Assembly: GCA_016190205.1 (NCBI GenBank)
Contig: JACPQZ010000076.1
Location: 4,632-68,631, forward strand
DNA length: 64,000 nucleotides
Source: Candidatus Omnitrophota bacterium
Lineage (GTDB): Bacteria; Omnitrophota; JACPQZ01
Direction: 5' to 3'
Part shown: positions 1 through 64,000 of the stretch, one piece after another
How positions within the stretch are numbered: the first letter of the stretch is position 1
Layout of the letters: each line of letters starts with the position of its first letter
Position numbers and translations under genes: made by a program
Notes under the pieces: generated by a model
The model's input: the letters and a program-made list of their open reading frames with translations, nothing else
Told to the model about the DNA's origin: nothing
The model's database searches: none

Positions 1-314
1 CCCTCCTCAAAGTGGAGCTCGCAGGAGGCTTCATGTTTGAGCAAGGCCTCGGGCAGTCTCACATTAAAATCCATATCGCCTCCGTCCCAAACAATGTGTA
101 CGGGTTCCAGGGCGCGCCGCCAGAGCGCCTCCGCGCGGGCCCTCAAGACATCCCCGGCCTGGGCGGCGCGCCCAAGCGGGGCACCGAGCGCGCATAAGAC
201 TGCCAGGAGCGCCTCTTCGTCCGCACGCTTCACCCTTCCAAACGCGTCGCGATAGGCGGTCAGGACGCCGCAGGATTCGGCCAGGCGGTCAAGATCCGAC
301 TTAAACAGGTGCAT
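1..314 (-). CDS. malQ: 4-alpha-glucanotransferase (amylomaltase) MalQ, N-terminal portion only; gene continues past the window edge
   Basis: Minus-strand translation from ATG at 314 reads MHLFKSDLDRLAESCGVLTAYRDAFGRVKRADEEALLAVLCALGAPLG..., typical of a MalQ N-terminus. There is no stop before position 1. The start is 10 nt downstream of the treS-mak stop. Confidence 0.55.
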   Translation of the reverse strand, partial: MHLFKSDLDRLAESCGVLTAYRDAFGRVKRADEEALLAVLCALGAPLGRAAQAGDVLRARAEALWRRALEPVHIVWDGGDMDFNVRLPEALLKHEASCELHFEE

Positions 315-323
315 GGACCCGTC

Positions 324-3300
324 TCACGCCCCGTCCGACACAAGGTCCAAGATGGCCTGGAGGGGAATTCCGGCCCAGTCGGGTCTATTGTTGAGCTCAT
401 ACGAAAGCTCGTAAAACGCCCGTTCGAGGAGATACGAGTCCAGGAGATTTCTGACCTCGTCCCGGGCGCGCGGGAGGAAGGCGGCCTCGCGCGCCGTTTG
501 AATATAGGACTTTAAAAATGCGGCGCTTACCCATTCGTACCAAAGCGCGCTCCAGGGCTCCACGAGCGCGAGGTCCTGCGCGTGGGAGACCGCCCTTCCC
601 TGCCCCCCGTTTCCGGAAAAGGTAAGATACGCCACGGAGGCCGCGTAATGAAATGACCGGATCATACCGGCGACATCCGAGAGCGGCGAGCGCTTGAGAC
701 GCCGCTCGGTCAAAGAGCGCTCGGGCTCGCCCTCGAAGTCCATGATCACAAAATCCTTGCCGCTCGTCGCGAGCACCTGACCGAGGTGGTAATCGCCGTG
801 ACAGCGGATTCTCTGGGCCGTGATCCGTGCCCCCCGCAGCCAGTTAAAGCGCTTGGCGACTTCGGGTGCGAACGTCAAGAGCCGCTGGGCCTTCTCCCCC
901 GCCGCGCCGGTCAGGGAGGATTGGTGTTTCCGTAAAAGCTCCAGCCCCTGGCTCACGGTCCCGCTCATGGATTGGTACATGGCGCGCTGGTAGAATGGTG
1001 TAAAGGGCTCGGGATCAAACGCAGGATCCCCTTTGCTCAAGGCGAGCGCCTGGTGGAGCTCGGCCGTCCGCTTGCCCAAAAGCGACACGGAATCAAGATA
1101 GGGACCGATCATCTCGATGGCGGTCGAGCTCACGGGTTCGTCTACCAGCGCGATGAGCGGCTTTCCGGAACGCGACGCCCCCTGCGACACCTTGACGGAC
1201 GCAAGCGCGCGCTCATAAAAACGGCTCAAGGCGTCCAGGGCAAGCGACCAGGTGTCGCCCTGGTTGGCCGCATAACCCTGAAGGACTCCGAGAGTTAGGG
1301 GCTCACCGCGTTCACCGCGCTTAAACTCGAGATAACCGGCCACGGGCGGCACATTTTTAAACGCAGTGCGTTCAGTTAGAAACTTTCCGATCTCGAGGTC
1401 GGGATTCATGCCCTCCTGCACGCGGCGGAAGAGCTTAAAGATCGAGAGTTCCCCGTACACGATGGAGGTATTGCTCTGCTCCGAGCCCAGGACGCGGGGT
1501 TCCAGGGCCGCATCCGTCAACCCGTGCAGGGCGCGCAAGGCAGGGGTGGGAATCGATGCGAGCTCCCCCGTGGAACCCTTAAAGACGCGCCGCTTCTCGA
1601 TGGCCCCCAAGACAAACCGGCAAAACTCCGTATCGTAGACGGCGTCGACCAAAAGCCCCTCGGCCTTGGATTCGCGCACGACGCTCAACACGGAACCCGG
1701 AGAGACCTCCTTCACCTTGGCCGCCCTCTCCCCCGTAATAAAGGAAAGGGGGAGGCTGTATAAATCGGGCTCGCCTTCCACAAAATGGACGCGCACGAGG
1801 GCGATGACCGATTGCGGCCTCATCACGATCACCTCCACAATCTCCGCAGAAAGGACCGTCCTGGCCTTTCCGGCAAACCACCTCCGGCCCGCGAGATAGG
1901 AGGGTAAAAGGTCTTCCAGGGCGCGCTTCGACTTGCCTCTGAAAAGGGTCTGCCAGCGTCCCGAGGTCTCGAGCACCGGGACCCCGGGCTCCCGCATTTC
2001 CGCAAGGCCCTTCCCCCCTCCCGCAGATTCCAGTGAAAACCAGTAGAAGGAATGCGGCCCCAGGGTCACGGTGTACGGGGCGTCCGTGATCGCGGGAAAT
2101 TCCGTGCGGCCGAAGAGCTCCACCGGAAGGGCGCCCTTATACGCCGATAGATCCAGCGTGGCGTACTGCACGAAGCGCGAAAGATTCGCCACGACCAAGA
2201 TAATTTCGCCCTCATGCGCGCGCACAAAGGCCAGGACCTTCGGGTTTTGCGGAATGAGGAGCTTGAACGAGCCCCTGCCGAAAACCGTATGCCTCGCCCG
2301 GATGGCGAGGATGCGCTTCATCCACCTCAAGAGCGAATGCGGATTTTTCTCCTGGGTCTCGACGTTTACGGCCTCATAATGCGACGCGGGATCGATAATT
2401 ATAGGAAGATAGAGCCTTTGGGGATTGGCGTGGGAAAAGCCTGCGTTCTGGTCGGCGCTCCACTGCATGGGGGTGCGCACCCCGTTGCGGTCTCCCAGAT
2501 ACACGTTGTCCCCCATGCCGATCTCATCGCCGTAGTAAATGACCGGAGTTCCCGGGAGGGATAAAAGCAGGCCGTTTAAGAGCTCAATGGTGCGGCGGTG
2601 GAAACCCAAAAGGGGCGCGAGGCGCCTGCGAATGCCTAAATTGATGCGCATCTCCTGCTCCTGGGCGAAGGCGCGGTACATGTAATCACGCTCCTCGTCG
2701 GTCACCATCTCCAAGGTGAGCTCGTCATGGTTTCTTAAAAAAATCGCCCACTGGCTGACTTTGGAAATCTCGGGCGTCTGCTCGAGGATATCCACGATGG
2801 GCTGGCGGCTCTCCTTGCGCAGGGCCATAAAGAGACGCGGCATGAGGGGAAAGTGAAACGCTATCTGACACTCGTCCCCCGACCCGAAATACTTGGCGGC
2901 GTCTTCCGGCCATTGGTTGGCCTCACCCAGGAACATGCGGTTTTTGAAGCGGGCGTCAACATGCCGGCGAAGCGCCTTTAAGAAATCATGGGTCTCGGGC
3001 AGGTTTTCACAATTCGTCCCCTCTTTTTCGAAAAGGTACGGCACGGCGTCCAGGCGCAGGCCGTCGACACCCAGCCCCAGCCAGAAATCGAGCACCCTTT
3101 TCACCGCCTTGACCACCAGGGGGTTCTCGTAATTGAGATCCGGCTGGTGGGAATAAAAGCGGTGCCAGTAGTAGGCCTTGGCGATAGGGTCCCAGGCCCA
3201 GTTGGAGGTCTCGAAGTCCTTGAAGATAACGCGGGCATCGCGGTATTTCTCCGGCGATTCGCTCCAGACATAAAACTGGCGGTAGGGGCTCGAGGGCTTT

Positions 3301-3710
3301 TCCCGACGGGCGCGCTTAAACCACGGGTGCTCATTGGAGGTGTGATTCAAGACAAGCTCCGTGATGACCCGCAGGCCCCGCCGGTGCGCCTCCCTTAAAA
3401 AGACGTTAAAATCCCTTAAGGAGCCGTAGGCCGGATGGACGTCCGTGTAATCCGCGATGTCGTAGCCGTCGTCTTTTAACGGCGAAGGATAAAAAGGAAG
3501 GAGCCACAGGGCCGTCACCCCCAGGTCCTGGAGGTAGTCCAGCTTCCGGGTGAGGCCTACGAAATCTCCGATGCCGTCTCCGTCGCTGTCCTGAAACGCG
3601 CGCACATGGAGCTCGTAGATGATGGCGTCCTGGTACCACAGCGGGTTGTCCGCGAGAAGCGTACTGGATGCCTTGGCACCGGCCTTGGCTTCAAGCTTGG
3701 GTTCAGTCAT
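324..3710 (-). CDS. treS: Trehalose synthase / maltokinase fusion (TreS-Mak/Pep2)
   Basis: 1128-aa ORF. The N-terminal half carries GH13 TreS motifs (LWYQDAIIYELHVRAFQDSDGDGIGDF, GVDGLRLDAV, RNHDELTLEM). The C-terminal ~450 aa is a maltokinase-like domain. Confidence 0.9.
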   Translation of the reverse strand: MTEPKLEAKAGAKASSTLLADNPLWYQDAIIYELHVRAFQDSDGDGIGDFVGLTRKLDYLQDLGVTALWLLPFYPSPLKDDGYDIADYTDVHPAYGSLRDFNVFLREAHRRGLRVITELVLNHTSNEHPWFKRARREKPSSPYRQFYVWSESPEKYRDARVIFKDFETSNWAWDPIAKAYYWHRFYSHQPDLNYENPLVVKAVKRVLDFWLGLGVDGLRLDAVPYLFEKEGTNCENLPETHDFLKALRRHVDARFKNRMFLGEANQWPEDAAKYFGSGDECQIAFHFPLMPRLFMALRKESRQPIVDILEQTPEISKVSQWAIFLRNHDELTLEMVTDEERDYMYRAFAQEQEMRINLGIRRRLAPLLGFHRRTIELLNGLLLSLPGTPVIYYGDEIGMGDNVYLGDRNGVRTPMQWSADQNAGFSHANPQRLYLPIIIDPASHYEAVNVETQEKNPHSLLRWMKRILAIRARHTVFGRGSFKLLIPQNPKVLAFVRAHEGEIILVVANLSRFVQYATLDLSAYKGALPVELFGRTEFPAITDAPYTVTLGPHSFYWFSLESAGGGKGLAEMREPGVPVLETSGRWQTLFRGKSKRALEDLLPSYLAGRRWFAGKARTVLSAEIVEVIVMRPQSVIALVRVHFVEGEPDLYSLPLSFITGERAAKVKEVSPGSVLSVVRESKAEGLLVDAVYDTEFCRFVLGAIEKRRVFKGSTGELASIPTPALRALHGLTDAALEPRVLGSEQSNTSIVYGELSIFKLFRRVQEGMNPDLEIGKFLTERTAFKNVPPVAGYLEFKRGERGEPLTLGVLQGYAANQGDTWSLALDALSRFYERALASVKVSQGASRSGKPLIALVDEPVSSTAIEMIGPYLDSVSLLGKRTAELHQALALSKGDPAFDPEPFTPFYQRAMYQSMSGTVSQGLELLRKHQSSLTGAAGEKAQRLLTFAPEVAKRFNWLRGARITAQRIRCHGDYHLGQVLATSGKDFVIMDFEGEPERSLTERRLKRSPLSDVAGMIRSFHYAASVAYLTFSGNGGQGRAVSHAQDLALVEPWSALWYEWVSAAFLKSYIQTAREAAFLPRARDEVRNLLDSYLLERAFYELSYELNNRPDWAGIPLQAILDLVSDGA

Positions 3711-3717
3711 GTTCCCT

Positions 3718-5760
3718 CTATTTTCCGGCGGGTTTTACAACGCGAAAGATGTGCGCCGGCTGGCTGTTGGGATCGAGCTTCACAAAATTACGCGCCCCCC
3801 GCCAGGTGTACACGGCGCCGCCCAAAAGGTCTTGGAGTTCATACGGCCGCGCGAGGTCAAGCCCGAGCGCCGCGAGGTCAAGCTCCACCCAGCCCGACTG
3901 CGCGTTCCGGGGATCGAGATTGACGATCACAATCACCGTCTCCCCCGAACCCGCGTCCTGTTTACTGTAGGCGATAAGCTCCTTGTTATCCGCCGGGTGA
4001 AACTTAAGGCTCAAATCCTGCCGCAAGGCCTGGCATTCCTTCCGGATCATGTTCACGCGCGTGATGAGATCGCAGAGGCTTTCTTTCCTTTCTATATCCC
4101 AGTGCCGGAGCTCGTACTTTTCGGAGTTCAGGTACTCCTCGCCCCCCTTTTCCCGCGGACGGCTCTCGCACAGCTCAAAGGCTGGTCCGTAAATACCGTA
4201 GTTGGCGCCCAGGGTCGCGGCAAGCACCAAGCGCGCGCGGAAGGCGGGGGGACCGCCGGACTGCAGGGTCTCGTGCAGGATATCCGGGGTATTGGGCCAC
4301 AGGTTCGGCCGGAAGAACTCGCGCACGGGGCTCTGGGTGAGCTCCGTGAAATACTGCTCGAGCTCGCGCTTCGTGTTGCGCCAGGTAAAATACGTGTACG
4401 ATTGCGTGAACCCCAGCTTGGCCAGGTGATACATGACCTTCGGCCGCGTGAAGGCCTCGGACAGAAAGATCACGTCGGGATGCTCCTTCTTCACCTGCGT
4501 GATGAGCCATTCCCAGAAGCGAAAGGGTTTGGTGTGGGGATTATCGGCTCGGAATATCTTGACGCCCTGATGAATCCAAAAGAGCACGATCCCTTTAAGC
4601 TCGAGCCAGAGCTTCTGCCAGTCTTCCGTCTCAAAATTAAAAGGATAGATATCCTCGTATTTCTTGGGGGGATTTTCCGCATACTGAATCGTCCCGTCGG
4701 GGCGTACGACAAACCAGTCCGGATGCGCCAGGCAATACGGGTGGTCGGGCGAAGTGTGAAAGGCGAGATCCAGGGCGACCTCAAGTCCCAGGGCCTTCGC
4801 CTGCGCCACGAACTTCCGGAAGTCTTCCAGGGTCCCCAGTTCGGGATGCACCGACTTATGCCCGCCTTCGGGGGATCCGATGGCCCAGGGGCTTCCGGGT
4901 TCCCCGGGGGCCGCCGACATTTCGTTATTCTTTCCCTTCCGGTTCGTGCGCCCTACGGGGTGAATGGGGGGAAGGTACACCACGTCAAAGCCCATCCCGG
5001 CAATATAGGAAAGGCGCGCCTCACACTCCGCAAAGGTGCCGTGCCGGGCCGGCTCCCTGCCCGCCGAGCGCGGGAAAAACTCGTACCAGGATCCGAACGA
5101 GGCCCTCTCCCAGTCCACCCAGACGCCCAGCTCACGGGGATAGCTCACCGCGCCTCTTCTGTCCGGATAGCGGTTCATCAGAAATTCCAGGTCGCCGCCC
5201 AAGGCAAGCTTGATCCGGATGTGCGGGGCGATGTCGCGCTCCTCCTTAAGACACCGCGCAAAATCGCGCAGGGACTCCTGGTCAGCCCCCTCGGCCCGCT
5301 GGGCGGCGGCCTCTACAAGAACTCCCCCCAGCGCGAGATCTGACGACACATCCACATCCGCCGCCACCTTCTTTTCCAGATCGCGCCTCCAGGTCGCAAA
5401 GGGATCCACCCAGGCCTCCACGCAATAAAGATACCGCCCCAGCTCGCCCAAGCGAAACGAGCCGCGCCACCTGTCGTTCGAGAGCTGGCCCATGGGCGAG
5501 CAGCGCCATTCCGGCTCCCGCTCATGCCGGTAAAGTATCTGGGCAGAAACCGTCCCGTCGCCGTCGGCAAAGATATCCGCCTCCACGTAAAGCTCCTCTC
5601 CAACCGTGCGCTTCACCGAAAAGCGGCCCCCGTCGATTTCCGGAGTGACCGACTCGATCACCATGCGGGAGGGACTTAAGGGCGGTACGGGGCCGGCGCC
5701 ACCCGAAGACCCCTGGTTCCCCGCTCCTCTTTCCGGATCCACGCGCGAAGGGCGGTTCAT
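3718..5760 (-). CDS. glgE: Alpha-1,4-glucan:maltose-1-phosphate maltosyltransferase GlgE
   Basis: 680-aa ORF with a GlgE-type N-terminus (IESVTPEIDGGRFSVKRTVGE) and a GH13 core. Its ATG overlaps the glgX stop in an ATGA arrangement. Confidence 0.9.
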   Translation of the reverse strand: MNRPSRVDPERGAGNQGSSGGAGPVPPLSPSRMVIESVTPEIDGGRFSVKRTVGEELYVEADIFADGDGTVSAQILYRHEREPEWRCSPMGQLSNDRWRGSFRLGELGRYLYCVEAWVDPFATWRRDLEKKVAADVDVSSDLALGGVLVEAAAQRAEGADQESLRDFARCLKEERDIAPHIRIKLALGGDLEFLMNRYPDRRGAVSYPRELGVWVDWERASFGSWYEFFPRSAGREPARHGTFAECEARLSYIAGMGFDVVYLPPIHPVGRTNRKGKNNEMSAAPGEPGSPWAIGSPEGGHKSVHPELGTLEDFRKFVAQAKALGLEVALDLAFHTSPDHPYCLAHPDWFVVRPDGTIQYAENPPKKYEDIYPFNFETEDWQKLWLELKGIVLFWIHQGVKIFRADNPHTKPFRFWEWLITQVKKEHPDVIFLSEAFTRPKVMYHLAKLGFTQSYTYFTWRNTKRELEQYFTELTQSPVREFFRPNLWPNTPDILHETLQSGGPPAFRARLVLAATLGANYGIYGPAFELCESRPREKGGEEYLNSEKYELRHWDIERKESLCDLITRVNMIRKECQALRQDLSLKFHPADNKELIAYSKQDAGSGETVIVIVNLDPRNAQSGWVELDLAALGLDLARPYELQDLLGGAVYTWRGARNFVKLDPNSQPAHIFRVVKPAGK

Positions 5761-7895
5761 CGCAGCCTCTCCGTCATTCGAAATACGGCCAGGGAGTGGC
5801 CCGCCAGCTCAAATTGTGAACTGTGCTCTAAAGTCATGGAATCCGCCGCCGGCCTGGCCGTGTTGAGCGCGCAGTGCCAGGAAGCCTTCCGTGCCGCGGG
5901 AGGAAGATGGAACAGAACGGCATCGTTCGCGGAATTAGCGAGTATTAAAAGCTGGTCCTGCCCGGCCATAAGCGCCCCGAGACATCTCAACTCCTTGTCA
6001 GCCCACTCGGACTCTGTCATCTCCCTGCCCGAAGGCGCGAGCCACGTAATATCCTTTAACCCTGTGCCGGAGACAGGGACTCCTTCAAAGAAGGATGTCC
6101 GGAAGATGACCGCCTCGTCTTTGCGCAGGCGGATGACCCTGGTCACGAATTCGAGAAACTCTTTTTTTGCTTCATCCAAATCCCAATCCACCCACGTCAG
6201 AGGGCTGTCATGACAGTAGGCGTTGTTGTTGCCTTTCTGGGTGCGGCCCAGTTCGTCGCCGTGGGAAAGGAGCGGAACGCCCTGCGACAAGAGCAATGTG
6301 GCCATCAGATTACGCTTTTGCCGCTGTCTCAACGCCCGTACGTGAGGGTCCCGCGACGGACCCTCAACCCCGCCGTTTGAACTAAAATTCTCGCGATCGC
6401 CGTCGGCATTCTTTTCCTGGTTGGCCTCATTGCGCTTCTCGCTGTAACTCACCACGTCCTCCAGGGTAAACCCGTCATGCACCGTCACGTAGTTAATACT
6501 GGCTTGAGGCGTGCGTCCGTTCCGGCCAAAAAGGTCGCTCGAACCGGCCAGCCGGGTGGCAAACTCTCCTGCTGAACCCGCATCCCCCCTCCAGAAACGC
6601 CTCACCGCGTCGCGGTACCTTCCGTTCCACTCGGACCACCCGTGCGGAAAATGGCCCAGACGGTACCCGCCTGGTCCGGTATCCCAAGGCTCGGCCATCC
6701 ACTTGACCCCCGAGAGGGCCGCGTCGTCCCGGATGGAGCCGTAAAATTCAGCAAGCGCATCCTCACCGTCCAGACCGCGCGCCAGGGCCGGGGCCAGATC
6801 AAAACGGAATCCATCCACATGCATCTCCTCAACCCAATAGCGCAAGCTGTCCAGAACGAGCGCGCGCGTCCGCGGGTGCTTCATATTGAGGGTATTCCCG
6901 CATCCGGTGTAATCCACATAGGCGCGGGGATCATCCCCCCTGACCAGGTAGTAGCTTTTGTTGTCGATTCCGCGCAAAGAGAGGGTGGGTCCCAAGGGTC
7001 CTCCCTCCGCCGTGTGGTTATATACCACATCCAAAATAACCTCGATCCCCTCGCGGTGCAGGGCGCGGACCATGGTCTTAAACTCCCGCACCGCGTCCCC
7101 CGGCCCGCCCTGCAAGCCCCCGGCCGGGGCGGGTTCGGGCCTTGCGGTTGACGAAAACCGAATGTCCGGAGCAAACCAGCCCAGGGTGTTGTAGCCCCAA
7201 AAGTTCGTCAGCCCGACCTCTGCCAAATGCCGGTCCAGGGAGTGCTGATGGACCGGCATAAGCTCAACGGCCGTAACCCCAAGCTTCTTTAAGTGCCGGA
7301 TGGCCGGCTCGCTCGCCAGCCCCGCGTACGTCCCCCGCAGCTCCTTACGAACTTCCGGATGGAGCGCAGTAAATCCCTTGACATGCAGTTCGTAGATAAT
7401 CGACTTTTGCCACGGAACGAGGGGGGGTCTGTCCTCCTCCCAGTCAAAGGCCGGATCAATTACGAGCCCCAGGGCCGCACACTTCGCGCTATCGCGCCGG
7501 TCAAAGGCAAGATCCAGCCTGGGATCGCCGCTCCGGTACGCGAAGAGCTCATTACCCCAACGCGTGGCGCGCCCGACACCCCGCGCGTACGGATCAAAAA
7601 CCACCTTATGCGGGTTGAAACGGTGGCCCTTTCTGGGATCGTAAGGACCATGGACGCGATAGCCATAAAGCTGTCCCGGCCCCGCCGGGAGAGCGTAACC
7701 GTGCCATACCCCCTCATAAGGGCCGAAAAGCTGAAAGCGGTAAGTCTCGGAACGCGCGTCAGGGGAGTTAAAAAGGCAAAGCTCTACCTTTGTGGCATGG
7801 TCCGAAAAAAGCGCATAGTTTACCCCTGATCCGTCCCACGTGGCTCCTAAAGGATAAGGCCTTCCGGGCCGTATGCGGATCCGACGCTTGAAAAT
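5757..7895 (-). CDS. glgX: Glycogen debranching enzyme GlgX. The ORF track begins at GTG 7604, but the conserved N-terminal domain extends upstream with no canonical start codon.
   Basis: The ORF 5757..7604 continues in frame upstream as RIRIRPGRPYPLGATWDGSGVNYALFSDHATKVELCLF..., the conserved GlgX N-terminus, up to a TAA at 7917-7919. There is no ATG, GTG or TTG in these ~105 codons. The 5-prime end given here assumes the ATT at 7895. Confidence 0.8.
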   Translation of the reverse strand: MFKRRIRIRPGRPYPLGATWDGSGVNYALFSDHATKVELCLFNSPDARSETYRFQLFGPYEGVWHGYALPAGPGQLYGYRVHGPYDPRKGHRFNPHKVVFDPYARGVGRATRWGNELFAYRSGDPRLDLAFDRRDSAKCAALGLVIDPAFDWEEDRPPLVPWQKSIIYELHVKGFTALHPEVRKELRGTYAGLASEPAIRHLKKLGVTAVELMPVHQHSLDRHLAEVGLTNFWGYNTLGWFAPDIRFSSTARPEPAPAGGLQGGPGDAVREFKTMVRALHREGIEVILDVVYNHTAEGGPLGPTLSLRGIDNKSYYLVRGDDPRAYVDYTGCGNTLNMKHPRTRALVLDSLRYWVEEMHVDGFRFDLAPALARGLDGEDALAEFYGSIRDDAALSGVKWMAEPWDTGPGGYRLGHFPHGWSEWNGRYRDAVRRFWRGDAGSAGEFATRLAGSSDLFGRNGRTPQASINYVTVHDGFTLEDVVSYSEKRNEANQEKNADGDRENFSSNGGVEGPSRDPHVRALRQRQKRNLMATLLLSQGVPLLSHGDELGRTQKGNNNAYCHDSPLTWVDWDLDEAKKEFLEFVTRVIRLRKDEAVIFRTSFFEGVPVSGTGLKDITWLAPSGREMTESEWADKELRCLGALMAGQDQLLILANSANDAVLFHLPPAARKASWHCALNTARPAADSMTLEHSSQFELAGHSLAVFRMTERLR

Positions 7896-7935
7896 AGGAA
7901 TCCTTGCCGGAGGAAATTAAGTTTGAAGACCGGTT

Positions 7936-8193
7936 TCAAACAAAAGTACGGGTGGTGCTGGCCGATTCTCTCCTGATTTCCCTCTCGGCCTGCAGCCAAT
8001 CTTGTTGAGCACTACCCTGCTGCCTGCCCTTCCGTTCCCAAATTGCGTACGCCCGCTCCCGAATTTTTTGTTCGAGTCTCGGTTCGCGTCTTTGCTGCGG
8101 AGCGGCCCCTTGATTCTGCGGAGCGCCCGGAGAGGCTGTCCACTCTCTTTCTCTTCTTGGCCGAGTTGCGACTTCCCTTTTCATTTGACACAC
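7936..8193 (-). CDS. DUF2934 family small protein
   Basis: 85-aa ORF containing ERAYAIWERKGRQQGSAQQDWLQAEREI, the DUF2934 signature. Confidence 0.55.
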   Translation of the reverse strand: MCQMKREVATRPRREREWTASPGAPQNQGAAPQQRREPRLEQKIRERAYAIWERKGRQQGSAQQDWLQAEREIRRESASTTRTFV

Positions 8194-8361
8194 CTCCTTT
8201 TTTAGCTATGAGCTTTCAGCTTTCAGCCGACAGCTGATCGCTCCTTACCTATTAATTGTATTGTGAAAACTGATGCTGGCACTTCATTATACCAAAGCCC
8301 GTATCTTTTTCTATGATATAGTGCTACAATAACGACTCAACCAACTATGGCATAACGAGTA

Positions 8362-10044
8362 ATGAAACCTCGAATTGCATATTTTTCAATGGAAATAGGC
8401 CTGGATAACACCCTGCCGACCTACGCGGGGGGGCTGGGCATCGTGGCAGGAGATACCATCTATTCGGCCGCAGACCAGGGGATTTCCATGGCTGCAGTCA
8501 CCCTGCTTTACCGCAAGGGTCATTTCCGGCAGACCCTGGAGGCGGATGGCACCCAACGCGAAGAACCAGTGACCTGGCCCATTGAAAATTATCTCAAGGA
8601 GTGCGGCCCGCGGGCCCAGGTAGAGATCGCGGGGCGGAAGGTCACCGTGCGGGCCTGGGAATACCAGGTAAAAGGACACGGCGGATTCGTCGTCCCCGTC
8701 TATTTTTTGGATACGGATCTCCCTGAAAATAGCGATGTAGACCGCGGGCTGACCGATGTCCTTTATGGCGGGGACGAGCGCTACCGGATCTCGCAGGAGG
8801 TGATCTTGGGGATCGGAGGCGTGCGCGTCTTGCGCGCGATGGGGTATGACTCCATCGAGCGTTTTCATATGAATGAGGGTCACGCGGCGTTTCTCGTGCT
8901 GGAACTTTTGCAGGAGCGGCTGCAGGCGACAAACCGCACTCAATTACAGGATGAAGATCTTGAAGCAGTAAGAAAGTCATGCGTCTTTACGACGCACACC
9001 CCCGTAGCTGCAGGCCACGACCAGTTCCCGCTCGCCCTGGCCCACGATGTGCTCTCCAGATGCCCCCTCCTCGGCAGAGAGGATCTCTGCAGCCATGAAG
9101 GCAAATGCAACATGACGTACCTGGCGCTGCGCTTCAGCCGGTACGTGAATGGCGTGGCCAAAAAGCACGCAGAGGTCACCCGGAATCTTTTCACTGAATA
9201 CCCCATTGACTCCATCACGAACGGCGTGCACGCGGTCCGCTGGACCTCGGAACCCTTCCAGGCCGTGTATGACCGATATATCCCGGGCTGGAGACAGGAC
9301 CACAGCCTCCTGCGCTATGCGATCCGGCTCCCGAGGAGGGAGCTTATCGATGCTCATGAAAAAGCTAAACTCGCCCTATTGGGTTACGTCGAAAAATGCA
9401 CGGGGTCGGTGCTCAAACCTGACGTCTTGACGCTGGGTTTCGGACGCAGGGCCACCGCGTACAAGCGCATGAACCTTTTGTTCCAGGACATGGAGCGTCT
9501 GCGTGCGATCGCGAAAGCGGAAACGCCGATTCAGGTTGTCTTCTCGGGTAAGGCCCATCCCATGGATGGGGAGGGAAAAGCCCTCATCAGGCAGATCCAC
9601 CAGGCCAAGGCGGAACTCAATGGTGCTATTCCCATCGTGTACCTTCCCGAATACAACATGGAGCTCGGAAAGCTCCTCACGTCAGGTGTGGACATCTGGC
9701 TCAACACGCCCCAGCCCCCGCTGGAGGCCTCGGGCACGAGCGGCATGAAGGCCGCCTTAAACGGAGTTCCTTCATTGAGTATCCTGGACGGCTGGTGGGT
9801 GGAAGGCTGCATCGAGGGCGTTACGGGATGGGCCATCGGTTCGAGCTCCCGAAATTACGAGCCCACCGTCTCAAACGACTCACGGTCTTTGTATGTGAAG
9901 CTGGAGAAGAAGATCTTACCCCTGTTTTACGAGAACAAGGAGCACTTTACCGACATCATGGCGCAATGCATCGCACTGAATGGTTCCTTTTTTCACTCAC
10001 AGCGGATGATCGAACAATATGTGGTCAAGGCGTATTATAAATGA
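8362..10044 (+). CDS. glgP: Alpha-glucan phosphorylase (GT35, short maltodextrin/glycogen phosphorylase type)
   Basis: 560-aa ORF with the PLP-site motif LEASGTSGMKAALNG and an N-terminal MKPRIAYFSMEIG segment. It is divergent from the glgX cluster. Confidence 0.85.
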   Translation: MKPRIAYFSMEIGLDNTLPTYAGGLGIVAGDTIYSAADQGISMAAVTLLYRKGHFRQTLEADGTQREEPVTWPIENYLKECGPRAQVEIAGRKVTVRAWEYQVKGHGGFVVPVYFLDTDLPENSDVDRGLTDVLYGGDERYRISQEVILGIGGVRVLRAMGYDSIERFHMNEGHAAFLVLELLQERLQATNRTQLQDEDLEAVRKSCVFTTHTPVAAGHDQFPLALAHDVLSRCPLLGREDLCSHEGKCNMTYLALRFSRYVNGVAKKHAEVTRNLFTEYPIDSITNGVHAVRWTSEPFQAVYDRYIPGWRQDHSLLRYAIRLPRRELIDAHEKAKLALLGYVEKCTGSVLKPDVLTLGFGRRATAYKRMNLLFQDMERLRAIAKAETPIQVVFSGKAHPMDGEGKALIRQIHQAKAELNGAIPIVYLPEYNMELGKLLTSGVDIWLNTPQPPLEASGTSGMKAALNGVPSLSILDGWWVEGCIEGVTGWAIGSSSRNYEPTVSNDSRSLYVKLEKKILPLFYENKEHFTDIMAQCIALNGSFFHSQRMIEQYVVKAYYK

Positions 10045-10823
10045 CCGCGTTTAACCTTACGGATTTTGCGATCCTCTCCTTTACCACCCTATTTGTCATC
10101 GTCGACCCCATCGGACTCGTGCCGACCTTCCTGGCCATGACCGCGTCCAACAGCTTGAGCGAAAAGCGGCACATGGCCTTGGTCGCAACCGCAACCTGCG
10201 CCGTGCTGCTCATCGTGTTCACCCTGGCAGGTCAGGCCATCCTCCGTGCCTTAAGTCTCACGCTCTCCGCATTCGAGCTCGCGGGCGGGATGGTGCTCAC
10301 CGTGATCGCCCTGGATATGCTCAAGGCCCGCCGCACGCCGATTAAGGAAACGCCCGAGGAAAAAAAAGAGGGCATCGACAAGGATGATATCGCCATCACA
10401 CCCCTCGCCGTGCCCATGCTCGCGGGACCCGGCGCCCTGACCACTGTAATTCTATTAAGCAGCAGGGCGGAAAATTGGATTTATAGTTCCGTGCTCCTCC
10501 TCAATATCATACTGGTTTCGGTCTCCGCCTACCTCATCCTGCGCATTTCACTCAGCCGGGCCAACCTCTTTGGGGTGCTCCCCATGAAAATCGCGACGCG
10601 GCTCATGGGCCTATTTCTTTTGGCCATCGCGGCCCAGTTCCTCATGAACGCGCTTGCGTCCCAAATTCAATCTTCCTTCTCGCTTTCCTCTTCTTCCTCT
10701 TCAATGCCCTCCTCCAACTCTTCCGGCTCATCCTCGCTGGGACTGGGCCTGCCGGGACCAGAGCCGGGAGAAACAGAATCGTCGCCTGACCCGATCAGCC
10801 TTCTCTCTTCCGAGAACATCTAA
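10041..10823 (+). CDS. marC: MarC family (UPF0056) integral membrane protein with a Ser-rich C-terminal tail
   Basis: Several transmembrane segments plus the MarC N-terminal pattern FVIVDPIGLVPTFLAM. The ATGA overlaps the glgP stop. The last ~55 aa are low-complexity Ser/Pro. Confidence 0.7.
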   Translation: MTAFNLTDFAILSFTTLFVIVDPIGLVPTFLAMTASNSLSEKRHMALVATATCAVLLIVFTLAGQAILRALSLTLSAFELAGGMVLTVIALDMLKARRTPIKETPEEKKEGIDKDDIAITPLAVPMLAGPGALTTVILLSSRAENWIYSSVLLLNIILVSVSAYLILRISLSRANLFGVLPMKIATRLMGLFLLAIAAQFLMNALASQIQSSFSLSSSSSSMPSSNSSGSSSLGLGLPGPEPGETESSPDPISLLSSENI

Positions 10824-10866
10824 CTCACCCCCTTTCATGAACCGTGCCCCTCGCACGGCGTACGAA

Positions 10867-11931
10867 TTATAGGGCCCGCGACTCGGACTTGTCAAGCGGT
10901 TTTAAGACGCCGGTCACGAGCTGGCCGCAGGCTGCCTGGATGTCGTCCCCCATGGTCTTCCGCAGGGTGACTTGAAGACCCCGCTCCTTAAGATGATCGG
11001 CAAAATTCCTGATCTGTGCAGGCAGTGAGGACTCAATCGCCTCGCGCGGGATGGCGTTATAGGGAATGAGATTGATGCGCACGCGGCCGATGGGAAGCGT
11101 AAAGCGGGCCAGGGCCTCCGCCTCTTCTAAAGAATCATTGATCCCCTTGAGCATGACGTATTCGAAGGTGAGGTGATGGCGGCGGTTTCCGTGCCGCCTG
11201 ACGTAGCGCCGGGCCCAGTCCTGGATTTTTGGAAGAAAATTTTCGGGGCCTGTGGGAACAAGACGTGCATGGGTGCCACGCACCGCGCTGTGGAGGGAAA
11301 CCGCCATGCGCACACGCGGCCAGCCGGGATCTTTGAGGATGTGCTCAAGAGGCGTTAAGAGCCCCACGGTGGAGACTGTGATGCGCGTGGGGCCCAAGGG
11401 GGTTGAGGTAAGCCAGGTATGAAGGGCCGCCTGGACCTCGTCCATATTCGCGAGGGGCTCCCCCATTCCCATGAGGACCATGTTGGTGATCCGGCCGAGT
11501 CCGCGCCGCTCTTTAAGATAATCCTGCCAGAACCGGTATTGATCCGTAATTTCATCCCGCGTGAGATTACGTCGGAATCCCATATGTCCGGTGGCGCAGA
11601 AAATGCATGCCATCGCGCATCCCACTTGGGTCGAGACACAAACCGTCCACCCGCTCCTTGCGTTCGCCATGAGAACGGTCTCAACAGCCCTGCCGTCGTC
11701 CAGCTTCAGCAGTGCCTTGAAGGTGTCATGGCTTGCACTTTCAAAAACCTGCGCGTCCCGGTAGGCTGTCCAGGGGATCTGCTCCCCAACCTTTGCGCGC
11801 ATCGCGGCAGGGAGCACCGTGGCCTCGTCCCAGTTATTCCACTTTCCGGCAAATAATCCCTGCTCCACCTGCCGCCAGCGGTAGGAGGGCGCATCTGGAA
11901 AAATGGTTTGAAATAACTCCTGTCTATTCAA
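10867..11931 (-). CDS. rlmN: 23S rRNA/tRNA (adenine-C2)-methyltransferase RlmN (radical SAM)
   Basis: Contains the radical SAM motif CAMACIFCATG and RlmN-like termini. Confidence 0.85.
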   Translation of the reverse strand: MNRQELFQTIFPDAPSYRWRQVEQGLFAGKWNNWDEATVLPAAMRAKVGEQIPWTAYRDAQVFESASHDTFKALLKLDDGRAVETVLMANARSGWTVCVSTQVGCAMACIFCATGHMGFRRNLTRDEITDQYRFWQDYLKERRGLGRITNMVLMGMGEPLANMDEVQAALHTWLTSTPLGPTRITVSTVGLLTPLEHILKDPGWPRVRMAVSLHSAVRGTHARLVPTGPENFLPKIQDWARRYVRRHGNRRHHLTFEYVMLKGINDSLEEAEALARFTLPIGRVRINLIPYNAIPREAIESSLPAQIRNFADHLKERGLQVTLRKTMGDDIQAACGQLVTGVLKPLDKSESRAL

Positions 11932-11934
11932 AAT

Positions 11935-13530
11935 TTAGTGCCGGGTGCTGTGATGTGGGGAATAGGATCCGCGGCGGCTGGCGAGGTAAATGAGGGCCAC
12001 GACGCCGAAAAGGATCCCAAGTATGAGAAAGCGGGCAAACCAAATGTAGGGCTGGTTTTCGGCAGGGACCCCTTCCATCGAAAGCACCCGAAGTCCTTCC
12101 TGGGAAAACCAGATGAAGAGGAGTACCACCAGAAATGCGGGCGTTACATATTTTACAACCGGGATGAAGATGCGCGGCACGGTGAAATGCGCCCCCCTAT
12201 GGATTTCTTGCCACGCCCTCCGCGAGCCGAATATCCACATGAAAAGGATCACCTCAATAGCCGCAAGCGATACAGGCCCCAGCGTCCCGATCCAGAAATC
12301 CATCTCGTTTAAGAAACCGTATTTTAAGAAAAGGATGACGGGCTGGGCGAAGAAAAAAAGCGCAAGGCCCACCACCCACGCCGCCTGGCGGCGGGTAAAT
12401 TTAAGCTCCTCCTGCAAAAATGCCATAAGGGGCTGAAGGAGGCCCACCGAAGACGTGATACCCGCCAAAAAAAGCAGCAAAAACCAAAAGGTTCCGAAGG
12501 CCTGGCCGAACGGAAGGCGTTGAAACACCATCGGCATGGCGAAAAACCCGAGGTCAAACGACCCGCCCGAGGCGATCTGGGCCGTTTGCGCAAGGCCAAA
12601 GAAGGCTACCGTCGCGGGGATCGCTATCGAACCTCCCAGTCCCACTTCGGCCACTTCGTTCATACAGGCCGTCGTAAGTCCCCCGGCCACCAAGTCGTCC
12701 TTTTTGGAGAGATAGCTCGCGTAAGTTTGAATGGCCCCGAACCCCAGGCTTAACGTAAAAAAGATCTGCCCCGTTGCCGCGAGCCAGACCTTGACATCTG
12801 AAAGCCGCGAGTAGTCCGGGCGCCACATAAAAGCAAACCCCGAAGCGGCATTCTGCTCCGGATGAAGGGGATCAGGAGCGCCCAATGTGATCACCCGGAT
12901 GAGAAGGATAATCCCAAATAGATAAATGAGCGGAAGCGCGATATTCGCAAGCCTCTCTATGCCGCGCGACACACCTCCCAGCAGAATCCAAATATTGACA
13001 GCCAGGGTGACCAGAAAGAAAAAATACGCCGGGGCGATGCTCGGGAAATAGTGATTGGACATCTTGCCCTGAAAACCGGAGAGAAAAGCACTCATCTCGC
13101 CAAACTCGCTGATCCCGAAATAGCTTCCGGACATGGAGAAGAAACTGTAGGCGAGCGTCCAAGACTCGATGTAGAGGTAATAAACGGTCACGCAGAAAGG
13201 GATAAAGATCCCGAGCGCCCCCAAATATTTGGCGATGGGATTGGCCCACAGCCGGTGGAACATGCCAGGTGTCGTACTGTGTCCGAACTGGCCCCCGTAA
13301 CGCCCCATCGCCCATTCCACCCACATGAGCGGGATCCCCATGAGGATGAGCGCCGTAAAATAAGGAATGAGAAAGACACCGCCGCCGTTTTGGGCGCATT
13401 GCACTGGAAAGCGGAGGAAATTCCCCAGCCCGATGGCATTTCCCGCCATGGCGAGGATGAGTCCCATCCGGGTGGCCCAGCGTTCCCGCTCCCTGGCTGG
13501 GGAGCCCGCCCCGTGTCCTTTGTGGGTCAT
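11935..13530 (-). CDS. Sodium-dependent transporter, SNF/NSS family
   Basis: Contains the NSS signature GLILAMAGNAIGLGNFLRFP and has about 12 transmembrane segments. Confidence 0.85.
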   Translation of the reverse strand: MTHKGHGAGSPARERERWATRMGLILAMAGNAIGLGNFLRFPVQCAQNGGGVFLIPYFTALILMGIPLMWVEWAMGRYGGQFGHSTTPGMFHRLWANPIAKYLGALGIFIPFCVTVYYLYIESWTLAYSFFSMSGSYFGISEFGEMSAFLSGFQGKMSNHYFPSIAPAYFFFLVTLAVNIWILLGGVSRGIERLANIALPLIYLFGIILLIRVITLGAPDPLHPEQNAASGFAFMWRPDYSRLSDVKVWLAATGQIFFTLSLGFGAIQTYASYLSKKDDLVAGGLTTACMNEVAEVGLGGSIAIPATVAFFGLAQTAQIASGGSFDLGFFAMPMVFQRLPFGQAFGTFWFLLLFLAGITSSVGLLQPLMAFLQEELKFTRRQAAWVVGLALFFFAQPVILFLKYGFLNEMDFWIGTLGPVSLAAIEVILFMWIFGSRRAWQEIHRGAHFTVPRIFIPVVKYVTPAFLVVLLFIWFSQEGLRVLSMEGVPAENQPYIWFARFLILGILFGVVALIYLASRRGSYSPHHSTRH

Positions 13531-13572
13531 ACGGTGAAGTATTTTAACACATTGTCGCGCATCGTGCTTCGT

Positions 13573-14397
13573 TCAGCGCGGTTCGTGAAGGCAGCTCCGT
13601 AGAAAGGCGCACAGGACCAGGCACACGCCAAAGGTGCACACGACCGCGGCGCCTGTGGGAAGATCCCATGCGTAAGACGCGGCCATCCCCGCCATGCTGG
13701 TTATGATGCCCGTGATCCAGCCCACCGCGAGCCGGCTCCCCACAGAGCGGGCCAGAAGCACCCCGCAGACCGCAGGGACGATGAGAAATGAAAAAACGAG
13801 GAGCACTCCGGCCATCTCGACCGAGCTCGCCACCACAAACCCAAACGTGGCGTAGAACAAAAAATCCCACGCCCGGACTTTGAACCCCCGCGCAAAGGCG
13901 GCCTCCGGGTCGCGGGAGATGAGCAATAACTCTCGGCGAGCCATCCAGTGCACTAACCCGATGGCGCTGTAAAGAGCAAAAGTCTTAGCGATCTCGGGCC
14001 AGCCGACGAATAGAAGATGTCCTACCATGAGCGACTTAAGCTCTTCCCCGCCCTCGGGCGCGCGGCTTAAAGCGAGAATGGCCGCGGCTGCCGCGACTGC
14101 GTACACGATTCCGATCAGGGCTTCTTGGGGAACCACAGGCTTTTTAAGGCGTGTGAGCGAAAAAACCGCGGCCCCCAGCAGCGTAAACACGAGCGCAAAG
14201 GTATAGCTCTCCGCAGTATGAAGGCCAAATCCCAGGAGAAATCCCACGGTGGAGCCCAGGGCCGCTACCTGGGCCAGCGCGAGATCCACAAAGATGACCT
14301 CCCGCTCTATCACGTGAAGACCCAAATAGGCGTGTATCCCCGTAAGGATCAAACAGGCCGCGAATGGCTTTAGCATGACTTCCAGAAACTCGGTCAT
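13573..14397 (-). CDS. Metal ABC transporter permease (ZnuB/MntB/TroC-like, ABC-3 family)
   Basis: 274-aa polytopic membrane protein with ABC-3 family features. It lies immediately downstream of the substrate-binding protein gene. Confidence 0.8.
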   Translation of the reverse strand: MTEFLEVMLKPFAACLILTGIHAYLGLHVIEREVIFVDLALAQVAALGSTVGFLLGFGLHTAESYTFALVFTLLGAAVFSLTRLKKPVVPQEALIGIVYAVAAAAAILALSRAPEGGEELKSLMVGHLLFVGWPEIAKTFALYSAIGLVHWMARRELLLISRDPEAAFARGFKVRAWDFLFYATFGFVVASSVEMAGVLLVFSFLIVPAVCGVLLARSVGSRLAVGWITGIITSMAGMAASYAWDLPTGAAVVCTFGVCLVLCAFLRSCLHEPR

Positions 14398-14406
14398 AAC
14401 GGTCTC

Positions 14407-15318
14407 CTATCGAAAATGGCTTGTAAGCTGCGATAGATTGTAATCCATAAGCGCGAAATAATCCCCGCACTCGGGCCTTTCCCCCACGTTCTGGCACAAA
14501 AGAACCACCTCGGCACCTGTTTTGCGCGCCAGGGAGTCGGAGGAACCCCGCGGGTAAAACGAAGCCTGGAGTATGGCCCCGATCCCGCGCTCCGCGATAT
14601 AACCCTCGAGGAACTGAATCTGCCTTGGGGTCGGAGGGATACCCGGTTTCGGCTCGAGGTATTGCGCGACGCGCAACCCTAAAAATTCCGCCAGGTAAAC
14701 CAGATCGTTGTGATACGCGACGGCCTCCTTTCCTCGGATCCCCTGGGCATCCTGCCTCCATTTCTCAACACGCCGGTCGAGCTCATCCAAAAACGCGCGC
14801 AGACGGCCTTGATAGGCCTCGGAATGAACCGGGTCCACCTCGCTCAACTTCTCCGCGATAGCAACAGCCATCACGCGGACATTATCCGGAATGAGCCAGT
14901 AGTGCGGGTTTCCGTATATATGAATGTCTCCGGCTGCGCGCGTGGGAACTTGCGCCGGCACCTCCAGGAGCCTCACCCCCTGTGAAAGATCGAGTTCCCT
15001 TTGACCCCCGGGTCTTAACTCGGACTTCCCGGCGGCATCCACGAGCGGATAGCGCCAGGGCTCGAGGTCAAGCCCGGCATGCACGAATAGATCCGCCCTT
15101 CTCACCTTGAGCACATCCCCGGGCCTGGGCTCGATGAAGTGTGGGTTAAAGCGCGGCGGGGCCACGAACGATACCTCCACGTCCTCTCCCCCGATTTTTT
15201 CCACAAGATCGGCAAATGTGGAGAGCGTTGCGACCACACGGATGGTCTCCGCCTTCACCGCACCCGCACTGAAATGAAGTGCCCAAAGGGCACCGAGTAC
15301 TGCAAAAAAATGTTTCAT
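14407..15318 (-). CDS. Metal ABC transporter substrate-binding protein (ZnuA/TroA-like)
   Basis: Has a signal peptide and a TroA-like fold signature (IRVVATLSTFADLV...EPRPGDV...ADLFVHAGLDLEPW). Confidence 0.8.
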   Translation of the reverse strand: MKHFFAVLGALWALHFSAGAVKAETIRVVATLSTFADLVEKIGGEDVEVSFVAPPRFNPHFIEPRPGDVLKVRRADLFVHAGLDLEPWRYPLVDAAGKSELRPGGQRELDLSQGVRLLEVPAQVPTRAAGDIHIYGNPHYWLIPDNVRVMAVAIAEKLSEVDPVHSEAYQGRLRAFLDELDRRVEKWRQDAQGIRGKEAVAYHNDLVYLAEFLGLRVAQYLEPKPGIPPTPRQIQFLEGYIAERGIGAILQASFYPRGSSDSLARKTGAEVVLLCQNVGERPECGDYFALMDYNLSQLTSHFR

Positions 15319-15341
15319 GTTGGGTGCTCCTATTTAGAAAT

Positions 15342-16613
15342 CTACTGAAGCTGGTGCTTGTGTACGCCGATCGCGACAGTTCCCTGCAGGAACACCTTGT
15401 CATCGTTTCCCCCGTCGGCCTCTTCGAGGTGCTGGTACTGCGCCCGCCAGCGCGCAAATTCGCTCTGATAAAAAGTGAGATAGCCGTTCCAGGCGACGTC
15501 CTCATCGCGGGGGTTTTCCACGGCATTGTCCACGGGCTCGACAAAATCAAAACGCCCGCCTATTCCAAAGCGCGGCGAAAGCCGGTAGTCCGCCAGGGCG
15601 TAGAGGCCCCAGGGATTATCATCAAGCCCCGCATCGGTCTCGTCCCGGTTCTGGAGATAGAGCTCGCTCTGAAGCTTGAGCTTGTTTTGAGGGGTAAAAT
15701 AGTGCACAAGCGTCGCATCGAATCCGACGGCGTTCACCTCAAAATGCTCGTCCGCATCTTTGGAGCCCGTTAAGTGAGTGAAGCCAAGCTCCAGATTGGT
15801 CAAGTCGGAAAAGTCCACGAAGTTTTTAAGGTGGGTGTATAAGGACGGGCGCCTCCGCGTAGAGCCAAAGAGCGTTCCGTCTTCCCCAATGCCGCCCTCC
15901 ATTACCCCGGCAGTCACCTCATGCGTAACTCTTTCCCAAGGAAGCGGCAGAAAGTACGAGAGCTCTGCGGCTGTCCGATAAAGGCCTTCCACCCCGAGAT
16001 AACTCTGCACGACCAAGGGTTCATCGACAGTGTCCAATTGATCACGATGGACGGAGCTCGCTTTTCCTATCTTGGGACGTATTCTTCCCAGTCGCCCCTT
16101 GAGATCCAATGGAAGCCCCCAGTGCGTGATATACGCCTCCTCGAGCGCCACGTCCTCAAAATCCGAGAACGTGATGGTTGAATCAAAGCGGCTGTAGGGG
16201 TCCACATCGTGTCCAATGATAAGCTCCAGTTCCCGCACGCTCAATTTATCATTCCCTTCCGTATCCGCACGGGACTGACTTAAATTCGCCGTGACGTCAG
16301 CCAGCATACCGATTTCAGGATTAAACGCCGAAAGTCCCGGAGCAGTCACGGGGGCGCGCTCGGGGGCCGGGGACGCAAGCACAACCTGAGGCCCGACACT
16401 TCCCTCCCGAAGAGCCCGGTTGGCCTGCTCCAGGTCTTCAAGCCTCGCCTGTTGCGATCGAACCATGGCCTCCAAATCCACCACGAGAGCCTTGAGCTCG
16501 TCCATTTGCGCCGTGAGCCCTTCCATATCTAAAGGCGGGGCACCGGCCCGTACGCTATGGGGAAATACACAGCACAGGCATAAGACTGCCAATAATATTG
16601 ACTTTTTCATCAC
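15342..16613 (-). CDS. Outer-membrane beta-barrel protein with an N-terminal coiled coil (putative metal-associated porin)
   Basis: Has a signal peptide, a heptad-rich segment (LTAQMDELKALVVDLEAMVRSQQARLEDLEQ) and a C-terminal region of alternating beta-strand pattern. It is adjacent to the metal ABC genes. Confidence 0.5.
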   Translation of the reverse strand: MMKKSILLAVLCLCCVFPHSVRAGAPPLDMEGLTAQMDELKALVVDLEAMVRSQQARLEDLEQANRALREGSVGPQVVLASPAPERAPVTAPGLSAFNPEIGMLADVTANLSQSRADTEGNDKLSVRELELIIGHDVDPYSRFDSTITFSDFEDVALEEAYITHWGLPLDLKGRLGRIRPKIGKASSVHRDQLDTVDEPLVVQSYLGVEGLYRTAAELSYFLPLPWERVTHEVTAGVMEGGIGEDGTLFGSTRRRPSLYTHLKNFVDFSDLTNLELGFTHLTGSKDADEHFEVNAVGFDATLVHYFTPQNKLKLQSELYLQNRDETDAGLDDNPWGLYALADYRLSPRFGIGGRFDFVEPVDNAVENPRDEDVAWNGYLTFYQSEFARWRAQYQHLEEADGGNDDKVFLQGTVAIGVHKHQLQ

Positions 16614-16690
16614 ACACCTCTTATGGATGAGTTCTTAATGAAAAACTGGTGATAATTTCTTGAACAAACGCCGAGAACTACTAGGAACTG

Positions 16691-16948
16691 CTAGGCTAAG
16701 CTGGGGGGTGAACGGGGAGATGTTGTAAAAACGTCAATCTGCTGATGGAATGCTTCTTGGAACACGGAACTTAATAAAGGGGGAACGCCCAATGGGTACA
16801 GGGCGTAATTTGAAGGCGCCGGCAGGACGGACGAATGGCTCAACAGCCGGCAAGCTAGACAGAGATCGCCGTCGTGCGGATTGGAAAGGGCGAGATGGAG
16901 GCATGGGACTAGAAGGCAAAAAACAAGGGCAAAGGCGGCACAAGCCAT
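16691..16948 (-). CDS. DUF2946-like small secreted Cys/His protein (putative metal binding)
   Basis: Signal peptide MACAAFALVFCLLVPCLHLALS followed by HDGDLCLACRLLSHSSVLPAP. This matches the DUF2946 pattern H-x-G-D-x-L-x-A-C-x-x-C-x-L-L-x-H-x-x-x-x-P. Confidence 0.5.
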   Translation of the reverse strand: MACAAFALVFCLLVPCLHLALSNPHDGDLCLACRLLSHSSVLPAPSNYALYPLGVPPLLSSVFQEAFHQQIDVFTTSPRSPPSLA

Positions 16949-17228
16949 CGCCGCACGTTGAACTCGTTCGGGCTTCTGGAGGTTCGTCATTACTCGCACA
17001 TCGTACTCCTGACGCGTGAAGCCGTCAACCCTCCCTGATCTGAATTAACTTATCTCTTGCCTGCACGCTTCCGGCCCACGTCAATAGAACCAAAGACGCA
17101 ATAACTTTTATCATGTTGGCCTCTTTCATGGATAACTCAAAACATCTTCGTCAACAATTTCCCGAGGACCCGTTCCACGGGCAGGCCCGCCACATTCGAG
17201 CGCAGCCCTCTTACAGTCTGAAGGTAGA

Positions 17229-18512
17229 TCATGAGACGAGCGCGCGCGCGGCGCCCCGGCCGGCCAGCGCCCCCGTACTCCATGCCCATTGGAAATTGAA
17301 CCCGCCGATGCGGCCGTCCACATCCAAGACCTCACCCGCGAAATAAAGGCCTGCTACGAGCTTCGACTCCATGGTGGATACATCTACCTCCCGTAAATCC
17401 ACTCCCCCCGCCGTCACCTCCGCCTTTTTATAGCCGTACACCCCTTCAACTTCAAGAGGATACTCGAGCAGTGCATGGACAAGCCGTCTGCGGGTTTCGT
17501 TTGAACTTGCCCCGATCGTTTGGGTTCCGTCAATGCCCAGCTTTTTAAGAAGTGTCTCTGCAAACCGGCCGGGCAGCGAGAGCTCCCTAACCAAGACGCT
17601 TTGAATATGTCTTTTCGGCATTTTCACGTGCTCGGACTCAACCGCGCGGCTCAATGTCTCTTCACGATGTCCGGGCAGAAAGCTGATCACGACCTTGGGT
17701 TTTTCCTCGGGTCGAGCCGTCGCCACGTGCCGGCTGATATCGAGCGCCGCGGGTCCGCTGAACCCAAAATGCGTGAACAAAAATGCACCCCGGTTCTCGC
17801 ACTGTTTTCTTCCGTCCTTAGAAAACGTGAGCCGCGCCTCAAGGGATAAACCGCTTAAGTTTCTCCAATCGCGGTCATTCGTAAGAAGCGGAGTGAGCGC
17901 GGGGTGCGTGCCGACGATCGTGTGGCCGAAACCGCTTGCGAACCTGTATCCCGCGCCGTCACTTCCCGTGGTCGGATACGACAAGCCGCCTGTTGTTATG
18001 ATGACTTTCCGGGCCGAAACGCAGAACGCATCGCCCTGGCCGCTGAGCCGAAACCTGTCTCCCGATCGCTTAACATCTGTAACCCGGGCGTCCGTTTTTA
18101 AAGCAGTGCCCGCACGGCCTACTTCCTTGATGAGTGCATCCAATACGGTTTGCGCGGAATGTGAAACGGGAAAGAATTTACCGGGTGGCTCCAGGACCAG
18201 CTCCACCCCGATACCATTGAAAAACCCCATAGCGTCGGCGGGCGTAAACGCCTCGAGGACATGCTTGACAAAATGGCGGGGCCCGCCCTGGAAGTCGGAC
18301 GGCTTTACTTCCTTGTGGGTCACATTGCAACGCGTCCCGCCCGACATGAGGATCTTGGCCCCGACCTTCCGGCTGGTTTCCAAGAGAAGGATCTCGAGAG
18401 GCGCGCGCTTCTCTTGAGCGGTTCTACCCGCGCAGATTGCGGCCATGAGGCCCGCCGCCCCGGCCCCGACTATAGCGATATCTACGACAAGCGTTGGAGA
18501 GGGTCCTATCAT
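17229..18512 (-). CDS. NAD(P)/FAD-dependent oxidoreductase, HI0933/aminoacetone-oxidase family flavoprotein
   Basis: N-terminal dinucleotide motif DIAIVGAGAAGLMAAI and HI0933-like overall length and architecture. Confidence 0.8.
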   Translation of the reverse strand: MIGPSPTLVVDIAIVGAGAAGLMAAICAGRTAQEKRAPLEILLLETSRKVGAKILMSGGTRCNVTHKEVKPSDFQGGPRHFVKHVLEAFTPADAMGFFNGIGVELVLEPPGKFFPVSHSAQTVLDALIKEVGRAGTALKTDARVTDVKRSGDRFRLSGQGDAFCVSARKVIITTGGLSYPTTGSDGAGYRFASGFGHTIVGTHPALTPLLTNDRDWRNLSGLSLEARLTFSKDGRKQCENRGAFLFTHFGFSGPAALDISRHVATARPEEKPKVVISFLPGHREETLSRAVESEHVKMPKRHIQSVLVRELSLPGRFAETLLKKLGIDGTQTIGASSNETRRRLVHALLEYPLEVEGVYGYKKAEVTAGGVDLREVDVSTMESKLVAGLYFAGEVLDVDGRIGGFNFQWAWSTGALAGRGAARALVS

Positions 18513-18572
18513 AAAGGGAGATCTAGCGGGCGAAGGCCGTGAACGCCGGTAAGGATACTTCCGCTCTTGCCG

Positions 18573-18941
18573 TTATATCTTGAGCGCCCTATTCACCTTC
18601 TCGATAAGGGCCGCAGGCGAATAAGGCTTGACGATATAATCTACGGCGCCGCAGGCGTGGGCCATGGCGACATCATCCGCCTGCGCCCGCAGCGTCAGCA
18701 TGATGACCGGGATGCCGCGCGTGGCTTCATCCTTCTTCAGGGTATCGGCCGCTTGGAAGCCGTCCAGAACCGGCATGATAAGATCCATCAGCACGAGATC
18801 CGGTCTTTCCGTCCGGGCCTTCTCCACCCCTTTTTTCCCGTTCTCCGCCGTCACCACCTCAAAGCCGCAGGCCTTCAGGCGCTCCAAAATCCCCTCGCGG
18901 ATTTCCGGCTCATCGTCCACGACCAGTATTTTTTTGGCCAT
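18573..18941 (-). CDS. Single-domain response regulator (CheY-like receiver)
   Basis: 122 aa with receiver-domain hallmarks: ILVVDDEPEIRE, DLVLMDLIMP and the conserved K. Confidence 0.85.
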   Translation of the reverse strand: MAKKILVVDDEPEIREGILERLKACGFEVVTAENGKKGVEKARTERPDLVLMDLIMPVLDGFQAADTLKKDEATRGIPVIMLTLRAQADDVAMAHACGAVDYIVKPYSPAALIEKVNRALKI

Positions 18942-18985
18942 TGGCTCTCTAACGGTTCATAAAATACAAATCCAATTGCCCCATC

Positions 18986-20284
18986 TTAATTCCTCACGAG
19001 ACCCCAATTTATTTCAAGCAGATTGAGAATCGAATCGCGCAGGATACTGAGCCCGGAGTCATTGAGATGAACGGCGTCCGTATAGAGCGTTTCCCGGTGA
19101 TCCCTGAAAACACCCGCCAGACCATAAACCGGGATTTTCTCTTCTATCCTGAGCAACTCCATCGAGTTGGCAACAATTAAATATCCCAGCGCGCGCTCCC
19201 GCGTAATGGTGCCCACCGTCTTCATCTCCTCTTCTGACAAGTCCTTTCCTATGGCCGGGACGGGCTGAAGCGCAAAGAGAGTTTTAACATTCAGGCGGGT
19301 TCCGATGGCGTGCATCATCCGAATATATTTTTTGTACATATCGAAGTCGAGCAACACCCCTTCATCAGGTTCCATTCCCCCCGGGGGCGCAAAGAAAAGA
19401 GTTGTTTTTTTACGCAAGGATTTCGTTCCTCCCGCCTCGCCGCGCGCGTAGATACCGCGGGCCCATCGACGCACTCCGTTGGTTACAAGGTATGAGAGCC
19501 TGGAGTGTCGGAACAGCCACACCTCCCTCTGAAAGCGCAGGAGGGCGCCGTCCAGCCGGAGCGGCCACATGGACTTTAGCCCGCCTCCCTCCTTTTCTAT
19601 GGCGGCAAAATAGTGGTCTGGCGGCTGTTCGAAACCGTAGCCCAGGGACTTCGAGATCCCATTCATATTGGTCATTTCGTTGACACCATCGAGGGTGATA
19701 ACCCCGTCCAGAAGGTGGGCATAGAGCGCAAAGAGAATAAACTGCTGTGGCTGGTGCCAGGCAGGACCCCCCCCATTCAAAACGATGAATCGCTTGATTC
19801 CCTCACTCTTGTAGTGCTGGTTTAGCGCTTCTTCGAGGATGTTTTTCTCAGGGACGAGGCCGGCCAGTTGTGCAGCGACAGAACCTCCCGTGAGCAGGAT
19901 GACAAATGTCCCCTCTTCCTTTCTTTCAGGCCAGTCCCGTCCGGCCATGCCCCGCTCATTGACACGCATGCGATCACCCGTTAGCTCCGGATCATGAACG
20001 AAGGAAAGGTAGGGATGGGGCATGATCAAATCAGCATGAGTCAAACCCTTGGGGACCACGTCCTCCATAAAACTGTTTCTTTGTGCAAGCATTTTGTCTG
20101 GGACGGACACAAAAAAACCGTCTGTTTTGCGGTAATAGATTAGGCAGGCTAACTCCAACAGGATAAGCGTTGCAAGGATGGAACAAATAACTAGTTCAAG
20201 TCGGACAAGGAGCCGTTTCACAATTTCGTCAGTTCGCAACCGACTGCCCGGTCCGTTCCTTCGGTTCATAAAATACAAACTCAA
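18986..20284 (-). CDS. Membrane-anchored SGNH/GDSL-hydrolase-like protein (hypothetical)
   Basis: Has an N-terminal transmembrane helix, a GGS block (FVILLTGGSVAA) and a C-terminal DAVHLN (DxxH) motif typical of the SGNH fold. Confidence 0.45.
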   Translation of the reverse strand: MSLYFMNRRNGPGSRLRTDEIVKRLLVRLELVICSILATLILLELACLIYYRKTDGFFVSVPDKMLAQRNSFMEDVVPKGLTHADLIMPHPYLSFVHDPELTGDRMRVNERGMAGRDWPERKEEGTFVILLTGGSVAAQLAGLVPEKNILEEALNQHYKSEGIKRFIVLNGGGPAWHQPQQFILFALYAHLLDGVITLDGVNEMTNMNGISKSLGYGFEQPPDHYFAAIEKEGGGLKSMWPLRLDGALLRFQREVWLFRHSRLSYLVTNGVRRWARGIYARGEAGGTKSLRKKTTLFFAPPGGMEPDEGVLLDFDMYKKYIRMMHAIGTRLNVKTLFALQPVPAIGKDLSEEEMKTVGTITRERALGYLIVANSMELLRIEEKIPVYGLAGVFRDHRETLYTDAVHLNDSGLSILRDSILNLLEINWGLVRN

Positions 20285-21248
20285 AAAACACCCTCATCTC
20301 CTGCCATGACTTTTGATCGGCATCCGCGTGATAGGCCACGCCCTTGGCTGGATCGTCCCCCGCTTCGGGCACGGTGAAGCTATGCACAGCCCCGGGGAAG
20401 ATGATCAACCGGTAGTCCACATCCCCCTTTTGCATCTCCTCCTCGAAGGTCCTTCTTTCCTCGGCGGAAATATGGGGATCATCTGCCCCTGTTAGGACAA
20501 GCACCTTTCCTTTTATGTTTTGAGCATCCTCCGGGTGCGGCGTCGAAAGCCCTCCGTGAAAGCTCACCACCCCCTTCAAATCCTCCCCCGCCCGGGCCAA
20601 TTCAAGTACCGCCATGCCTCCGAAACAATACCCGATGGCCCCCAACCGGGAGCTGTCCGTCAGAGGGTGCCCCTTCAATACGTCCAGGCCTGCCGCAGCC
20701 CGGGCCCGCATGAGATTTCGCTCCTGCCGGAAAACTCCGGAGAGCTGAGCCGCCTCTTCATGCGTCTGGGCGTAGACGCCCTTGCCATACATGTCTACCG
20801 CAAACGCGATGTACCCGAGTTCCGCAAGCTCGCGGGCACGTCTTTTTGCATACTCATTAAGCCCTTTCCACTCATGCACCACAAGCACGCCCGGCCGTTT
20901 ACCTTGCAAAGCGTCGTCATAGGCAAGATAGCCTTCCAGTTCCACATCCCCGTGCGTGTAGGGAACAGCCTCTGTGCGTATGGCCGCCTGCCCCGTCCCA
21001 GGGTAAAATAGAAAGAATGCGAAACACAAACACGCAATTTCCACGAGCTTCCTGCGCCCGCGCTCGTTTCTTAGGATTCTCACGCCGGATTTTTTCACGC
21101 CAAAATGCCCCGCCAGAAGTTCTATGACCGCCTGATTGGCCCGGCCGTCCTCGGCCGGCGCAGTCACGTACACCTTGAGCCCTCCCTCCATGGGCACCAC
21201 CCGGTTGTGCCGGGCCCTCGGCACCACCCTAATTTCTACACGCTGCAT
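20229..21248 (-). CDS. DUF167 (YggU) domain fused in frame to a signal-peptide-bearing dienelactone hydrolase
   Basis: Residues 1-71 form a complete DUF167 domain ending in GRRKLVEI. A hydrophobic segment (IACLCFAFFLFYPGTGQAA) follows, and then a dienelactone hydrolase domain with the GYCFGG nucleophile. Confidence 0.7.
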   Translation of the reverse strand: MQRVEIRVVPRARHNRVVPMEGGLKVYVTAPAEDGRANQAVIELLAGHFGVKKSGVRILRNERGRRKLVEIACLCFAFFLFYPGTGQAAIRTEAVPYTHGDVELEGYLAYDDALQGKRPGVLVVHEWKGLNEYAKRRARELAELGYIAFAVDMYGKGVYAQTHEEAAQLSGVFRQERNLMRARAAAGLDVLKGHPLTDSSRLGAIGYCFGGMAVLELARAGEDLKGVVSFHGGLSTPHPEDAQNIKGKVLVLTGADDPHISAEERRTFEEEMQKGDVDYRLIIFPGAVHSFTVPEAGDDPAKGVAYHADADQKSWQEMRVFFEFVFYEPKERTGQSVAN

Positions 21249-21287
21249 ATTTCGTCCACGGCTCGAAAAACAAGTGCAGAAACGAAC

Positions 21288-22988
21288 TTATTTTAACTTA
21301 AAACGCCGGGGCCGTGAGAATTTTCGAAAGCCCTGCGTGTTGAACACTCCACGTTCGAGGGAACCGCGCGTGCGAGTTAAGCTTCGCCCGGGATAACGGA
21401 AAACTTTACGCGACCCGCTTCCAGTGATCTCCCCTGGGATAGGGTATCCCAAAGTTTCCCAGACATACCGTGTCAGCGTCTGGCCGGGAGCGGCAAAACC
21501 CCTGGCCGGGTTATTGACGACCGTGTAAGGGTTTCCCTGCCAGTCTGCGGTGGGATATTCAAATCCATCCGGTTCGGAAAAGAGGACGTGTATGCGGTCC
21601 TCATAGGGCCAGGGCCAGAGGTTTTCGCCTGTGAGGGCATCATACCCGGTTTCACCCCACAAGGTGCCCGATTCACCGTAACGTTTGAGGAGAGTCGCCC
21701 CGCGAATCCTTCCTCCCTCGCCCGTACCAGCGTCCGGACTCCGGACTATGTATCTGAAACCGGGATCGGTGACCGAAGCATTCGTTCCCTGCGCCTGCCA
21801 TCCGGGAACATAGGTATTGTAGCGGACAAAATCGCCGCCCTGGTTCGCACCCGAATTATGGAAAAATAAGCTGTTCTGGATCGTTGTGAAAACGTTGGTA
21901 CCCGCCGACCCCGACCACTGATCTATCCCCCGCGACGTCGTTCCCACCGTAACCTGATCAATCAGCGTGGCGCCTTGAGGGTGTCCGTCACGCATGGCAA
22001 TGCCGACGTCCTCCACATCCCAGACCACGCTGTTCACCACGTCATTGCCCCGCGCCGGATAATCCTCATTGATCAAAAATCCTACGGCGGGGATGTGAAG
22101 AGCGAGACAACCCCGATACTTAATATCCTCGGCCGCGTGTACGTTCTGCATGCCCGCCCCCAGGCCCGGGTTTGCGTTGTAGTCCACCACCACGCAATTT
22201 TGCGCGAGCGAGGCGCGCGCGGCCGCGATGGTGCCCACTGCGCCATAAAAGGCGATCCCGGATTTAGGTTCTCGCTCGGTATTTCCATCAAAACGCACGA
22301 CACAACGGCGCAGGATTACGTTTTCGGATTCGAAGACGATAATGCCATAGACCATGGTGCCCACGACCCACACATCTTCTAAAAGGACGTGGTGACTGCC
22401 TTCACTGATCGAGATGACCTCACCGTAGCGCGAATCAATCGGGACGCCATTCTTGACCCCCGTACGCATAAGTTTAATATGATCGGAATGACGTATCCGG
22501 ACACCTCCACGCCGTAAGGTAAGCCCTTCGATCTGGACATAGGACGACCCCCTGGCGGTTCCGTCGACCGGACCTCCGAGGAAGATGCCGGCATCTTCCA
22601 GGACGGCGAGGCCGTCGTGTTCAGCTTTGATCACCGTGTAGGCGTATGAGAATCCGCTGGGGGGCGAGTAGGAGTTATAGGGCTGGCCGGGAAAAAACCG
22701 GCCCATGGGCTCACGGTAAGTCCCGTCGAGAAGAATCAGCGTATCCCCGGCCGCCATGACATCTTTGAAGGCGTGGCTGAAGGTGGCCCAAGGCAGGTCA
22801 CGGGTGCCAGGATTACCGTCATTTCCGGAGGGGGAAACGTAATAAGCGGCGGGGGGTTGCTGGACGAACGGCGAAATGACTTTTCGCACCACCGCCGCCG
22901 GCGCAGTTTCCGGAACCACCAAGAGGTACATGGCAGCGGCCAAAAAAACGAACGCCGAGAGCGAATCTTCCTTCGCGGCCAGGCACAA
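21288..22988 (-). CDS. Right-handed parallel beta-helix repeat protein (secreted, DUF1565-like); the start is uncertain
   Basis: Contains YYVSPSGNDGNPGT...PWATF, characteristic of beta-helix proteins. The ORF is open to 23135, but a probable signal peptide (LSAFVFLAAAMYLLVV) suggests a TTG start near 22988. Confidence 0.5.
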   Translation of the reverse strand: MCLAAKEDSLSAFVFLAAAMYLLVVPETAPAAVVRKVISPFVQQPPAAYYVSPSGNDGNPGTRDLPWATFSHAFKDVMAAGDTLILLDGTYREPMGRFFPGQPYNSYSPPSGFSYAYTVIKAEHDGLAVLEDAGIFLGGPVDGTARGSSYVQIEGLTLRRGGVRIRHSDHIKLMRTGVKNGVPIDSRYGEVISISEGSHHVLLEDVWVVGTMVYGIIVFESENVILRRCVVRFDGNTEREPKSGIAFYGAVGTIAAARASLAQNCVVVDYNANPGLGAGMQNVHAAEDIKYRGCLALHIPAVGFLINEDYPARGNDVVNSVVWDVEDVGIAMRDGHPQGATLIDQVTVGTTSRGIDQWSGSAGTNVFTTIQNSLFFHNSGANQGGDFVRYNTYVPGWQAQGTNASVTDPGFRYIVRSPDAGTGEGGRIRGATLLKRYGESGTLWGETGYDALTGENLWPWPYEDRIHVLFSEPDGFEYPTADWQGNPYTVVNNPARGFAAPGQTLTRYVWETLGYPIPGEITGSGSRKVFRYPGRSLTRTRGSLERGVFNTQGFRKFSRPRRFKLK

Positions 22989-23040
22989 GCGGTTCTTTCG
23001 CTCTTCGTCTTTGAATGCGCACTTTTTAAGGTGCGGGGAC

Positions 23041-23373
23041 TTAGCGGTCTCGGCGGGCGGCATAGGTGAGATGTGAAAAGTAGCGCCGCCAGGCCTCCTC
23101 CGTGGAACCATACTCGTTGGCTCCGAGGAAGTCATCGGCCAGGGCCTCCCTCATACGGGCAAGCTCTTTAAGACGGGGGGCTTCCCAGCCGCCTTCCAGG
23201 GTCAAGTCCACGAGCTCGAGGGCCCTTTCGAGTGCCCTCAGACTGTAGGCGGCGTTTTGCTTAGCCCGCCAGTTGAGCGCCCGCTCGACCTCACTTCCGA
23301 TGTTCGCCATCTGTTCGAGAAACGATAATCGGTACCAGCGCCCTGCTGCAAGGGATTTGTGCTGAACACTCAC
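23041..23373 (-). CDS. Hypothetical small protein with a C-terminal Rx4H (HEPN-like) motif
   Basis: 110 aa with a C-terminal EEAWRRYFSHLTY segment (R-x4-H...Y). It overlaps the upstream gene by 4 nt. Confidence 0.4.
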   Translation of the reverse strand: MSVQHKSLAAGRWYRLSFLEQMANIGSEVERALNWRAKQNAAYSLRALERALELVDLTLEGGWEAPRLKELARMREALADDFLGANEYGSTEEAWRRYFSHLTYAARRDR

Positions 23374-23711
23374 CGGGTGATCCTCTTTCCGACGATTGCC
23401 ATGATCTTTTTGCGGGTAGCCTCGCTCTCCACGCCGCGGCTCCTGTTACCCTGCGACGGGCGCATGTTGATCATGGAATCGAACTCCACCCATTCGTCCG
23501 CCTTCGCCGCCGGATAGAAGTTGATGCCCCAGAGACCCCGCTGCTTCGAACCATTCTCCAGGAGGAGTGCTTCGAGATCCGCGTGCAGCTCGGCATCCAG
23601 CGCGATGAGCTCCCGCTCCACATCCACGACCGCCTTGACCATATCCCCGAAGCCCCGGGCGGCTATTTCGTTAACCTCGTTCAGCGTGATCGCGTCCGTA
23701 ATAATCTTCAT
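23370..23711 (-). CDS. Hypothetical small protein, translationally coupled partner of 23041..23373
   Basis: 113-aa ORF whose stop overlaps the start of the downstream gene by 4 bp (ATGA), the usual toxin-antitoxin layout. Confidence 0.4.
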   Translation of the reverse strand: MKIITDAITLNEVNEIAARGFGDMVKAVVDVERELIALDAELHADLEALLLENGSKQRGLWGINFYPAAKADEWVEFDSMINMRPSQGNRSRGVESEATRKKIMAIVGKRITR

Positions 23712-23792
23712 GAGAAATATTTACTGATCACCTCACGATATCCGTGTGCTCACGCCAGCGTACTTCAATGCCTTCGCGGGCTTCGATCACGA

Positions 23793-24281
23793 TCAATTTT
23801 GGTCTTTAATCTTCTCTTGAATCCTGCGCCTGGCGCGCTTATTAAACTCGGAAAAGGCCATGTCCATCTGCCGGTCTGAGATGACCACCCAACGTACCTT
23901 CCGGCTCCCGGCATAACGTTCAAACTCGCTCAACGTTTGGGCATCGGTCGGATTGACAGTCGCAGCCGTTAATGACCACTCATCCTGAAAGAGGGGTAAG
24001 CATCTCTTTTCAACCGCCAGCGTCGGATTCACCTTCTGGACCACATCCCAGTCTATTTGATCGAAAACTAAATTGAGATACGGGAGCTCGAATTTTTCCG
24101 ATAGTGCCTGGGCCAAATCGCTGTCTGAAATGATACTTCTCTTGAGGAGAATTTGACCTAAAAACTCGTGGGTTCTTTGCTGCTCCGCCAGCGCCGAAAT
24201 AAGCTGGATTTCATTGATCAATCCCCGATCACGCAGAATTTCCCCGATCTGCTTTTTATTTTTCTTTTGTTCAACAGTCAT
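23793..24281 (-). CDS. Standalone MshEN (T2SSE_N) domain protein, putative c-di-GMP receptor
   Basis: The N-terminus KQIGEILRDRGLINEIQLISALAEQQ fits the 24-residue MshEN motif RLGxxLLxxGLIxxxQLxxALxxQ. A second degenerate copy follows (FLGQILLKRSIISDSDLAQALSEK). Confidence 0.6.
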   Translation of the reverse strand: MTVEQKKNKKQIGEILRDRGLINEIQLISALAEQQRTHEFLGQILLKRSIISDSDLAQALSEKFELPYLNLVFDQIDWDVVQKVNPTLAVEKRCLPLFQDEWSLTAATVNPTDAQTLSEFERYAGSRKVRWVVISDRQMDMAFSEFNKRARRRIQEKIKDQN

Positions 24282-24412
24282 GGGGGGTCCTTTCGGGAGA
24301 CTTTATTATCTATTTTATTGCTTCATCAACTTTTCATTCGGTACCATCATTCGGTACCAGGTACCGGATAGGGTTTAAACTGGGTTTCACTGTCGTGCCA
24401 GGCACCGAAACT

Positions 24413-24943
24413 TCATCCAATATCCAACAGGTTCTTATAGCGCTTTAGAAATTGGCGGTCCTTGGGCCGACCGGCAATCTCTTTTGAGCGCAAAAGTTTT
24501 TCCAACCGACCCACCTTCACAGGTATCTGGTCTACCGTAAAAGTTGCTGCATCCTTGGCTAAATCCGAGAAGGGATAGCCTGACACCTTGAGCAATAATT
24601 CAATCATGACGCCATCCGGGGTGGTTGCTACAAGAGTGCGCTGCTCTTTGACGAGCCGCGCGAGACTGGCTGCCTCTAACTTTCCCTGCGCTGTGCCAAG
24701 GGAAAAACCCAGCGCCTCAAGATTTACAACCGCCTTTTTTACATTCGCCAGAGTGGGATCCAGAAATATATCATAATCCATCGTTGCAAACATTTCGGAA
24801 GGATTACGGGCGTAGTAATTAATGCCGGACATTCCCACCACCACATAACGCACGCCCTTGCGATTAAATTCATCCACCACCCTCTGGTACGGGTCTCCCC
24901 CCTCAATCTTATTTACCATACGGTCACGAACGCTTCTTGCCAT
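24413..24943 (-). CDS. Pol-beta-superfamily nucleotidyltransferase-fold protein (AbiEii/DUF6036-like toxin candidate)
   Basis: Carries the G-[GS]...D-x-D motif (VVGMSGINYYARNPSEMFATMDYDIF) and a C-terminal GRPKD segment. It overlaps the upstream HTH gene by about 20 nt. A paralog lies at 32024..32485. Confidence 0.5.
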   Translation of the reverse strand: MARSVRDRMVNKIEGGDPYQRVVDEFNRKGVRYVVVGMSGINYYARNPSEMFATMDYDIFLDPTLANVKKAVVNLEALGFSLGTAQGKLEAASLARLVKEQRTLVATTPDGVMIELLLKVSGYPFSDLAKDAATFTVDQIPVKVGRLEKLLRSKEIAGRPKDRQFLKRYKNLLDIG

Positions 24944-25268
24944 AGTGACGCTGCCATGCGAGCAAGGTCCTGTGAACCCAGGTCTTCTCCGCCCCGTCCG
25001 GGCTATCCAGATCCCGTGCGCGGACCCTGCCTAACAGCTCGGGTTGCTTAGAGAGGGAGCCTGCCTCAGCGGGCACGTTCTCTAACAAGTCGGAAGGACT
25101 TACTCCCAGAAAGGCGGCGAGTTTGGCCAAGGCGTGGAGCGAAACTGACCGCTTGCCCGAGTCCATCGCTGAGACGTTCGAACGGTAGAGCCCCAGGCTC
25201 CTGGCCACCTGTGAAGCGGTCCAGCCTCTTTCCCGGGCCACCTGCGTAATACGGGTTCGGATTGGCAT
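24924..25268 (-). CDS. XRE-family helix-turn-helix transcriptional regulator (antitoxin candidate)
   Basis: HTH segment ITQVARERGWTASQVARSLGLYRSNVSAMDSGKRSVSLHALAKLAAFLG. The probable start is the internal ATG at 25268. Confidence 0.65.
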   Translation of the reverse strand: MPIRTRITQVARERGWTASQVARSLGLYRSNVSAMDSGKRSVSLHALAKLAAFLGVSPSDLLENVPAEAGSLSKQPELLGRVRARDLDSPDGAEKTWVHRTLLAWQRHYGKKRS

Positions 25269-25302
25269 CTCTGTAATGTTATCATATACTGATAACAAAA
25301 GC

Positions 25303-25461
25303 AACTCATCTTATTTCACCTCATTCGGAGAAATGAGGACGGTCTTGCCGTTTTTCCATATCGCCAGCGGCCGGCCTGTTTTCTTATGCCGCTTAACCAC
25401 CTCCCGAACCGCTTTTTTCAGAGCCGCTTCAGCTTTATCCTGCAAAGACATTCTTTTTTTC
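25303..25461 (-). CDS. Small ORF (51 aa) immediately downstream of the zeta-toxin gene; possible partner protein
   Basis: Minus-strand ATG at 25461 gives MKKRMSLQDKAEAALKKAVREVVKRHKKTGRPLAIWKNGKTVLISPNEVK. It starts 3 nt after the zeta stop. It is not in the ORF track because it is under 60 aa. Confidence 0.3.
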
Positions 25462-25463
25462 AT

Positions 25464-26042
25464 TTACCGTCTCGCACTTCTTTGAACCATCGCAAATAAA
25501 TCATCGTTCATTATTTCTCTGTGACCGTTTCGTTTTTTCGCGATCAATACCGGCTTCGACTTGGAATTATCAAACAACATCCAGGAATCGAGCAATGGCT
25601 CATACAGGTTGGAAAAATTATCGAGGCCGCGAGTGAATCTTCTGCGCACGTCTTCCGCAGGCACATGATGGCCGCCTTCCGCCACCCGGTCTTTAATACG
25701 TGCGATCGCCAGTTCCGCGCTCGGAATCCAGAGAAAGAAAAGATGAACCGTATAGCCTTTCTTTTTTAGATCAGTGAGTAGAGTTGCGTAGGATTTACCG
25801 GATAAAGTCGTCTCAAATGCAAAAACAACGCCGCGCCTGGCGTATTCATGGATCTCATGAAGAACGAGCTTACCGGCTTTGATCGCCGCGGCGCGAGGCC
25901 CAAAGGGGGCCAGTCCTTGAGCGATGAGGTCTGCATTTACAAAATTCGGGCAATTCACATAATCCGGTAAGAACAGCCTCGCAAAGGTCGTCTTACCCGA
26001 TCCATTGGGTCCCGCAATAATGTAAACCGCTTTATGCTTCAT
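25464..26042 (-). CDS. Zeta-toxin family P-loop kinase (AAA-like)
   Basis: Walker A motif IIAGPNGSGKTT and zeta-toxin family architecture in 192 aa. Confidence 0.75.
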   Translation of the reverse strand: MKHKAVYIIAGPNGSGKTTFARLFLPDYVNCPNFVNADLIAQGLAPFGPRAAAIKAGKLVLHEIHEYARRGVVFAFETTLSGKSYATLLTDLKKKGYTVHLFFLWIPSAELAIARIKDRVAEGGHHVPAEDVRRRFTRGLDNFSNLYEPLLDSWMLFDNSKSKPVLIAKKRNGHREIMNDDLFAMVQRSARR

Positions 26043-26077
26043 AGTCGGCCTGTTCAGCCTTAGTGAACGGAGTCATG

Positions 26078-26107
26078 TCTTGCAAAATAATATGTGATAT
26101 TGCAAGA
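26078..26107. promoter_or_regulatory. Perfect 8-bp inverted repeat (TCTTGCAA-N14-TTGCAAGA) in the zeta-toxin promoter region; putative operator
   Basis: The sequence tcttgcaaaataatatgtgatattgcaaga lies 36 bp upstream of the zeta-toxin start codon. Confidence 0.45.
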
Positions 26108-26116
26108 CCTGACCCT

Positions 26117-26878
26117 TCACGCGAACTCACGTTTCCTGAAATGGATTCCCGTATTGTCCGTAGGCCTCAACTCGTGTTTGATCCCCCGCCTGAGCATAAA
26201 CTCATCCACCGCTTTCTTACAGCCCTTCCAATAGCAGTAATCGTCGATCACCACGTAGCCATCTGGAACCACTTGATCGTAGAGTTCCTCCAGACAAATT
26301 TTAATTGATTCATAGTAATCGCCGTCCAAGTGGAGCAATGCAATGTCACCCATTGCTTTCTTATGCGAGGGGATAGTTTCATGAAACCAACCCTTGACGA
26401 AATGACCACGGCCCGCCGGAAACCTCAATGTTTTGTATAAAAGGCCTTTGGCGATCGTTTCCGGAGCGGATAATGCCCCTTTAGGAAACGTTTCGCCACT
26501 GGCTGTTTCATCCAACGCAGAAGCGTCCGGTAAGCCCTGCCATGAGTCGAAAAGCCACACGTGCCTTTTCGGATGCCGGTTGGCGACGGTATGAAGGACG
26601 GCGGCGCTCCCACCCCGGCACACGCCAAACTCCGCGAAACACCCTTTGACCCGGTCCCGGTTTAATATGGTTCCCAGCTCGAACAGCGTCAACAGTCGCG
26701 GGTACGTCAACATCGTATACGGTTTGATCTTCAAAAAAAGGTTGATCTTGCCCAGTTTCCAAAGATCTTTCTTTGGAACGCCCCGGATAAAATGCCACTC
26801 TGAATTCAGACGCGTCAGGAGCAGGTTTCTCTTCACCCATGCCTTGATAGGTTTAACCATCTGGGTGCGGACATTCAT
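26117..26878 (-). CDS. TylF/MycF-family SAM-dependent O-methyltransferase
   Basis: Contains CFAEFGVCRGGSA, LHLDGDYYESI and DGYVVIDDY, motifs of the macrocin-O-methyltransferase family. Confidence 0.7.
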   Translation of the reverse strand: MNVRTQMVKPIKAWVKRNLLLTRLNSEWHFIRGVPKKDLWKLGKINLFLKIKPYTMLTYPRLLTLFELGTILNRDRVKGCFAEFGVCRGGSAAVLHTVANRHPKRHVWLFDSWQGLPDASALDETASGETFPKGALSAPETIAKGLLYKTLRFPAGRGHFVKGWFHETIPSHKKAMGDIALLHLDGDYYESIKICLEELYDQVVPDGYVVIDDYCYWKGCKKAVDEFMLRRGIKHELRPTDNTGIHFRKREFA

Positions 26879-27004
26879 AACTCATCTTTCGGTACCAGGT
26901 ACAAAAGTGCCACTTATATACTGATAACAAAAGCAACTCATCGCGATTTGGCGCCGCAGTCCGTACAATGACATCGAACCTGGTACCTATAGGTAAAAGT
27001 CATC

Positions 27005-27703
27005 TCAAGCCATATCAAACAATAGTAATTCCGCGTCACTAAGGGCGGCGATCGTTAAAAGCTTTTCCCCGCTGACTGCGGCGCCGTCGCTCTCCTTAAA
27101 CGAGACTCCATTGACTTGAACCGAGCCGCGGGCCGCCTGTATCCAGGCGTGACGGTACATGTCTATGGCATATTCCACCTTTTTGCCTTTTTCGAGGGAT
27201 GAGATATAGAGACTGGCATCCTGATGGATTTTTAGGGCGCCTGCGGACGGCCGGCCGGCCGCGGCAAGGCACAACCGGTTTTTTCGCAGCTCGGGCTTGA
27301 AAGCACGCTGCTCATAACCAGGCTTGAGCCCATTTTTCTCCGGCAAGATCCAAATTTGCAGTAAATGCACGGGGTTCGTCCGGGACGGGTTGAACTCACT
27401 GTGAGTCACGCCCGTTCCGGCACTCATGCGCTGTACTTCCCCGGGCCGGATGACTGCACCGCTCCCCATACTGTCCCTGTGTTCCAGCTCGCCTTCCAGG
27501 ATATAGGTTATGATCTCCATATCTCTGTGCCCGTGCGTGCCAAAACCCTTTCCGGGCTCAATCCGATCCTCATTGATGACCCGAAGGCACCTAAAACCCA
27601 TATGCTTGGGGTCATGATAATCAGCAAATGAGAAGGTGTGATAGGAATCCAGCCAACCGTGATTGGCATGACCCCGCTCACCGGCTTTTCTGATTTGAAT
27701 CAT
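27005..27703 (-). CDS. Pirin family protein
   Basis: Pirin N-terminal cupin motifs HGWLDSYHTFSF, GFGTHGHRDMEIITYILEG and THSEFN. Confidence 0.85.
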   Translation of the reverse strand: MIQIRKAGERGHANHGWLDSYHTFSFADYHDPKHMGFRCLRVINEDRIEPGKGFGTHGHRDMEIITYILEGELEHRDSMGSGAVIRPGEVQRMSAGTGVTHSEFNPSRTNPVHLLQIWILPEKNGLKPGYEQRAFKPELRKNRLCLAAAGRPSAGALKIHQDASLYISSLEKGKKVEYAIDMYRHAWIQAARGSVQVNGVSFKESDGAAVSGEKLLTIAALSDAELLLFDMA

Positions 27704-27752
27704 CGTTCATGCCTTTGAATATGCCGTTTTTACGGGCCGCTTTGCTTTCCAC

Positions 27753-28319
27753 TCATCGTAACCGCGTGAACGAAAACACGGCATCCGTATCCTTGGCCCC
27801 CTCCTTGTAACAATTCCAGGACTGGTTCATCTGACCACCCCCATCGGCCAGTGAGATCTCGAGACCATGCATGTGCTGCTCGTGGGCTACATCGATATCC
27901 GTGTCGGCGGCCAGTTGAAATTTCCAGTTTGTACCGGACGATTCGTTCAGCACCATGCGCGGCTGGTTGCCCAACATGCAGTAATGGGTCATTTCAAGCC
28001 TGCCCGCGCGGTCGTGATAGACACTTACCATCTCGCTTGGCGTCCCTACGCAAAATCGCTCCAGAAGAACAGAGCCTCCCGACGTAAGTTCATAGCGGAC
28101 CTTTACTTTTTCCTCTTTGCCGTCCTTGACAGATGTTCCTTCCCACTCGCCCACGAGCCCCTTCAGGCGCTCAAACTCTGCTGAGGAAGGAGGACGCGGC
28201 GGCATTTCCTCTTCCGCAGCCTTCGAAATAGCGCCCGAAAGCAAGGCGCTCAGAAATGATACAAGAATGATACGCGCAAACACGTTAACCTCCTTTACAT
28301 GCAGGTAACACTGTTTCAA
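27753..28319 (-). CDS. Secreted DUF1579-like protein
   Basis: Has a signal peptide and the segment GEWEGTSVKDGKEEKVKVRYELTSGGSVLLERF, consistent with DUF1579. Confidence 0.45.
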   Translation of the reverse strand: MKQCYLHVKEVNVFARIILVSFLSALLSGAISKAAEEEMPPRPPSSAEFERLKGLVGEWEGTSVKDGKEEKVKVRYELTSGGSVLLERFCVGTPSEMVSVYHDRAGRLEMTHYCMLGNQPRMVLNESSGTNWKFQLAADTDIDVAHEQHMHGLEISLADGGGQMNQSWNCYKEGAKDTDAVFSFTRLR

Positions 28320-28384
28320 GCCATGTTAAACAATAAAAACTCTCTAACCTTCATACTGAGTGCCTATTGTTTCACTTTATGAGC

Positions 28385-28496
28385 TCTGCATTTACAAAAT
28401 TCGGGCAATTCACATAATCCGGTAAGAACAGTCTCGCAAAGGTCGTCTTACCCGATCCATTTGTCCCGCGATGATGTAAACCGCTTTGTGCTTCAT
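28385..28496 (-). pseudogene. Truncated, frameshifted duplicate of the 5-prime end of the zeta-toxin gene
   Basis: About 130 bp at 28385-28515 are about 95% identical to 25930-26060, which is the upstream region plus the first ~37 codons of the zeta gene. The copy has a 1-nt deletion and substitutions and no continuation. Confidence 0.65.
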
Positions 28497-28549
28497 AGTC
28501 GGCCTGTGCAGCCCTGGCGAACGCTAGGATATAACACCGCCATGCGGGC

Positions 28550-28585
28550 GGGGTCGACGGGCGCCATACGCGCTTTCGCGCTACT
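28550..28585. repeat. 36-nt direct repeat, copy 1 (GGGGTCGACGGGCGCCATACGCGCTTTCGCGCTACT); its first 12 nt equal the tRNA-Asp 3-prime end
   Basis: 34/36 identity with copy 2 at 29672..29707. The two copies flank the yjbQ-tag segment. Confidence 0.85.
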
Positions 28586-28606
28586 TACCAGGTGCAAAAG
28601 TGCCAC

Positions 28607-29020
28607 TTAATTTCCCATCACCTTGACCACGACGCGTTTTTTGCGCTTGCCGTCAAATTCGGCGTAAAAAATCTGCTCCCAGGGGCCTAGATCCAGCTTC
28701 CCCCCGGTAACAGGCAGGACCGCCTGATGGTGAACCAAGGTGCGTTTGAGATGGGCGTCGCCGTTGTCCTCTCCCGTGAGGTGGTGGCGGTAGTCCTCGC
28801 GGAAAGGCGCGAGCCGCTCTAAAAGCTCCCATAAATCCTCCCACAGCCCTTCCTCGTTATCGTTCACCCAAATCCCGGCAGTAATGTGCATGGCCGAGAC
28901 CAGGCACATTCCTTCCTGGACGCCGCTTTTTTTGACGATCCCCTCGAGCTTGTCCGTGATATTGACCAGATCCCTGCGCTTGGGGGTGTTAAACCAAAGG
29001 TATTCGGTGAGGGTGGTCAT
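28607..29020 (-). CDS. yjbQ: YjbQ/UPF0047 family protein (secondary thiamine-phosphate synthase-like)
   Basis: Reads [50 protein letters not shown]..., typical of UPF0047. Confidence 0.7.
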
Positions 29021-29022
29021 GA

Positions 29023-29616
29023 TTATGGGTGCTGCACTTCGCGGTGTCTGAAACAACTGACAAGGTGATCGTTCACCATGCCTGTCGCCTGCATGTGGGC
29101 ATAGCAGATGGTGGATCCTACGAACCGGAAGCCTTTCTCCTTAAGGGCATGGCTCAAGGCGTCGGACTCTGACGTTCGCGCGGGCAAGTCTTTTAGAGAC
29201 CTGCGCTTGTTCTGGATGGGCTTGCCGTCCACAAACCGCCATATAAAGGAAGAGAAACTCCTTTCCTCTTTTTGAATCTTGAGAAAAGCCCGAGCGTTTG
29301 TGATCGCCGCTTCGATCTTGAGACGGTTACGGATGATGCCAGTATTTTGAAGCAACCGGCTCACGTCACGCCTGCCATAGCGGGCTATTTTCTCGGCGTC
29401 GAACCCATGGAAAGCCTTGCGGTAATTTTCCCGCTTTTTAAGCACCGTGAGCCAGCTTAAACCCGCCTGTGCCCCTTCGAGCACTAAAAATTCAAACAAC
29501 TTGCCGTCGTCATACAAAGGCACTCCCCATTCCCGGTCGTGGTAAGCTCGCATGAGGGGATCGGATTCAGCCCATTCACAGCGGTGGTTGGCAGACATGT
29601 ATCGAAATGAAGCCAA
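29023..29616 (-). CDS. tag: DNA-3-methyladenine glycosylase I
   Basis: Contains [45 protein letters not shown], a close match to Tag. Confidence 0.85.
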
Positions 29617-29671
29617 TTATCCTTACCAGGTACAAGAGTGCCACGTCGAATTGACGACGGGAAATAATTAC

Positions 29672-29707
29672 GGGGTCGACGGGCGCCATACGCGCCTTTG
29701 CGCTACT
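29672..29707. repeat. 36-nt direct repeat, copy 2 (GGGGTCGACGGGCGCCATACGCGCCTTTGCGCTACT)
   Basis: See copy 1 at 28550..28585. Confidence 0.85.
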
Positions 29708-29757
29708 GGCACTTCCCTGGCGTGCCAGGCACCGAAGGCCGAAGAGAAGAAAAGAAA

Positions 29758-29979
29758 TTAAGCTGCCTTCAACCCCTGCAACGTTCTTTTCCGAAATCCT
29801 ATGATGGTCAACCCTACCACTTCTTTTTTCTTTTGGTCGTAACGGACGATGACACCCTCTCCGATATCCACACCTACTGCGGGACGTGGTTTGCCGACGG
29901 AAATATAAAGGACATCGGCTTCCTCGTCGTATTCCCAATTCAATGAGCGTTTTCCCTCAAGAATTCTCAGCGCTTCCAT
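29758..29979 (-). CDS. DUF2283 family small protein (antitoxin-like)
   Basis: 73 aa with YDEEADVLYISV and VVGLTII segments, the DUF2283 pattern. It overlaps the upstream gene. Confidence 0.55.
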   Translation of the reverse strand: MEALRILEGKRSLNWEYDEEADVLYISVGKPRPAVGVDIGEGVIVRYDQKKKEVVGLTIIGFRKRTLQGLKAA

Positions 29980-30278
29980 ATTACCTCCCTCCTCTTCGAA
30001 AAGGAGCCCGCAAAATATGCTGTTAGAACAAATCCTTCTTGTCCGCCAGCCTCTTTGTAGGCAACCACCAAGTGCTTTTGCGTAAGGGGCGTTTTTGAAT
30101 AGAATCGCACGGCCAGCAACTCGCCGAAATCACCTTCCTGGATTAAATCAGGGTCTGAAATGGTTTCCACGACCCTATCCCTCTGACCCTCCATTTCCGG
30201 ATGGCGCCTCAGAATGTGCTCCCACCGCTCGCGCGTTAAGCGGATTGGGATCCCTTTCTTAGAATGAATAATAATCAT
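29967..30278 (-). CDS. Small protein paired with DUF2283 (DUF4258-like toxin candidate)
   Basis: 103-aa ORF overlapping the DUF2283 gene by 13 nt. It has the genomic arrangement typical of DUF4258/DUF2283 pairs. The family assignment is tentative. Confidence 0.4.
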   Translation of the reverse strand: MIIIHSKKGIPIRLTRERWEHILRRHPEMEGQRDRVVETISDPDLIQEGDFGELLAVRFYSKTPLTQKHLVVAYKEAGGQEGFVLTAYFAGSFSKRREVIWKR

Positions 30279-30430
30279 CTATCTAACTGAACCGGTTTAT
30301 TTCATCCACTTCCCAATGCGCGTATTTCGTATGCGCTCCAAGTGTCCCTGGCGTACCAGGCACCGACAATTTAATTTTCAGTTTTAGTGCCAGTTAAAAT
30401 GGAATTGTCGTGCGCTCCTGGCTCCAGAGT

Positions 30431-31258
30431 TTAAACTCCGGGGTTGTTATCAGTGCTTGGTACCGTGTTGCCGGGTACTGTATTTTTCCTTTCCGAAGAC
30501 CGGCGGTAAGGTTTTAATTCCTCATCACTTTGGTAATCTCTAATGATTTCGCGAACCCGTTGGCTTATTGAAGAGGAATCAGTTATAACTGGACCACGAG
30601 CGATTAACTTCCGCTCTTCTGAGAATGTGTTTCCGCTTTTATCTTTATAACAAACCGAAATAATTAGAAAAGGCGGCCTCTCAGGCTCAAATATACTCCC
30701 TTTCTCGGAAATTGGAATCTCACGTTCTTCTTCAGGAGCTATTATATAGTGGAATTTTGGTTGGCGCCCTTTCTTATAAATTTGGGAAATATGCTCACCA
30801 TCAACAATGTATGGGCGAGGAGCACTAAGATCAAAATATTCATGTACCCCTGTGATAGGATTAACAATCACGACCTCGGAATCTAACGCCTCGCCGGTAC
30901 CGATATTTTTTAGAGTTACTTTTCCAACGCCGTTTTCAATATCGACAATTTCATAGCGGCTTACAACTAATCGAGGCTCATATGAATCAGCGCGCTTGGA
31001 TGCAGTCACAACGAGGAGAATCGTAGAAATAAGTAAAGAGAGCAGTGCTGTTAACGTTGCTGGTTGCACATTTCCAAACCTGTCTCTCTCCCAGGAGAAA
31101 AAAATTATTATGCACGCAATCAGATAAATCCAGATCCAAGTTTTGATAGGAAGAGTATTCACAATAAGTGACGGTAGGAAAAAATAACCTGAAATGAAAA
31201 ATGGCAATGGTAGGAGTAATGATGCAACTAAGTGCCGCAATAAGGTCATTATTCCCAT
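30431..31258 (-). CDS. Hypothetical membrane protein in an AT-rich (foreign-looking) segment
   Basis: 275-aa ORF with N-terminal transmembrane helices. Local GC is visibly lower than its surroundings. Tandem GTTAACACA repeats lie in its upstream region. Confidence 0.45.
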   Translation of the reverse strand: MGIMTLLRHLVASLLLPLPFFISGYFFLPSLIVNTLPIKTWIWIYLIACIIIFFSWERDRFGNVQPATLTALLSLLISTILLVVTASKRADSYEPRLVVSRYEIVDIENGVGKVTLKNIGTGEALDSEVVIVNPITGVHEYFDLSAPRPYIVDGEHISQIYKKGRQPKFHYIIAPEEEREIPISEKGSIFEPERPPFLIISVCYKDKSGNTFSEERKLIARGPVITDSSSISQRVREIIRDYQSDEELKPYRRSSERKNTVPGNTVPSTDNNPGV

Positions 31259-31711
31259 ACCGACATTCTTGATAGGTGCGCTATTGTTAACACAATGTTA
31301 ACACAGGTCTATTTTATATAAGCAGGGAGTTATGGCTTAATCATCATTACCACTTCTGTATATTTAAAGTATGCATAACGGAGTCGACGGGATTTGGCGG
31401 TTTGGGCTCGCCACTTAGTCGATTACTCCTTCGGTTATCGGTGTTCGGTGCTCGGTTATCGCAAGAAAAAGAAATATTATGAGCCTTCAGCCGTCGGCTA
31501 TCTGCCTTGGGCTTTTGCTGATGGCTGATGGCTGATAGCCAACAGAGTTTGCGAGCACCGATAACCGATCCACGATCACCGAATCAAATGCTCGCCCAAA
31601 CTCGGCCACTCGCCGCGCCAAGGAAGGCGGTGCTCCCATATAGGTCGCACCGCATGTGTTGGGGGGCGCGGCTCACTTCAAATCCCGTCGACCTTTTGAC
31701 GGAAAAGAAGA

Positions 31712-31787
31712 CGGGGTCGACGGGATTTGAACCCGCGGTCTCCTGATCGACAGTCAGGCGCTTTAAGCCGGACTAAGCTACGACCCC
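31712..31787 (-). tRNA. tRNA-Asp (anticodon GTC)
   Basis: Reverse complement reads GGGGTCGTAGCTTAGTCCGGCTTAAAGCGCCTGACTGTCGATCAGGAGACCGCGGGTTCAAATCCCGTCGACCCCG. It folds as a cloverleaf with anticodon loop CTGTCGA. Confidence 0.85.
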
Positions 31788-31920
31788 TTTAAAACCGTGA
31801 CTCGTCGCTCGTGAATCGTGGTTTTAGCAAGAAACACGCTTGTCGTGAGTGAAGCGTGATGTGTGGTGAAACCGTCACTTCACTCACCCCTCACCACACA
31901 TGACAATCTTTACTCGCCAA

Positions 31921-31994
31921 GAGTAGTCATTGGGCGAAACAGGACTCGAACCTGTAACCCCTCGGATGTAAACCGAGTGCTCTGACCGATTGAG
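31921..31994 (-). tRNA. tRNA-Val (anticodon TAC)
   Basis: Reverse complement reads GGGCGAATAGCTCAATCGGTCAGAGCACTCGGTTTACATCCGAGGGGTTACAGGTTCGAGTCCTGTTTCGCCCA. Confidence 0.85.
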
Positions 31995-32023
31995 CTATTC
32001 GCCCGAAAGCGTATATGATGTAG

Positions 32024-32485
32024 TCACGAATAACCTGATTTTCTTTTCTTCACGATTCGCGCCAGATCCAGTTTGTCCTGCGGGCGTCCGCTTGCCTTTT
32101 TAGACAGTATGAGCTCATCGAGGCCCATGATGTTGATGGCGATTTTCCCATACCGGCTATGTCTCCGGTGTTTCCATGCCTCAATTGCAGAGACCCCCGG
32201 CACCTTAATCAAAATGTCCACTCTTACCGGCGCAATACCTATTTGAAGTATTACGGATTGATCCTGAAAATCACCCGGGCGCACCCCTTTCAGAGGAGCA
32301 CCATAGAACTTCAGGGCCTTGTAGACGCTGCGTGGATCGTTCAGTTCTGCCGGGATCCAGATGTCCAGATCTTTCGTAAATCGGGGCTCGGAATAAAATA
32401 TAACGGCGTGAGCGCCGATAACAAGATACTTGATCTTATGCGCGTTTAAGGCGCTGAACAGATCTTCGTAATCGGAGCTCGGCAA
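32024..32485 (-). CDS. Pol-beta-superfamily nucleotidyltransferase-fold protein, paralog of 24413..24943
   Basis: Contains YLVIGAHAVIFYSEPRFTKDLDIWI (G...D-x-D motif) and a C-terminal SGRPQDKLDL segment. It has the same architecture as the first nucleotidyltransferase gene. Confidence 0.5.
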   Translation of the reverse strand: MPSSDYEDLFSALNAHKIKYLVIGAHAVIFYSEPRFTKDLDIWIPAELNDPRSVYKALKFYGAPLKGVRPGDFQDQSVILQIGIAPVRVDILIKVPGVSAIEAWKHRRHSRYGKIAINIMGLDELILSKKASGRPQDKLDLARIVKKRKSGYS

Positions 32486-32633
32486 CTGGCTTCCCCCGCA
32501 TCTTCAGAAACGTACTGACCATAGCCCAAGCGGCTTCAAAACGCGCCGCCGCACCCGCACGCCGCCAAAACCACCGGTCAAACGCATCGGCTTCTTTAAA
32601 AGATTTCGACTTGTGAATCCATGTCTTGCTCAT
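32436..32633 (-). CDS. Small ORF overlapping the 5-prime end of the second nucleotidyltransferase gene (possible antitoxin partner)
   Basis: 65-aa ORF with a 50-nt overlap onto the downstream nucleotidyltransferase gene. No recognisable domain. Confidence 0.25.
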   Translation of the reverse strand: MSKTWIHKSKSFKEADAFDRWFWRRAGAAARFEAAWAMVSTFLKMRGKPVAELRLRRSVQRLKRA

Positions 32634-32728
32634 CGCATTCCTACCCCCTTGCCCACCTAAACTATGCGAACCTTAGCACATAGCCTCGAAGCCCCCCGAA
32701 GCATCATGCGAAGGGGAGCGAAGAAGTG

Positions 32729-32803
32729 CGTCCCCAACGGGATTTGAACCCGTGTTGACGGCTCGAAAGGCCGTTGTCCTAGACCGGGCTAGACGATGGG
32801 GAC
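32729..32803 (-). tRNA. tRNA-Glu (anticodon TTC)
   Basis: Reverse complement reads GTCCCCATCGTCTAGCCCGGTCTAGGACAACGGCCTTTCGAGCCGTCAACACGGGTTCAAATCCCGTTGGGGACG. Confidence 0.85.
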
Positions 32804-32959
32804 AGTAATCAGAACCAAATCCGGCCTCGTGAAGCGTCGATCGTGAAGACTATCTCACAACCCTGTAATAGAACCTCGCGCCGCTGCCCCTCGTAGCCGC
32901 ATCTTCCTGATACGAGATACGCTTCACGAGATACGAGATACGAAAATGTGGACAGCGTG

Positions 32960-34972
32960 TTACTCGAAAACAACGTCCGCAATCCAAATCGTCCGCGACC
33001 CAGCGGCTCCCTTGACGCCGGCCTCATCCGCAAGAAGAATATTCGAGATGCGCGACGCGTCGAGCCGGCCGTCCTGGCGTTTCTTCTCGTCCACCGAAAG
33101 GTCGTTCAAGGGGTACTCAAAACGCTTCCATTCGGCACCCACCGGCACCATGACAAAGAAAGCCTCTCCCCCGCTCTCCTCCACTTGGACGAACACCTGG
33201 CCGTCGCGGTCGCTCCGCGCCCAAAAGCCAAGGGTACGGGCATCCCGCAGCCGGTCTGACGGGAGCGGCTTGACCGCCCAGATCCACTGGCCCTGGTAAT
33301 GGTAGTTCCATTGCATGGACGTCGTGCCGACCGCCGGCCCCTCTGAAACGGCTGTCACGCTGGTGCCGGGAGAGACGGTAAAAACATCAGCCGCTTTTGA
33401 AAAATCAAGCTGGAAGCTGCCAGGCCTATCCTGCCGCGTCTGGGGCACAAGGGGTGCCGGCTCATGCCGGGCACCGGAGTCAACGTCATCTTTAGGGCCG
33501 CCGGCAAGAACCGCCCTCCATTCCTCCCAGCCGAGCTTCGGACGCAGAGAGCTATCAAAGAATCCAATGTTCCGCCAGATGAGATTTGCCTCGCTTCCGG
33601 GAACCCCCGACATCTTCTCAAATAGCGCATCATAATCAACGGCTAAAAACCAGGTTACAAAGAGCCAGCCGTCACGCCGGGCGAATCGGCCGAGATCCCT
33701 TACGTAATCGGCCTGTGTCTTTTCATCTCCGTACATCTTGAGCCCGTAGGTCGGGATGGAGATATCACGGGTCGTGTAGCCTGTCTCGCAGATCGCGACG
33801 GGTTTTCGGGTGTATCCGCGCAGCCACTCGAATGGCTCGCGCCAAGCGCCCGGCGCCGCGGGAAGGGGCGGGTCACCCATGGCCTCGCCGAAAGACGACG
33901 TGTACGGATAGAAACTAAGTCCCAGGTAGTCACATTTTTCAACGAGTGGCTTCACACGCTCGGCGACGTCGGGCCTGCGCAACGACCCCAAACCGAAGGA
34001 GATACCGATCCAAAGATCCGGATACTCCTCTTTCAGACGGCTATACACATAATCAAAGAGCGCTTCAAACTGCGGCCAGCGAGTAGGATCATTCCGAGCA
34101 AGTTCACCGGCTTCGATGCCAACGTTGAGGAACTTCGGGTGAAACTTTTCGACCGCCTGGCGGGCGTACCTCAAATACGCCTCTTTGACTGTGGGGTTAT
34201 CCAACCCTGCGCCTTGCAGTTCCTTCGGAAGCGGCGTCCCATCAAGTCCCCCTACGAGGCTCTTGCGGTCTGTGGCGAGAGGGGCCAACCCCACGTACAC
34301 CACATGTCCCTTGGGGATTCTCCGTACCTCGTCATCCCACTTCTCACCCGCCTTGCCCGAAATCACCCGGTCGGCGAGGAGGTCATCCCACGGCACTCCG
34401 TCGTCGAAATGCAGGGCATAGAGCGTGGAATGGGGCACGATGATTTCGCGTGTGCGGGTCACCGCCTCGAGTGTGAAGTCATACGGAAAAGGGGTAAAAC
34501 CAAAGTAGGGGGCGTCCTCCGGGTCCGGTTTTCCGGCCCAGGCAGTCCCAGTGAATGTGACTGCGTTTGAAGTATCCTTTGAAGTTACCCTTTCGCTCTC
34601 CATTGAGACCGTACCTTCTAGAAACCTGACGGCGATCCCCTCGACCCTCCGTCCCTGCTCCCAATCCAGCAAGCCGGGGGCAAAGGTCTTGTGACTATAT
34701 GTTACGCGGATCACCCCATCCACCCGGCCATAGAGTTTCAACGCCTCTTTACGAAGGCGTTTATGGAGAGTGGAGTCGGAAACGGGAAACAAACCGCTGG
34801 CTGCCTCTACGCCGACCGGGCCGAGTTCTTCGTATCGCTCAGCCGGTGCGAGTTGGCTTATCAGGAAATTATCTTTTGAGATAGAGCGTTCGGGTCCGGC
34901 AATGGGAGACACAGCACACCCCAATAAGGAGATCCCGAACATGAGACCTGCCATCCCTAATCTCATATTCAT
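32960..34972 (-). CDS. Lipoprotein with a TIM-barrel glycoside-hydrolase-like domain and a C-terminal carbohydrate-binding-like domain
   Basis: Has a lipobox (LLGCAV), a GH-like segment with ICETGY (putative catalytic Glu) and an aromatic-rich beta domain at the C-terminus. Confidence 0.5.
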   Translation of the reverse strand: MNMRLGMAGLMFGISLLGCAVSPIAGPERSISKDNFLISQLAPAERYEELGPVGVEAASGLFPVSDSTLHKRLRKEALKLYGRVDGVIRVTYSHKTFAPGLLDWEQGRRVEGIAVRFLEGTVSMESERVTSKDTSNAVTFTGTAWAGKPDPEDAPYFGFTPFPYDFTLEAVTRTREIIVPHSTLYALHFDDGVPWDDLLADRVISGKAGEKWDDEVRRIPKGHVVYVGLAPLATDRKSLVGGLDGTPLPKELQGAGLDNPTVKEAYLRYARQAVEKFHPKFLNVGIEAGELARNDPTRWPQFEALFDYVYSRLKEEYPDLWIGISFGLGSLRRPDVAERVKPLVEKCDYLGLSFYPYTSSFGEAMGDPPLPAAPGAWREPFEWLRGYTRKPVAICETGYTTRDISIPTYGLKMYGDEKTQADYVRDLGRFARRDGWLFVTWFLAVDYDALFEKMSGVPGSEANLIWRNIGFFDSSLRPKLGWEEWRAVLAGGPKDDVDSGARHEPAPLVPQTRQDRPGSFQLDFSKAADVFTVSPGTSVTAVSEGPAVGTTSMQWNYHYQGQWIWAVKPLPSDRLRDARTLGFWARSDRDGQVFVQVEESGGEAFFVMVPVGAEWKRFEYPLNDLSVDEKKRQDGRLDASRISNILLADEAGVKGAAGSRTIWIADVVFE

Positions 34973-35334
34973 TTGTACCGTGCCAGGCCCCTCTCATCCG
35001 TTACGTACTCATAGTCGACCACCACCCCGTCCCGAAACGTCACGGTGAGAGTCTGGCCGCTGCCACCCGATCGGCTCCAGGTGATGAGAAAAGGAATGCC
35101 AAAGACCTTTTCCACGCCGTGCCGATACACAAAGACCTCAGTCCCGGAAGGTTTGTAGATGACCTGCTGAGGTCTCCCGATCAAATTGACGATATCATCC
35201 TTAGTGCTGGTGCCAATCACGATCCTTTGAACCTCATGGGGATGAATCTCGGCCAGGCGGCCGTGCGAGGCGATCGAGCAGCCCGATACCCAGACGAACC
35301 CGAATAATAGAAGGATGTAGCCCTTGATTTTCAT
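34969..35334 (-). CDS. Small lipoprotein, BamE/SmpA-OmlA-like
   Basis: Has a lipobox (VSGCS) and a TKDDIVNLIGRP segment similar to the BamE fold. It overlaps the downstream lipoprotein gene in an ATGA arrangement. Confidence 0.4.
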   Translation of the reverse strand: MKIKGYILLLFGFVWVSGCSIASHGRLAEIHPHEVQRIVIGTSTKDDIVNLIGRPQQVIYKPSGTEVFVYRHGVEKVFGIPFLITWSRSGGSGQTLTVTFRDGVVVDYEYVTDERGLARYK

Positions 35335-35428
35335 GTAGTTATCACCTCTCTAAAGATGGCAATCGTGAGGGCAGATGGATTCGGCGGTTTGGCAGAGAAT
35401 CCATCTGCCCAATACATGTAAAGAACTC

Positions 35429-35502
35429 TGAGGGCAGATGGATTCGAACCATCGACACCCGCCTTAAAAGGGCGGTGCTCTACCAGACTGAGCTATGCCC
35501 CC
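35429..35502 (-). tRNA. tRNA-Lys (anticodon TTT)
   Basis: Reverse complement reads GGGGGCATAGCTCAGTCTGGTAGAGCACCGCCCTTTTAAGGCGGGTGTCGATGGTTCGAATCCATCTGCCCTCA. The 5-prime end abuts the frr stop codon. Confidence 0.85.
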
Positions 35503-36062
35503 TAAACCGTGTGGATTTCCTTTTCCTTGTCAGAGAGGAGGCGGTCGATGTCCTTCGCGTAACGGTCGGTGACCTTCTGCAGCTCCTCCTGCGCCCGGCG
35601 GCCCTCGTCTTCAGACAGCCGGCCCTCGTCCTCCTCCTTTTCGAGGGCCTCCTTCGCCTCACGCCGGATATTGCGTAAGGACACGCGGCTCTGCTCAGAC
35701 ATGTGCCGGACCACCTTCTCAAGCTCCTGGCGGCGCTCCGCCGTCGGCTGGGGCATGGTGAGGCGGACATGCTTGCCGTCGTTCTGGGGCGTGATCCCCA
35801 AGCCCGACTCCTGAATGGCCTTCTCGATATTGGAAATCTGCCCGGCATCCCAAGGCTGAATCACGATGACCCTTGCCTCGGGTATGGTCAGGGATGCCAT
35901 CTGCTTGAGAGGTGTAGGCGTGCCGTAGTAATCCACACGGAGGCTGTCCAAAAGCGCTGTGTTTGCACGTCCGGTCCGAACCGTGTGGAACTCATTGACC
36001 AATGCCTCAAGTGCCTTCTTCATCTTGACTTCGCCGTGATGAATGATCTCTTTGGCGGGCAT
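35502..36062 (-). CDS. frr: Ribosome recycling factor
   Basis: Full-length RRF similarity (ALEALVNEFHTVRTGRANTALLDSLRVDYYGTPTPL...). The probable start is the internal M at 36062. Confidence 0.9.
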   Translation of the reverse strand: MPAKEIIHHGEVKMKKALEALVNEFHTVRTGRANTALLDSLRVDYYGTPTPLKQMASLTIPEARVIVIQPWDAGQISNIEKAIQESGLGITPQNDGKHVRLTMPQPTAERRQELEKVVRHMSEQSRVSLRNIRREAKEALEKEEDEGRLSEDEGRRAQEELQKVTDRYAKDIDRLLSDKEKEIHTV

Positions 36063-36111
36063 ACCAAACCCTCCTTGTCGCGAGCTCAAACTAAAGTTTC
36101 ATTAATTTTTA

Positions 36112-36894
36112 TTACGATCCGACGCGGGTTCCTATCTTTTCGCCGCAGATGACACGCTTGATGTTTCCGGGACGCGTGGTATTGAACACGATGATGGGGA
36201 GCTTGTTCTCCATACACAGCGACACGGCTGTGGAATCCATGACCTTTAGACCCTTGTTCAAGACATCGATGTACCGAAGCTCATTAAACTTCTTGGCCGT
36301 GCGGTCCTTGACCGGATCGCTGGTATAAACCCCGTCCACCTTGGTCGCTTTTAAAACCACATCGGCGTTGATCTCGATGCCGCGCAGCGCGGCAGTGGTA
36401 TCGGTGGTAAAGTAGGGATTGCCCGTGCCGCCCGCAAGGATAACGACGCGGCCTTTTTCCAAATGGCGGATCGCACGCCTGCGGATATAGGGCTCGGCGA
36501 TCTGGGACACCTCGATGGCCGTCATGACGCGCGTATAGACACCCTGCTTTTCCAGGGCATCTTGGAGCGCCATGCCGTTAATGATGGTGGCCAGCATCCC
36601 CATGTAATCCGCCGTGGCGGGCGCGATGGTGTGCTGGGCGCGGGCCGCGCCGCGGAAGATATTCCCCCCTCCCACAACGATCGCGACGTCCACTTTGAGC
36701 GCATGGACCTCACGGATTTCCCTGGCTAGGTGGGTAAGGGCGTCGGGGTCAATGCCATGTCCCTGGCTCCCCTGGAGGGCCTCGCCGCTCAACTTGAGGA
36801 TGACCCTTTTGTAGGCTGGCTTTTCCTGCGCCGGGCGGGCGCGGCCGCGCCCTGCGGCAGACGAAGCCTGCTCCGCTTGGCTAGGTTGTGACAT
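36112..36894 (-). CDS. pyrH: UMP kinase
   Basis: Contains [12 protein letters not shown] and GGGNIFRG motifs. Confidence 0.9.
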
Positions 36895-37501
36895 GCGGTC
36901 TTATGTCTTCTCCCAGTTCGTACCGGGTGAACCGCCGGATCACGATATTTTCGCCGATCCTCGCGATCGTCTCGACCAGATAGGCCTGAATGTTCACATC
37001 GGGTCTTTTGATAAAAGGCTGGTCCAGAAGGCAGGTCTCCTGATAGAACTTTTCAAGCTTGCCCGCCACGATCTTTTCGACCACGGCAAGAGGTTTGCCG
37101 GAGATCTGGGATGCGTAAATGTTCTTCTCACTTTCCACCACGGCCGGCGGCACATCCTGACGCGTGATATAGCGGGGGCGGGAGGCAGCGACCTGTAACG
37201 CTACGTCTTTGACAAAGGCCTGGAAATCCGAATTGCGGGCCACGAAATCGGTCTCGCACGCCACCTCGATCAGGACGCCCACCCTGCTCCCCGGGTGAAT
37301 ATAGGAATAAACGAGGCCTTCCTTGACCTCGCGGCCGCTCTTTTTTTCCGCGACCTGAATCCCTTTCCTGCGCAAAATTTGAACGGCGCGGTCCACATCA
37401 CCGCCCGTTTCCTGAAGGGCGTCTCTGCACTCCATGAAGCCTGCGCCGGTCTTTTCGCGCAGCTTGAGGATGTCTTCCTTGCTCACAACGGCCGTGCTCA
37501 T
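36881..37501 (-). CDS. tsf: Elongation factor Ts (short form)
   Basis: Reads [36 protein letters not shown]. Confidence 0.9.
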
Positions 37502-38463
37502 TCTCCGTGGGATTCTGGTTTGGGTTTGCGGCGCCTCCGGTGGAGGCCCTCTTTAACATCCAGCTCCGTACCCCGGCCCACAACGGTGTCTTCGATCTCC
37601 TCTACAGGCAATCCGGGACCCGCTTCCGGTTCTGGAACGGCAGGTTCAACTTCTGCGGCCGGTTCAGGCGCCTTTTCGCTCTCGGCGGCCGGCGCCTCCG
37701 CTTGGGGAGCCTCCTCTGGAGCCTCCGGCGGCGCCTCTGGTTTTCCCTTATTCACCTTCACGTTGAGCCCTTTTTGATAGGCCGCCCACCCTTCCGCCGC
37801 GGCATCCGCCACGCAACGGACCAAGAGGGCGATGGAACGTATCGCGTCATCGTTACCCGGAAGCGGATAATCGATAAGGTCGGGGTTGCAATTGGTATCC
37901 GCTATGGCCACCACGGGAATCCCCAGCTTGTTGGCCTCCTTGACCGCTATGATCTCCCGGGTGGGATCGACCACGAACACGGCCCCGGGGAGCCTTCGCA
38001 TCTCGATGATTCCATTCAAATAGCGCGTCAGCCGCGCCGCCTCGCGCTCAATCTGCGCGCTCTCCTTCTTGGTCAGGAACTTGAATACGCCTTCCTCCTT
38101 CATGCGCTGGATCTCTTCATACCGAGAAACGCTCCGGCGTATGGTCTGGTAATTTGTCAGAATGCCCCCCAGCCAGCGCTCGCTGACATAAAACATATGG
38201 CAGCGCTGGGCCTCGCGCACCACAATGTCCCGCGCCTGCGGTTTGGTCCCCACAAAAAGCACCGTACCCCCCTGGGACGTCAGGTCGATTAAAAACCGCT
38301 GGGCCTCCTGAATGGCGCGGTATGTCTTCTCAAGATCAATAATATACACCCCGCTGCGCTCGCCGAATATAAACCGCTTCATCTTGGGATTCCAACGGTG
38401 CGTCAGGTGTCCAAAATGAACGCCCGCTGCCAAAAGATCCTTCATCGTAATGTTGCTTTCCAA
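37498..38463 (-). CDS. rpsB: 30S ribosomal protein S2 with an Ala/Pro/Glu-rich C-terminal extension
   Basis: Has the S2 core (GVHFGHLTHRWNPKM...). The C-terminal ~70 aa are low complexity. Confidence 0.9.
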   Translation of the reverse strand: MESNITMKDLLAAGVHFGHLTHRWNPKMKRFIFGERSGVYIIDLEKTYRAIQEAQRFLIDLTSQGGTVLFVGTKPQARDIVVREAQRCHMFYVSERWLGGILTNYQTIRRSVSRYEEIQRMKEEGVFKFLTKKESAQIEREAARLTRYLNGIIEMRRLPGAVFVVDPTREIIAVKEANKLGIPVVAIADTNCNPDLIDYPLPGNDDAIRSIALLVRCVADAAAEGWAAYQKGLNVKVNKGKPEAPPEAPEEAPQAEAPAAESEKAPEPAAEVEPAVPEPEAGPGLPVEEIEDTVVGRGTELDVKEGLHRRRRKPKPESHGE

Positions 38464-38564
38464 GCCATCACCTCCTTTTTACGCAGTGTAAGTCGCTAAA
38501 CGTGCCCCATAGTATATCATATATAGCTCATATCAGAAACCGGCTGAAAGATTTGGGACATAGT

Positions 38565-40367
38565 TTATACCGACATCCCTTCGACCTGCATCTGATAAGC
38601 CTTCTGATATAACCCGCCTTTTTCCATCAGTTCCTCATGCGTGCCGACCTCCTGAATGCGGCCCCTTTCCAGCACAAAAATGCGGGAAGCCCGGCGTATG
38701 GTGGACAAGCGGTGCGCCACCACGAGACAGGTACGGTTGAGCATCAAGCGCTCGATCGCCTCCTGCACCAGACGCTCGCTCTCGGTATCCAGATGGGAGG
38801 TGGCCTCATCCAGAATGAGTATGGGCGGATCTTTTACCAGGGCCCGCGCAATAGAAAGCCTCTGCCTCTCCCCGCCCGAGAGCTTGACTCCCCGCTCGCC
38901 AATGATCGTGTCGTAGCCCCGAGGAAGCGCCTCAATAAAGCTGTGGGCGTTTGCCAAGCGGGCCGCGTGCTCGATTCTTACTTGATCAATCGCCAGGGCG
39001 CGTCCATACGCGATATTATTGCGTATGCTGTCGTTGAACAATATGGTTTCCTGCGTCACGATGCCGATCTGCTCGCGCAGGGATTTCACCGTGACGGCAC
39101 GAACATCCCTTCCATCGATCAGGACGCGTCCCTCGGTGGGGTCGGAAAAACGCGGGATGAGATTTAAAAGCGTGGTCTTCCCCACGCCGCTGGGTCCCAC
39201 GAAGGCCGCGATCTCTCCCTTGCGGATCTCACAGCTTACCCGGTCCAGCACCTTGCGCCTCCCCCCATACGTAAAACTCACGTCCTCGAGCCTGATGTGC
39301 GAGGAGATAGGGGCAAGGGGCGCCGCATCCGGCGCCTCCTGAATCTCTATCTCCTCGTCCAGAAGCCCAAAGATACGCTTCCCGGCCGCCACGAGCTGCT
39401 GGTTGACGGCATGGCAGCGGGCGAGTCTCTTGACCGGCTTCATGAGCGATAGGAGGTAGACCACGAACGAGCCGAATATGCCCGCCGAGAGGCTCCCGGC
39501 CAGGACTTCCCGGCCGCCGTAATAGATGATGACCGCCCCGCACATCACGCCGGAAAGCTCCGTAAGAGGAGCGATGGCCGCCATCCGCTTGACGGTCTTC
39601 ATGACGATTCCGACATAGGCCCTCGTCTCCTGCTTGAATTTCTCGATCTCGTACCGCTCCATGGAAAATGCCTGAATGATGCGCATCCCCGAGATCGTCT
39701 CAAAAAGCCGGGACTGGATGTCGGCCATCTTCGATTGTTCCTGCGTGCTCAAAGATCGGAGGCGCCGCGTCACTGCAAGCACCGGGAGCATGATGAGCGG
39801 AAGGAGGACAAATGAGATGAGGGCCAGCCGCGCGTGGATGAGAAATACCATCACAAGGAACGAAACCAGCTGCACGCTTTGGAAAATAAGATCCGACAGA
39901 TTTTCACTTACCGAATTCTTGACGAGCGCGACGTCATAGGTCACCCGCGAGGCGAGCTCCCCCGTGCGCTTGCGGCCAAAAAAGGGCATGGAGAGCGCGG
40001 CGAGCTTTTCATAGATGCGGTCCTGGAGATCTTTGGCAAGCCCCTGGGCGGTCTTATTCATGAGATACGATTGACCAAAGAGGGCAAGCCCCTTCACCAG
40101 GAACATGCAGGGCACGAAGATCACCATGGCTTGTAGAAGCCACACGCGGTCGATCCCGTTTATTGCGCGCACCCCCTCCTCTACCCATGCCGGCATCGGC
40201 TGGGCAAAACGTATCGCCTGATCGGTCAAAACGCGGTCGATCACGATGGGGATGGTCCCCAACTCCGCCACGCTGAACAGGTTGCCTGCCAACATGCAAA
40301 GGGAGGCGCCGATAAAACATCCCAGGTGCGGCCCAAGCAATCGCAGCAGCCTAATATAAACTTGCAC
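38565..40367 (-). CDS. msbA: ABC transporter ATP-binding/permease protein, MsbA-like lipid exporter
   Basis: Six transmembrane segments plus a nucleotide-binding domain with Walker A (GPSGVGKTT), signature (LSGGERQR) and Walker B (ILILDEATS). Confidence 0.8.
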   Translation of the reverse strand: MQVYIRLLRLLGPHLGCFIGASLCMLAGNLFSVAELGTIPIVIDRVLTDQAIRFAQPMPAWVEEGVRAINGIDRVWLLQAMVIFVPCMFLVKGLALFGQSYLMNKTAQGLAKDLQDRIYEKLAALSMPFFGRKRTGELASRVTYDVALVKNSVSENLSDLIFQSVQLVSFLVMVFLIHARLALISFVLLPLIMLPVLAVTRRLRSLSTQEQSKMADIQSRLFETISGMRIIQAFSMERYEIEKFKQETRAYVGIVMKTVKRMAAIAPLTELSGVMCGAVIIYYGGREVLAGSLSAGIFGSFVVYLLSLMKPVKRLARCHAVNQQLVAAGKRIFGLLDEEIEIQEAPDAAPLAPISSHIRLEDVSFTYGGRRKVLDRVSCEIRKGEIAAFVGPSGVGKTTLLNLIPRFSDPTEGRVLIDGRDVRAVTVKSLREQIGIVTQETILFNDSIRNNIAYGRALAIDQVRIEHAARLANAHSFIEALPRGYDTIIGERGVKLSGGERQRLSIARALVKDPPILILDEATSHLDTESERLVQEAIERLMLNRTCLVVAHRLSTIRRASRIFVLERGRIQEVGTHEELMEKGGLYQKAYQMQVEGMSV

Positions 40368-40582
40368 CGTCTAACACCTTTCTCCGGGGTCTTTTACAGG
40401 CTAGTTCTAAGAAAAACACGGGGCGTTGGTATCAACTGCCCACCTCGGCCCCGCACAGATGCAAATAATCGCTAAGTCTAAGAGTTTAGCACAGTTATTG
40501 ACATTTGCCAAGTCCCTGTGATAGGCTCTTAATCACCCAAGAGGAAGCTATCTACTAACGCAGTAACCAACGTACACATAAC

Positions 40583-41545
40583 ATGTTACCAAGAATCGAA
40601 GGCAAGGGGATACCCATCGGGGTTGTGGGTGTAGGCCATCTGGGATTTCACCATGCCCGGATCCTCAAGAAAACCCCCGGGGCAGAGCTCATCGGTATCG
40701 CAGATACCAATCCCAGCCGCCTCCAGTGGGTCTCGCGCAAGCTCGGGTGTCGCGCCTTTTCCTCGCCCGAGGAGCTCCTTGGGCGGGTCAAGGCGGTCAC
40801 GATCTGTGTCCCCACCGCGAGCCACCATGCGGCCTCGCTCCCCTTTCTAAAGGCCGGAGTGCATACATTCATAGAGAAGCCCATTACGCGCGATCTCAAG
40901 GAAGCGGATGACTTAATCCGCGAGGCCCGGGCCATGAACGTACTGCTCGAGGTCGGCCATGTGGAACGCTTTAACCAGGCTGTCCAGGCGCTGGCGCAGT
41001 ACCCGGGCCGCGTGTACTTCATCGAGTGCCACCGCTTGAGCCCCTTTAAAAAGCGCAGCCTGGATATCGGGGTCACCCTGGACCTCATGATACATGATAT
41101 CGATATCATCCTGGGGCTCATACCGTCTCCGCTGGTCTCGATCGAAGCGGTGGGGGCGCGCGTTCTGACCCAGCAGGAAGACATCGCGAACGCCAGACTC
41201 CGGTTTGAGAATGGTTGTATCGCAAACATCACCACGAGCCGTTTGACCCACCGCGCCATGCGGAAAATTCGCATATTTCAGGAAAACTGCTACATCTCGA
41301 TTGATTATGCCCGGCAGGCGGCCGCGGTATACCATAAGGAATCAAACCGCATCGTTTCGCGCAAAATTAGGATCCGCCGGCGGGAGCCCTTACGGCTCGA
41401 ACTCGCCCATTTTGTCAGCGAGGTCGCCCAACACAACGGCGTGCCCCGCGGGGCCGGGGCCGTGGATACCAAGGCCCGTGATGCCCTGGCTACGGCCATC
41501 GAGATAACGCGGCAGATCGCACAGGCGCCGCATACCGCCGCTTAA
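40583..41545 (+). CDS. Gfo/Idh/MocA-family oxidoreductase, possibly the UDP-GlcNAc 3-dehydrogenase GnnA of the GlcN3N-lipid A pathway
   Basis: N-terminal Rossmann fold (IGVVGVGHLGFHHARIL) of Gfo/Idh/MocA type. It sits immediately upstream of lpxB in the same orientation. Confidence 0.55.
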   Translation: MLPRIEGKGIPIGVVGVGHLGFHHARILKKTPGAELIGIADTNPSRLQWVSRKLGCRAFSSPEELLGRVKAVTICVPTASHHAASLPFLKAGVHTFIEKPITRDLKEADDLIREARAMNVLLEVGHVERFNQAVQALAQYPGRVYFIECHRLSPFKKRSLDIGVTLDLMIHDIDIILGLIPSPLVSIEAVGARVLTQQEDIANARLRFENGCIANITTSRLTHRAMRKIRIFQENCYISIDYARQAAAVYHKESNRIVSRKIRIRRREPLRLELAHFVSEVAQHNGVPRGAGAVDTKARDALATAIEITRQIAQAPHTAA

Positions 41546-41548
41546 AGT

Positions 41549-42700
41549 ATGGCTCCCCCTCCCCAAGGCAACTCCCTTTTTCTGGTCGCGGGTGAGCCCA
41601 GCGGTGATCTCATGGGGGCACTCCTGGCCCGGGAACTGAAGGAGATCGACCCCGCGGCGCGGCTCTACGGCATGGGGGGACCCAAGATGCAGGCGGAGGG
41701 TGTTGCAATCGTCCGCGATCTCACCCAGCACGCTGTCGTAGGCTTTTTAGAGGTCCTCAAACACCTCCCCCACTTTTTGAAAACGCTCAAGGCCCTGGTG
41801 CAGGAGGTCGAACGCCTGAAACCCCGTGCGGTCATCCTGATTGATTACCCCGGCTTCAATTTAAGACTCGCGCATGAGCTCAAGAAAAGGGGCATCCGAG
41901 TCATCTACTTCATCAGCCCGCAGATCTGGGCCTGGCGCCGGGACAGGGTGAAGAAGATTGCGCGCCGCGTGGATAAGATGATCTGTCTCTTTGAGTTCGA
42001 GGTCCCCCTTTACGAAAGCCAGGGGCTCCCGGTCCGCTGCGTCGGCCATCCCTTTCTCGATATCGTCCGCACCCCATGGACCCCCGCTCAAGCGAGGCGC
42101 GAGCTAGGCCTTCAGGAAGGTATCCGCACGATCGGCCTCCTTCCCGGCTCCCGCGAAAACGAAATCAGGCGCCACCTGCCCGTTCTTATCCAGTCCGCCG
42201 GCCTTTTGGTAAAGCGCATCGGACCCTGCCAGTTCGTGATTTCCCAATCTGAAGGCACCGACAGAGATCTCTTCACGCGCGTCTTAAGCGAGAAGGACTC
42301 CTCCCGCTTCCGGCTCATACAGGGACATTTCTTGGATCTGGTGAACTCGTGCGACTTCATAGTGACTGCGAGCGGCAGCGCCACGCTCATTACCGGCATC
42401 CTGGAAAAACCCATGATTGTCATTTACCGGGTGGGATTTTTGACGGCGCTGCTCGCGCGCCTATTCATAACCATTCCCCATATAGGATTGGTGAACGTGG
42501 TGGCGGGTAAGACGATAGTCCCAGAGCTCCTCCAACAAAATGCCACACCCCAAAAGCTCGCAGGACTTGCGGCTTCCATCCTGACCGACCCATCGCGCCT
42601 CGACGAGATGAAACAGTCTTTGCGCAAGGTGCGCGAACTGCTGGGCCAGCCGGGGGCCGCGCGCCGCGCCGCCCAGGAGGTTCTTTCCAGCCTATGTTGA
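41549..42700 (+). CDS. lpxB: Lipid-A-disaccharide synthase
   Basis: Full-length LpxB (FLVAGEPSGDLMGALLAREL...). Confidence 0.85.
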   Translation: MAPPPQGNSLFLVAGEPSGDLMGALLARELKEIDPAARLYGMGGPKMQAEGVAIVRDLTQHAVVGFLEVLKHLPHFLKTLKALVQEVERLKPRAVILIDYPGFNLRLAHELKKRGIRVIYFISPQIWAWRRDRVKKIARRVDKMICLFEFEVPLYESQGLPVRCVGHPFLDIVRTPWTPAQARRELGLQEGIRTIGLLPGSRENEIRRHLPVLIQSAGLLVKRIGPCQFVISQSEGTDRDLFTRVLSEKDSSRFRLIQGHFLDLVNSCDFIVTASGSATLITGILEKPMIVIYRVGFLTALLARLFITIPHIGLVNVVAGKTIVPELLQQNATPQKLAGLAASILTDPSRLDEMKQSLRKVRELLGQPGAARRAAQEVLSSLC

Positions 42701-43941
42701 AAACTGTCCTCGCGATCATGATCGCCCTCCATTTACTTAGCTCCTGGACAGAGGCCCAAGAGGATGGCGTCGCGCTTGAGCCGCCGCAGACGGAAGACAC
42801 AGCAACCCCTCTCAGCGCCCAGGACATGGGCGCGGCGTCCGAGAGCCCCGAGGGCGAAGAGGCCCTCCCGGAGGCCCCACCCGAGGCCCCTCGAGAAGGC
42901 GTCATAGAAATCTTCTACGATTCCGGCGCCCTGCGCGGGAAACTCTCATACCAGGCCGGGGTCTTAAACGGAATGAGCTTTTATTACTACATCACGGGCG
43001 AGCTTAAGGCGGAGCGCGAATTTAAAGATGGACTGCGTGAGGGGACGTCTCGGTCCTATCATCGAAACGGCCAGGTCTTTACCGAGGAGGCATTCAGCCA
43101 GGACAAACCGGCTGGTCCTTCCAAGAGATATTTCGAGGACGGCACCCTCGAAGAAGAAAAAGAATTCGAGGGCGGGGTTCCGCACGGAACGGCCAGGAGC
43201 TGGCACGCAAACGGGAACCTCAAATCAGAGGCCTCGTATAAACAAGGCCTGCTGGAGGGGACGATGAAACGCTATTACGAAAGCGGCGCCCTCCTCGAAG
43301 AGGCGCCTTATGCGAATGACAAACTTGACGGCGTCCTGCGCAGTTTCTTCGAGACAGGCGGGCTGTACGCGGAAATGGAATACGCAGAAGGCGTGCTGAA
43401 TGGTCTACACAAGATCTACGATGAGGCGGGAATCCTGCGCCGGGTGTGGCGATATGAAGATAATGTCCCCTCGGGAGTCAGCAGGGAGTACGACGCGGAA
43501 GGGAGACTGGAGGCCGAATGGCGTTACTCGGATGGAGAGCGGGACGGGATATCCAAAACCTATTACGAAGACGGAACGCCCCGGGCGGAATGGAACTACC
43601 TCAAGGGGCGCCTGAACGGTTTAAGCCGCATCTACGACAAGAAAGGTATCCTGCAGGAAGAGCGCATGTACGCCGAAGATGTCCGGCACGGCCTCTCGCG
43701 GCAGTTTGCAATGGGCGGAAGCCTCGTGATTGAACAGGAATACGCGGACGGAAAACCTGCCAATCCTCCTCGCCTCATCCGGCCAGGTACAGAAGCGCCC
43801 GAGCCCGTAACACCTCCAGAGACAGCGCCTGCTACGGAATCCAAAGTTACGCCCGGACTCGCGACAACTCCTGAAGAACCTTCTTCCACCAAACCGGGAA
43901 CAACAGCGCCGCCTTCGGAAACCGAAGCGTCTCGCCAATAA
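42694..43941 (+). CDS. Secreted MORN-repeat (YwqK-like) protein
   Basis: Has a signal peptide and at least 10 tandem MORN-variant repeats (G.L.G....Y...G.L..E..Y..G). It overlaps the lpxB stop by 7 nt. Confidence 0.6.
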   Translation: MLKTVLAIMIALHLLSSWTEAQEDGVALEPPQTEDTATPLSAQDMGAASESPEGEEALPEAPPEAPREGVIEIFYDSGALRGKLSYQAGVLNGMSFYYYITGELKAEREFKDGLREGTSRSYHRNGQVFTEEAFSQDKPAGPSKRYFEDGTLEEEKEFEGGVPHGTARSWHANGNLKSEASYKQGLLEGTMKRYYESGALLEEAPYANDKLDGVLRSFFETGGLYAEMEYAEGVLNGLHKIYDEAGILRRVWRYEDNVPSGVSREYDAEGRLEAEWRYSDGERDGISKTYYEDGTPRAEWNYLKGRLNGLSRIYDKKGILQEERMYAEDVRHGLSRQFAMGGSLVIEQEYADGKPANPPRLIRPGTEAPEPVTPPETAPATESKVTPGLATTPEEPSSTKPGTTAPPSETEASRQ

Positions 43942-43947
43942 GGCGCT

Positions 43948-45993
43948 TTATGCGGAGAAGTCGGCTAAGATTTGAGCCGCCTGTTCGACCTCTTCGCGGG
44001 TAGCAGCGTCCCGAATAACGGCAAGCCCGCCTTCCAAAACGTGCTTAATATGATCCACCGAAATGGAGATGATGCGGCGGTATTTCGGGTCAGGGTCAGG
44101 TACATAGCCCGGATCGGAAATGACATAGTGGAGAGTCTCTCCTTTCCAGATACGGGATAGATATTCCTCGACCCTGGCCACCCTGATCCGGTTCTCAAGC
44201 GCCACGTCCTCAAGCTCAAGGATGTCACAACCCTGGCGCTTTAGTTCCTCACGCAGACCGGAGCTCGCCTTTGGCAGGGCAGCCGCCACGTGCTCAAGTT
44301 CGATGAGGCCCTGGGCCCTCAGGGCTTGAATGAGCGCAACCGACTCCACTCCCACAGCTACAACGTTAAGAGCCTTTCGTGGCTTTACATCCCCCTCACC
44401 TAGAAGAATTCCTCGCCGGGCCGCCGCTTCCCTGATGAGTTCGAGCGCCGGGACGGGGCTCCTTTGAGCACCGCTTTCCGCGCTGACCGCCGCGACCACC
44501 TCATCCGCTGAAACCAACACATAGGGAGGCACCGGTTCCAGAAGATGGCTTGCCACCGAAATCACGCCGTCGCCGGATTGCGGGGCCGCAGGTTCGCTGC
44601 GAGCAACCATTTTCTGAAGGAAGACCAGTTCCTTATTCGCTGAACCAAGGTTCTTGCTTTGGAAATCAGGGTGTTGTTCAGCCGCGCGGGCAAGCATGCG
44701 CCAAATGTCCCCCTCCGTCGAAGCAGTAATGTTCTCGTGTTTCAAATCTTCAGGCATATTCCTCAAAAGAACAACGACTGCGTGCGGATCGACATTGTAC
44801 GTGAGCCAGTAGACGTAGAGTTGTTCACATATCTTTATATCGCGTTGGCTAAGGTGTCTCATAGTTCTTTTGTATCCTACTTCTCCTTCTCCCCCGGCGC
44901 CAGAGGAGAATAACAACTTTCCATCCGCAACGGCATACGCCTTATCCTTAATTTGCGAAACTCCCCAGCTCAATATCCACGCGAGGTCATTAAAGGAATC
45001 TGCCGGCGCGCCCGCCTCCGTCATCCCATCCCCCCGGGCCACTTCCATGAGTCCATCGCCTTCTACACGATCCACAATCTCGCGCTGCAGCTGTTCGAGT
45101 TCCGTAAGCGTCGAAATGATTTCTGGAGTCGCTGGAACAACCGGGATAGGTACTGCGAAGTGCTTAAGATAATAGAGCGAATTATGAATAATGTAAATAA
45201 CAACGTCGCTCTCCTCGATGCGCGCGCGCTGCAACAACAACCTCACAGCTTTGTTTACTTCAGCTTGGACCCTATGCAGGTTACGGTGTTGGACGAAACC
45301 CAGGCCATAGGCAACGGCGGCCCGGACCTTGACGTCATCGTCATTCAAAAATGTGTCCAGCTCCTGCCAATCAACAGAGTACAAGACATGGTATTGCCAT
45401 AAAACAACCCGTCCCAGCGCTTGAGCGACTCGATCCCAATCCCGCTCCGCAAGAAACATTGCTAACCTATGATTTCTTTTTAAAATCACTTCATTCTCCG
45501 GATCGCCCACTCCGTCACCCTGCGCAGCAGGCTTCCGGGCAGACGGGTCCAGGATATTTACATACACGCCGTCTCCAAAAGGGCCCTCGGTTTGGATGGA
45601 AGCAGGCTCGGGATAAGAAGAGACCAGAAAACGAACGGGGTTGGCATCCAGAGCGGCGGTGACCAGAACACCACCCTCTTTAATCTCGAATGAAGCGTCC
45701 TCCAAGGCAGTGCCCTTGACCAGAGGGCCTATATCGGGAAAATCCTGTGTGAGATGAACACGTCCCGGTACAAGCGAAAACCCGGGTTCCTGTGCCAGGG
45801 CCCTCTCGTGAAGTTCAGTTAAAACCGTGAAGGTCCGTAACTCCTGCGAGAAACCCCTAAGCTTTTGAAACGCAGATTCGGATGCGAGATAGTGGGGGGA
45901 AAAATCAGAGGCCACACCTGGTGAGACATTGCCCAGGAAGAGAGTAGTAAACAACAAACAAACGGATATCGGTTTTTTGAGGCAGTCTTTCAT
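43948..45993 (-). CDS. Large secreted hypothetical protein
   Basis: 681-aa ORF with an N-terminal signal peptide. No confidently recognised domain. Confidence 0.4.
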   Translation of the reverse strand: MKDCLKKPISVCLLFTTLFLGNVSPGVASDFSPHYLASESAFQKLRGFSQELRTFTVLTELHERALAQEPGFSLVPGRVHLTQDFPDIGPLVKGTALEDASFEIKEGGVLVTAALDANPVRFLVSSYPEPASIQTEGPFGDGVYVNILDPSARKPAAQGDGVGDPENEVILKRNHRLAMFLAERDWDRVAQALGRVVLWQYHVLYSVDWQELDTFLNDDDVKVRAAVAYGLGFVQHRNLHRVQAEVNKAVRLLLQRARIEESDVVIYIIHNSLYYLKHFAVPIPVVPATPEIISTLTELEQLQREIVDRVEGDGLMEVARGDGMTEAGAPADSFNDLAWILSWGVSQIKDKAYAVADGKLLFSSGAGGEGEVGYKRTMRHLSQRDIKICEQLYVYWLTYNVDPHAVVVLLRNMPEDLKHENITASTEGDIWRMLARAAEQHPDFQSKNLGSANKELVFLQKMVARSEPAAPQSGDGVISVASHLLEPVPPYVLVSADEVVAAVSAESGAQRSPVPALELIREAAARRGILLGEGDVKPRKALNVVAVGVESVALIQALRAQGLIELEHVAAALPKASSGLREELKRQGCDILELEDVALENRIRVARVEEYLSRIWKGETLHYVISDPGYVPDPDPKYRRIISISVDHIKHVLEGGLAVIRDAATREEVEQAAQILADFSA

Positions 45994-46139
45994 ACCGTGG
46001 GGCGGTATGAACTAAAGAAATGGAATGTTCTGAGCGTGGGGGCGGGGTTTGGCATCTCTAGTGGTTAATTCTAAAATACAAAATTGCCTTAGTCAAGTAG
46101 AAACTTTTGTAACACACAAAAACAATATGAAAATTACAA

Positions 46140-46178
46140 CACGAAGGCCAACCGTAACTTACGGCTGGCCTAGGTGTT
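46140..46178 (-). terminator. Putative intrinsic terminator downstream of glnA
   Basis: On the minus strand, the hairpin AGGCCAGCCGTAAGTTACGGTTGGCCT is followed by a T-rich tract. Confidence 0.4.
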
Positions 46179-46197
46179 GTTGAGCCTTAAATTGAAC

Positions 46198-47754
46198 TTA
46201 AATATCGAAATACAGGTGGAACTCGTACGGGACCGGGCGGGTATTGACGGCCGCGATCTCGCGCTCCCTCTTGTACTCGAGCCACACATCAATCACATCC
46301 TGGGTGAAAACCCCTCCCTCTTTGAGGAAGTCCTGGTCTTTCTCCAGGGCGTTCAAGGACTGTTCGAGGGAACCCGGGACCTGCCGGACCTTCTTCGCCT
46401 CTGCGGGCGAAAGGTCGTAGAGGTCCTTATCAACCGGCTCTCCCGGTTCCAGTTTTCTGCGTATTCCGTCTAAGCCGGCCATGAGACAGGCCGAAAAAGC
46501 GAGATACGGGTTGCACGACGGATCAGGGCAGCGGAACTCGATGCGCTTGGCCCTGGGGTTTTTCGAATAGACTGGTATGCGGATGGCCGCGCTGCGGTTC
46601 CTCTGCGAATACATGAGGTTCACCGGGGCCTCGTAACCAGGCACCAGCCTCTTGTACGAATTCGTGGTCGGGGCGCAGAAGGCCATCAGGGCATCGGCGT
46701 GCTTCAAGAGCCCGCCGATGTACCAGCGGGCCGTCTGGCTCAAAAGACCGTAACCTTTCGGATCATAAAAGAGGTTACGGCCTTCCTTCCACAAGCTCTG
46801 GTGCACGTGCATGCCGCTTCCGTTGTCGCCAAAAATGGGCTTCGGCATGAACGTCGCCACCTTGTTGTACTTGCGGCACACGTTCTTCACCACGTACTTG
46901 TACATCATGAGGTTATCCGCCATGCGCACGAGCGTCGTGAATCTCATGTCGATCTCGGCCTGGCCGGGGCTTCCGACCTCATGATGCTGGACCTCGATGG
47001 GCACCCCGGTCTTGATGAGCGTGAGTATTATCTCGCTCCTTAAATCCTGCTGTGAATCATGCGGGGGCACGGGGAAGTAGCCTTCTTTGTAACGGCACTT
47101 GTAGCCTAAGTTCGGATTTTCCACCCTGCCGGTGTTCCACTGGCCTTCAATACTGTCGACGAAATAGGAGGCCGTGTTCTCTTTCTGCTCGAAGCGCACA
47201 TCGTCAAAGATGTAGAACTCCGCCTCGGGGCCCCAATAGCTGGTTGTGGCAATGCCCGTTTTAATGAGATACTGCTCCGCCTTTTCGGCGATAAAACGGG
47301 GGTCCCGCGAATACGCCTGACGGGTAACGGGATCGTAGATGTCGCAGATGATGCTCACGGTGGGAACGGTGCACACCGGATCGACCACCGCGGTCGAGGG
47401 ATCCGGGATCAGGATCATGTCGCTTTCCTGGATCTTTTGAAAGCCCCGGATGCTGGACCCGTCAAACCCTATGCCGTCCACCCAGATGCTCGTCTCGATG
47501 TCTTCAAAATGGGTGAGCTCCGACACGGGGATAGAAAAGTGCTGCCAAATCCCGGGCAGGTCATTAAATTTAAAATCCACGATCTGAATGTTGTTGTCCC
47601 GGATGAGTTTGGCCACCCGCTGGGCTTCCTGGGGGCTTGTGCCCTGCCGGACTCGGGATTTGCCCACTTGAATCACATCATTCAGCGGGGTCTCCGCGCG
47701 CCGGGACCGATTTCGTTTTTCTACGTCTAATACAGCACTCACACGTTTAGCCAT
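46198..47754 (-). CDS. glnA: Glutamine synthetase type I (with an N-terminal extension or an uncertain start)
   Basis: Contains the GS signatures KPIFGDNGSGMHVHQSLW and NIQIVDFKFNDLPGIWQHF, and a C-terminal YEFHLYFDI segment. Confidence 0.85.
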   Translation of the reverse strand: MAKRVSAVLDVEKRNRSRRAETPLNDVIQVGKSRVRQGTSPQEAQRVAKLIRDNNIQIVDFKFNDLPGIWQHFSIPVSELTHFEDIETSIWVDGIGFDGSSIRGFQKIQESDMILIPDPSTAVVDPVCTVPTVSIICDIYDPVTRQAYSRDPRFIAEKAEQYLIKTGIATTSYWGPEAEFYIFDDVRFEQKENTASYFVDSIEGQWNTGRVENPNLGYKCRYKEGYFPVPPHDSQQDLRSEIILTLIKTGVPIEVQHHEVGSPGQAEIDMRFTTLVRMADNLMMYKYVVKNVCRKYNKVATFMPKPIFGDNGSGMHVHQSLWKEGRNLFYDPKGYGLLSQTARWYIGGLLKHADALMAFCAPTTNSYKRLVPGYEAPVNLMYSQRNRSAAIRIPVYSKNPRAKRIEFRCPDPSCNPYLAFSACLMAGLDGIRRKLEPGEPVDKDLYDLSPAEAKKVRQVPGSLEQSLNALEKDQDFLKEGGVFTQDVIDVWLEYKREREIAAVNTRPVPYEFHLYFDI

Positions 47755-48036
47755 GCTACTTCCTTTCCTTTTTTATTGCCTTGCGAAGCCGCCACCGCGA
47801 ACCTTAACCCTGTGGATCACCTTGGAGAAACTCACATCCGGGGCAAAACGGAGGAATTTCCAGAATTTCTGCAACACGTAATGTTAACACAGGTTACGGC
47901 AACAAGTCAACTTAAAAATTCCTGACACAAGTGGCGCGAAGGTTGCCTATGAACCTGTTACACAATAAGTTACACAAACGAACCGCCCGCATGTGAAGGT
48001 CCCCCTCTCGCGGGGCGCTCTTGAGTCCCAGATAAG

Positions 48037-48052
48037 GCAATCACCATGCCAA
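48037..48052 (-). promoter_or_regulatory. Candidate sigma-54 promoter (TGGCAT-N5-TTGCC) upstream of glnA
   Basis: The minus strand reads TGGCATGGTGATTGCC, with the GG/GC spacing of sigma-54 promoters. It lies about 280 nt upstream of the glnA start and 3-prime of the sigma-54 activator gene. Confidence 0.35.
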
Positions 48053-48103
48053 CCGGTACAAGGCGTGGGCATGACGCGGGTCACGGTTCACAGAACAAAA
48101 GTG

Positions 48104-49676
48104 TCAGATGGAACTGACAATTTTGTATTTTTTGGCCTTGTAACCTAAAATGCGTTCCGTGATGCCCAGCATCTTCGCCGCGCGGCTTTGATTTCCCCGG
48201 CTCGTGTTTAAGGCTTCCTGGATGAGCCGGGCCTCCAAAGCCTTTACAGAATCCGTCAGACTCAACCGGCCCGCGTTCCCCTCATGAAACCGTTCCTCGG
48301 CATAGTGCGGCACAACCTTATGCCTTATGTTGGAGGGTAAATCCCTCCTGCGGACGACGTGACCCTCCGCCATCACCACCGCCCGCTCCATGCAGTTTTC
48401 GAGCTCTCTGACGTTTCCAGGCCAGGGGTAGGTGATGAGGACATCCATTGCGTCCTGGGCCGGGCGCTCTACCGCCTTCCCATGTTCCTTCCCGGAGCGG
48501 CTGATAAAGTAATCGACGAGCTCCGGGATATCCTCCCTGCGCTCCCTTAAAGGCGGAAGGTAGATGGTGATGACGTTCAGGCGGTAGTAGAGATCCTCTC
48601 GGAACCGTTTCTCCCGCACCTCCTGATCGAGGGGACGGTTGGTGGCCGCTATGATGCGCACGTCCACCTTGATGGTCTCGGTCCCTCCCACCCGCTCAAA
48701 TTCGCGCTCCTGCAGCACCCGCAGCATCTTCACTTGGGCGGCCAGCGTGAGATCCCCTACCTCGTCCAGAAAAAGGGTCCCCCCATGGGCGAGTTCGAAA
48801 CGACCGGGTTTTCTGGCGAGGGCCCCCGTGAACGCCCCCTTTTCGTAACCGAAGAGTTCGCTCTCGAGGAGGGTCTCGGGGATCGACGCTGCGCTTATTC
48901 TGACAAAGGGTCCGTCCGAGCGCGGGCTCATGTAATGGAGGGCGCGTGCAATAAGCTCCTTTCCCGTTCCGCTCTCTCCTAAAAGCAGCACGGTAGCCTT
49001 GGAGCGGGCGCATTGATGGACGACGCGAAAGACGTCCTGCATGGCGCGGCTGGACCCTATGATGTTCTCGACATGGTAGCGGGTCTTGAGCTGCCGGCGG
49101 AGATCTGTATTTTCTTCTTCCAACCTGACGTGCTCCGTACGGACCTGCTGCCTCAAACGGACCGCCTGGGCGATCATAGAGGCGATGGTCGCAAGGAGGC
49201 GAACGTCCTCCTGCAGAGACACGGGCTGCTCAAAGAGCCTGTCCACGCTTAGGGCCCCAATCGTCTTACCGGCATATTTGATCGGAACACAGATGAAGGC
49301 GATGGTCTGCCGGGAGAGATCTCCGCGGGACCGCGTCCGGTTTAGGAAAAGGGGTTCCTTCCCGATGTTGGGGATTGCGATCGGTTCGCCCGCCTCCACC
49401 ACCTTGCCCGTGATCCCCTCGCCCAGCTTATACCGGCCCCGCCGCATTTGCCGCCGGTCCATGCCCTTGGCCGCCTCGATCATGATCTTCTGGGTCTGGG
49501 GGTCCAAGAGCGTGAGTGTTCCGCGCTCCATGCCCATTTCCCGGGCGAGGATATCCAGCACCGAGCGCAGGACATCGAGCTCAAGCGAGGAGGCCAGGGC
49601 CTGGCTGATTGAATGCAGGACATTGAGCTCTTTAAGCCCCTGGCGTAACTCGCCGTTCTTAAGATGATCGGTCATT
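48104..49676 (-). CDS. Sigma-54-dependent transcriptional activator with an N-terminal GAF domain (NifA/NtrC-like)
   Basis: Sigma-54 AAA module ([21 protein letters not shown]) and a C-terminal Fis-type HTH. The start is set at MTDHLKNG (ATG 49676). The upstream in-frame extension translates the repeat element. Confidence 0.85.
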
Positions 49677-49691
49677 TTAACCTTAAATAAC

Positions 49692-50005
49692 TCTGTCCGT
49701 GATTCGTGTTTCGTGATTCGTGAAACGTAGTTGACGACTTGAGTAACCAGAAACCAGCAACCAGATACCAGAAGATTCCAGAGACCAGATACCAGAGTGA
49801 TACGATAAAATTCGAAATACGAAACTCGAAGCACGAAGCAAATTCGAATGACCGAAATTCAAAACTCGAAAACGGTTGTTTTGAATTTCTGATTTCGAAT
49901 TTCTAACTTGCTTCTAATTTCGATCTTCGAATTTCGTATTTTTTCTGGTTACTGGTATCTGGTATCTGGTTTCTTTTTTTCACGATTCACGATCAACGAT
50001 CCACG
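49692..50005. repeat. About 310-bp composite palindrome built from three families of tandem hexamer repeats arranged A-B-C|C-prime-B-prime-A-prime
   Basis: Left arm: (CGTGATT/TCGTGAA)n, then (AACCAG/ATACCAG)n, then (TTCGAAA/ACTCGAA)n. The centre is near 49875. The right arm holds the reverse-complement families (TTCGAATTT..., CTGGTATCTGG..., CACGATTCACGATC...). Confidence 0.85.
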
Positions 50006-50008
50006 AAC

Positions 50009-50824
50009 CTACACTGCGACAATGCACACTCCCCGGGTGTCGGCTTCACAAAGCACCCGCTCACGTTCCAGGATGAGGGTCTCACCCGCCTCAATGGCGA
50101 GGACGCCTGTTTGGGCGTCGGCGAGCGCCTGAACTGTCTTTAGACCGATACAGGGAACATCAAATCGCACATCCTGTTTCGCCTTGCTTACCTTGACGAT
50201 AACGATCCCCGGGCCCGCCACCTGAAAGGCGCGGCGGATCATGTCATCCGTTCCCTCCATGGCCTCCACCGCGACCACGGCCTTGGCCTTTACAGCCACT
50301 GCCTGTCCGACATCCAGGGCAGAGACCTTTTTGGCCAACTCGAACCCAAAGCGGATGTCCGCTTCCTGCTCCGGTGATGGGTTTCTCCGCGTCAAAACCC
50401 CCCTCGATGGGATGAGATCGCTCAAGTACGTCTTTGAGCTCAAGAGGGTAAGGCCCTTCCTGGCCAGATATTTGGCGACAGCCTTGAGCAGGGTGTCCGC
50501 CCGCTTATCCGGCGCCGTAGCCAAGATGAAGGCGAGGGCCGGATCGGGTTTAAAACCTGAAAAGAGTTTTTTATGTTTTATCTGCCCGGCCATCACAACA
50601 TCCGTGACCCCCTCGGACTTCAAATATTCTGTCAGGCGTTCGAGATCCGTGACCTCGATCCAGTGTACCTTGTCTGCGAGCTCCTCGATGCCGCTCTCGG
50701 TCTCACCCCGCACAGCGACCGCCACCACCCGATGGCCGCGCTCCCGCGCCTTGCCCGCAAAAATCAGCGGGTATTGGCCGTTTCCGGCGATCAAACCGAT
50801 CGTTTTAGGAGCTACTTTTTGCAT
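50009..50824 (-). CDS. lpxI: UDP-2,3-diacylglucosamine diphosphatase LpxI (DUF1009)
   Basis: LpxI family similarity (GLIAGNGQYPLIFAGKARERGHRVVAVAV...). It sits in lipid A gene context next to lpxA. Confidence 0.75.
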   Translation of the reverse strand: MQKVAPKTIGLIAGNGQYPLIFAGKARERGHRVVAVAVRGETESGIEELADKVHWIEVTDLERLTEYLKSEGVTDVVMAGQIKHKKLFSGFKPDPALAFILATAPDKRADTLLKAVAKYLARKGLTLLSSKTYLSDLIPSRGVLTRRNPSPEQEADIRFGFELAKKVSALDVGQAVAVKAKAVVAVEAMEGTDDMIRRAFQVAGPGIVIVKVSKAKQDVRFDVPCIGLKTVQALADAQTGVLAIEAGETLILERERVLCEADTRGVCIVAV

Positions 50825-50910
50825 GCGTGTGTGATTCGGGATCCGGGAAGCGGGAACAGGGAACCGCCACCGCTTCCCGCTTCCCGTTTCCCGGTTCCCG
50901 AACCGTCGTT

Positions 50911-51699
50911 TTACTTTGTTATTCCCCGCTCGGACTCTCGGATGAAGCGGACGAGGTGGGTCAATTCGGGGTACGAAGCGAGCTCTTTTTCGATGCGGGC
51001 AAGCGCTTGCGTGACCGCTAAATCAGAACGGTACAGGAGCCGGTGAGCCTTTTTGAGTTCATCTCGACAACGGGGCTCCAAACCAGCGCGCTCGAGACCC
51101 AGCCGGTTGATGCCAAAGACCTTCACCGGGTGGCCATCGGCCATCATAAAGGGGGGGATATCCTTGACCAGTTTGGAAAAGCCCCCGATGATGGAAAGGC
51201 GCCCCACGCGCACGAACTGATGGATTCCGACCATTCCGCCCACGATGGCCTGGGATTCTATCGTGACATGCCCCCCCATGGTAACCGCATTGGCAATAAT
51301 AACGCCGTCTTCGATCCTGCAATCATGGGCGATATGGGCGTAGGCCATGATGAGATTCCGGTCCCCGATAAACGTCTCGCTTTCTTCGCCCGTGGCCGTA
51401 TGCACGGTGACATATTCCCGGACCGTGTTTTGGTCTCCGATTCTTACGCGCGTGACCCCGCCCCTGTATTTGAGGTCCTGGGAGCGGGTCCCGATGACCG
51501 CACCCGGGTAGATCTCACAGCGCTCGCCGATTTCCGTATAGCCGTCCAGGACCACGTGCGACATCAGGCGGGTCCCCGGCCCTATCGTGACGTGTTCCCC
51601 AACCACGCAGTAGGGACCTACGTCGACACCTTCGCCTATCTGGGCCTTGGGATGGACACACGCGGTGGGGTGAATCTGGACCGTATAATTCGTTGCCAT
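50911..51699 (-). CDS. lpxA: Acyl-ACP--UDP-N-acetylglucosamine O-acyltransferase
   Basis: Left-handed beta-helix hexapeptide repeats and an LpxA-like N-terminus (IHPTACVHPKAQIGEGVDVGPYCVVG). Confidence 0.9.
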   Translation of the reverse strand: MATNYTVQIHPTACVHPKAQIGEGVDVGPYCVVGEHVTIGPGTRLMSHVVLDGYTEIGERCEIYPGAVIGTRSQDLKYRGGVTRVRIGDQNTVREYVTVHTATGEESETFIGDRNLIMAYAHIAHDCRIEDGVIIANAVTMGGHVTIESQAIVGGMVGIHQFVRVGRLSIIGGFSKLVKDIPPFMMADGHPVKVFGINRLGLERAGLEPRCRDELKKAHRLLYRSDLAVTQALARIEKELASYPELTHLVRFIRESERGITK

Positions 51700-51711
51700 G
51701 GACTTGGGTTT

Positions 51712-53028
51712 TTAGGCATCCACCAGGCTGAACATGAGTCTCGCCTCCGCCACCACCTTATTCCCGACCTTGGCCACACCCTCGGTCAGCGTGGTGCGAG
51801 ACTTAATCTTCAAGACGTTCACTTCCAGGATAAGCTCATCCCCCGGGAGTACCGTCCTCCTGAACTTCGCCCGCTCGATGCTCATGAAATACGCAATCTT
51901 CTTTAAGTTCTCCTGGCGCGAGAGCATGAGGATCCCGCTCACCTGCGCCAAGGCCTCTACGATCAAGACGCCCGGCATGACCGGATGGCCCGGAAAATGG
52001 CCGCCGAAATAGGCTTCGTCCGCTAGCACATGCTTGACCCCAACTGCCCGCTTGTTGGGAATAAACTCAACCACCTCGTCGACAAAGAGAAAAGGTTGGC
52101 GATGAGGAATAATGCGCTCGATCTCTGTCTGTCCCATCACTGTTCCTTCAGAGAGAGGTTCCTGTACCACACTGGCGACCCCGGCGGCGCCGTCGCGCAC
52201 GGCCTGCCGTTTGATTCGCTGGATGAGCGCAATATTGAGAGAGTGTCCGCTCCTCACGGCGATGACATGACCCTTTAGATGCATCCCCAGGAGATACAAA
52301 TCCCCGATGAGATCCAGGATTTTATGCCGCACAAATTCATCCTGAAAGCGCAGCTCGTTGCGGATCACCCCCTCCGGGCCCACCACCAGGGTATTGTCGA
52401 AATCAGCCCCCTTCCCTAGGCCCTTTTCCCTTAAAAGCTGTCCTTCCGACTCCGTGCAGAACGTGCGGGCGGGCGCGATCTGGTTCACGAAGACGTCGTC
52501 CTTCAAGGTAAAGCTCGCGAATTGCGATTTCATTTCGGGGTGATCGAACATATAGCTCACCTTGAACGCATCATGCGGCAGAACGACAATGCTGGCATCT
52601 TGTTCCTGGATGTAAATCGGCTCTCGAACGGCGTAGACCTTGCGAGGCGCCTCCTGCTCCTGGTAACCGGCCTTGGCAAGCACCTGGGTAAATCCGAGCG
52701 CGCTTCCGTCCAGCCCGGGGAGTTCCTCCCCGTCTATCTCAATGATGATATTGTCAATCCGCAGTCCCACCAGGCACGCCATGAGATGCTCGATGGTGTG
52801 CACCTCATAGGAGTTCACGCCCACGGAAGAGCGGCGCGGCCTCTTATTGAGGTCGATCACATGGTAGATTTCGGCGGGGATGGAAGGTTTTTCAGGAAGG
52901 TCAGACCGGACGAAACGAACGCCCGACTGCGGGGGGGCTGGCTTGAAAACGCAGTTGACCGTCTTGCCTGTGTGCAGGCCGACCCCGGAGAGCCTAGCCG
53001 GCTTTTTTATTGTCCGCTGAGACTCCAC
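51712..53028 (-). CDS. lpxC: Bifunctional UDP-3-O-acyl-GlcNAc deacetylase / 3-hydroxyacyl-ACP dehydratase (LpxC-FabZ fusion)
   Basis: N-terminal LpxC ([19 protein letters not shown]...) and C-terminal FabZ ([11 protein letters not shown]...[20 protein letters not shown]). The likely start is GTG 53028, since the ORF track start at 53166 would overlap lpxD by 170 nt. Confidence 0.85.
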
Positions 53029-54058
53029 CGAGCTTTCTCTCCAGACGTGCCACCTTGTCTTCCAAGGTGGAAAAAGACTTGAACATCTCGGGAAGCTTGG
53101 CCATGCAGGCGAAGATCCTCTTGGCCCGGTTAAAGGGCTTGGCCGGCTGGCCAAGGACACAGGCATTGTCGGGAACGGATTTGGTCACCCCGCTCTGTGC
53201 TGCGATGGTGACATTATCTCCGATGGTGATATGCCCCACGATGCCCGCCTGACCCGCCATCACCACGCCGTTTCCGACCGTAGTGCTCCCGCTGATACCG
53301 CACTGCGCGACGATGATGGAGTGCTCTCCAATCGTCACGTTATGCGCGATTTGAACCAGATTGTCAATCTTCGTCCCCCTCCCGATAAAGGTGGTGCCGA
53401 AACGGGCGCGATCAATCGTCACGTTGGAACCGATCTCCACGTCGTCGGAGAGAACCACGTTGCCGATTTGGGGGATCTTGTGATGCACGCCCTTGACCGT
53501 AGCAAAACCGAATCCGTCGCTCCCGATCACAGAGCCGGAATGAATGATGACGCGCGCCCCGATCTCGACATATTCCCGGATCGAGACGTTCGGATAAATC
53601 ACCGTTGCCTTACCGATCTTGGTGTGGTGGCCCACGTACACCCCCGCATACAGGATGACGTCATCGGCAATCTCGGCATAGTCATCCACTACCACGTAGG
53701 GCTGCATGGCTACGTTCTTCCCCAGCTTGACATGCTGGCCCAGAACTGCCGTCGAATGAATGCCCTTAGGCGTCACGGTCTCATTGGGAGCCAAGAGCGT
53801 GACGATGCGCGCAAAGGCAAGTGATGGATTTTCCGCGCGGATCAGGGAATGGTTGGGGATCGGCTCGAGATCTTCAGAAACAATGATGGCGGAGGCCTGC
53901 GTCGTATCGGCCAGGGGGACGTATTTGGGATTGGCCAGGAACGTGATATCCCCTTCCGAGGCTTCTTTAATACCGCTCACGCCCGTAATCACCGTATTGG
54001 GATCGCCGTCCACGCGGCCCCCGACGATTCGGGCGAGCTCCGAGAGGGTCTTTTTCAC
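52994..54058 (-). CDS. lpxD: UDP-3-O-acylglucosamine N-acyltransferase
   Basis: LpxD-like N-terminus ([42 protein letters not shown]) and hexapeptide repeats. Confidence 0.9.
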
Positions 54059-54582
54059 TGGACCCTCCTCTGGTACTGGTCATTCAAGATCGTAAGAATC
54101 TCATTCGTGACATCTACCTCGCCGCTGGAATACACGAGGGCCCGGCCATGGAAGATAATATCATACCCCTTGCTCTTGCCGTACGAATCGATGACCGCTT
54201 GAATCTCGGTCAGGATATCCTTGACCAGATTGTCGCGGCGCGACCGCAATTCCTCGCGCGCCTTGCGGTCAAACTCCTGGAGTTCCTTGATCTTGGCATC
54301 GATATCCTGCTGCTTGCCTTGGCGGTTGTCTTGGGCCAGGAGCTCCAGCTCGTCCTTCAAGCGGCGCACCTCTTGAACCACCTTATCGCGCTCCTTCTGC
54401 TTGGCCTGGCCTTCCTGCTCCAGATCGGCGTCGGCCTCCTGGGTCCTCTTATAATCGTCAAAGAGCTTGGCAATATCCACGTATCCCATCTTGAGCCCGT
54501 CCTCGCGGGCATCGGCATGAGAGGGCGGCGCCAGGGTCCCGCAGGCCGTAAGGAGAATGACTGTCATCATTTTGAAACGCAT
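54055..54582 (-). CDS. skp: Periplasmic chaperone Skp/OmpH
   Basis: Signal peptide followed by a coiled-coil OmpH domain ([25 protein letters not shown]...). It overlaps lpxD in an ATGA arrangement. Confidence 0.8.
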
Positions 54583-54596
54583 CTCACACCTCCGTG

Positions 54597-56894
54597 CTAA
54601 AATCCGCGCTCGATATCAAAGTAAAACCGGCCCTTGTCGTTTTCCTCGCCTTCCGGCAGATCCAGCGGAAAACCATAATCGATCCGCACAGGACCAATAG
54701 GCGTCTTAATCCGAATGCCCGCACCTACACCTTCGCGCAGATCCGTGATGTTAAAGTCGTAACTTTCGCGAAAAACGTTTCCGGTGTCAAAAAAGACCGC
54801 CCCTTTGATCAAATCCTCCACCAGGGGAATGGTGTATTCGGCATTGGCGATGATCAGGGTGTTTCCGCCGATGGGGTCACCCCCGTCGATGGGACCTAAG
54901 CGCCGGTAGTTATACCCGCGAACGGTACTGGAGCCCCCCGCGAAGAAACGCTCATACACGGGGACCCGGTCGCTCGCGCCGAATTCCTCGGCGATGCCGA
55001 GCCTGAAGCGCAGATCCAGGACATGGTCCGTGAAAAAGGGGAAATACTTTCGCGCATCCAGCTGGAGCTTGTAGAAATCCTTGTCTCCACCCAGAAAACT
55101 GCCGAAGAGGCCCCCCTCCAGGGATACAACGTTTCCCGTGCTGGGCACAAAACGGTTATCCGTCGTATTGTGTGTAAGATCCAGGCTTAAGGCGCTTACC
55201 TGGGCCTTACCCTCTTCCGCCCGGATGTCCGCGGAGGCGTCCTCCGAAAGATCGGTCACGTCGATCTCCTGAAATGTGTAGTTCAAGCGGGCCGTATCGT
55301 ACTCCGTAAACTCTTTTCCGAGGCGGAGCGTCCCCCCCAGCCGTTCCTCATCATAGTCTTCGCGCACATACGTCCGGCTGAAGAGATCGACCCCGAAAGA
55401 GAAGGGATAACCCAGCATCCACGGCTCCGTAAAATTGAACTCGAAATCCTGGAAAACGGACCCCGCCTCGGCCCGCAGGCGGACTCTTTGACCCCCTCCC
55501 ACGAAATGGGGCCAGTCGGTCAAATCAAAATTGCGCTGGATCACGTCTACGAACCCGACAAACCGCTGCGAGGTGCTGAAACCCGCCCCAAACGTAAACT
55601 CGCCTGTCTTGCGCTCCTTTACGTTGATGACTAGATCGTTCGTGTCGGGGGCCCGGCCGGGTTCGGTATCATACGTGACCTCTTCAAAATAGCCGAGATT
55701 GACGAGCCTCTGCTGGCTCCGTTTGAGTTTCTCACCGTCAAAGCGGTCGCCCGGTTTCAGCCGCATTTCCCGCCGGATGACATGGTCTTTCGTACGGTCA
55801 TTGCCCGTGATCCGTATTTGATCAACAAAGGCCAGATTGTTTTCGGTGATCCGGTACGAGACGGCGACCACCTGCCCGGTCTCGTCCAGACGCGTATCGG
55901 CGGCCACGCCGGCGTTCACATAACCCCTCTCAAAATAGTAGGCCTGGATCTTGTTCAGGTCATCGCGCAGGTGAAAGCGGCTGAAAGGAGCCCCCTGCGA
56001 CATGGACGTGTGGGACAGGATGTCGGAGGACGGGAAAAGGACATTCCCCTTGACCTCCACCGGCCCGGTCAGATACTGGCTGCCCTCGTCCACGGCAATA
56101 ACGATATACATGTGCGACTTGCGCTCACCCAAGTCATAGTGAAAAGAAGGGGTCACTTCTACATCCGCGTACCCCTTCTGCCAATACTTATATTTTATTC
56201 TTTCGAGGTCCACCTCAAACGCATCTTCGTCCAGGATGCCGGACGTGAACAAGGTGTCCCGCCGCGTCTGGATGGCCTTAAGGAGCTCTTTATCCGAAAA
56301 GACGGAATTGCCTGTCACAAATATCTTCCGGATCTTAAGCTTGCCTCCTTCTTGAATGGTCACATACACCGTGGAGCGGTTGCGGTCTGGGTCGGTGTCG
56401 ATCTCATACTCTACGGTAGCCAGCTGGTACCCTTTCTCGGCGTACAAAGAACGAACGGCCTTGATGCCCGACTTAAGCCCGCGCTCATCCAGCGGCTCGC
56501 CCACCACTGATTTAAACTGATCGCGAATCTGGCGCGTGCCCAACGCCTTATTGCCCTCTATCACGATTTCCTCAAGACGGCTTTTTTCTTCAACCGTAAA
56601 GAGGACATGCACGCCCTCGTCATCCTGTTCCGTCTCCACCCGGACATCGGAGAAAAAACCGCTGGCGTACAGGCGTTTGATGTCCTCATTCAGGACATCT
56701 TGATCAAAGATCAGGCCCGGACGGGTCTTGACCTTGGCGAGCACCGTAACGCTGCTGACTTCACGGTTGCCCCGCACCTCTACCGATTTGACCGCTGCGC
56801 CCGCTTCATCAGCAAAGGTCTCCAAGACGCCGTAACCACCCGCAAGCCATAGAAATGCACAGATGCCGAACGCGATTCTCTTGGGTATGGTCAC
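54597..56894 (-). CDS. bamA: Outer membrane protein assembly factor BamA
   Basis: POTRA repeats plus a C-terminal Omp85 barrel ending in ...RFYFDIERGF. The likely start is GTG 56894, which gives a signal peptide (TIPKRIAFGICAFLWLAGG). Confidence 0.85.
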   Translation of the reverse strand: MTIPKRIAFGICAFLWLAGGYGVLETFADEAGAAVKSVEVRGNREVSSVTVLAKVKTRPGLIFDQDVLNEDIKRLYASGFFSDVRVETEQDDEGVHVLFTVEEKSRLEEIVIEGNKALGTRQIRDQFKSVVGEPLDERGLKSGIKAVRSLYAEKGYQLATVEYEIDTDPDRNRSTVYVTIQEGGKLKIRKIFVTGNSVFSDKELLKAIQTRRDTLFTSGILDEDAFEVDLERIKYKYWQKGYADVEVTPSFHYDLGERKSHMYIVIAVDEGSQYLTGPVEVKGNVLFPSSDILSHTSMSQGAPFSRFHLRDDLNKIQAYYFERGYVNAGVAADTRLDETGQVVAVSYRITENNLAFVDQIRITGNDRTKDHVIRREMRLKPGDRFDGEKLKRSQQRLVNLGYFEEVTYDTEPGRAPDTNDLVINVKERKTGEFTFGAGFSTSQRFVGFVDVIQRNFDLTDWPHFVGGGQRVRLRAEAGSVFQDFEFNFTEPWMLGYPFSFGVDLFSRTYVREDYDEERLGGTLRLGKEFTEYDTARLNYTFQEIDVTDLSEDASADIRAEEGKAQVSALSLDLTHNTTDNRFVPSTGNVVSLEGGLFGSFLGGDKDFYKLQLDARKYFPFFTDHVLDLRFRLGIAEEFGASDRVPVYERFFAGGSSTVRGYNYRRLGPIDGGDPIGGNTLIIANAEYTIPLVEDLIKGAVFFDTGNVFRESYDFNITDLREGVGAGIRIKTPIGPVRIDYGFPLDLPEGEENDKGRFYFDIERGF

Positions 56895-57003
56895 ACCCTC
56901 CCGACAAGGAGGTAAGTAAAATAATTGGGTCAGTTTAACACAAGACCCTTGGGTTTGTAAACTCCGAGCTACAACATATTGCAAATATTGTATGTTTCTT
57001 CCC

Positions 57004-58377
57004 TCATACCGGCTGACTTGCCGTTGGGGGCCCCTCTCTTAAAGACACGTTTTCAAAACGCGTATATTCCTTCACAAATGACAGGGTCAGCGACCCCACA
57101 GGACCATTCCGCTGCTTGCCGATGATGACCTCGGCCAGCCCCTTGTTCTCTTCAGTCGGACTGTAATATTCCTCGCGCAATAGAAGTATGACGACATCGG
57201 CGTCCTGTTCTATCGCCCCTGATTCCCGCAGGTCGGAAAGCTGCGGCCGGCGATCCGACCGGGATTCCACGGCCCGGGAAAGCTGACTCACTGCAATGAG
57301 AGGCACGGAGAGCTCCCGGGCCAGAGACTTCAAGCCGCGGGAAATATCGGATATCTCCTGCTGGCGGTTCTCCACGTTCCCCGTTCCTCTCATAAGCTGA
57401 AGGTAGTCCACAACGATGAGCTCGATCTTCTCCTGCACCTTGAGCCTGCGGGCCTTCGCCTTCAGTTCGAGGGCGGAGATGCCGGGCGTGTCGTCAATAA
57501 AAATCGGGGCCTCGCTTAACCTGCCCGCAGCTCCGGTAAGACGCGTCCAGTCGGTCTGCGACAGCCACCCGGTGCGAACCTTATGGGCGTCTACCCGGGC
57601 ATGCGAGCAGAGCATGCGCTGGACCAGCTGTTCCTTGCTCATCTCCAGGCTGAAGATGGCGACGGGCCGGCGTTCAATAACGCCCACATGCTCGGCCAGG
57701 CACGCAATAAACGCGCTCTTTCCCATGGAGGGCCTGCCCGCCACCACGATAAGATCGGAAGGATGAAAACCGGACGTCATGGCATCCAGATCGATGTAGC
57801 CCGTGGCCAGCCCCGTCACGGCCTCCTGCTTTTGATAAACCCGCTCGATCATCTCGATGCTTTCCTTGACCACTTCCTTGAAAGGCACGAAGCGGCCTTC
57901 GATACGCTTCTCGGAAATGGCCAGGATGGTCTGCTCCGCCTGATCCAGCACGCCGTCCACCTCGCGCGTAGGGTCAAACGAGTCTGTCACGATGCCCGTC
58001 GCCGCCTGAATCAGGCTGCGCAGGAGATATTTTTCCTTGACGATGCGAATGTAATGGCCGACATTCGCGGCGGTGGGGACGGCGGTCGAGAGTTCGGCCA
58101 GGAAGCTCGCTCCGCCGACCTCTTCTAAAGACCCCTCCTTGCGAAGCTGGTCCGTCAGGGTGACGAGATCGACCGCCCGTTCGCTGTCGAACAGCCTGAC
58201 GACAGCTTGAAATATCTTGGCGTGCTCTTTCCGGTAGAAACTGGAGGGGGAGAGAAGCTCGATGGCCCGGCGAATCGCCTCCTCATCGATGAGCATCGAG
58301 CCCAAGACACTCGTCTCGGCCTCGACATCCTGTGGGGGGAGCCGCTCGGTGCGTAACTCGGTGTCGACCTGCTGCAA
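57004..58377 (-). CDS. dnaB: Replicative DNA helicase
   Basis: DnaB N-terminal domain and RecA-like core with Walker A (GRPSMGKSAF). Confidence 0.9.
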   Translation of the reverse strand: MQQVDTELRTERLPPQDVEAETSVLGSMLIDEEAIRRAIELLSPSSFYRKEHAKIFQAVVRLFDSERAVDLVTLTDQLRKEGSLEEVGGASFLAELSTAVPTAANVGHYIRIVKEKYLLRSLIQAATGIVTDSFDPTREVDGVLDQAEQTILAISEKRIEGRFVPFKEVVKESIEMIERVYQKQEAVTGLATGYIDLDAMTSGFHPSDLIVVAGRPSMGKSAFIACLAEHVGVIERRPVAIFSLEMSKEQLVQRMLCSHARVDAHKVRTGWLSQTDWTRLTGAAGRLSEAPIFIDDTPGISALELKAKARRLKVQEKIELIVVDYLQLMRGTGNVENRQQEISDISRGLKSLARELSVPLIAVSQLSRAVESRSDRRPQLSDLRESGAIEQDADVVILLLREEYYSPTEENKGLAEVIIGKQRNGPVGSLTLSFVKEYTRFENVSLREGPPTASQPV

Positions 58378-58464
58378 AGTAACCTCTATCAGCTTTCAGC
58401 TTTCAGCTATCAGCTATTAGCTATCAGCTTTCAGCTAACGGCTGAAGGCTGAAGGCTGACTTCG

Positions 58465-58908
58465 CTATTGCTTCACGACCCAAACTTTAAGTTTGCCTGC
58501 GGCGTCCGGGTGGAGTTTGACTTCCACTGTGTAGACACCCAGCTTTTTGATGGGTTCGGGGATCAGGATGTCTTTTCGGTCGATCGAAAGACCTTCCTGC
58601 TGAAGCGCCTGAGCAATATCAGCCGTCGTGAGCGACCCGAACAGCTTATCGTCCGGTCCGGCCTTTTGAGCCACGGTGACCGACATGGAACTCAACCGCC
58701 GGGCGAGTTTCTGGGCCTCTTCCAGCGCCCTCTTTTGCCTCGCCTCTCCCGCCAGGCGCTTGCGCTCCAGCATCTTGACCTGTCCGGGCGTCACTTCCAC
58801 AGCCAGCCGCTGAGCCATGAGATAATTCCGCGCAAAACCGTCGCTCGCCTGGACCCGCTCTCCGGCCTTACCTACCTTTTCTACGTCTTTCAGTAATAAT
58901 ATTTCCAT
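58465..58908 (-). CDS. rplI: 50S ribosomal protein L9
   Basis: Starts MEILLLKDVEKVGKAGERVQASDGFARNYL, as L9 does. Confidence 0.9.
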   Translation of the reverse strand: MEILLLKDVEKVGKAGERVQASDGFARNYLMAQRLAVEVTPGQVKMLERKRLAGEARQKRALEEAQKLARRLSSMSVTVAQKAGPDDKLFGSLTTADIAQALQQEGLSIDRKDILIPEPIKKLGVYTVEVKLHPDAAGKLKVWVVKQ

Positions 58909-58920
58909 AACAAACCTCTA

Positions 58921-59043
58921 CGATCGTTCTTCGTTCATCGTTCTTCGTTCTTCGTTCTTCGTTCGACAACCCGGGTATTTGACATGGATTTCATTTTTTT
59001 GCTGTTACGAAGCACGATGCACGATGAACGAAGCACGTCGTGC
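58921..59043. repeat. Dyad-symmetric hexamer-array element (CTTCGTT/CATCGTT)n ... (CGAAGCA/CGATGCA)n between rplI and rpsR
   Basis: The tandem array cgttcttcgttcatcgttcttcgttcttcgttcttcgttcg is mirrored by cgaagcacgatgcacgatgaacgaagcacg around a ~45-nt core. Confidence 0.8.
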
Positions 59044-59046
59044 CAT

Positions 59047-59355
59047 CTATTCCCCTGTGAATGGCGTCAGCGCCACCATACGCGCGCGCTTGATGGCCCG
59101 CGCGAGCTCACGCTGATGCCAGGCACAGTTTCCGCTGATCCGGCGCGGGACGATCTTGCCCTTTTCCGTCACGAACTTCACGAGCCGCAAGACATCCTTG
59201 TAATCCACCCGTTCCACTTTTTCAGAACAAAACTTGCACACCTTCTTCCTAAAGAATTTGCGCGCCTGGGCCTGCGCCTTCCCCTTCTTCCCTGCCAGCG
59301 CCTTTTTTCCTCTGGGGGGACGTTCACTTTCATACTTTGATCCGAAATCTCTCAT
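59047..59355 (-). CDS. rpsR: 30S ribosomal protein S18
   Basis: S18 signature (...[35 protein letters not shown]...). Confidence 0.9.
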
Positions 59356-59811
59356 CTAAAAGGGTACCTCATCTTGGGGGTGCGCCTGGGTTTCATGCCC
59401 CGTTTTTTCTTCCTGCACAAGGGGAACCTCTTCCACCTGGACACTGGGCACTTCATTCAGCTCCTGCTCGACCTTACCCTGCCCTTTGCCCAAAAATTGG
59501 ACGTTATTCGCGACGACCTCGAGGGTGCTTCGCTTCTGCCCGTCCTGGGTCTCCCAGGACCGTGACTGGAGACGCCCCTCCACAAAAACGGGGCTCCCCT
59601 TCTTAAGATACTGCGCGCAAACCTCTGCCCGCCGCGCCCAAACAACCACCCGCACGAAACTGGCCTCTTCCCGGCGCTCCCCGTTCGTAGTAAAGGCGCG
59701 GTTCATCGCAAGGGTAAAGCTAGCCACGGCCTGCCCGCTGGGGATGTACCGGAGCTCGGGGTCGCGCGTCAGGTTGCCCATCAATAAGACGCGATTTAAG
59801 CTGGCCATCAT
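59356..59811 (-). CDS. ssb: Single-stranded DNA-binding protein
   Basis: OB-fold SSB N-terminus (MASLNRVLLMGNLTRDPELRYIPSGQAVASFTLA) and an acidic C-terminus. Confidence 0.9.
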   Translation of the reverse strand: MMASLNRVLLMGNLTRDPELRYIPSGQAVASFTLAMNRAFTTNGERREEASFVRVVVWARRAEVCAQYLKKGSPVFVEGRLQSRSWETQDGQKRSTLEVVANNVQFLGKGQGKVEQELNEVPSVQVEEVPLVQEEKTGHETQAHPQDEVPF

Positions 59812-60128
59812 GCACCTCCTGTTTGAGGAGTTACGGTGAGTGTGTTTTTAGCAATCAAGTGTCTCATGACCTTGGGGTTAAGTGTCAAGGCGCGCGAGAA
59901 GTCTTTAACGCGCCCGGGATCCATCTCGAGGTGAATAACGAAATAATGACCCTCCAGTTTCTTGTCAATCCGGTAAGCAAGCGGGCGCTTCTGAAGGTCG
60001 CGCCGGTCCACCACCTTCCCGCCCTCTTCCACCACCTGCCGCTCGATACCCTGAATCACCTTGGCCAGGTCCTCCCCGCTGCCCTCCGCCTGTAAGATGA
60101 GCAATGCCTCATATGTTTGGGTCTTCAC
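59808..60128 (-). CDS. rpsF: 30S ribosomal protein S6
   Basis: S6 core (YEALLILQAEGSGEDLAKVIQ...RRDLQKRPLAYRI...HYFVIHLE). The probable start is GTG at 60128, overlapping the pth stop in a GTGA arrangement. Confidence 0.85.
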   Translation of the reverse strand: MKTQTYEALLILQAEGSGEDLAKVIQGIERQVVEEGGKVVDRRDLQKRPLAYRIDKKLEGHYFVIHLEMDPGRVKDFSRALTLNPKVMRHLIAKNTLTVTPQTGGA

Positions 60129-60700
60129 AAGATCTCCTCTAGCCCGTTGTAAACGTTCATAACGTGAGCGGCGCCCTCCCGAACCCAATCCTCACAAATC
60201 TGCGCCGCGTGATCCACCAGCCGCTTTAATCGGTCTTTCTCCTTCCGGTCCGCGGGGGCAAGGACATAATCCGTGAGGTCCTTAGGCAGGCTGGACTCGC
60301 CAATCCCGCAGCGTAAACGGGGAATCGCGTGGGAACCGACCTCTTCCAGGATATTTTCCAGGCCCTGATGTCCCCCGCTCGTCCCGTGATCCCGGATGCG
60401 GAAACGGCCCAGCGGGAGATGGACATCATCCAGGACCACCAAGATCTCGCTTGCCTCGACCGACCGGGCCTCCTGAAAGGAACGCACGGCCACCCCGCTT
60501 TGATTCATAAAGAGCAGTGGTTTGACGAGCCAGACCGTCTCCCGGCCCACCGCCCCGCGGCCTTCCTCGTAACCGGGGTCCCGCCCGCAAAACTTGAGGC
60601 CCTGACGCCTTGCCAATTCGTCCAGCACCCAGAAGCCGAAGTTGTGCCACGTATTCCGGTAACGCTGGCCTGGATTACCCAGGCCCACGATGGCCTTCAC
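60125..60700 (-). CDS. pth: Peptidyl-tRNA hydrolase
   Basis: Starts MKAIVGLGNPGQRYRNTWHNFGF. Confidence 0.9.
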   Translation of the reverse strand: MKAIVGLGNPGQRYRNTWHNFGFWVLDELARRQGLKFCGRDPGYEEGRGAVGRETVWLVKPLLFMNQSGVAVRSFQEARSVEASEILVVLDDVHLPLGRFRIRDHGTSGGHQGLENILEEVGSHAIPRLRCGIGESSLPKDLTDYVLAPADRKEKDRLKRLVDHAAQICEDWVREGAAHVMNVYNGLEEIL

Positions 60701-61438
60701 CCTTGCCCTTCTCTTCGGTCTTTTCCGGAGCAGCCTTTTCCTTGGCCGACGCCGGCGGTTTCTCCGCCGCTGGTGTGCCTTCCGGCACTTCTTCCTTCTT
60801 ACCCTTGGTTATAACCTCGGGCTCCTGGGTCTCTGCCCCTTCCACAGCAACAGGCTCGGGTTCCTTTTCAGGATGCACCACCGTCACCACCACCGCATCG
60901 GGCTCATTCAGCACCTTTAAAGAGGAGGCGAGAACCAGATCCTTGACATGGATCGCCTCGCCCATCTTAAGCAGGGAGCAGTCCACCTCGATCCGCTCCG
61001 GGATATCGGCAGGAAGGCATTCGACTTCCAGTTCCCATAAGATGCGTTCCAAAATTCCTCCATCCTGAACCACACCCACAGCCTCTCCCTTCACAGCGAC
61101 AGGGACCTTGATCTTGATGCGTTGGGTGAGCGATATGTGGTCAAAATCCACATGCTGGATGACCCCGGTGACCGGGTCCTGCTGGACCTCCCGGACGAGG
61201 ACCGTCTTGGAATGGGCCTTCACGCCGCCCCTGATTTCAAGGTCGATGATCACGTTCCCGCCCAGTCCAGTGCGGAGGGCACGCTCCAGATCAGACCTGG
61301 GAACCTTGAGATGTACCGAGGCCTCTTTCTTTCCGTACACAACTGCGGGGATAAATCCCCCGCGCCTTAAACGCCGAGCCTCGGCACTCCCGATCGTCGA
61401 CCTTTCTTCAGTCTTCAGCTTGTATTTTTCTGGCATAC
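60675..61438 (-). CDS. ctc: 50S ribosomal protein L25 / general stress protein Ctc with a C-terminal extension
   Basis: Starts MPEKYKLKTEERSTIGSAEARRLRRGGFIPAVVYGK and has a Lys/Glu/Pro-rich C-terminal tail. The start is set at ATG 61438. The upstream in-frame extension covers the hexamer-array element. Confidence 0.85.
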
Positions 61439-61561
61439 ACTGCCCCTCTATGACTTTCGCGGGATTCGCGTTTCGTGATTCGGGAATCGGGAACAGGGAA
61501 TCAAAACCTTTTTTCAGCGGTACCCGCTTCCCGGTTCCCTGTTCCCGTGTCCCGGACACGG

Positions 61562-62515
61562 CTACACAAACAAGCTACTAACGGACTCCTCCAAATGAAT
61601 CCTCCGGATCGCCTCTCCCAAAAGTGGAGCCACGCTCAAGACCTTAATTTTGCGGTGCCTCCTGCCCGGCCCCAGCGGGATCGTATCCGTCACAACCAGC
61701 TGCTGTAACGGGGCCTTGGCGATGCGTTCCATCGCCGGTCCCGACAGCACCGGATGCGTGACCGCCGCATAAATATCCTGCGCGCCGTGCTTCTTAAGGG
61801 CATGGGCCGCCTCGCAGAGAGAGCCTCCCGTGGCCACGATGTCGTCCACAATCACAGCGGTACGGCCCCGCACCTCACCGAGGAGATTCATCACCTCGGC
61901 CTCTTCGTCGCTCACGCGCCGCTTGTCCACTATGGCGAGCTCGGCATGGAGCCGCTTGGCAAACGCCCTCGCCATCTTGATGCCGCCTACATCGGGCGAG
62001 ACCACCACCAGGTTCTTAAACTGAGGCCTCTTAAAGTAATTGATAAAGACCGGGGCCGCATAGAGATGATCCACCGGTATATCGAAAAAACCTTGAATCT
62101 GCCCCGCGTGCATGTCCATGGAAAGCACGCGCTGGGCCCCAGCGCCTACCAATAGATTCGCGACGAGTTTCGCGGTGATGGGGACGCGCGGCTGGTCCTT
62201 TCGGTCCTGCCGGGCATAGCCATAATACGGCATGACGGCCGTGATCCGGCTCGCAGATGACCTCCGCAGGGCATCGAGAAAGATCAAGAGCTCCATGAGG
62301 TTGTCGTTGGCCGGCGGCGACGTGGACTGAATGACGAAGACGTCTTGCCCCCGCACATCGTCGTTGACCTTGAGGCGGATCTCGCCCTCGCTGAACCGGC
62401 CCACGTCCGCACTGCCCACCGCGAGCTTGAGATACGCGCAGATCGCCTTTGCCAGATCGGGATTGCTATTTCCGGTAAATACCAGAATGCCGTTTTTCGG
62501 TTTGCCGCGGGTCAA
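61562..62515 (-). CDS. prs: Ribose-phosphate pyrophosphokinase
   Basis: Prs core (ILVFTGNSNPDLAKAI...DRKDQPRVPITAKLVANLL). The likely start is TTG 62515, overlapping the glmU stop in a TTGA arrangement. Confidence 0.9.
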   Translation of the reverse strand: MTRGKPKNGILVFTGNSNPDLAKAICAYLKLAVGSADVGRFSEGEIRLKVNDDVRGQDVFVIQSTSPPANDNLMELLIFLDALRRSSASRITAVMPYYGYARQDRKDQPRVPITAKLVANLLVGAGAQRVLSMDMHAGQIQGFFDIPVDHLYAAPVFINYFKRPQFKNLVVVSPDVGGIKMARAFAKRLHAELAIVDKRRVSDEEAEVMNLLGEVRGRTAVIVDDIVATGGSLCEAAHALKKHGAQDIYAAVTHPVLSGPAMERIAKAPLQQLVVTDTIPLGPGRRHRKIKVLSVAPLLGEAIRRIHLEESVSSLFV

Positions 62516-63636
62516 CGCCTGTCCTCCTTCGACAATCCTTGGGCTTCGGCGGAAATCCACGGGCCCACTGAAAGAGAGCGTTGTGCCATCGTCCCGGCGC
62601 CGACATCCACCCTCCGGGGCACCTTGCAATCCGTCAAGAAGGCGTGGTGATGCACCGTGGTGTCGCTTCCGATGACCGACTCCGCCACCTCCACAAAATT
62701 ACCGAGGGTCACATTGTCTCCCACCACCGTGCCCGACCGGACACGGCAGAACGGTCCAATCCGGCAATTCCGGCCGATGCGGACACGGCCTTCGAGCATG
62801 GTGAAGGGGTAGATGATCGTGTCACGTTCGATCGTCACCTGGCTGTCAATGTACGTGGTGGAGGGGTCGACAATGGTCACCCCATTGGAAAGATGCGCAT
62901 CCAGGATGCGGTCTTTCATCACCTTGTGCGCCAGCGTAAGTTCCCTGCGCGTGTTGACGCCGATGATTTCGCTGGGATCGTTGGTTGACACCGATTCAAT
63001 GCGAAGCCCCTGCTTGGCCAGGACAGCGATGCAATCGGTCAGATAATATTCATTCTTCTCATTGACGGGGGCGATCTCCTTCAGGGCCCTAAAGAGCGGC
63101 TCGACGCGAAAACAATAGGCGCCCGCGTTGACCTCTCCGATCGCCCTCTCAAATTTGGCCGCATCCACTTCTTCCACGACGCGGCGGATACGGTTTCTGT
63201 CATCACGGACAATCCGGCCGTAGCCGGTCGGATTCGAGAGATAGGTCGTTAAAAGCGTGCAGTCGGCCTTGTTGCTGCGATGGCGGACGCACAAGCCCCG
63301 CAGGGTCTCCTCCGACAAAAGCGGCGTGTCGGCATAGAGCACGAGGATGTGTCCCTTATGTCTCTTCAGCGCCGGGTATGTTTCCAAGACGGCATTTCCG
63401 GTCCCGAGAGAGTTTTTCTGCCGGATGGTCTCTATACGGGCTCCCAGGGCGCGCTTGACCCGGCCGCCTTCCTGGCCGGTCACGACAATGATGCGCTTCA
63501 CCCCGATGCTGCGCACGGCAGTCAAGAGATAGTCAAAGATCGCCTGACCGCAGATGTGATGCAGCATCTTGGGGATAGCGGAATTCATCCGCGTATACTT
63601 GCCGGCGGCCAGGATCACGCCTACGATATCTTGCAT
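62512..63636 (-). CDS. glmU: GlmU-like N-acetylglucosamine-1-phosphate uridyltransferase; the acetyltransferase (hexapeptide-repeat) domain appears C-terminally truncated
   Basis: The N-terminal uridyltransferase domain matches GlmU strongly (VILAAGKYTRMNSAIPKMLH). The C-terminal hexapeptide-repeat domain stops about 75 residues short of a typical GlmU (ends ...VDVGAGTMAQRSLSVG...). prs begins immediately after. Confidence 0.75.
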   Translation of the reverse strand: MQDIVGVILAAGKYTRMNSAIPKMLHHICGQAIFDYLLTAVRSIGVKRIIVVTGQEGGRVKRALGARIETIRQKNSLGTGNAVLETYPALKRHKGHILVLYADTPLLSEETLRGLCVRHRSNKADCTLLTTYLSNPTGYGRIVRDDRNRIRRVVEEVDAAKFERAIGEVNAGAYCFRVEPLFRALKEIAPVNEKNEYYLTDCIAVLAKQGLRIESVSTNDPSEIIGVNTRRELTLAHKVMKDRILDAHLSNGVTIVDPSTTYIDSQVTIERDTIIYPFTMLEGRVRIGRNCRIGPFCRVRSGTVVGDNVTLGNFVEVAESVIGSDTTVHHHAFLTDCKVPRRVDVGAGTMAQRSLSVGPWISAEAQGLSKEDRR

Positions 63637-63690
63637 AGGACTTGAGGAGTCGGGCCCCGTCCTGACACTCGATCTAATGGGCGGGGTAGG

Positions 63691-64000
63691 TCAGGCGATC
63701 TTCCGGTCTGAATCCTCGCCTGTCTTGGGAAAGAAAAGCGGCTCCGTTCGCTCGAGTATCACTTCCTCGGTGATCACGCACTCGGAGATGTCCTTCTTTG
63801 AGGGCAGCTCGTACATGATATCCAACATTACAGCTTCCAAAATAGAGCGCAACGCCCGCGCCCCCGTTCCACGCGCCATGGCGGCCTGGGCGACGGCCTT
63901 GAGGGCCTCGGGCGTAAACGTCAGCTTCACGTCTTCCATCTGAAAGAATTTGACATACTGCCGGATCAGGGCGTTTTTGGGCTTCGTCAGGCAGTCCATG
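63691..64000 (-). CDS. clpX: ATP-dependent Clp protease ATP-binding subunit ClpX, C-terminal end only; the start lies beyond the window
   Basis: Reads ...LTKPKNALIRQYVKFFQMEDVKLTFTPEALKAVAQAAMARGTGARALRSILEAVMLDIMYELPS, which is a ClpX C-terminus. Confidence 0.75.
   Translation of the reverse strand, partial: MDCLTKPKNALIRQYVKFFQMEDVKLTFTPEALKAVAQAAMARGTGARALRSILEAVMLDIMYELPSKKDISECVITEEVILERTEPLFFPKTGEDSDRKIA

Follow-up and report, generated by a model that had tools for sequence, protein, structure and literature searches.

The junction between lpxI and the activator gene

The window, that is, the whole analysed stretch of 64 kb from the MAG of an uncultivated Omnitrophota bacterium, contains lpxI and the gene for a sigma-54 activator side by side on the minus strand, and glnA comes after the activator gene. 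The gap between lpxI and the activator gene is 333 nt (49676-50008) and nearly all of it is taken up by one imperfect palindrome. The features of the junction are as follows.

50009-50824, minus strand: lpxI (UDP-2,3-diacylglucosamine diphosphatase), with the Pfam domains LpxI_N and LpxI_C; the upstream cistron
48104-49675, minus strand: activator gene with GAF, sigma-54-interaction AAA+ and HTH_8 domains (Pfam and homology); the downstream cistron
49695-50008, unstranded: the whole composite palindrome, 314 nt; its outermost pair joins 50008, which adjoins the lpxI stop codon, with 49695

At its longest, the activator ORF (48104-49834, 576 aa) crosses arrays A and B of the palindrome and enters array C. 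An orthologue with 70% identity aligns from residue 61 of this ORF, which is 7 residues past the ATG at 49675, and the N-termini of three orthologues line up with the same ATG. Judged by these alignments, the true start of the activator is the ATG at 49675-49673 and the palindrome is non-coding. The stem of the palindrome ends at 49695, 19 nt ahead of this ATG, and there is a Shine-Dalgarno-like motif, AAGG (49684-49687), 8 nt upstream of the ATG and outside the hairpin. Both genes have the palindrome on their sense strand, and a read-through lpxI-activator mRNA must therefore contain it. Since lpxI and the activator gene share a strand and form an operon in relatives, the palindrome is probably transcribed.

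Structure of the palindrome

Read on the plus strand, the order of the arrays is A (TCGTGAN, 4 units), B (ACCAGAN, 8 units) and C (TTCGAAA-like, 9 units), followed by C' (10 units), B' (4.5 units) and A' (4 units). The parts are listed below.

49698-49725, plus strand: array A, 4 heptamers (CGTGATT, CGTGTTT, CGTGATT, CGTGAAA) with the core TCGTG and 2 variable bases
49726-49741, unstranded: A-B spacer, 16 nt, non-repeat; predicted to fold into a small side stem
49742-49796, plus strand: array B, ~8 units of [AT]ACCAG[AC], with one irregular 10-nt unit, AGAAGATTCC
49804-49871, plus strand: array C, ~9 degenerate units (TTCGAAA, TACGAAA, CTCGAAG, CACGAAG)
49872-49876, unstranded: centre and apical loop ACGGT, 5 nt, between perfect 12-nt arms at 49854-49865 and 49878-49889
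49877-49945, plus strand: array C', ~10 units (TTTCGAA, AATTTCT, CTTCGAA), the inverted partner of C
49942-49976, plus strand: array B', ~4.5 units of T[TA][TC]CTGG, the inverted partner of B
49979-50008, plus strand: array A', 4 units (TTCACGA, TTCACGA, TCAACGA, TCCACGA), inverted relative to A, its partner, and directly adjoining the lpxI stop codon (50009-50011)

A preliminary description had placed a composite palindrome of about 310 bp, made of three arrays and in small part read as protein in the uncorrected ORF, between lpxI and the gene for a sigma-54 activator. The flanking genes, the three arrays and the reading of the ORF into them all agree with what we find; the position is 49695-50008, not 49692-50005. 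The repeats were called hexamers, which is incorrect. Tandem Repeats Finder gives a period of 7 in all six arrays (3.1-9.4 copies), a separate period scan agrees, and the units that had been written out were themselves mostly 7-mers. The Tandem Repeats Finder units in the first half are CGTGATT (49698-49723), AACCAGA (49745-49796) and AAATTCG/ACGAAGC (49808-49840); those in the second half are TTTCGAA (49879-49941), TCTGGTA (49944-49974) and CACGATC (49981-50006).

The mirrored arrangement of reverse-complement arrays that had been proposed is borne out by the complementarity of the arms, which is 77% for A/A', 81-91% for B/B' and 76% for C/C'. Across tiers A, B and C, arm identity does not clearly rise or fall from the centre outwards. 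The B/B' and C/C' arms pair in multiple registers, offset by 7 nt, and alternative pairing is possible because 49813-49835, within C, is also 83% complementary to array A. Array B has about twice as many units as B' (~8 versus ~4.5), which slippage of 7-nt units would explain. The G+C content of the palindrome is 38.9%, in comparison with 56.5% for the whole window. G3 tracts are absent from 49695-50008, so it has no quadruplex potential.

Predicted folding

The RNA of the sense (minus) strand is predicted to fold with -130.5 kcal/mol, compared with -74.8 ± 4.8 for 100 dinucleotide shuffles (z = -11.5). The DNA fold is also far better than that of shuffles (-73.5 versus -34.4; z = -10.9). The very long imperfect RNA hairpin of the preliminary description is thus well founded. 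The ~110-120 pairs of the predicted stem fall into helices that are 2-12 bp long, most of them 6-9 bp. Each unit of the heptamer arrays has 5-6 fixed positions and 1-2 variable ones; in the predicted folds the fixed core positions are paired and the variable positions are mostly unpaired, so the stem is a chain of helices broken about every 7 nt.

The sense-strand hairpin is 11 kcal/mol more stable than the antisense one and has more G-U pairs (8 versus 3). Taken over seven elements of this kind, there is no sense-strand excess of G-U pairs (23 sense versus 21 antisense), so nothing points to selection at the RNA level. The more stable strand, plus or minus, differs from element to element. 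The even G-U counts are strand-neutral, and the symmetry of the heptamers therefore looks like a property of the DNA.

Heptamer arrays at other loci in the window

There are 16 period-7 arrays in the window, where shuffles predict 0.2. They are at eight loci, all intergenic, and each other period from 4 to 14 gives one array at most. The loci, with the units noted at them, are as follows.

8204-8227: CAGCTNT/GGCTGAN units
31431-31585 (E31430): nested, with TCGGTNN outside and CAGCC/GCTGATG inside; CAGCTNT/GGCTGAN units at 31487-31539
32909-32943: period-7 locus
49695-50008: the palindrome, with TCGTGAN units at 49698 and ACGAAGN/TCGTTCN units at 49819
50833-50900: CGGGAAN units
58386-58459: CAGCTNT/GGCTGAN units
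58924-59037: ACGAAGN/TCGTTCN units
61465-61554: TCGTGAN units at 61465 and CGGGAAN units at 61479

At least six of the eight loci have inverted array pairs, and the seven loci other than the palindrome are predicted to fold as hairpins, with -37 to -74 kcal/mol for whichever strand is the stronger. Five of the eight lie between co-directional genes of conserved operons (lpxA-lpxI, lpxI-activator, rpsR-rplI, rplI-dnaB and prs-L25). At least six different cores are in use within the window. The CGGGAAN units at 50833 and 61479 have a variant in common, CGGGAACAGGGAA, and the elements 50833-50900 and 61479-61554 have a G-rich unit with G-quadruplex potential, unlike 49695-50008. All that the elements of the window have in common is heptamer cores; there is no common sequence and there are no common termini.

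The preliminary description had regarded the palindrome as special to the leader of the activator mRNA and as something not usually found, at this size, between housekeeping genes. This is not supported, as there are at least seven other intergenic heptamer hairpins within the 64 kb. Because these similar hairpins are at other junctions, the hairpin is not activator-specific.

The same junctions in relatives

The LpxI protein matches an NCBI entry labelled 'Candidatus Omnitrophica' at 100% identity. Its next relative in the protein database is 67% identical, and a scan of genome contigs with LpxI gave only distant relatives (41-44% identity). In the three nearest relatives (L006, L009 and L011) lpxI and the activator gene are 10-12 nt apart or overlap, and the palindrome is absent from all relatives compared. 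On this comparison, the palindrome is an insertion or expansion of ~320 nt in a junction that is tight in the nearest relatives.

The window is syntenic with other Omnitrophota over 50-62 kb, with the gene order L25-pth-rpsF-ssb-rpsR-rplI-dnaB-bamA-ompH-lpxD-lpxC/fabZ-lpxA-lpxI. The junctions of this block are 3-43 nt in other Omnitrophota but 86-333 nt here, for example:

rpsR-rplI: 12-21 nt in relatives, 138 nt in the window
rplI-dnaB: 21-41 nt in relatives, 87 nt in the window
lpxA-lpxI: 3-43 nt in relatives, 86 nt in the window

The other Omnitrophota loci (~90 kb) have 0-1 period-7 arrays. The same junctions are short and nearly repeat-free in relatives, which suggests that the heptamer hairpins are a lineage-specific burst.

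Occurrence in other genomes and metagenomes

Of three distant lpxI loci that were fetched, two happen to have heptamer palindromes directly upstream of lpxI. In Vicinamibacteria (L003) there are GAATGAA and TTCATTC arrays with a predicted fold of -104.9 kcal/mol (z = -12), and in Planctomycetaceae (L005) there is a composite of AAAATGA, GTAATTG, ACGAATT and CATTTAA. A metagenome scan for four tandem ACCAGNN units gave at least 120 loci. Period 7 is dominant among the matches listed, with at least 291 arrays in comparison with 12-45 for other periods. Inverted partners are found for ~8% of the ACCAG arrays among these listed matches, which include at least 25 inverted heptamer pairs of many families. 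Nested composites are present in two of the metagenome loci, L049 and L111, the latter with GAAGAGT and AAACCAG followed by CTGGTTT and TTCACTC.

Comparison with known repeat systems

In many bacteria, according to the summaries in PMC4679880 and PMC4692102, heptamers outnumber all other long simple repeats, and slippage of the polymerase has been suggested as the cause. The excess has, as the summarising papers recount, been noted since 1990 in cyanobacteria (Mazel et al.) and since 2007 in genome surveys.

One of the closest parallels is known from two Xanthomonas species, X. campestris and X. axonopodis (Rehm et al., 2015; PMC4692102), where ~185 GGGAATC arrays include 70-75 cases of inverted pairs that could form stem-loops. 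These arrays are mostly transcribed and their length differs among related strains (PMC4692102). The palindrome resembles them in having intergenic tandem heptamers, two convergent arrays and the potential to form a stem-loop. Arrays of one unit on opposite strands, close together and foldable, are present here as in the Xanthomonas pairs (arms 76-91% complementary; z = -11.5). In contrast with the Xanthomonas arrays, the palindrome is without G-tracts, has three unit families nested in 314 nt and belongs to a window with at least six cores rather than one. The neighbouring elements at 50833-50900 and 61479-61554 use CGGGAAN, a rotation of GGGAATC. By a rough estimate this identity is not significant given the number of comparisons, and we draw no conclusion from it.

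The cyanobacterial STRR sequences (Mazel et al., 1990, as cited in PMC4692102) are likewise tandem intergenic heptamers, with several families per genome. In Nostoc (bioRxiv 10.1101/2022.06.06.494920) only a few inverted pairs of heptamers are reported (PMC4692102). The palindrome and its neighbours share with the cyanobacterial repeats that they are lineage-specific, abundant, intergenic and of several families; the cyanobacterial ones are often near start codons. There are at least three tandem 7-nt copies in the arrays, and within the 64 kb examined period 7 is over-represented and intergenic, as for STRR sequences. Unlike the palindrome, the cyanobacterial repeats are mainly direct arrays and are in another phylum, and in the papers that we covered no nested multi-tier palindromes are described for them.

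Geobacter metallireducens (Aklujkar et al., 2009; PMC2700814) has GGACCGG in 4 copies and MTYCTGA in 5 copies, for which a role as regulator binding sites was proposed. These are multicopy elements of 4-5 tandem heptamers and one class is drawn as two-strand loops, which is similar to what is seen here, but they are short, of a single family, conserved in sequence across copies and not nested. The TAACTGA repeats of marine Beggiatoaceae (MacGregor, 2015; PMC4679880) are abundant, intergenic and just upstream of start codons; their phylogenetic distribution is scattered and a translational role has been suggested (PMC4679880). In contrast with the palindrome, they are one family, nearly all direct (1/170 inverted), and their RNA is predicted to be unstructured.

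REP, BIME and REPIN sequences (e.g. PMC3116915) are also intergenic hairpins between co-directional operon genes and form composite clusters of inverted units. REP, however, is a conserved family of 20-40 nt moved by RAYT and has no 7-nt periodicity, whereas the palindrome has no conserved element sequence. The conserved 20-40-nt imperfect palindrome that marks REP, BIME and REPIN elements was not found, and only the heptamer cores are common to the elements here. The features of a MITE are lacking too: no target-site duplication is visible in comparison with the empty sites, and there is no near-identical second copy of the palindrome in the window. The literature that we covered does not describe nested palindromes of several families, in Omnitrophota or elsewhere.

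Taken together, the comparisons place the palindrome in a known but poorly understood class, of which it is an unusually elaborate form, and no new mechanism is demonstrated. We consider it somewhat better than an even bet that the palindrome is a non-coding, lineage-specific heptanucleotide-repeat element, one of a genome-wide population of hairpins in intergenic junctions. On this reading it does not serve as a riboregulator dedicated to the activator.

Proposed origin and possible effects of the palindrome

If the palindrome is such a heptanucleotide-repeat element, its arrays would gain and lose 7-nt units through replication slippage. The nested order A-B-C/C'-B'-A' could have arisen by hairpin-mediated template switching or snap-back copying, tier by tier, or through a hairpin being inserted within another's loop. 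New sites would be seeded by copying from existing elements, and copying between loci would explain why the same cores are present at different loci. A copy-in step seems to be required, since slippage by itself would hardly turn a 10-nt junction into 314 nt. No enzyme for this step was found in the window.

In a transcript, the hairpin would be expected to zip from the centre during transcription into a segmented stem of ~110 bp. It would break the translational coupling of lpxI and the activator gene, leaving the ribosome-binding site of the activator free. REP hairpins in the malE-malF junction can reportedly shield upstream mRNA from 3' decay. By analogy with such REP-type intercistronic hairpins, the palindrome could protect 3' or 5' mRNA ends or be a processing site.

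Alternative explanations

The alternative that survives best, although we think it unlikely, is that the hairpins are mobile non-autonomous elements of the REP/REPIN or MITE type, copied ready-made into new intergenic sites, also into the loops of hairpins already there, by an enzyme encoded elsewhere and acting in trans (such as a RAYT/IS200-like HUH transposase). The nested tiers would result from this, and slippage would alter only the number of copies later. The same unit families do recur at several loci, including the derived variant CGGGAACAGGGAA at 50833 and 61479; whole insertions are present in junctions that are 3-43 nt in relatives; and nested composites recur, at E31430 here and at L111 and L049 elsewhere. 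However, no sequence is common to any two elements beyond the heptamer units, and their flanks, inspected by eye, show no conserved termini or target-site duplications; for the palindrome itself, comparison with the empty site in L006, L009 and L011 revealed no duplication. Additionally, unit numbers are unequal between arms, and a Pfam scan of ~50 ORFs in the 64 kb of the window found no transposase and no RAYT (IS200/IS605-like).

It is doubtful, and we rate it below a mobile element, that the palindrome is a selected RNA within the lpxI-activator mRNA (an attenuator or terminator, an RNase III site or a stabilizer) that controls the level of the nitrogen-related sigma-54 activator separately from the lipid A operon. 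The sense hairpin of -130 kcal/mol, with its advantage in stability and in G-U pairs over the antisense, would be in keeping with such a role, as would a stem that stops 19 nt before the ATG and leaves AAGG free. The genes are coupled in relatives, so an insulator could be useful. Against this, the even G-U counts over the elements show no overall strand bias, the palindrome is absent from all relatives compared, and similar hairpins are in the junctions of unrelated operons. There is no U-run after the stem (the post-stem sequence is ACAGAGUUAUUUAAGG) and no intrinsic terminator is called in the palindrome on the minus strand. At the gathering threshold of Rfam 15 only tRNAs pass in the window, and the palindrome is without a family; the best matches in a permissive Rfam search are plant miRNA precursors, far below threshold (39 bits in comparison with thresholds of ~200), which points to generic long hairpins.

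A role at the DNA level, either as a cruciform or as an array of sites for a nucleoid or regulatory protein on 5-nt cores at 7-bp spacing, with effects on supercoiling, replication or the transcription of neighbours, is very unlikely. Several properties are compatible with it: the DNA fold is strong (z = -10.9), the symmetry is strand-neutral, conservation follows the phase of the repeat (the core is fixed, other positions vary), the arms match perfectly over 12 bp at the centre, and three 7-bp units make two helical turns. But at least six cores in one genome would need many binding specificities, or none, and no candidate for a binding protein was found. The breaks in the arms about every 7 bp disfavour the extrusion of a cruciform, and the arrays have no link to promoters; a scan for sigma-70-like promoters found none inside the palindrome. 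As a separate candidate, a sigma-54 upstream activator sequence was rejected, since the arrays stand in front of the gene for the activator, not in front of a sigma-54 promoter.

Finally, an assembly artefact, whether a chimeric inverted join or the collapse or expansion of low-complexity reads, is hardly credible: two short-read Logan assemblies do both end 44 nt into the palindrome and no second full copy of the locus is on record (exact protein look-ups with glnA and with the activator in three start choices), but the arms are imperfect and unequal in unit number (B ~8, B' ~4.5), unlike artefactual hairpins, lpxI is followed on the contig by the activator gene that also follows it in relatives, and the same architecture is present in assemblies from other studies and phyla. 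The two Logan assemblies, which are from different runs, contain an identical lpxI gene and reproduce the neighbouring CGGGAAN hairpin between lpxA and lpxI exactly. Both match the first 44 nt of the palindrome without a difference and stop at the same base, where no 31-mer is repeated; the break may reflect polymorphism or a loss of coverage related to the hairpin. Three grounds for doubt had been named in the preliminary description: a short spacer in relatives, a collapse artefact and a fold no better than that of shuffles. Only the first, the short spacer, was found.

Implications

A further-reaching and fairly improbable proposal is that the repeat palindromes are a self-propagating class of DNA, which would seed operon junctions, copy a limited set of 5-nt cores, grow tier by tier by 7-nt slippage and hairpin-templated synthesis, and serve as operon punctuation or simply be tolerated. 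If true, this class would amount to non-autonomous elements of a new kind or to a mutational syndrome driven by polymerase or repair. It would have independent origins in Omnitrophota, Acidobacteriota, Planctomycetota, Xanthomonas and cyanobacteria, and might explain the excess of heptamers in bacteria.

Whatever its origin, the region offers a natural experiment, in which a strongly conserved block of housekeeping operons has junctions of 3-43 nt in other Omnitrophota and, in one lineage, hairpins of ~70-314 nt with a few shared cores and nested tiers. The contrast with relatives could be used to date and order the steps of growth, to seek a gene or a repair defect that co-occurs with the burst, and to measure the effect of an intercistronic hairpin of ~100 bp on operon expression. 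The availability of repeat-free syntenic relatives also makes the question of why the repeats are heptamers more tractable. For annotation, the palindrome accounts for the over-long ORF of the activator, and it is a place where short-read contigs break.

Heptamer hairpins and their possible association with lpxI

In the 314-nt palindrome between lpxI and the sigma-54 activator gene, array A (49698-49720) matches not only its inverted partner A' but also, with 83% complementarity, a portion of array C (49813-49835). CACGAAG units place this part of array C in the A' family, and alternative pairings are therefore predicted to be open to the element (49695-50008). Two independent Logan contigs, L001 (end 2817) and L002 (end 1027), both terminate at position 49965 of the window, 44 nt into the element, and there is no repeated 31-mer at this common end. 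The contigs may share this terminus because the number of repeats is polymorphic or because the hairpin lowers coverage.

Further heptamer arrays and hairpins are found in other gaps of the window:

8204-8227, smaller AGCTTTC array (three copies)
31431-31585, second nested composite with outer arms TCGGTNN and inner arms CAGCC/GCTGATG, upstream of the tRNA cluster
32909-32943, smaller GATACGA array (five copies)
50833-50900, CGGGAAN/NTTCCCG hairpin, lpxA-lpxI junction
58386-58459, CTNTCAG/GGCTGAA hairpin, filling the rplI-dnaB junction
58919-59042, TCGTTCN/ACGANGN hairpin, filling the rpsR-rplI junction
61465-61554, CGGGAAN/NTTCCCG hairpin, prs-L25 junction

Read in a rotated frame, CGGGAAN corresponds to GGGAATC, the heptamer repeated in Xanthomonas. 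Both CGGGAAN hairpins have four G3 tracts in the 5' arm, suggesting that these arms could form G-quadruplexes. The variant CGGGAACAGGGAA is common to the two loci and its base-pairing is compensated (by TTCCCTGTTCCCG) only at 61523-61546. The two hairpins flanking rplI extend at their bases right up to the Shine-Dalgarno motifs (AGAGG) of dnaB and rplI.

Two further phyla also have a palindrome of heptamer arrays immediately upstream of lpxI:

L003 (Vicinamibacteria) 5785-5998, fabZ/lpxA-lpxI junction
L005 (Planctomycetaceae) 1436-1595, lpxD-lpxI junction

Taken together with the two elements that flank lpxI in the window, these loci suggest a possible, as yet unproven, association of heptamer palindromes with lpxI. 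The lpxC-fabZ fusion gene (51712-53166; LpxC and FabA-like domains) is kept in every Omnitrophota locus fetched.

Gene starts and the activator-glnA gap

For the activator, the conserved start codon is the ATG at 49675, which gives a protein of 523 aa. The longest ORF (48104-49834, minus strand, 576 aa) begins at a GTG and is too long, taking in arrays A and B and reaching into C. Similarly, the L25 ORF (60675-61559) over-extends across the 61465-61554 arrays and the ATG at 61436 is probably its start.

The gap between the activator and glnA holds a candidate promoter:

48036-48051, minus strand, TGGCATGGTGATTGCC, with the GG-N10-GC spacing of sigma-54 promoters

This spacing suggests that glnA may be the activator's target. 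Across the window, the count of GG-N10-GC patterns is not above chance.

A stretch of lower G+C

Between about 24000 and 32900 the G+C content is 45-54%, in comparison with about 57%. This stretch contains genes for a zeta-toxin-like kinase and a TylF-type methyltransferase, as well as three tRNA genes and several ORFs without a Pfam match, and it may be an integrated island. Two short repeats lie within it:

24334-24359, perfect 13-nt tandem duplication
31285-31305, two copies of TGTTAACACAA

Follow-up and report, generated by a model that had tools for sequence, protein, structure and literature searches.

The intergenic elements of this Omnitrophota genome are inverted pairs of heptameric simple-sequence repeats of the already known LSSR/STRR kind. 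They contain 7-nt tandem units in at least about three copies with a reverse-complement array nearby, and they lie in non-coding DNA between aligned ORFs, close to stop and start codons. Particular to the present genome are the unusual density, the many unit families and the nested layers. In the window, by which we mean the whole stretch of 64,000 nt analysed here, one arm of 3-7 imperfect tandem units is followed by a second arm whose unit is the reverse complement. This single architecture is realised with at least seven unrelated unit families, which vary by site (CGTTCTT, TTCAGCT, CGGGAAC, CGTGATT, ACCAGAA, TTCGAAA and TCGGTGN). Since one genome holds at least seven unrelated units in the same architecture and in up to three layers, we argue that the elements are defined by their 7-nt period and dyad symmetry and not by a binding motif or by G4 potential. 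An earlier reading of the same DNA (the original prediction) had proposed a genome-characteristic family of intergenic dyads that are built from short tandem units of differing families. Tandem Repeats Finder (TRF), inverted-repeat search and predicted folds confirm such a family. The novelty that was implied does not hold, as heptamer inverted pairs have been published (PMC4692102, PMC2700814).

Period, architecture and position of the heptamer dyads

Period 7 is found in 16 of 16 tandem arrays with at least three copies in the 64-kb window and no other period occurs, which corrects the predicted unit length of 6-7 nt. A periodicity scan counts 19 period-7 runs in the window, compared with a mean of 1.5 and a maximum of 5 in 50 first-order Markov-type shuffles, and it returns zero runs for periods 8-12. 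With ~0.25 arrays per kb, the window is denser than 1.2 Mb of loci taken from other genomes, which carry 0.03 per kb, and the family is in this sense indeed characteristic of the genome. Across 83 other loci (1.22 Mb), where arrays with at least 3.5 copies were counted, period 7 is again the commonest with 29 arrays vs 20 of period 6 and 5 of period 8, at a density ~8-fold below that of the window. Clear dyads are present at 7 of the 9 loci listed in Table 1; one further locus is one-sided and one is weak. Seven of the eight sites of the original prediction stand with the boundaries given in Table 1. The eighth, 31795-31830, is weak, with no partner array and no repeat reported by TRF, and the array at 8200-8234 had been missed.

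Table 1. Heptamer elements of the window, with strand and the units or methods by which they were delineated
Element	Position	Strand	Units or basis
Main element, rpsR→rplI spacer	58920-59042	-	TRF arrays, inverted-repeat pair and fold
rplI→dnaB spacer element	58383-58463	-	CTATCAG/CTTTCAG ×7.4 (58386-58437), then GGCTGAA ×2.9 (58440-58459)
prs→ctc (L25) spacer element	61465-61558	-	Dyad; TRF, inverted-repeat pair, fold
lpxA→lpxI spacer element	50833-50902	-	CGGGAAN ×4-5, 9-nt loop, CCGCTTC ×4.4
Three-layer nested element, lpxI / sigma-54 activator gene	49695-50010	-	TRF, inverted-repeat pairs, fold
Two-layer element, tRNA-Asp / ORF 30431-31258	31430-31582	.	TRF, inverted-repeat pairs, fold
Element upstream of tRNA-Glu	32826-32947	.	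GATACGA ×5 (32909-32943) pairs with CTCGTGAAGCGTCGATCGT (32826-32844)
One-sided array, DUF2934 gene (7936-8184)	8200-8234	-	TTTCAGC ×4, just upstream of SD
Weak site, tRNA-Asp / tRNA-Val	31795-31830	.	~3.5 degenerate CGTGANT units

The main element resides in a spacer of 138 nt that separates two minus-strand ORFs. Its left array (58924-58964; TCGTTCT ×5.9, period 7, 94% matches in TRF) reads CGTTCTT, CGTTCAT, three times CGTTCTT and CGTTCGA. The right array (59007-59037; ACGAAGC ×4.4, period 7 in TRF) reads ACGAAGC, ACGATGC, ACGATGA, ACGAAGC and a final ACG. The two arrays are separated by a central loop of 42 nt, and the repeat finder pairs arms of 31 nt that are 87% complementary, with 51 nt between the paired arms. 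The predicted stem-loop reaches ~-43 kcal/mol on either strand, while shuffles reach -29 to -31 (z -3 to -4), so that the fold lies ~13 kcal/mol below dinucleotide shuffles on both strands. The stem begins 5 nt past the rpsR stop codon (59047-59049) and its other end adjoins the rplI SD AGAGG (58915-58919), with the rplI ATG at 58908. A small ORF of 19 codons within the loop, which is without SD, was dismissed.

The other elements vary around this plan, and their predicted stems are stable (z -3 to -12 across elements). The lpxA→lpxI element is the most compact and the most stable one with -0.67 kcal/mol per nt (z -11). The element at 49695-50010 fills a 334-nt spacer between the lpxI stop codon (50009-50011) and the ATG of the sigma-54 activator gene (49675). 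It is built from an outer layer (CGTGATT/CACGATC), a middle layer (AACCAGA ×7/TCTGGTA ×4.4) and an inner layer (AAATTCG-ACGAAGC/TTTCGAA), and its predicted fold amounts to -130 kcal/mol on the sense strand (z -12). The element at 31430-31582 has two layers, the outer one formed by TTCGGTG ×3.9 (31430-31456) and CACCGAN (31555-31582) and the inner one by GCTGATG ×2.9 (31517-31536) with a partial partner at 31482-31500. In the prs→ctc element, a left arm that grades from TTCGCGT via TTCGTGA to TCGGGAA (61480-61502) faces CGGTTCC ×5.4 in the right arm (61518-61555). The dyad upstream of tRNA-Glu is looser than the other elements. At 8200-8234 the complementary partner consists of one unit only (GCTGA/TCAGC); the unit family is the same as at 58386-58437. 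Spacers of similar length elsewhere in the window show no unusual folding.

All eight of the eight element loci considered for position are non-coding, where non-coding DNA makes up 13.5% of the window (P ~1e-7). Together, the element loci account for 12% of the non-coding DNA. Five elements fill the stop-to-SD spacers between genes that are co-directional on the minus strand and not, as had been stated, convergent. On the sense strand, the stems begin 1-6 nt past the upstream stop codon and end just ahead of the downstream ribosome-binding site; in three cases TAGAGG follows directly 3' of the 3' arm. Reading the elements directly, we find none that takes in an SD or a start codon. Three elements adjoin tRNA genes, outside protein operons. 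The predicted gene names lpxI, lpxA, ctc, prs, rplI, rpsR and dnaB are correct: S18, L9 and DnaB are confirmed by translation, and SSB, L25, Prs, LpxI and LpxA by Pfam. The elements thus occupy spacers of essential, conserved gene rows, namely prs-ctc, rpsR-rplI-dnaB and lpxA-lpxI. The GC skew of the plus strand is negative along the entire window.

Independent turnover of the arms

In the stems, 1x1 or 2x2 mismatches recur at intervals of roughly one heptamer. Unit variants are specific for one arm, for example TTCAGCT vs TTCAGCC and CGTTCTT vs CGTGCWT, and the similarity of a unit to those next to it in its own arm (0.71-1.0) is at least as high as its match to the other arm (0.54-0.82). Copy numbers are unequal between arms (7 vs 3, in the rplI→dnaB element, 6 vs 4 and 7 vs 4). 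In a unit-by-unit comparison, the variants are uncompensated between the arms and the mismatches are periodic. From the periodic mismatches, the arm-specific variants and the unequal copy numbers it follows that each arm turns over separately from the other, in agreement with slippage. These features also show that any selection would act on the whole stem and not on each base pair. An asymmetry in arm length relative to the SD was considered and rejected: in the five elements whose copy numbers were compared, the arm nearer to the SD has at least as many copies as the other one, and the trend is reversed relative to gene direction in other loci.

The comparison between elements leads to the same picture. 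Within the window, the elements resemble each other in their arrays only, and no core, loop or terminus is common to them. Within 61465-61500 the units grade in single-base steps (TTCGCGT, TTCGTGA, TTCGGGA, ATCGGGA and ACAGGGA). These observations are what slippage would produce in arrays whose arms gain, lose and homogenise units separately and at their original site, and they do not fit mobile copies. Small mobile palindromes of REP/BIME or MITE type, spread by a transposase and carrying the heptamer arrays as terminal inverted repeats, could account for the recurrence of unit families in the same orientation (8200 and 58386; 50833 and 61465; 49698 and 61465). Nested layers could then mean that one element had inserted into another's loop, and one element does sit between duplicated 3' fragments of tRNA-Asp. 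We regard such an origin as very improbable, because copy number and unit variants differ locus by locus, the grading through CGCG, CGTG, CGGG and AGGG at 61465-61500 fits evolution in place, and a common core, loop or terminal sequence is missing. A MITE was rejected given that there is no similarity outside the arrays and that direct reading finds no flanking target-site duplications. Likewise, REP/BIME elements were rejected because no palindrome or terminus is common to the elements and the conserved GTAG or CGTC tag is absent; GTAG at two element ends coincides with a stop codon or SD. The original prediction had been right to set the elements apart from REP and BOX, to which they show no match, and from CRISPR, whose repeats of 23-47 nt with unique spacers differ from contiguous units of 7 nt.

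The folds give no preference for one strand. Folding energies of sense and antisense strand are about equal and differ in mixed direction, with the antisense strand folding better in two elements. In the rplI→dnaB element, each unit has a C.A mismatch on the sense strand that becomes a G.U pair on the antisense strand. A strand test for RNA-level selection, based on G.U vs A.C mismatches, finds no strand asymmetry, and hence nothing points specifically to selection at the level of RNA. With about equal folding energies, the sequence alone is silent on whether the elements act as RNA or as DNA. An action at the DNA level, through G-quadruplex or i-motif, cruciform or arrays of IHF/HU type that influence transcription, supercoiling or replication, would fit the perfect strand symmetry. 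It would also fit the canonical G3N4 ×4 motifs with a GGGAATC-type unit at 50833-50902 and 61465-61558 (PMC4692102), as well as the IHF/HU binding that was proposed for paired sites in Geobacter (PMC2700814). The G4 motif is carried by the G-rich strands of both arms in the former element and by the complement of the C-rich arm in the latter. We nevertheless judge a DNA-level action to be quite unlikely. G3 tracts occur at only these 2 of 9 loci and are absent from the main element with its CGTTCTT/ACGAAGC units, so that the G-quadruplex was rejected as a common principle. With a mismatch in every 7 bp, a cruciform would be less readily extruded. The diversity of the units is too great for one sequence-specific protein, and this also argues against the array for such a protein that the original prediction had offered.

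The original prediction had further considered terminators or attenuators. A canonical intrinsic terminator is not supported, as the stems lack a downstream U-tract on the sense strand. The terminator scan calls no element on the minus strand, and the sense 3' flanks consist of SD and start codon; the Rho-independent terminator was thus rejected. On the plus (antisense) strand, T-runs follow some of the sub-hairpins. Promoter-like sites near the elements occur in the promoter scan at the level of shuffles only. The Rfam scan at gathering threshold returns tRNAs only, and for 49-62 kb at E up to 1 it yields only sub-threshold matches to microRNA-precursor hairpins, which are explained by the length of the stems and by nothing more.

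Known heptamer repeats and the same junctions in relatives

Passages in two papers, citing Mrazek 2007, name heptanucleotides as the commonest class of long simple-sequence repeats in many bacteria (PMC4679880, PMC4692102). The same passages give the reasoning of Mrazek and co-workers that 7 nt corresponds to the stretch held by DNA polymerase, which would favour slippage (PMC4679880, PMC4692102). In Xanthomonas, GGGAATC repeats lie mostly between aligned ORFs and mostly no further than 50 bp from stop or start codons (Rehm et al. 2015, PMC4692102). Most of them are transcribed, their length differs between species, and 70-75 convergent pairs per genome are potential stem-loops (PMC4692102). 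A GGGAATC-type unit forms G4 in vitro, and the heptameric unit in Nostoc is GGGGAYT (PMC4692102). The elements of the window share with the Xanthomonas repeats the units of 7 nt, the typical number of ~4 copies, the non-coding bias and the convergent arrays with stem-loop potential. Two of them, 50833-50902 and 61465-61558, have essentially the Xanthomonas unit (GGGAATC/GGGAACN). In contrast to Xanthomonas, the present genome has at least seven unit families, most of them without G-tracts, and up to three nested layers. As most unit families lack G-tracts, formation of G4 cannot be the common principle.

Geobacter metallireducens contains paired sites on opposite strands with five tandem heptanucleotides (MTYCTGA), for example at proB/proA, for which binding of IHF/HU was proposed (Aklujkar et al. 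2009, PMC2700814). Paired arrays of heptamers on opposite strands, several classes of units and a position between operon genes are common to both systems; the Geobacter sites differ in being multicopy families detectable by BLAST, with units that are unrelated to most of those found here. In marine Beggiatoaceae, 2-6 intergenic copies of TAACTGA are located a few nucleotides upstream of start codons (MacGregor 2015, PMC4679880). Ribosomal-protein operons are included, and a post-transcriptional role was proposed (PMC4679880). Similar to this system, the arrays of the window are intergenic and close to start codons, whereas Beggiatoaceae use a single unit with 169 direct sets vs one indirect set, and in the present genome dyads are the rule and units vary. 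REP/BIME elements of Enterobacteria and Pseudomonas are likewise intercistronic, hairpin-forming repeats of high copy number and offer a functional analogy for mRNA stabilisation or attenuation. They differ in being conserved palindromes of 20-40 nt with a GTAG or CGTC tag, mobilised by RAYT, none of which is seen here.

The STRR of cyanobacteria are tandem heptamers that occur between genes in many copies per genome. They were reportedly described by Mazel et al. in 1990, and Vioque is said to have reported in 1997 that STRR arrays in RNase P RNA genes flank helix P12 and lengthen this helix. The likeness to our elements lies in the tandem intergenic heptamers, and the difference in the units (CCCCAGT, TTGGTCA and CAACAGT), in the restriction to heterocystous cyanobacteria and in the arrays, which are mostly single and direct. 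No tandems of CCCCAGT, TTGGTCA, CAACAGT or TAACTGA are present in the window. The preference for 7 bases and the role of such repeats have been a question in the field from the STRR of 1990 through to the 2015 studies on Xanthomonas and Beggiatoaceae.

Among species-representative genomes, the best matches of DnaB-centred loci are 60-67% identical and belong to Candidatus Omnitrophota. For the L9 protein, there is one identical contig, followed by relatives with 63, 60 and 56% identity. The Logan contig L081 (run SRR12113385), which may derive from the same reads as the MAG, is 100% identical over rplI, the rplI/dnaB element and the rplI-proximal arm of the main element. This identity argues against an assembler artefact. 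The contig terminates within the loop of the main element, from which we conclude that heptamer dyads break short-read assemblies. An artefact of assembly or sequencing, for instance through chimeric fold-back joins, could draw on this disturbance of short-read assembly. Its probability is close to negligible, since nine loci lie inside a long contig exactly between intact genes, a second assembly is identical, and similar elements are present in many independent MAGs of other phyla and, according to the literature, in finished genomes.

The S18→L9, L9→DnaB and Prs→L25 spacers of relatives within Omnitrophota mostly measure 0-50 nt, while those of the window measure 138, 87 and 125 nt. With short spacers that lack an element in most relatives, the hairpins are dispensable. 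At the corresponding junctions, more distant genomes have no element, an ordinary hairpin or a heptamer dyad built from another unit. Long spacers in relatives are in most cases occupied by a strong hairpin of unrelated sequence (L001, L013, L016, L041, L008, L011, L012 and L024). Heptamer dyads with a different unit are found in some, namely in the L9→DnaB spacer of L083 (GATTTTA/ACAATCT) and in the Prs→L25 spacer of L022 (ACAGAAG/TCTGACT). Beyond these, a Syntrophaceae MAG (L034) has a nested heptamer dyad of 373 nt between S18 and L9, an Acidobacteriota MAG (L066) a compact one directly after dnaB and a Thermodesulfobacteriota MAG (L052) a further one; the comparison loci were chosen around dnaB, and recurrence at junctions near dnaB is partly an effect of this sampling. 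Single arrays without partner occur in L040 and L045.

A probable stem-loop function and a possible neutral origin

On balance, and with moderate confidence, we favour the reading that the elements are co-transcribed intercistronic stem-loops that have grown by 7-nt slippage, that keep stop codon and SD adjacent and that modulate stability, processing or coupling. The arrays would lengthen and shorten by replication slippage in steps of 7 nt, and template switching within the hairpin may preserve complementarity between the arms as far as the unit family is concerned. Since most elements are located within rows of co-directional genes, they are probably co-transcribed. In the mRNA, a long stem-loop would then form that is interrupted by a mismatch roughly once in 7 nt, and the stem would bring the upstream stop codon and the downstream start codon together, preserving translational coupling. 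Because an array can pair with its complement in any register, the stem would survive slippage, and a change in copy number would alter its length while the stem is kept. By analogy to REP/BIME, the stem may most likely be seen as an intercistronic hairpin for stability, processing or attenuation.

The main rival to this stem-loop reading is a neutral by-product, in which a 7-nt slippage bias and quasi-palindrome template switching leave inert arrays that are tolerated as long as they stay clear of SD and start codon. We consider this possible, with a good deal of doubt. It would account for the lineage-specific occurrence and the absence from most of the same junctions in relatives, for unequal arms with arm-specific variants and uncompensated periodic mismatches, and for folds without strand asymmetry. 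A heptamer bias is general to unrelated genomes (PMC4692102), and for the repeats in Xanthomonas or Nostoc no function was found by Rehm et al. 2015 (PMC4692102). However, almost all arrays of the window are paired with a complementary one, a pairing that independent neutral turnover should erode, and the single arrays of L040 and L045 demonstrate that arrays without partner do exist elsewhere. The repeated presence of hairpins of unrelated sequence at these junctions in relatives and the 12% share of non-coding DNA in a compact genome also speak against inert sequence.

Beyond the stem-loop reading for this genome, one may speculate about a class of intercistronic stem-loops that is independent of sequence, tunable in length and spread across Omnitrophota, Desulfobacterota, Acidobacteriota and Xanthomonas. 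In such a class, slippage and arm-to-arm template switching would grow stems, and stem length would set the ratio of expression or the translational coupling of neighbouring genes in essential operons. We hold this generalisation to be unlikely. If it were true, stems could shift quickly in 7-nt steps with pairing never lost. The hairpins and dyads at the same junctions in unrelated lineages provide well-defined constructs for tests of operon tuning. For annotation, spurious ORFs ran into three of the elements, and heptamer dyads can accordingly mislead ORF callers.

Poly-T tracts on the antisense strand and repeats in other genomes

In the nested element, the three-layered heptamer dyad between lpxI and the sigma-54 activator gene, the antisense strand carries a T-run after the inner and after the middle hairpin layer (TATTTTTT, TTTCTTTTTTT), and the lpxA/lpxI element is followed on the same strand by GTCGTTTTACTTTGTT. 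Read on the sense strand, the same stretches are A-runs located 5' of the respective hairpin layers. The T-runs behind both elements are terminator-like for antisense transcription only.

The Syntrophaceae MAG locus L034 (1395-1790) has a 373-nt S18->L9 spacer with outer heptamer arms, AAACYCT x8.6 and TTTAGRG x3.6, around two ordinary GC-rich hairpins; its folding energy is predicted at -141 kcal/mol. The Deltaproteobacteria MAG locus L040 (7990-8094) holds about 15 tandem copies of GTCCAAG/GTCTCAA, a hint that extended arrays of heptamers may in some cases stand alone. Distinct from the heptamer dyads is a small palindromic repeat, ACTTACG...CGTAAGT, which occurs three times in locus L041, including the L9->DnaB spacer, and which looks like a REP-like family confined to that relative's genome.

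Assembly breaks and ORF overruns

Position 1 of L081, an independent Logan contig from run SRR12113385, corresponds to window position 58967, and the contig breaks off within the loop of the main element in the rpsR->rplI spacer. The three nearest L9 relatives lie on contigs of just 0.8-1.5 kb. Short-read assemblies of this lineage are probably fragmented by the dyad repeats.

Mechanical ORF calling lengthened or created ORFs across heptamer arrays, as in a 576-aa ORF with a GTG start that reaches 159 nt into the nested element. Automatic annotation may mis-set start codons in such genomes.

Strand bias and the lower-GC stretch

Of the 70 called features, about 60 are encoded on the minus strand, the four tRNA genes all among them, and the GC skew of the plus strand is negative over the entire window (1-64000). 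Because of this bias and uniform skew, the window is probably part of a single replichore whose genes run in the direction of replication.

Between 24000 and 32000, GC content falls to 0.49-0.51, with small ORFs and long spacers. Within 350 bp of the tRNA-Asp gene its 3' end, GTCGACGGGATTTGAA, has one exact inverted and one direct extra copy (2 mismatches), where 0.08 are expected. Together with the lower GC, these copies have the look of att-type duplications of a tRNA fragment next to an integrated island, and one of the heptamer dyads is situated between them. For the minus-strand ORF 30431-31258 no Pfam match was obtained; the tandem 11-mer upstream of it resembles an operator.

Coordinates of repeats, T-runs and ORF overruns
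Feature	Locus	Positions	Remark
Antisense T-runs	window	49940-49990, 50900-50925	+ strand
ACTTACG...CGTAAGT palindrome	L041	1020-1045, 1150-1175, 4910-4936	
ACTTACG...CGTAAGT palindrome	L038	69-97	
ORF calls over heptamer arrays	window	48104-49834, 60675-61559, 58984-59340	
tRNA-Asp 3' end and copies	window	31383-31398, 31677-31692, 31716-31731	
11-mer TGTTAACACAA	window	31285-31305	two exact tandem copies
13-mer TCATTCGGTACCA	window	24334-24359	exact tandem duplication (x2), spacer within lower-GC region
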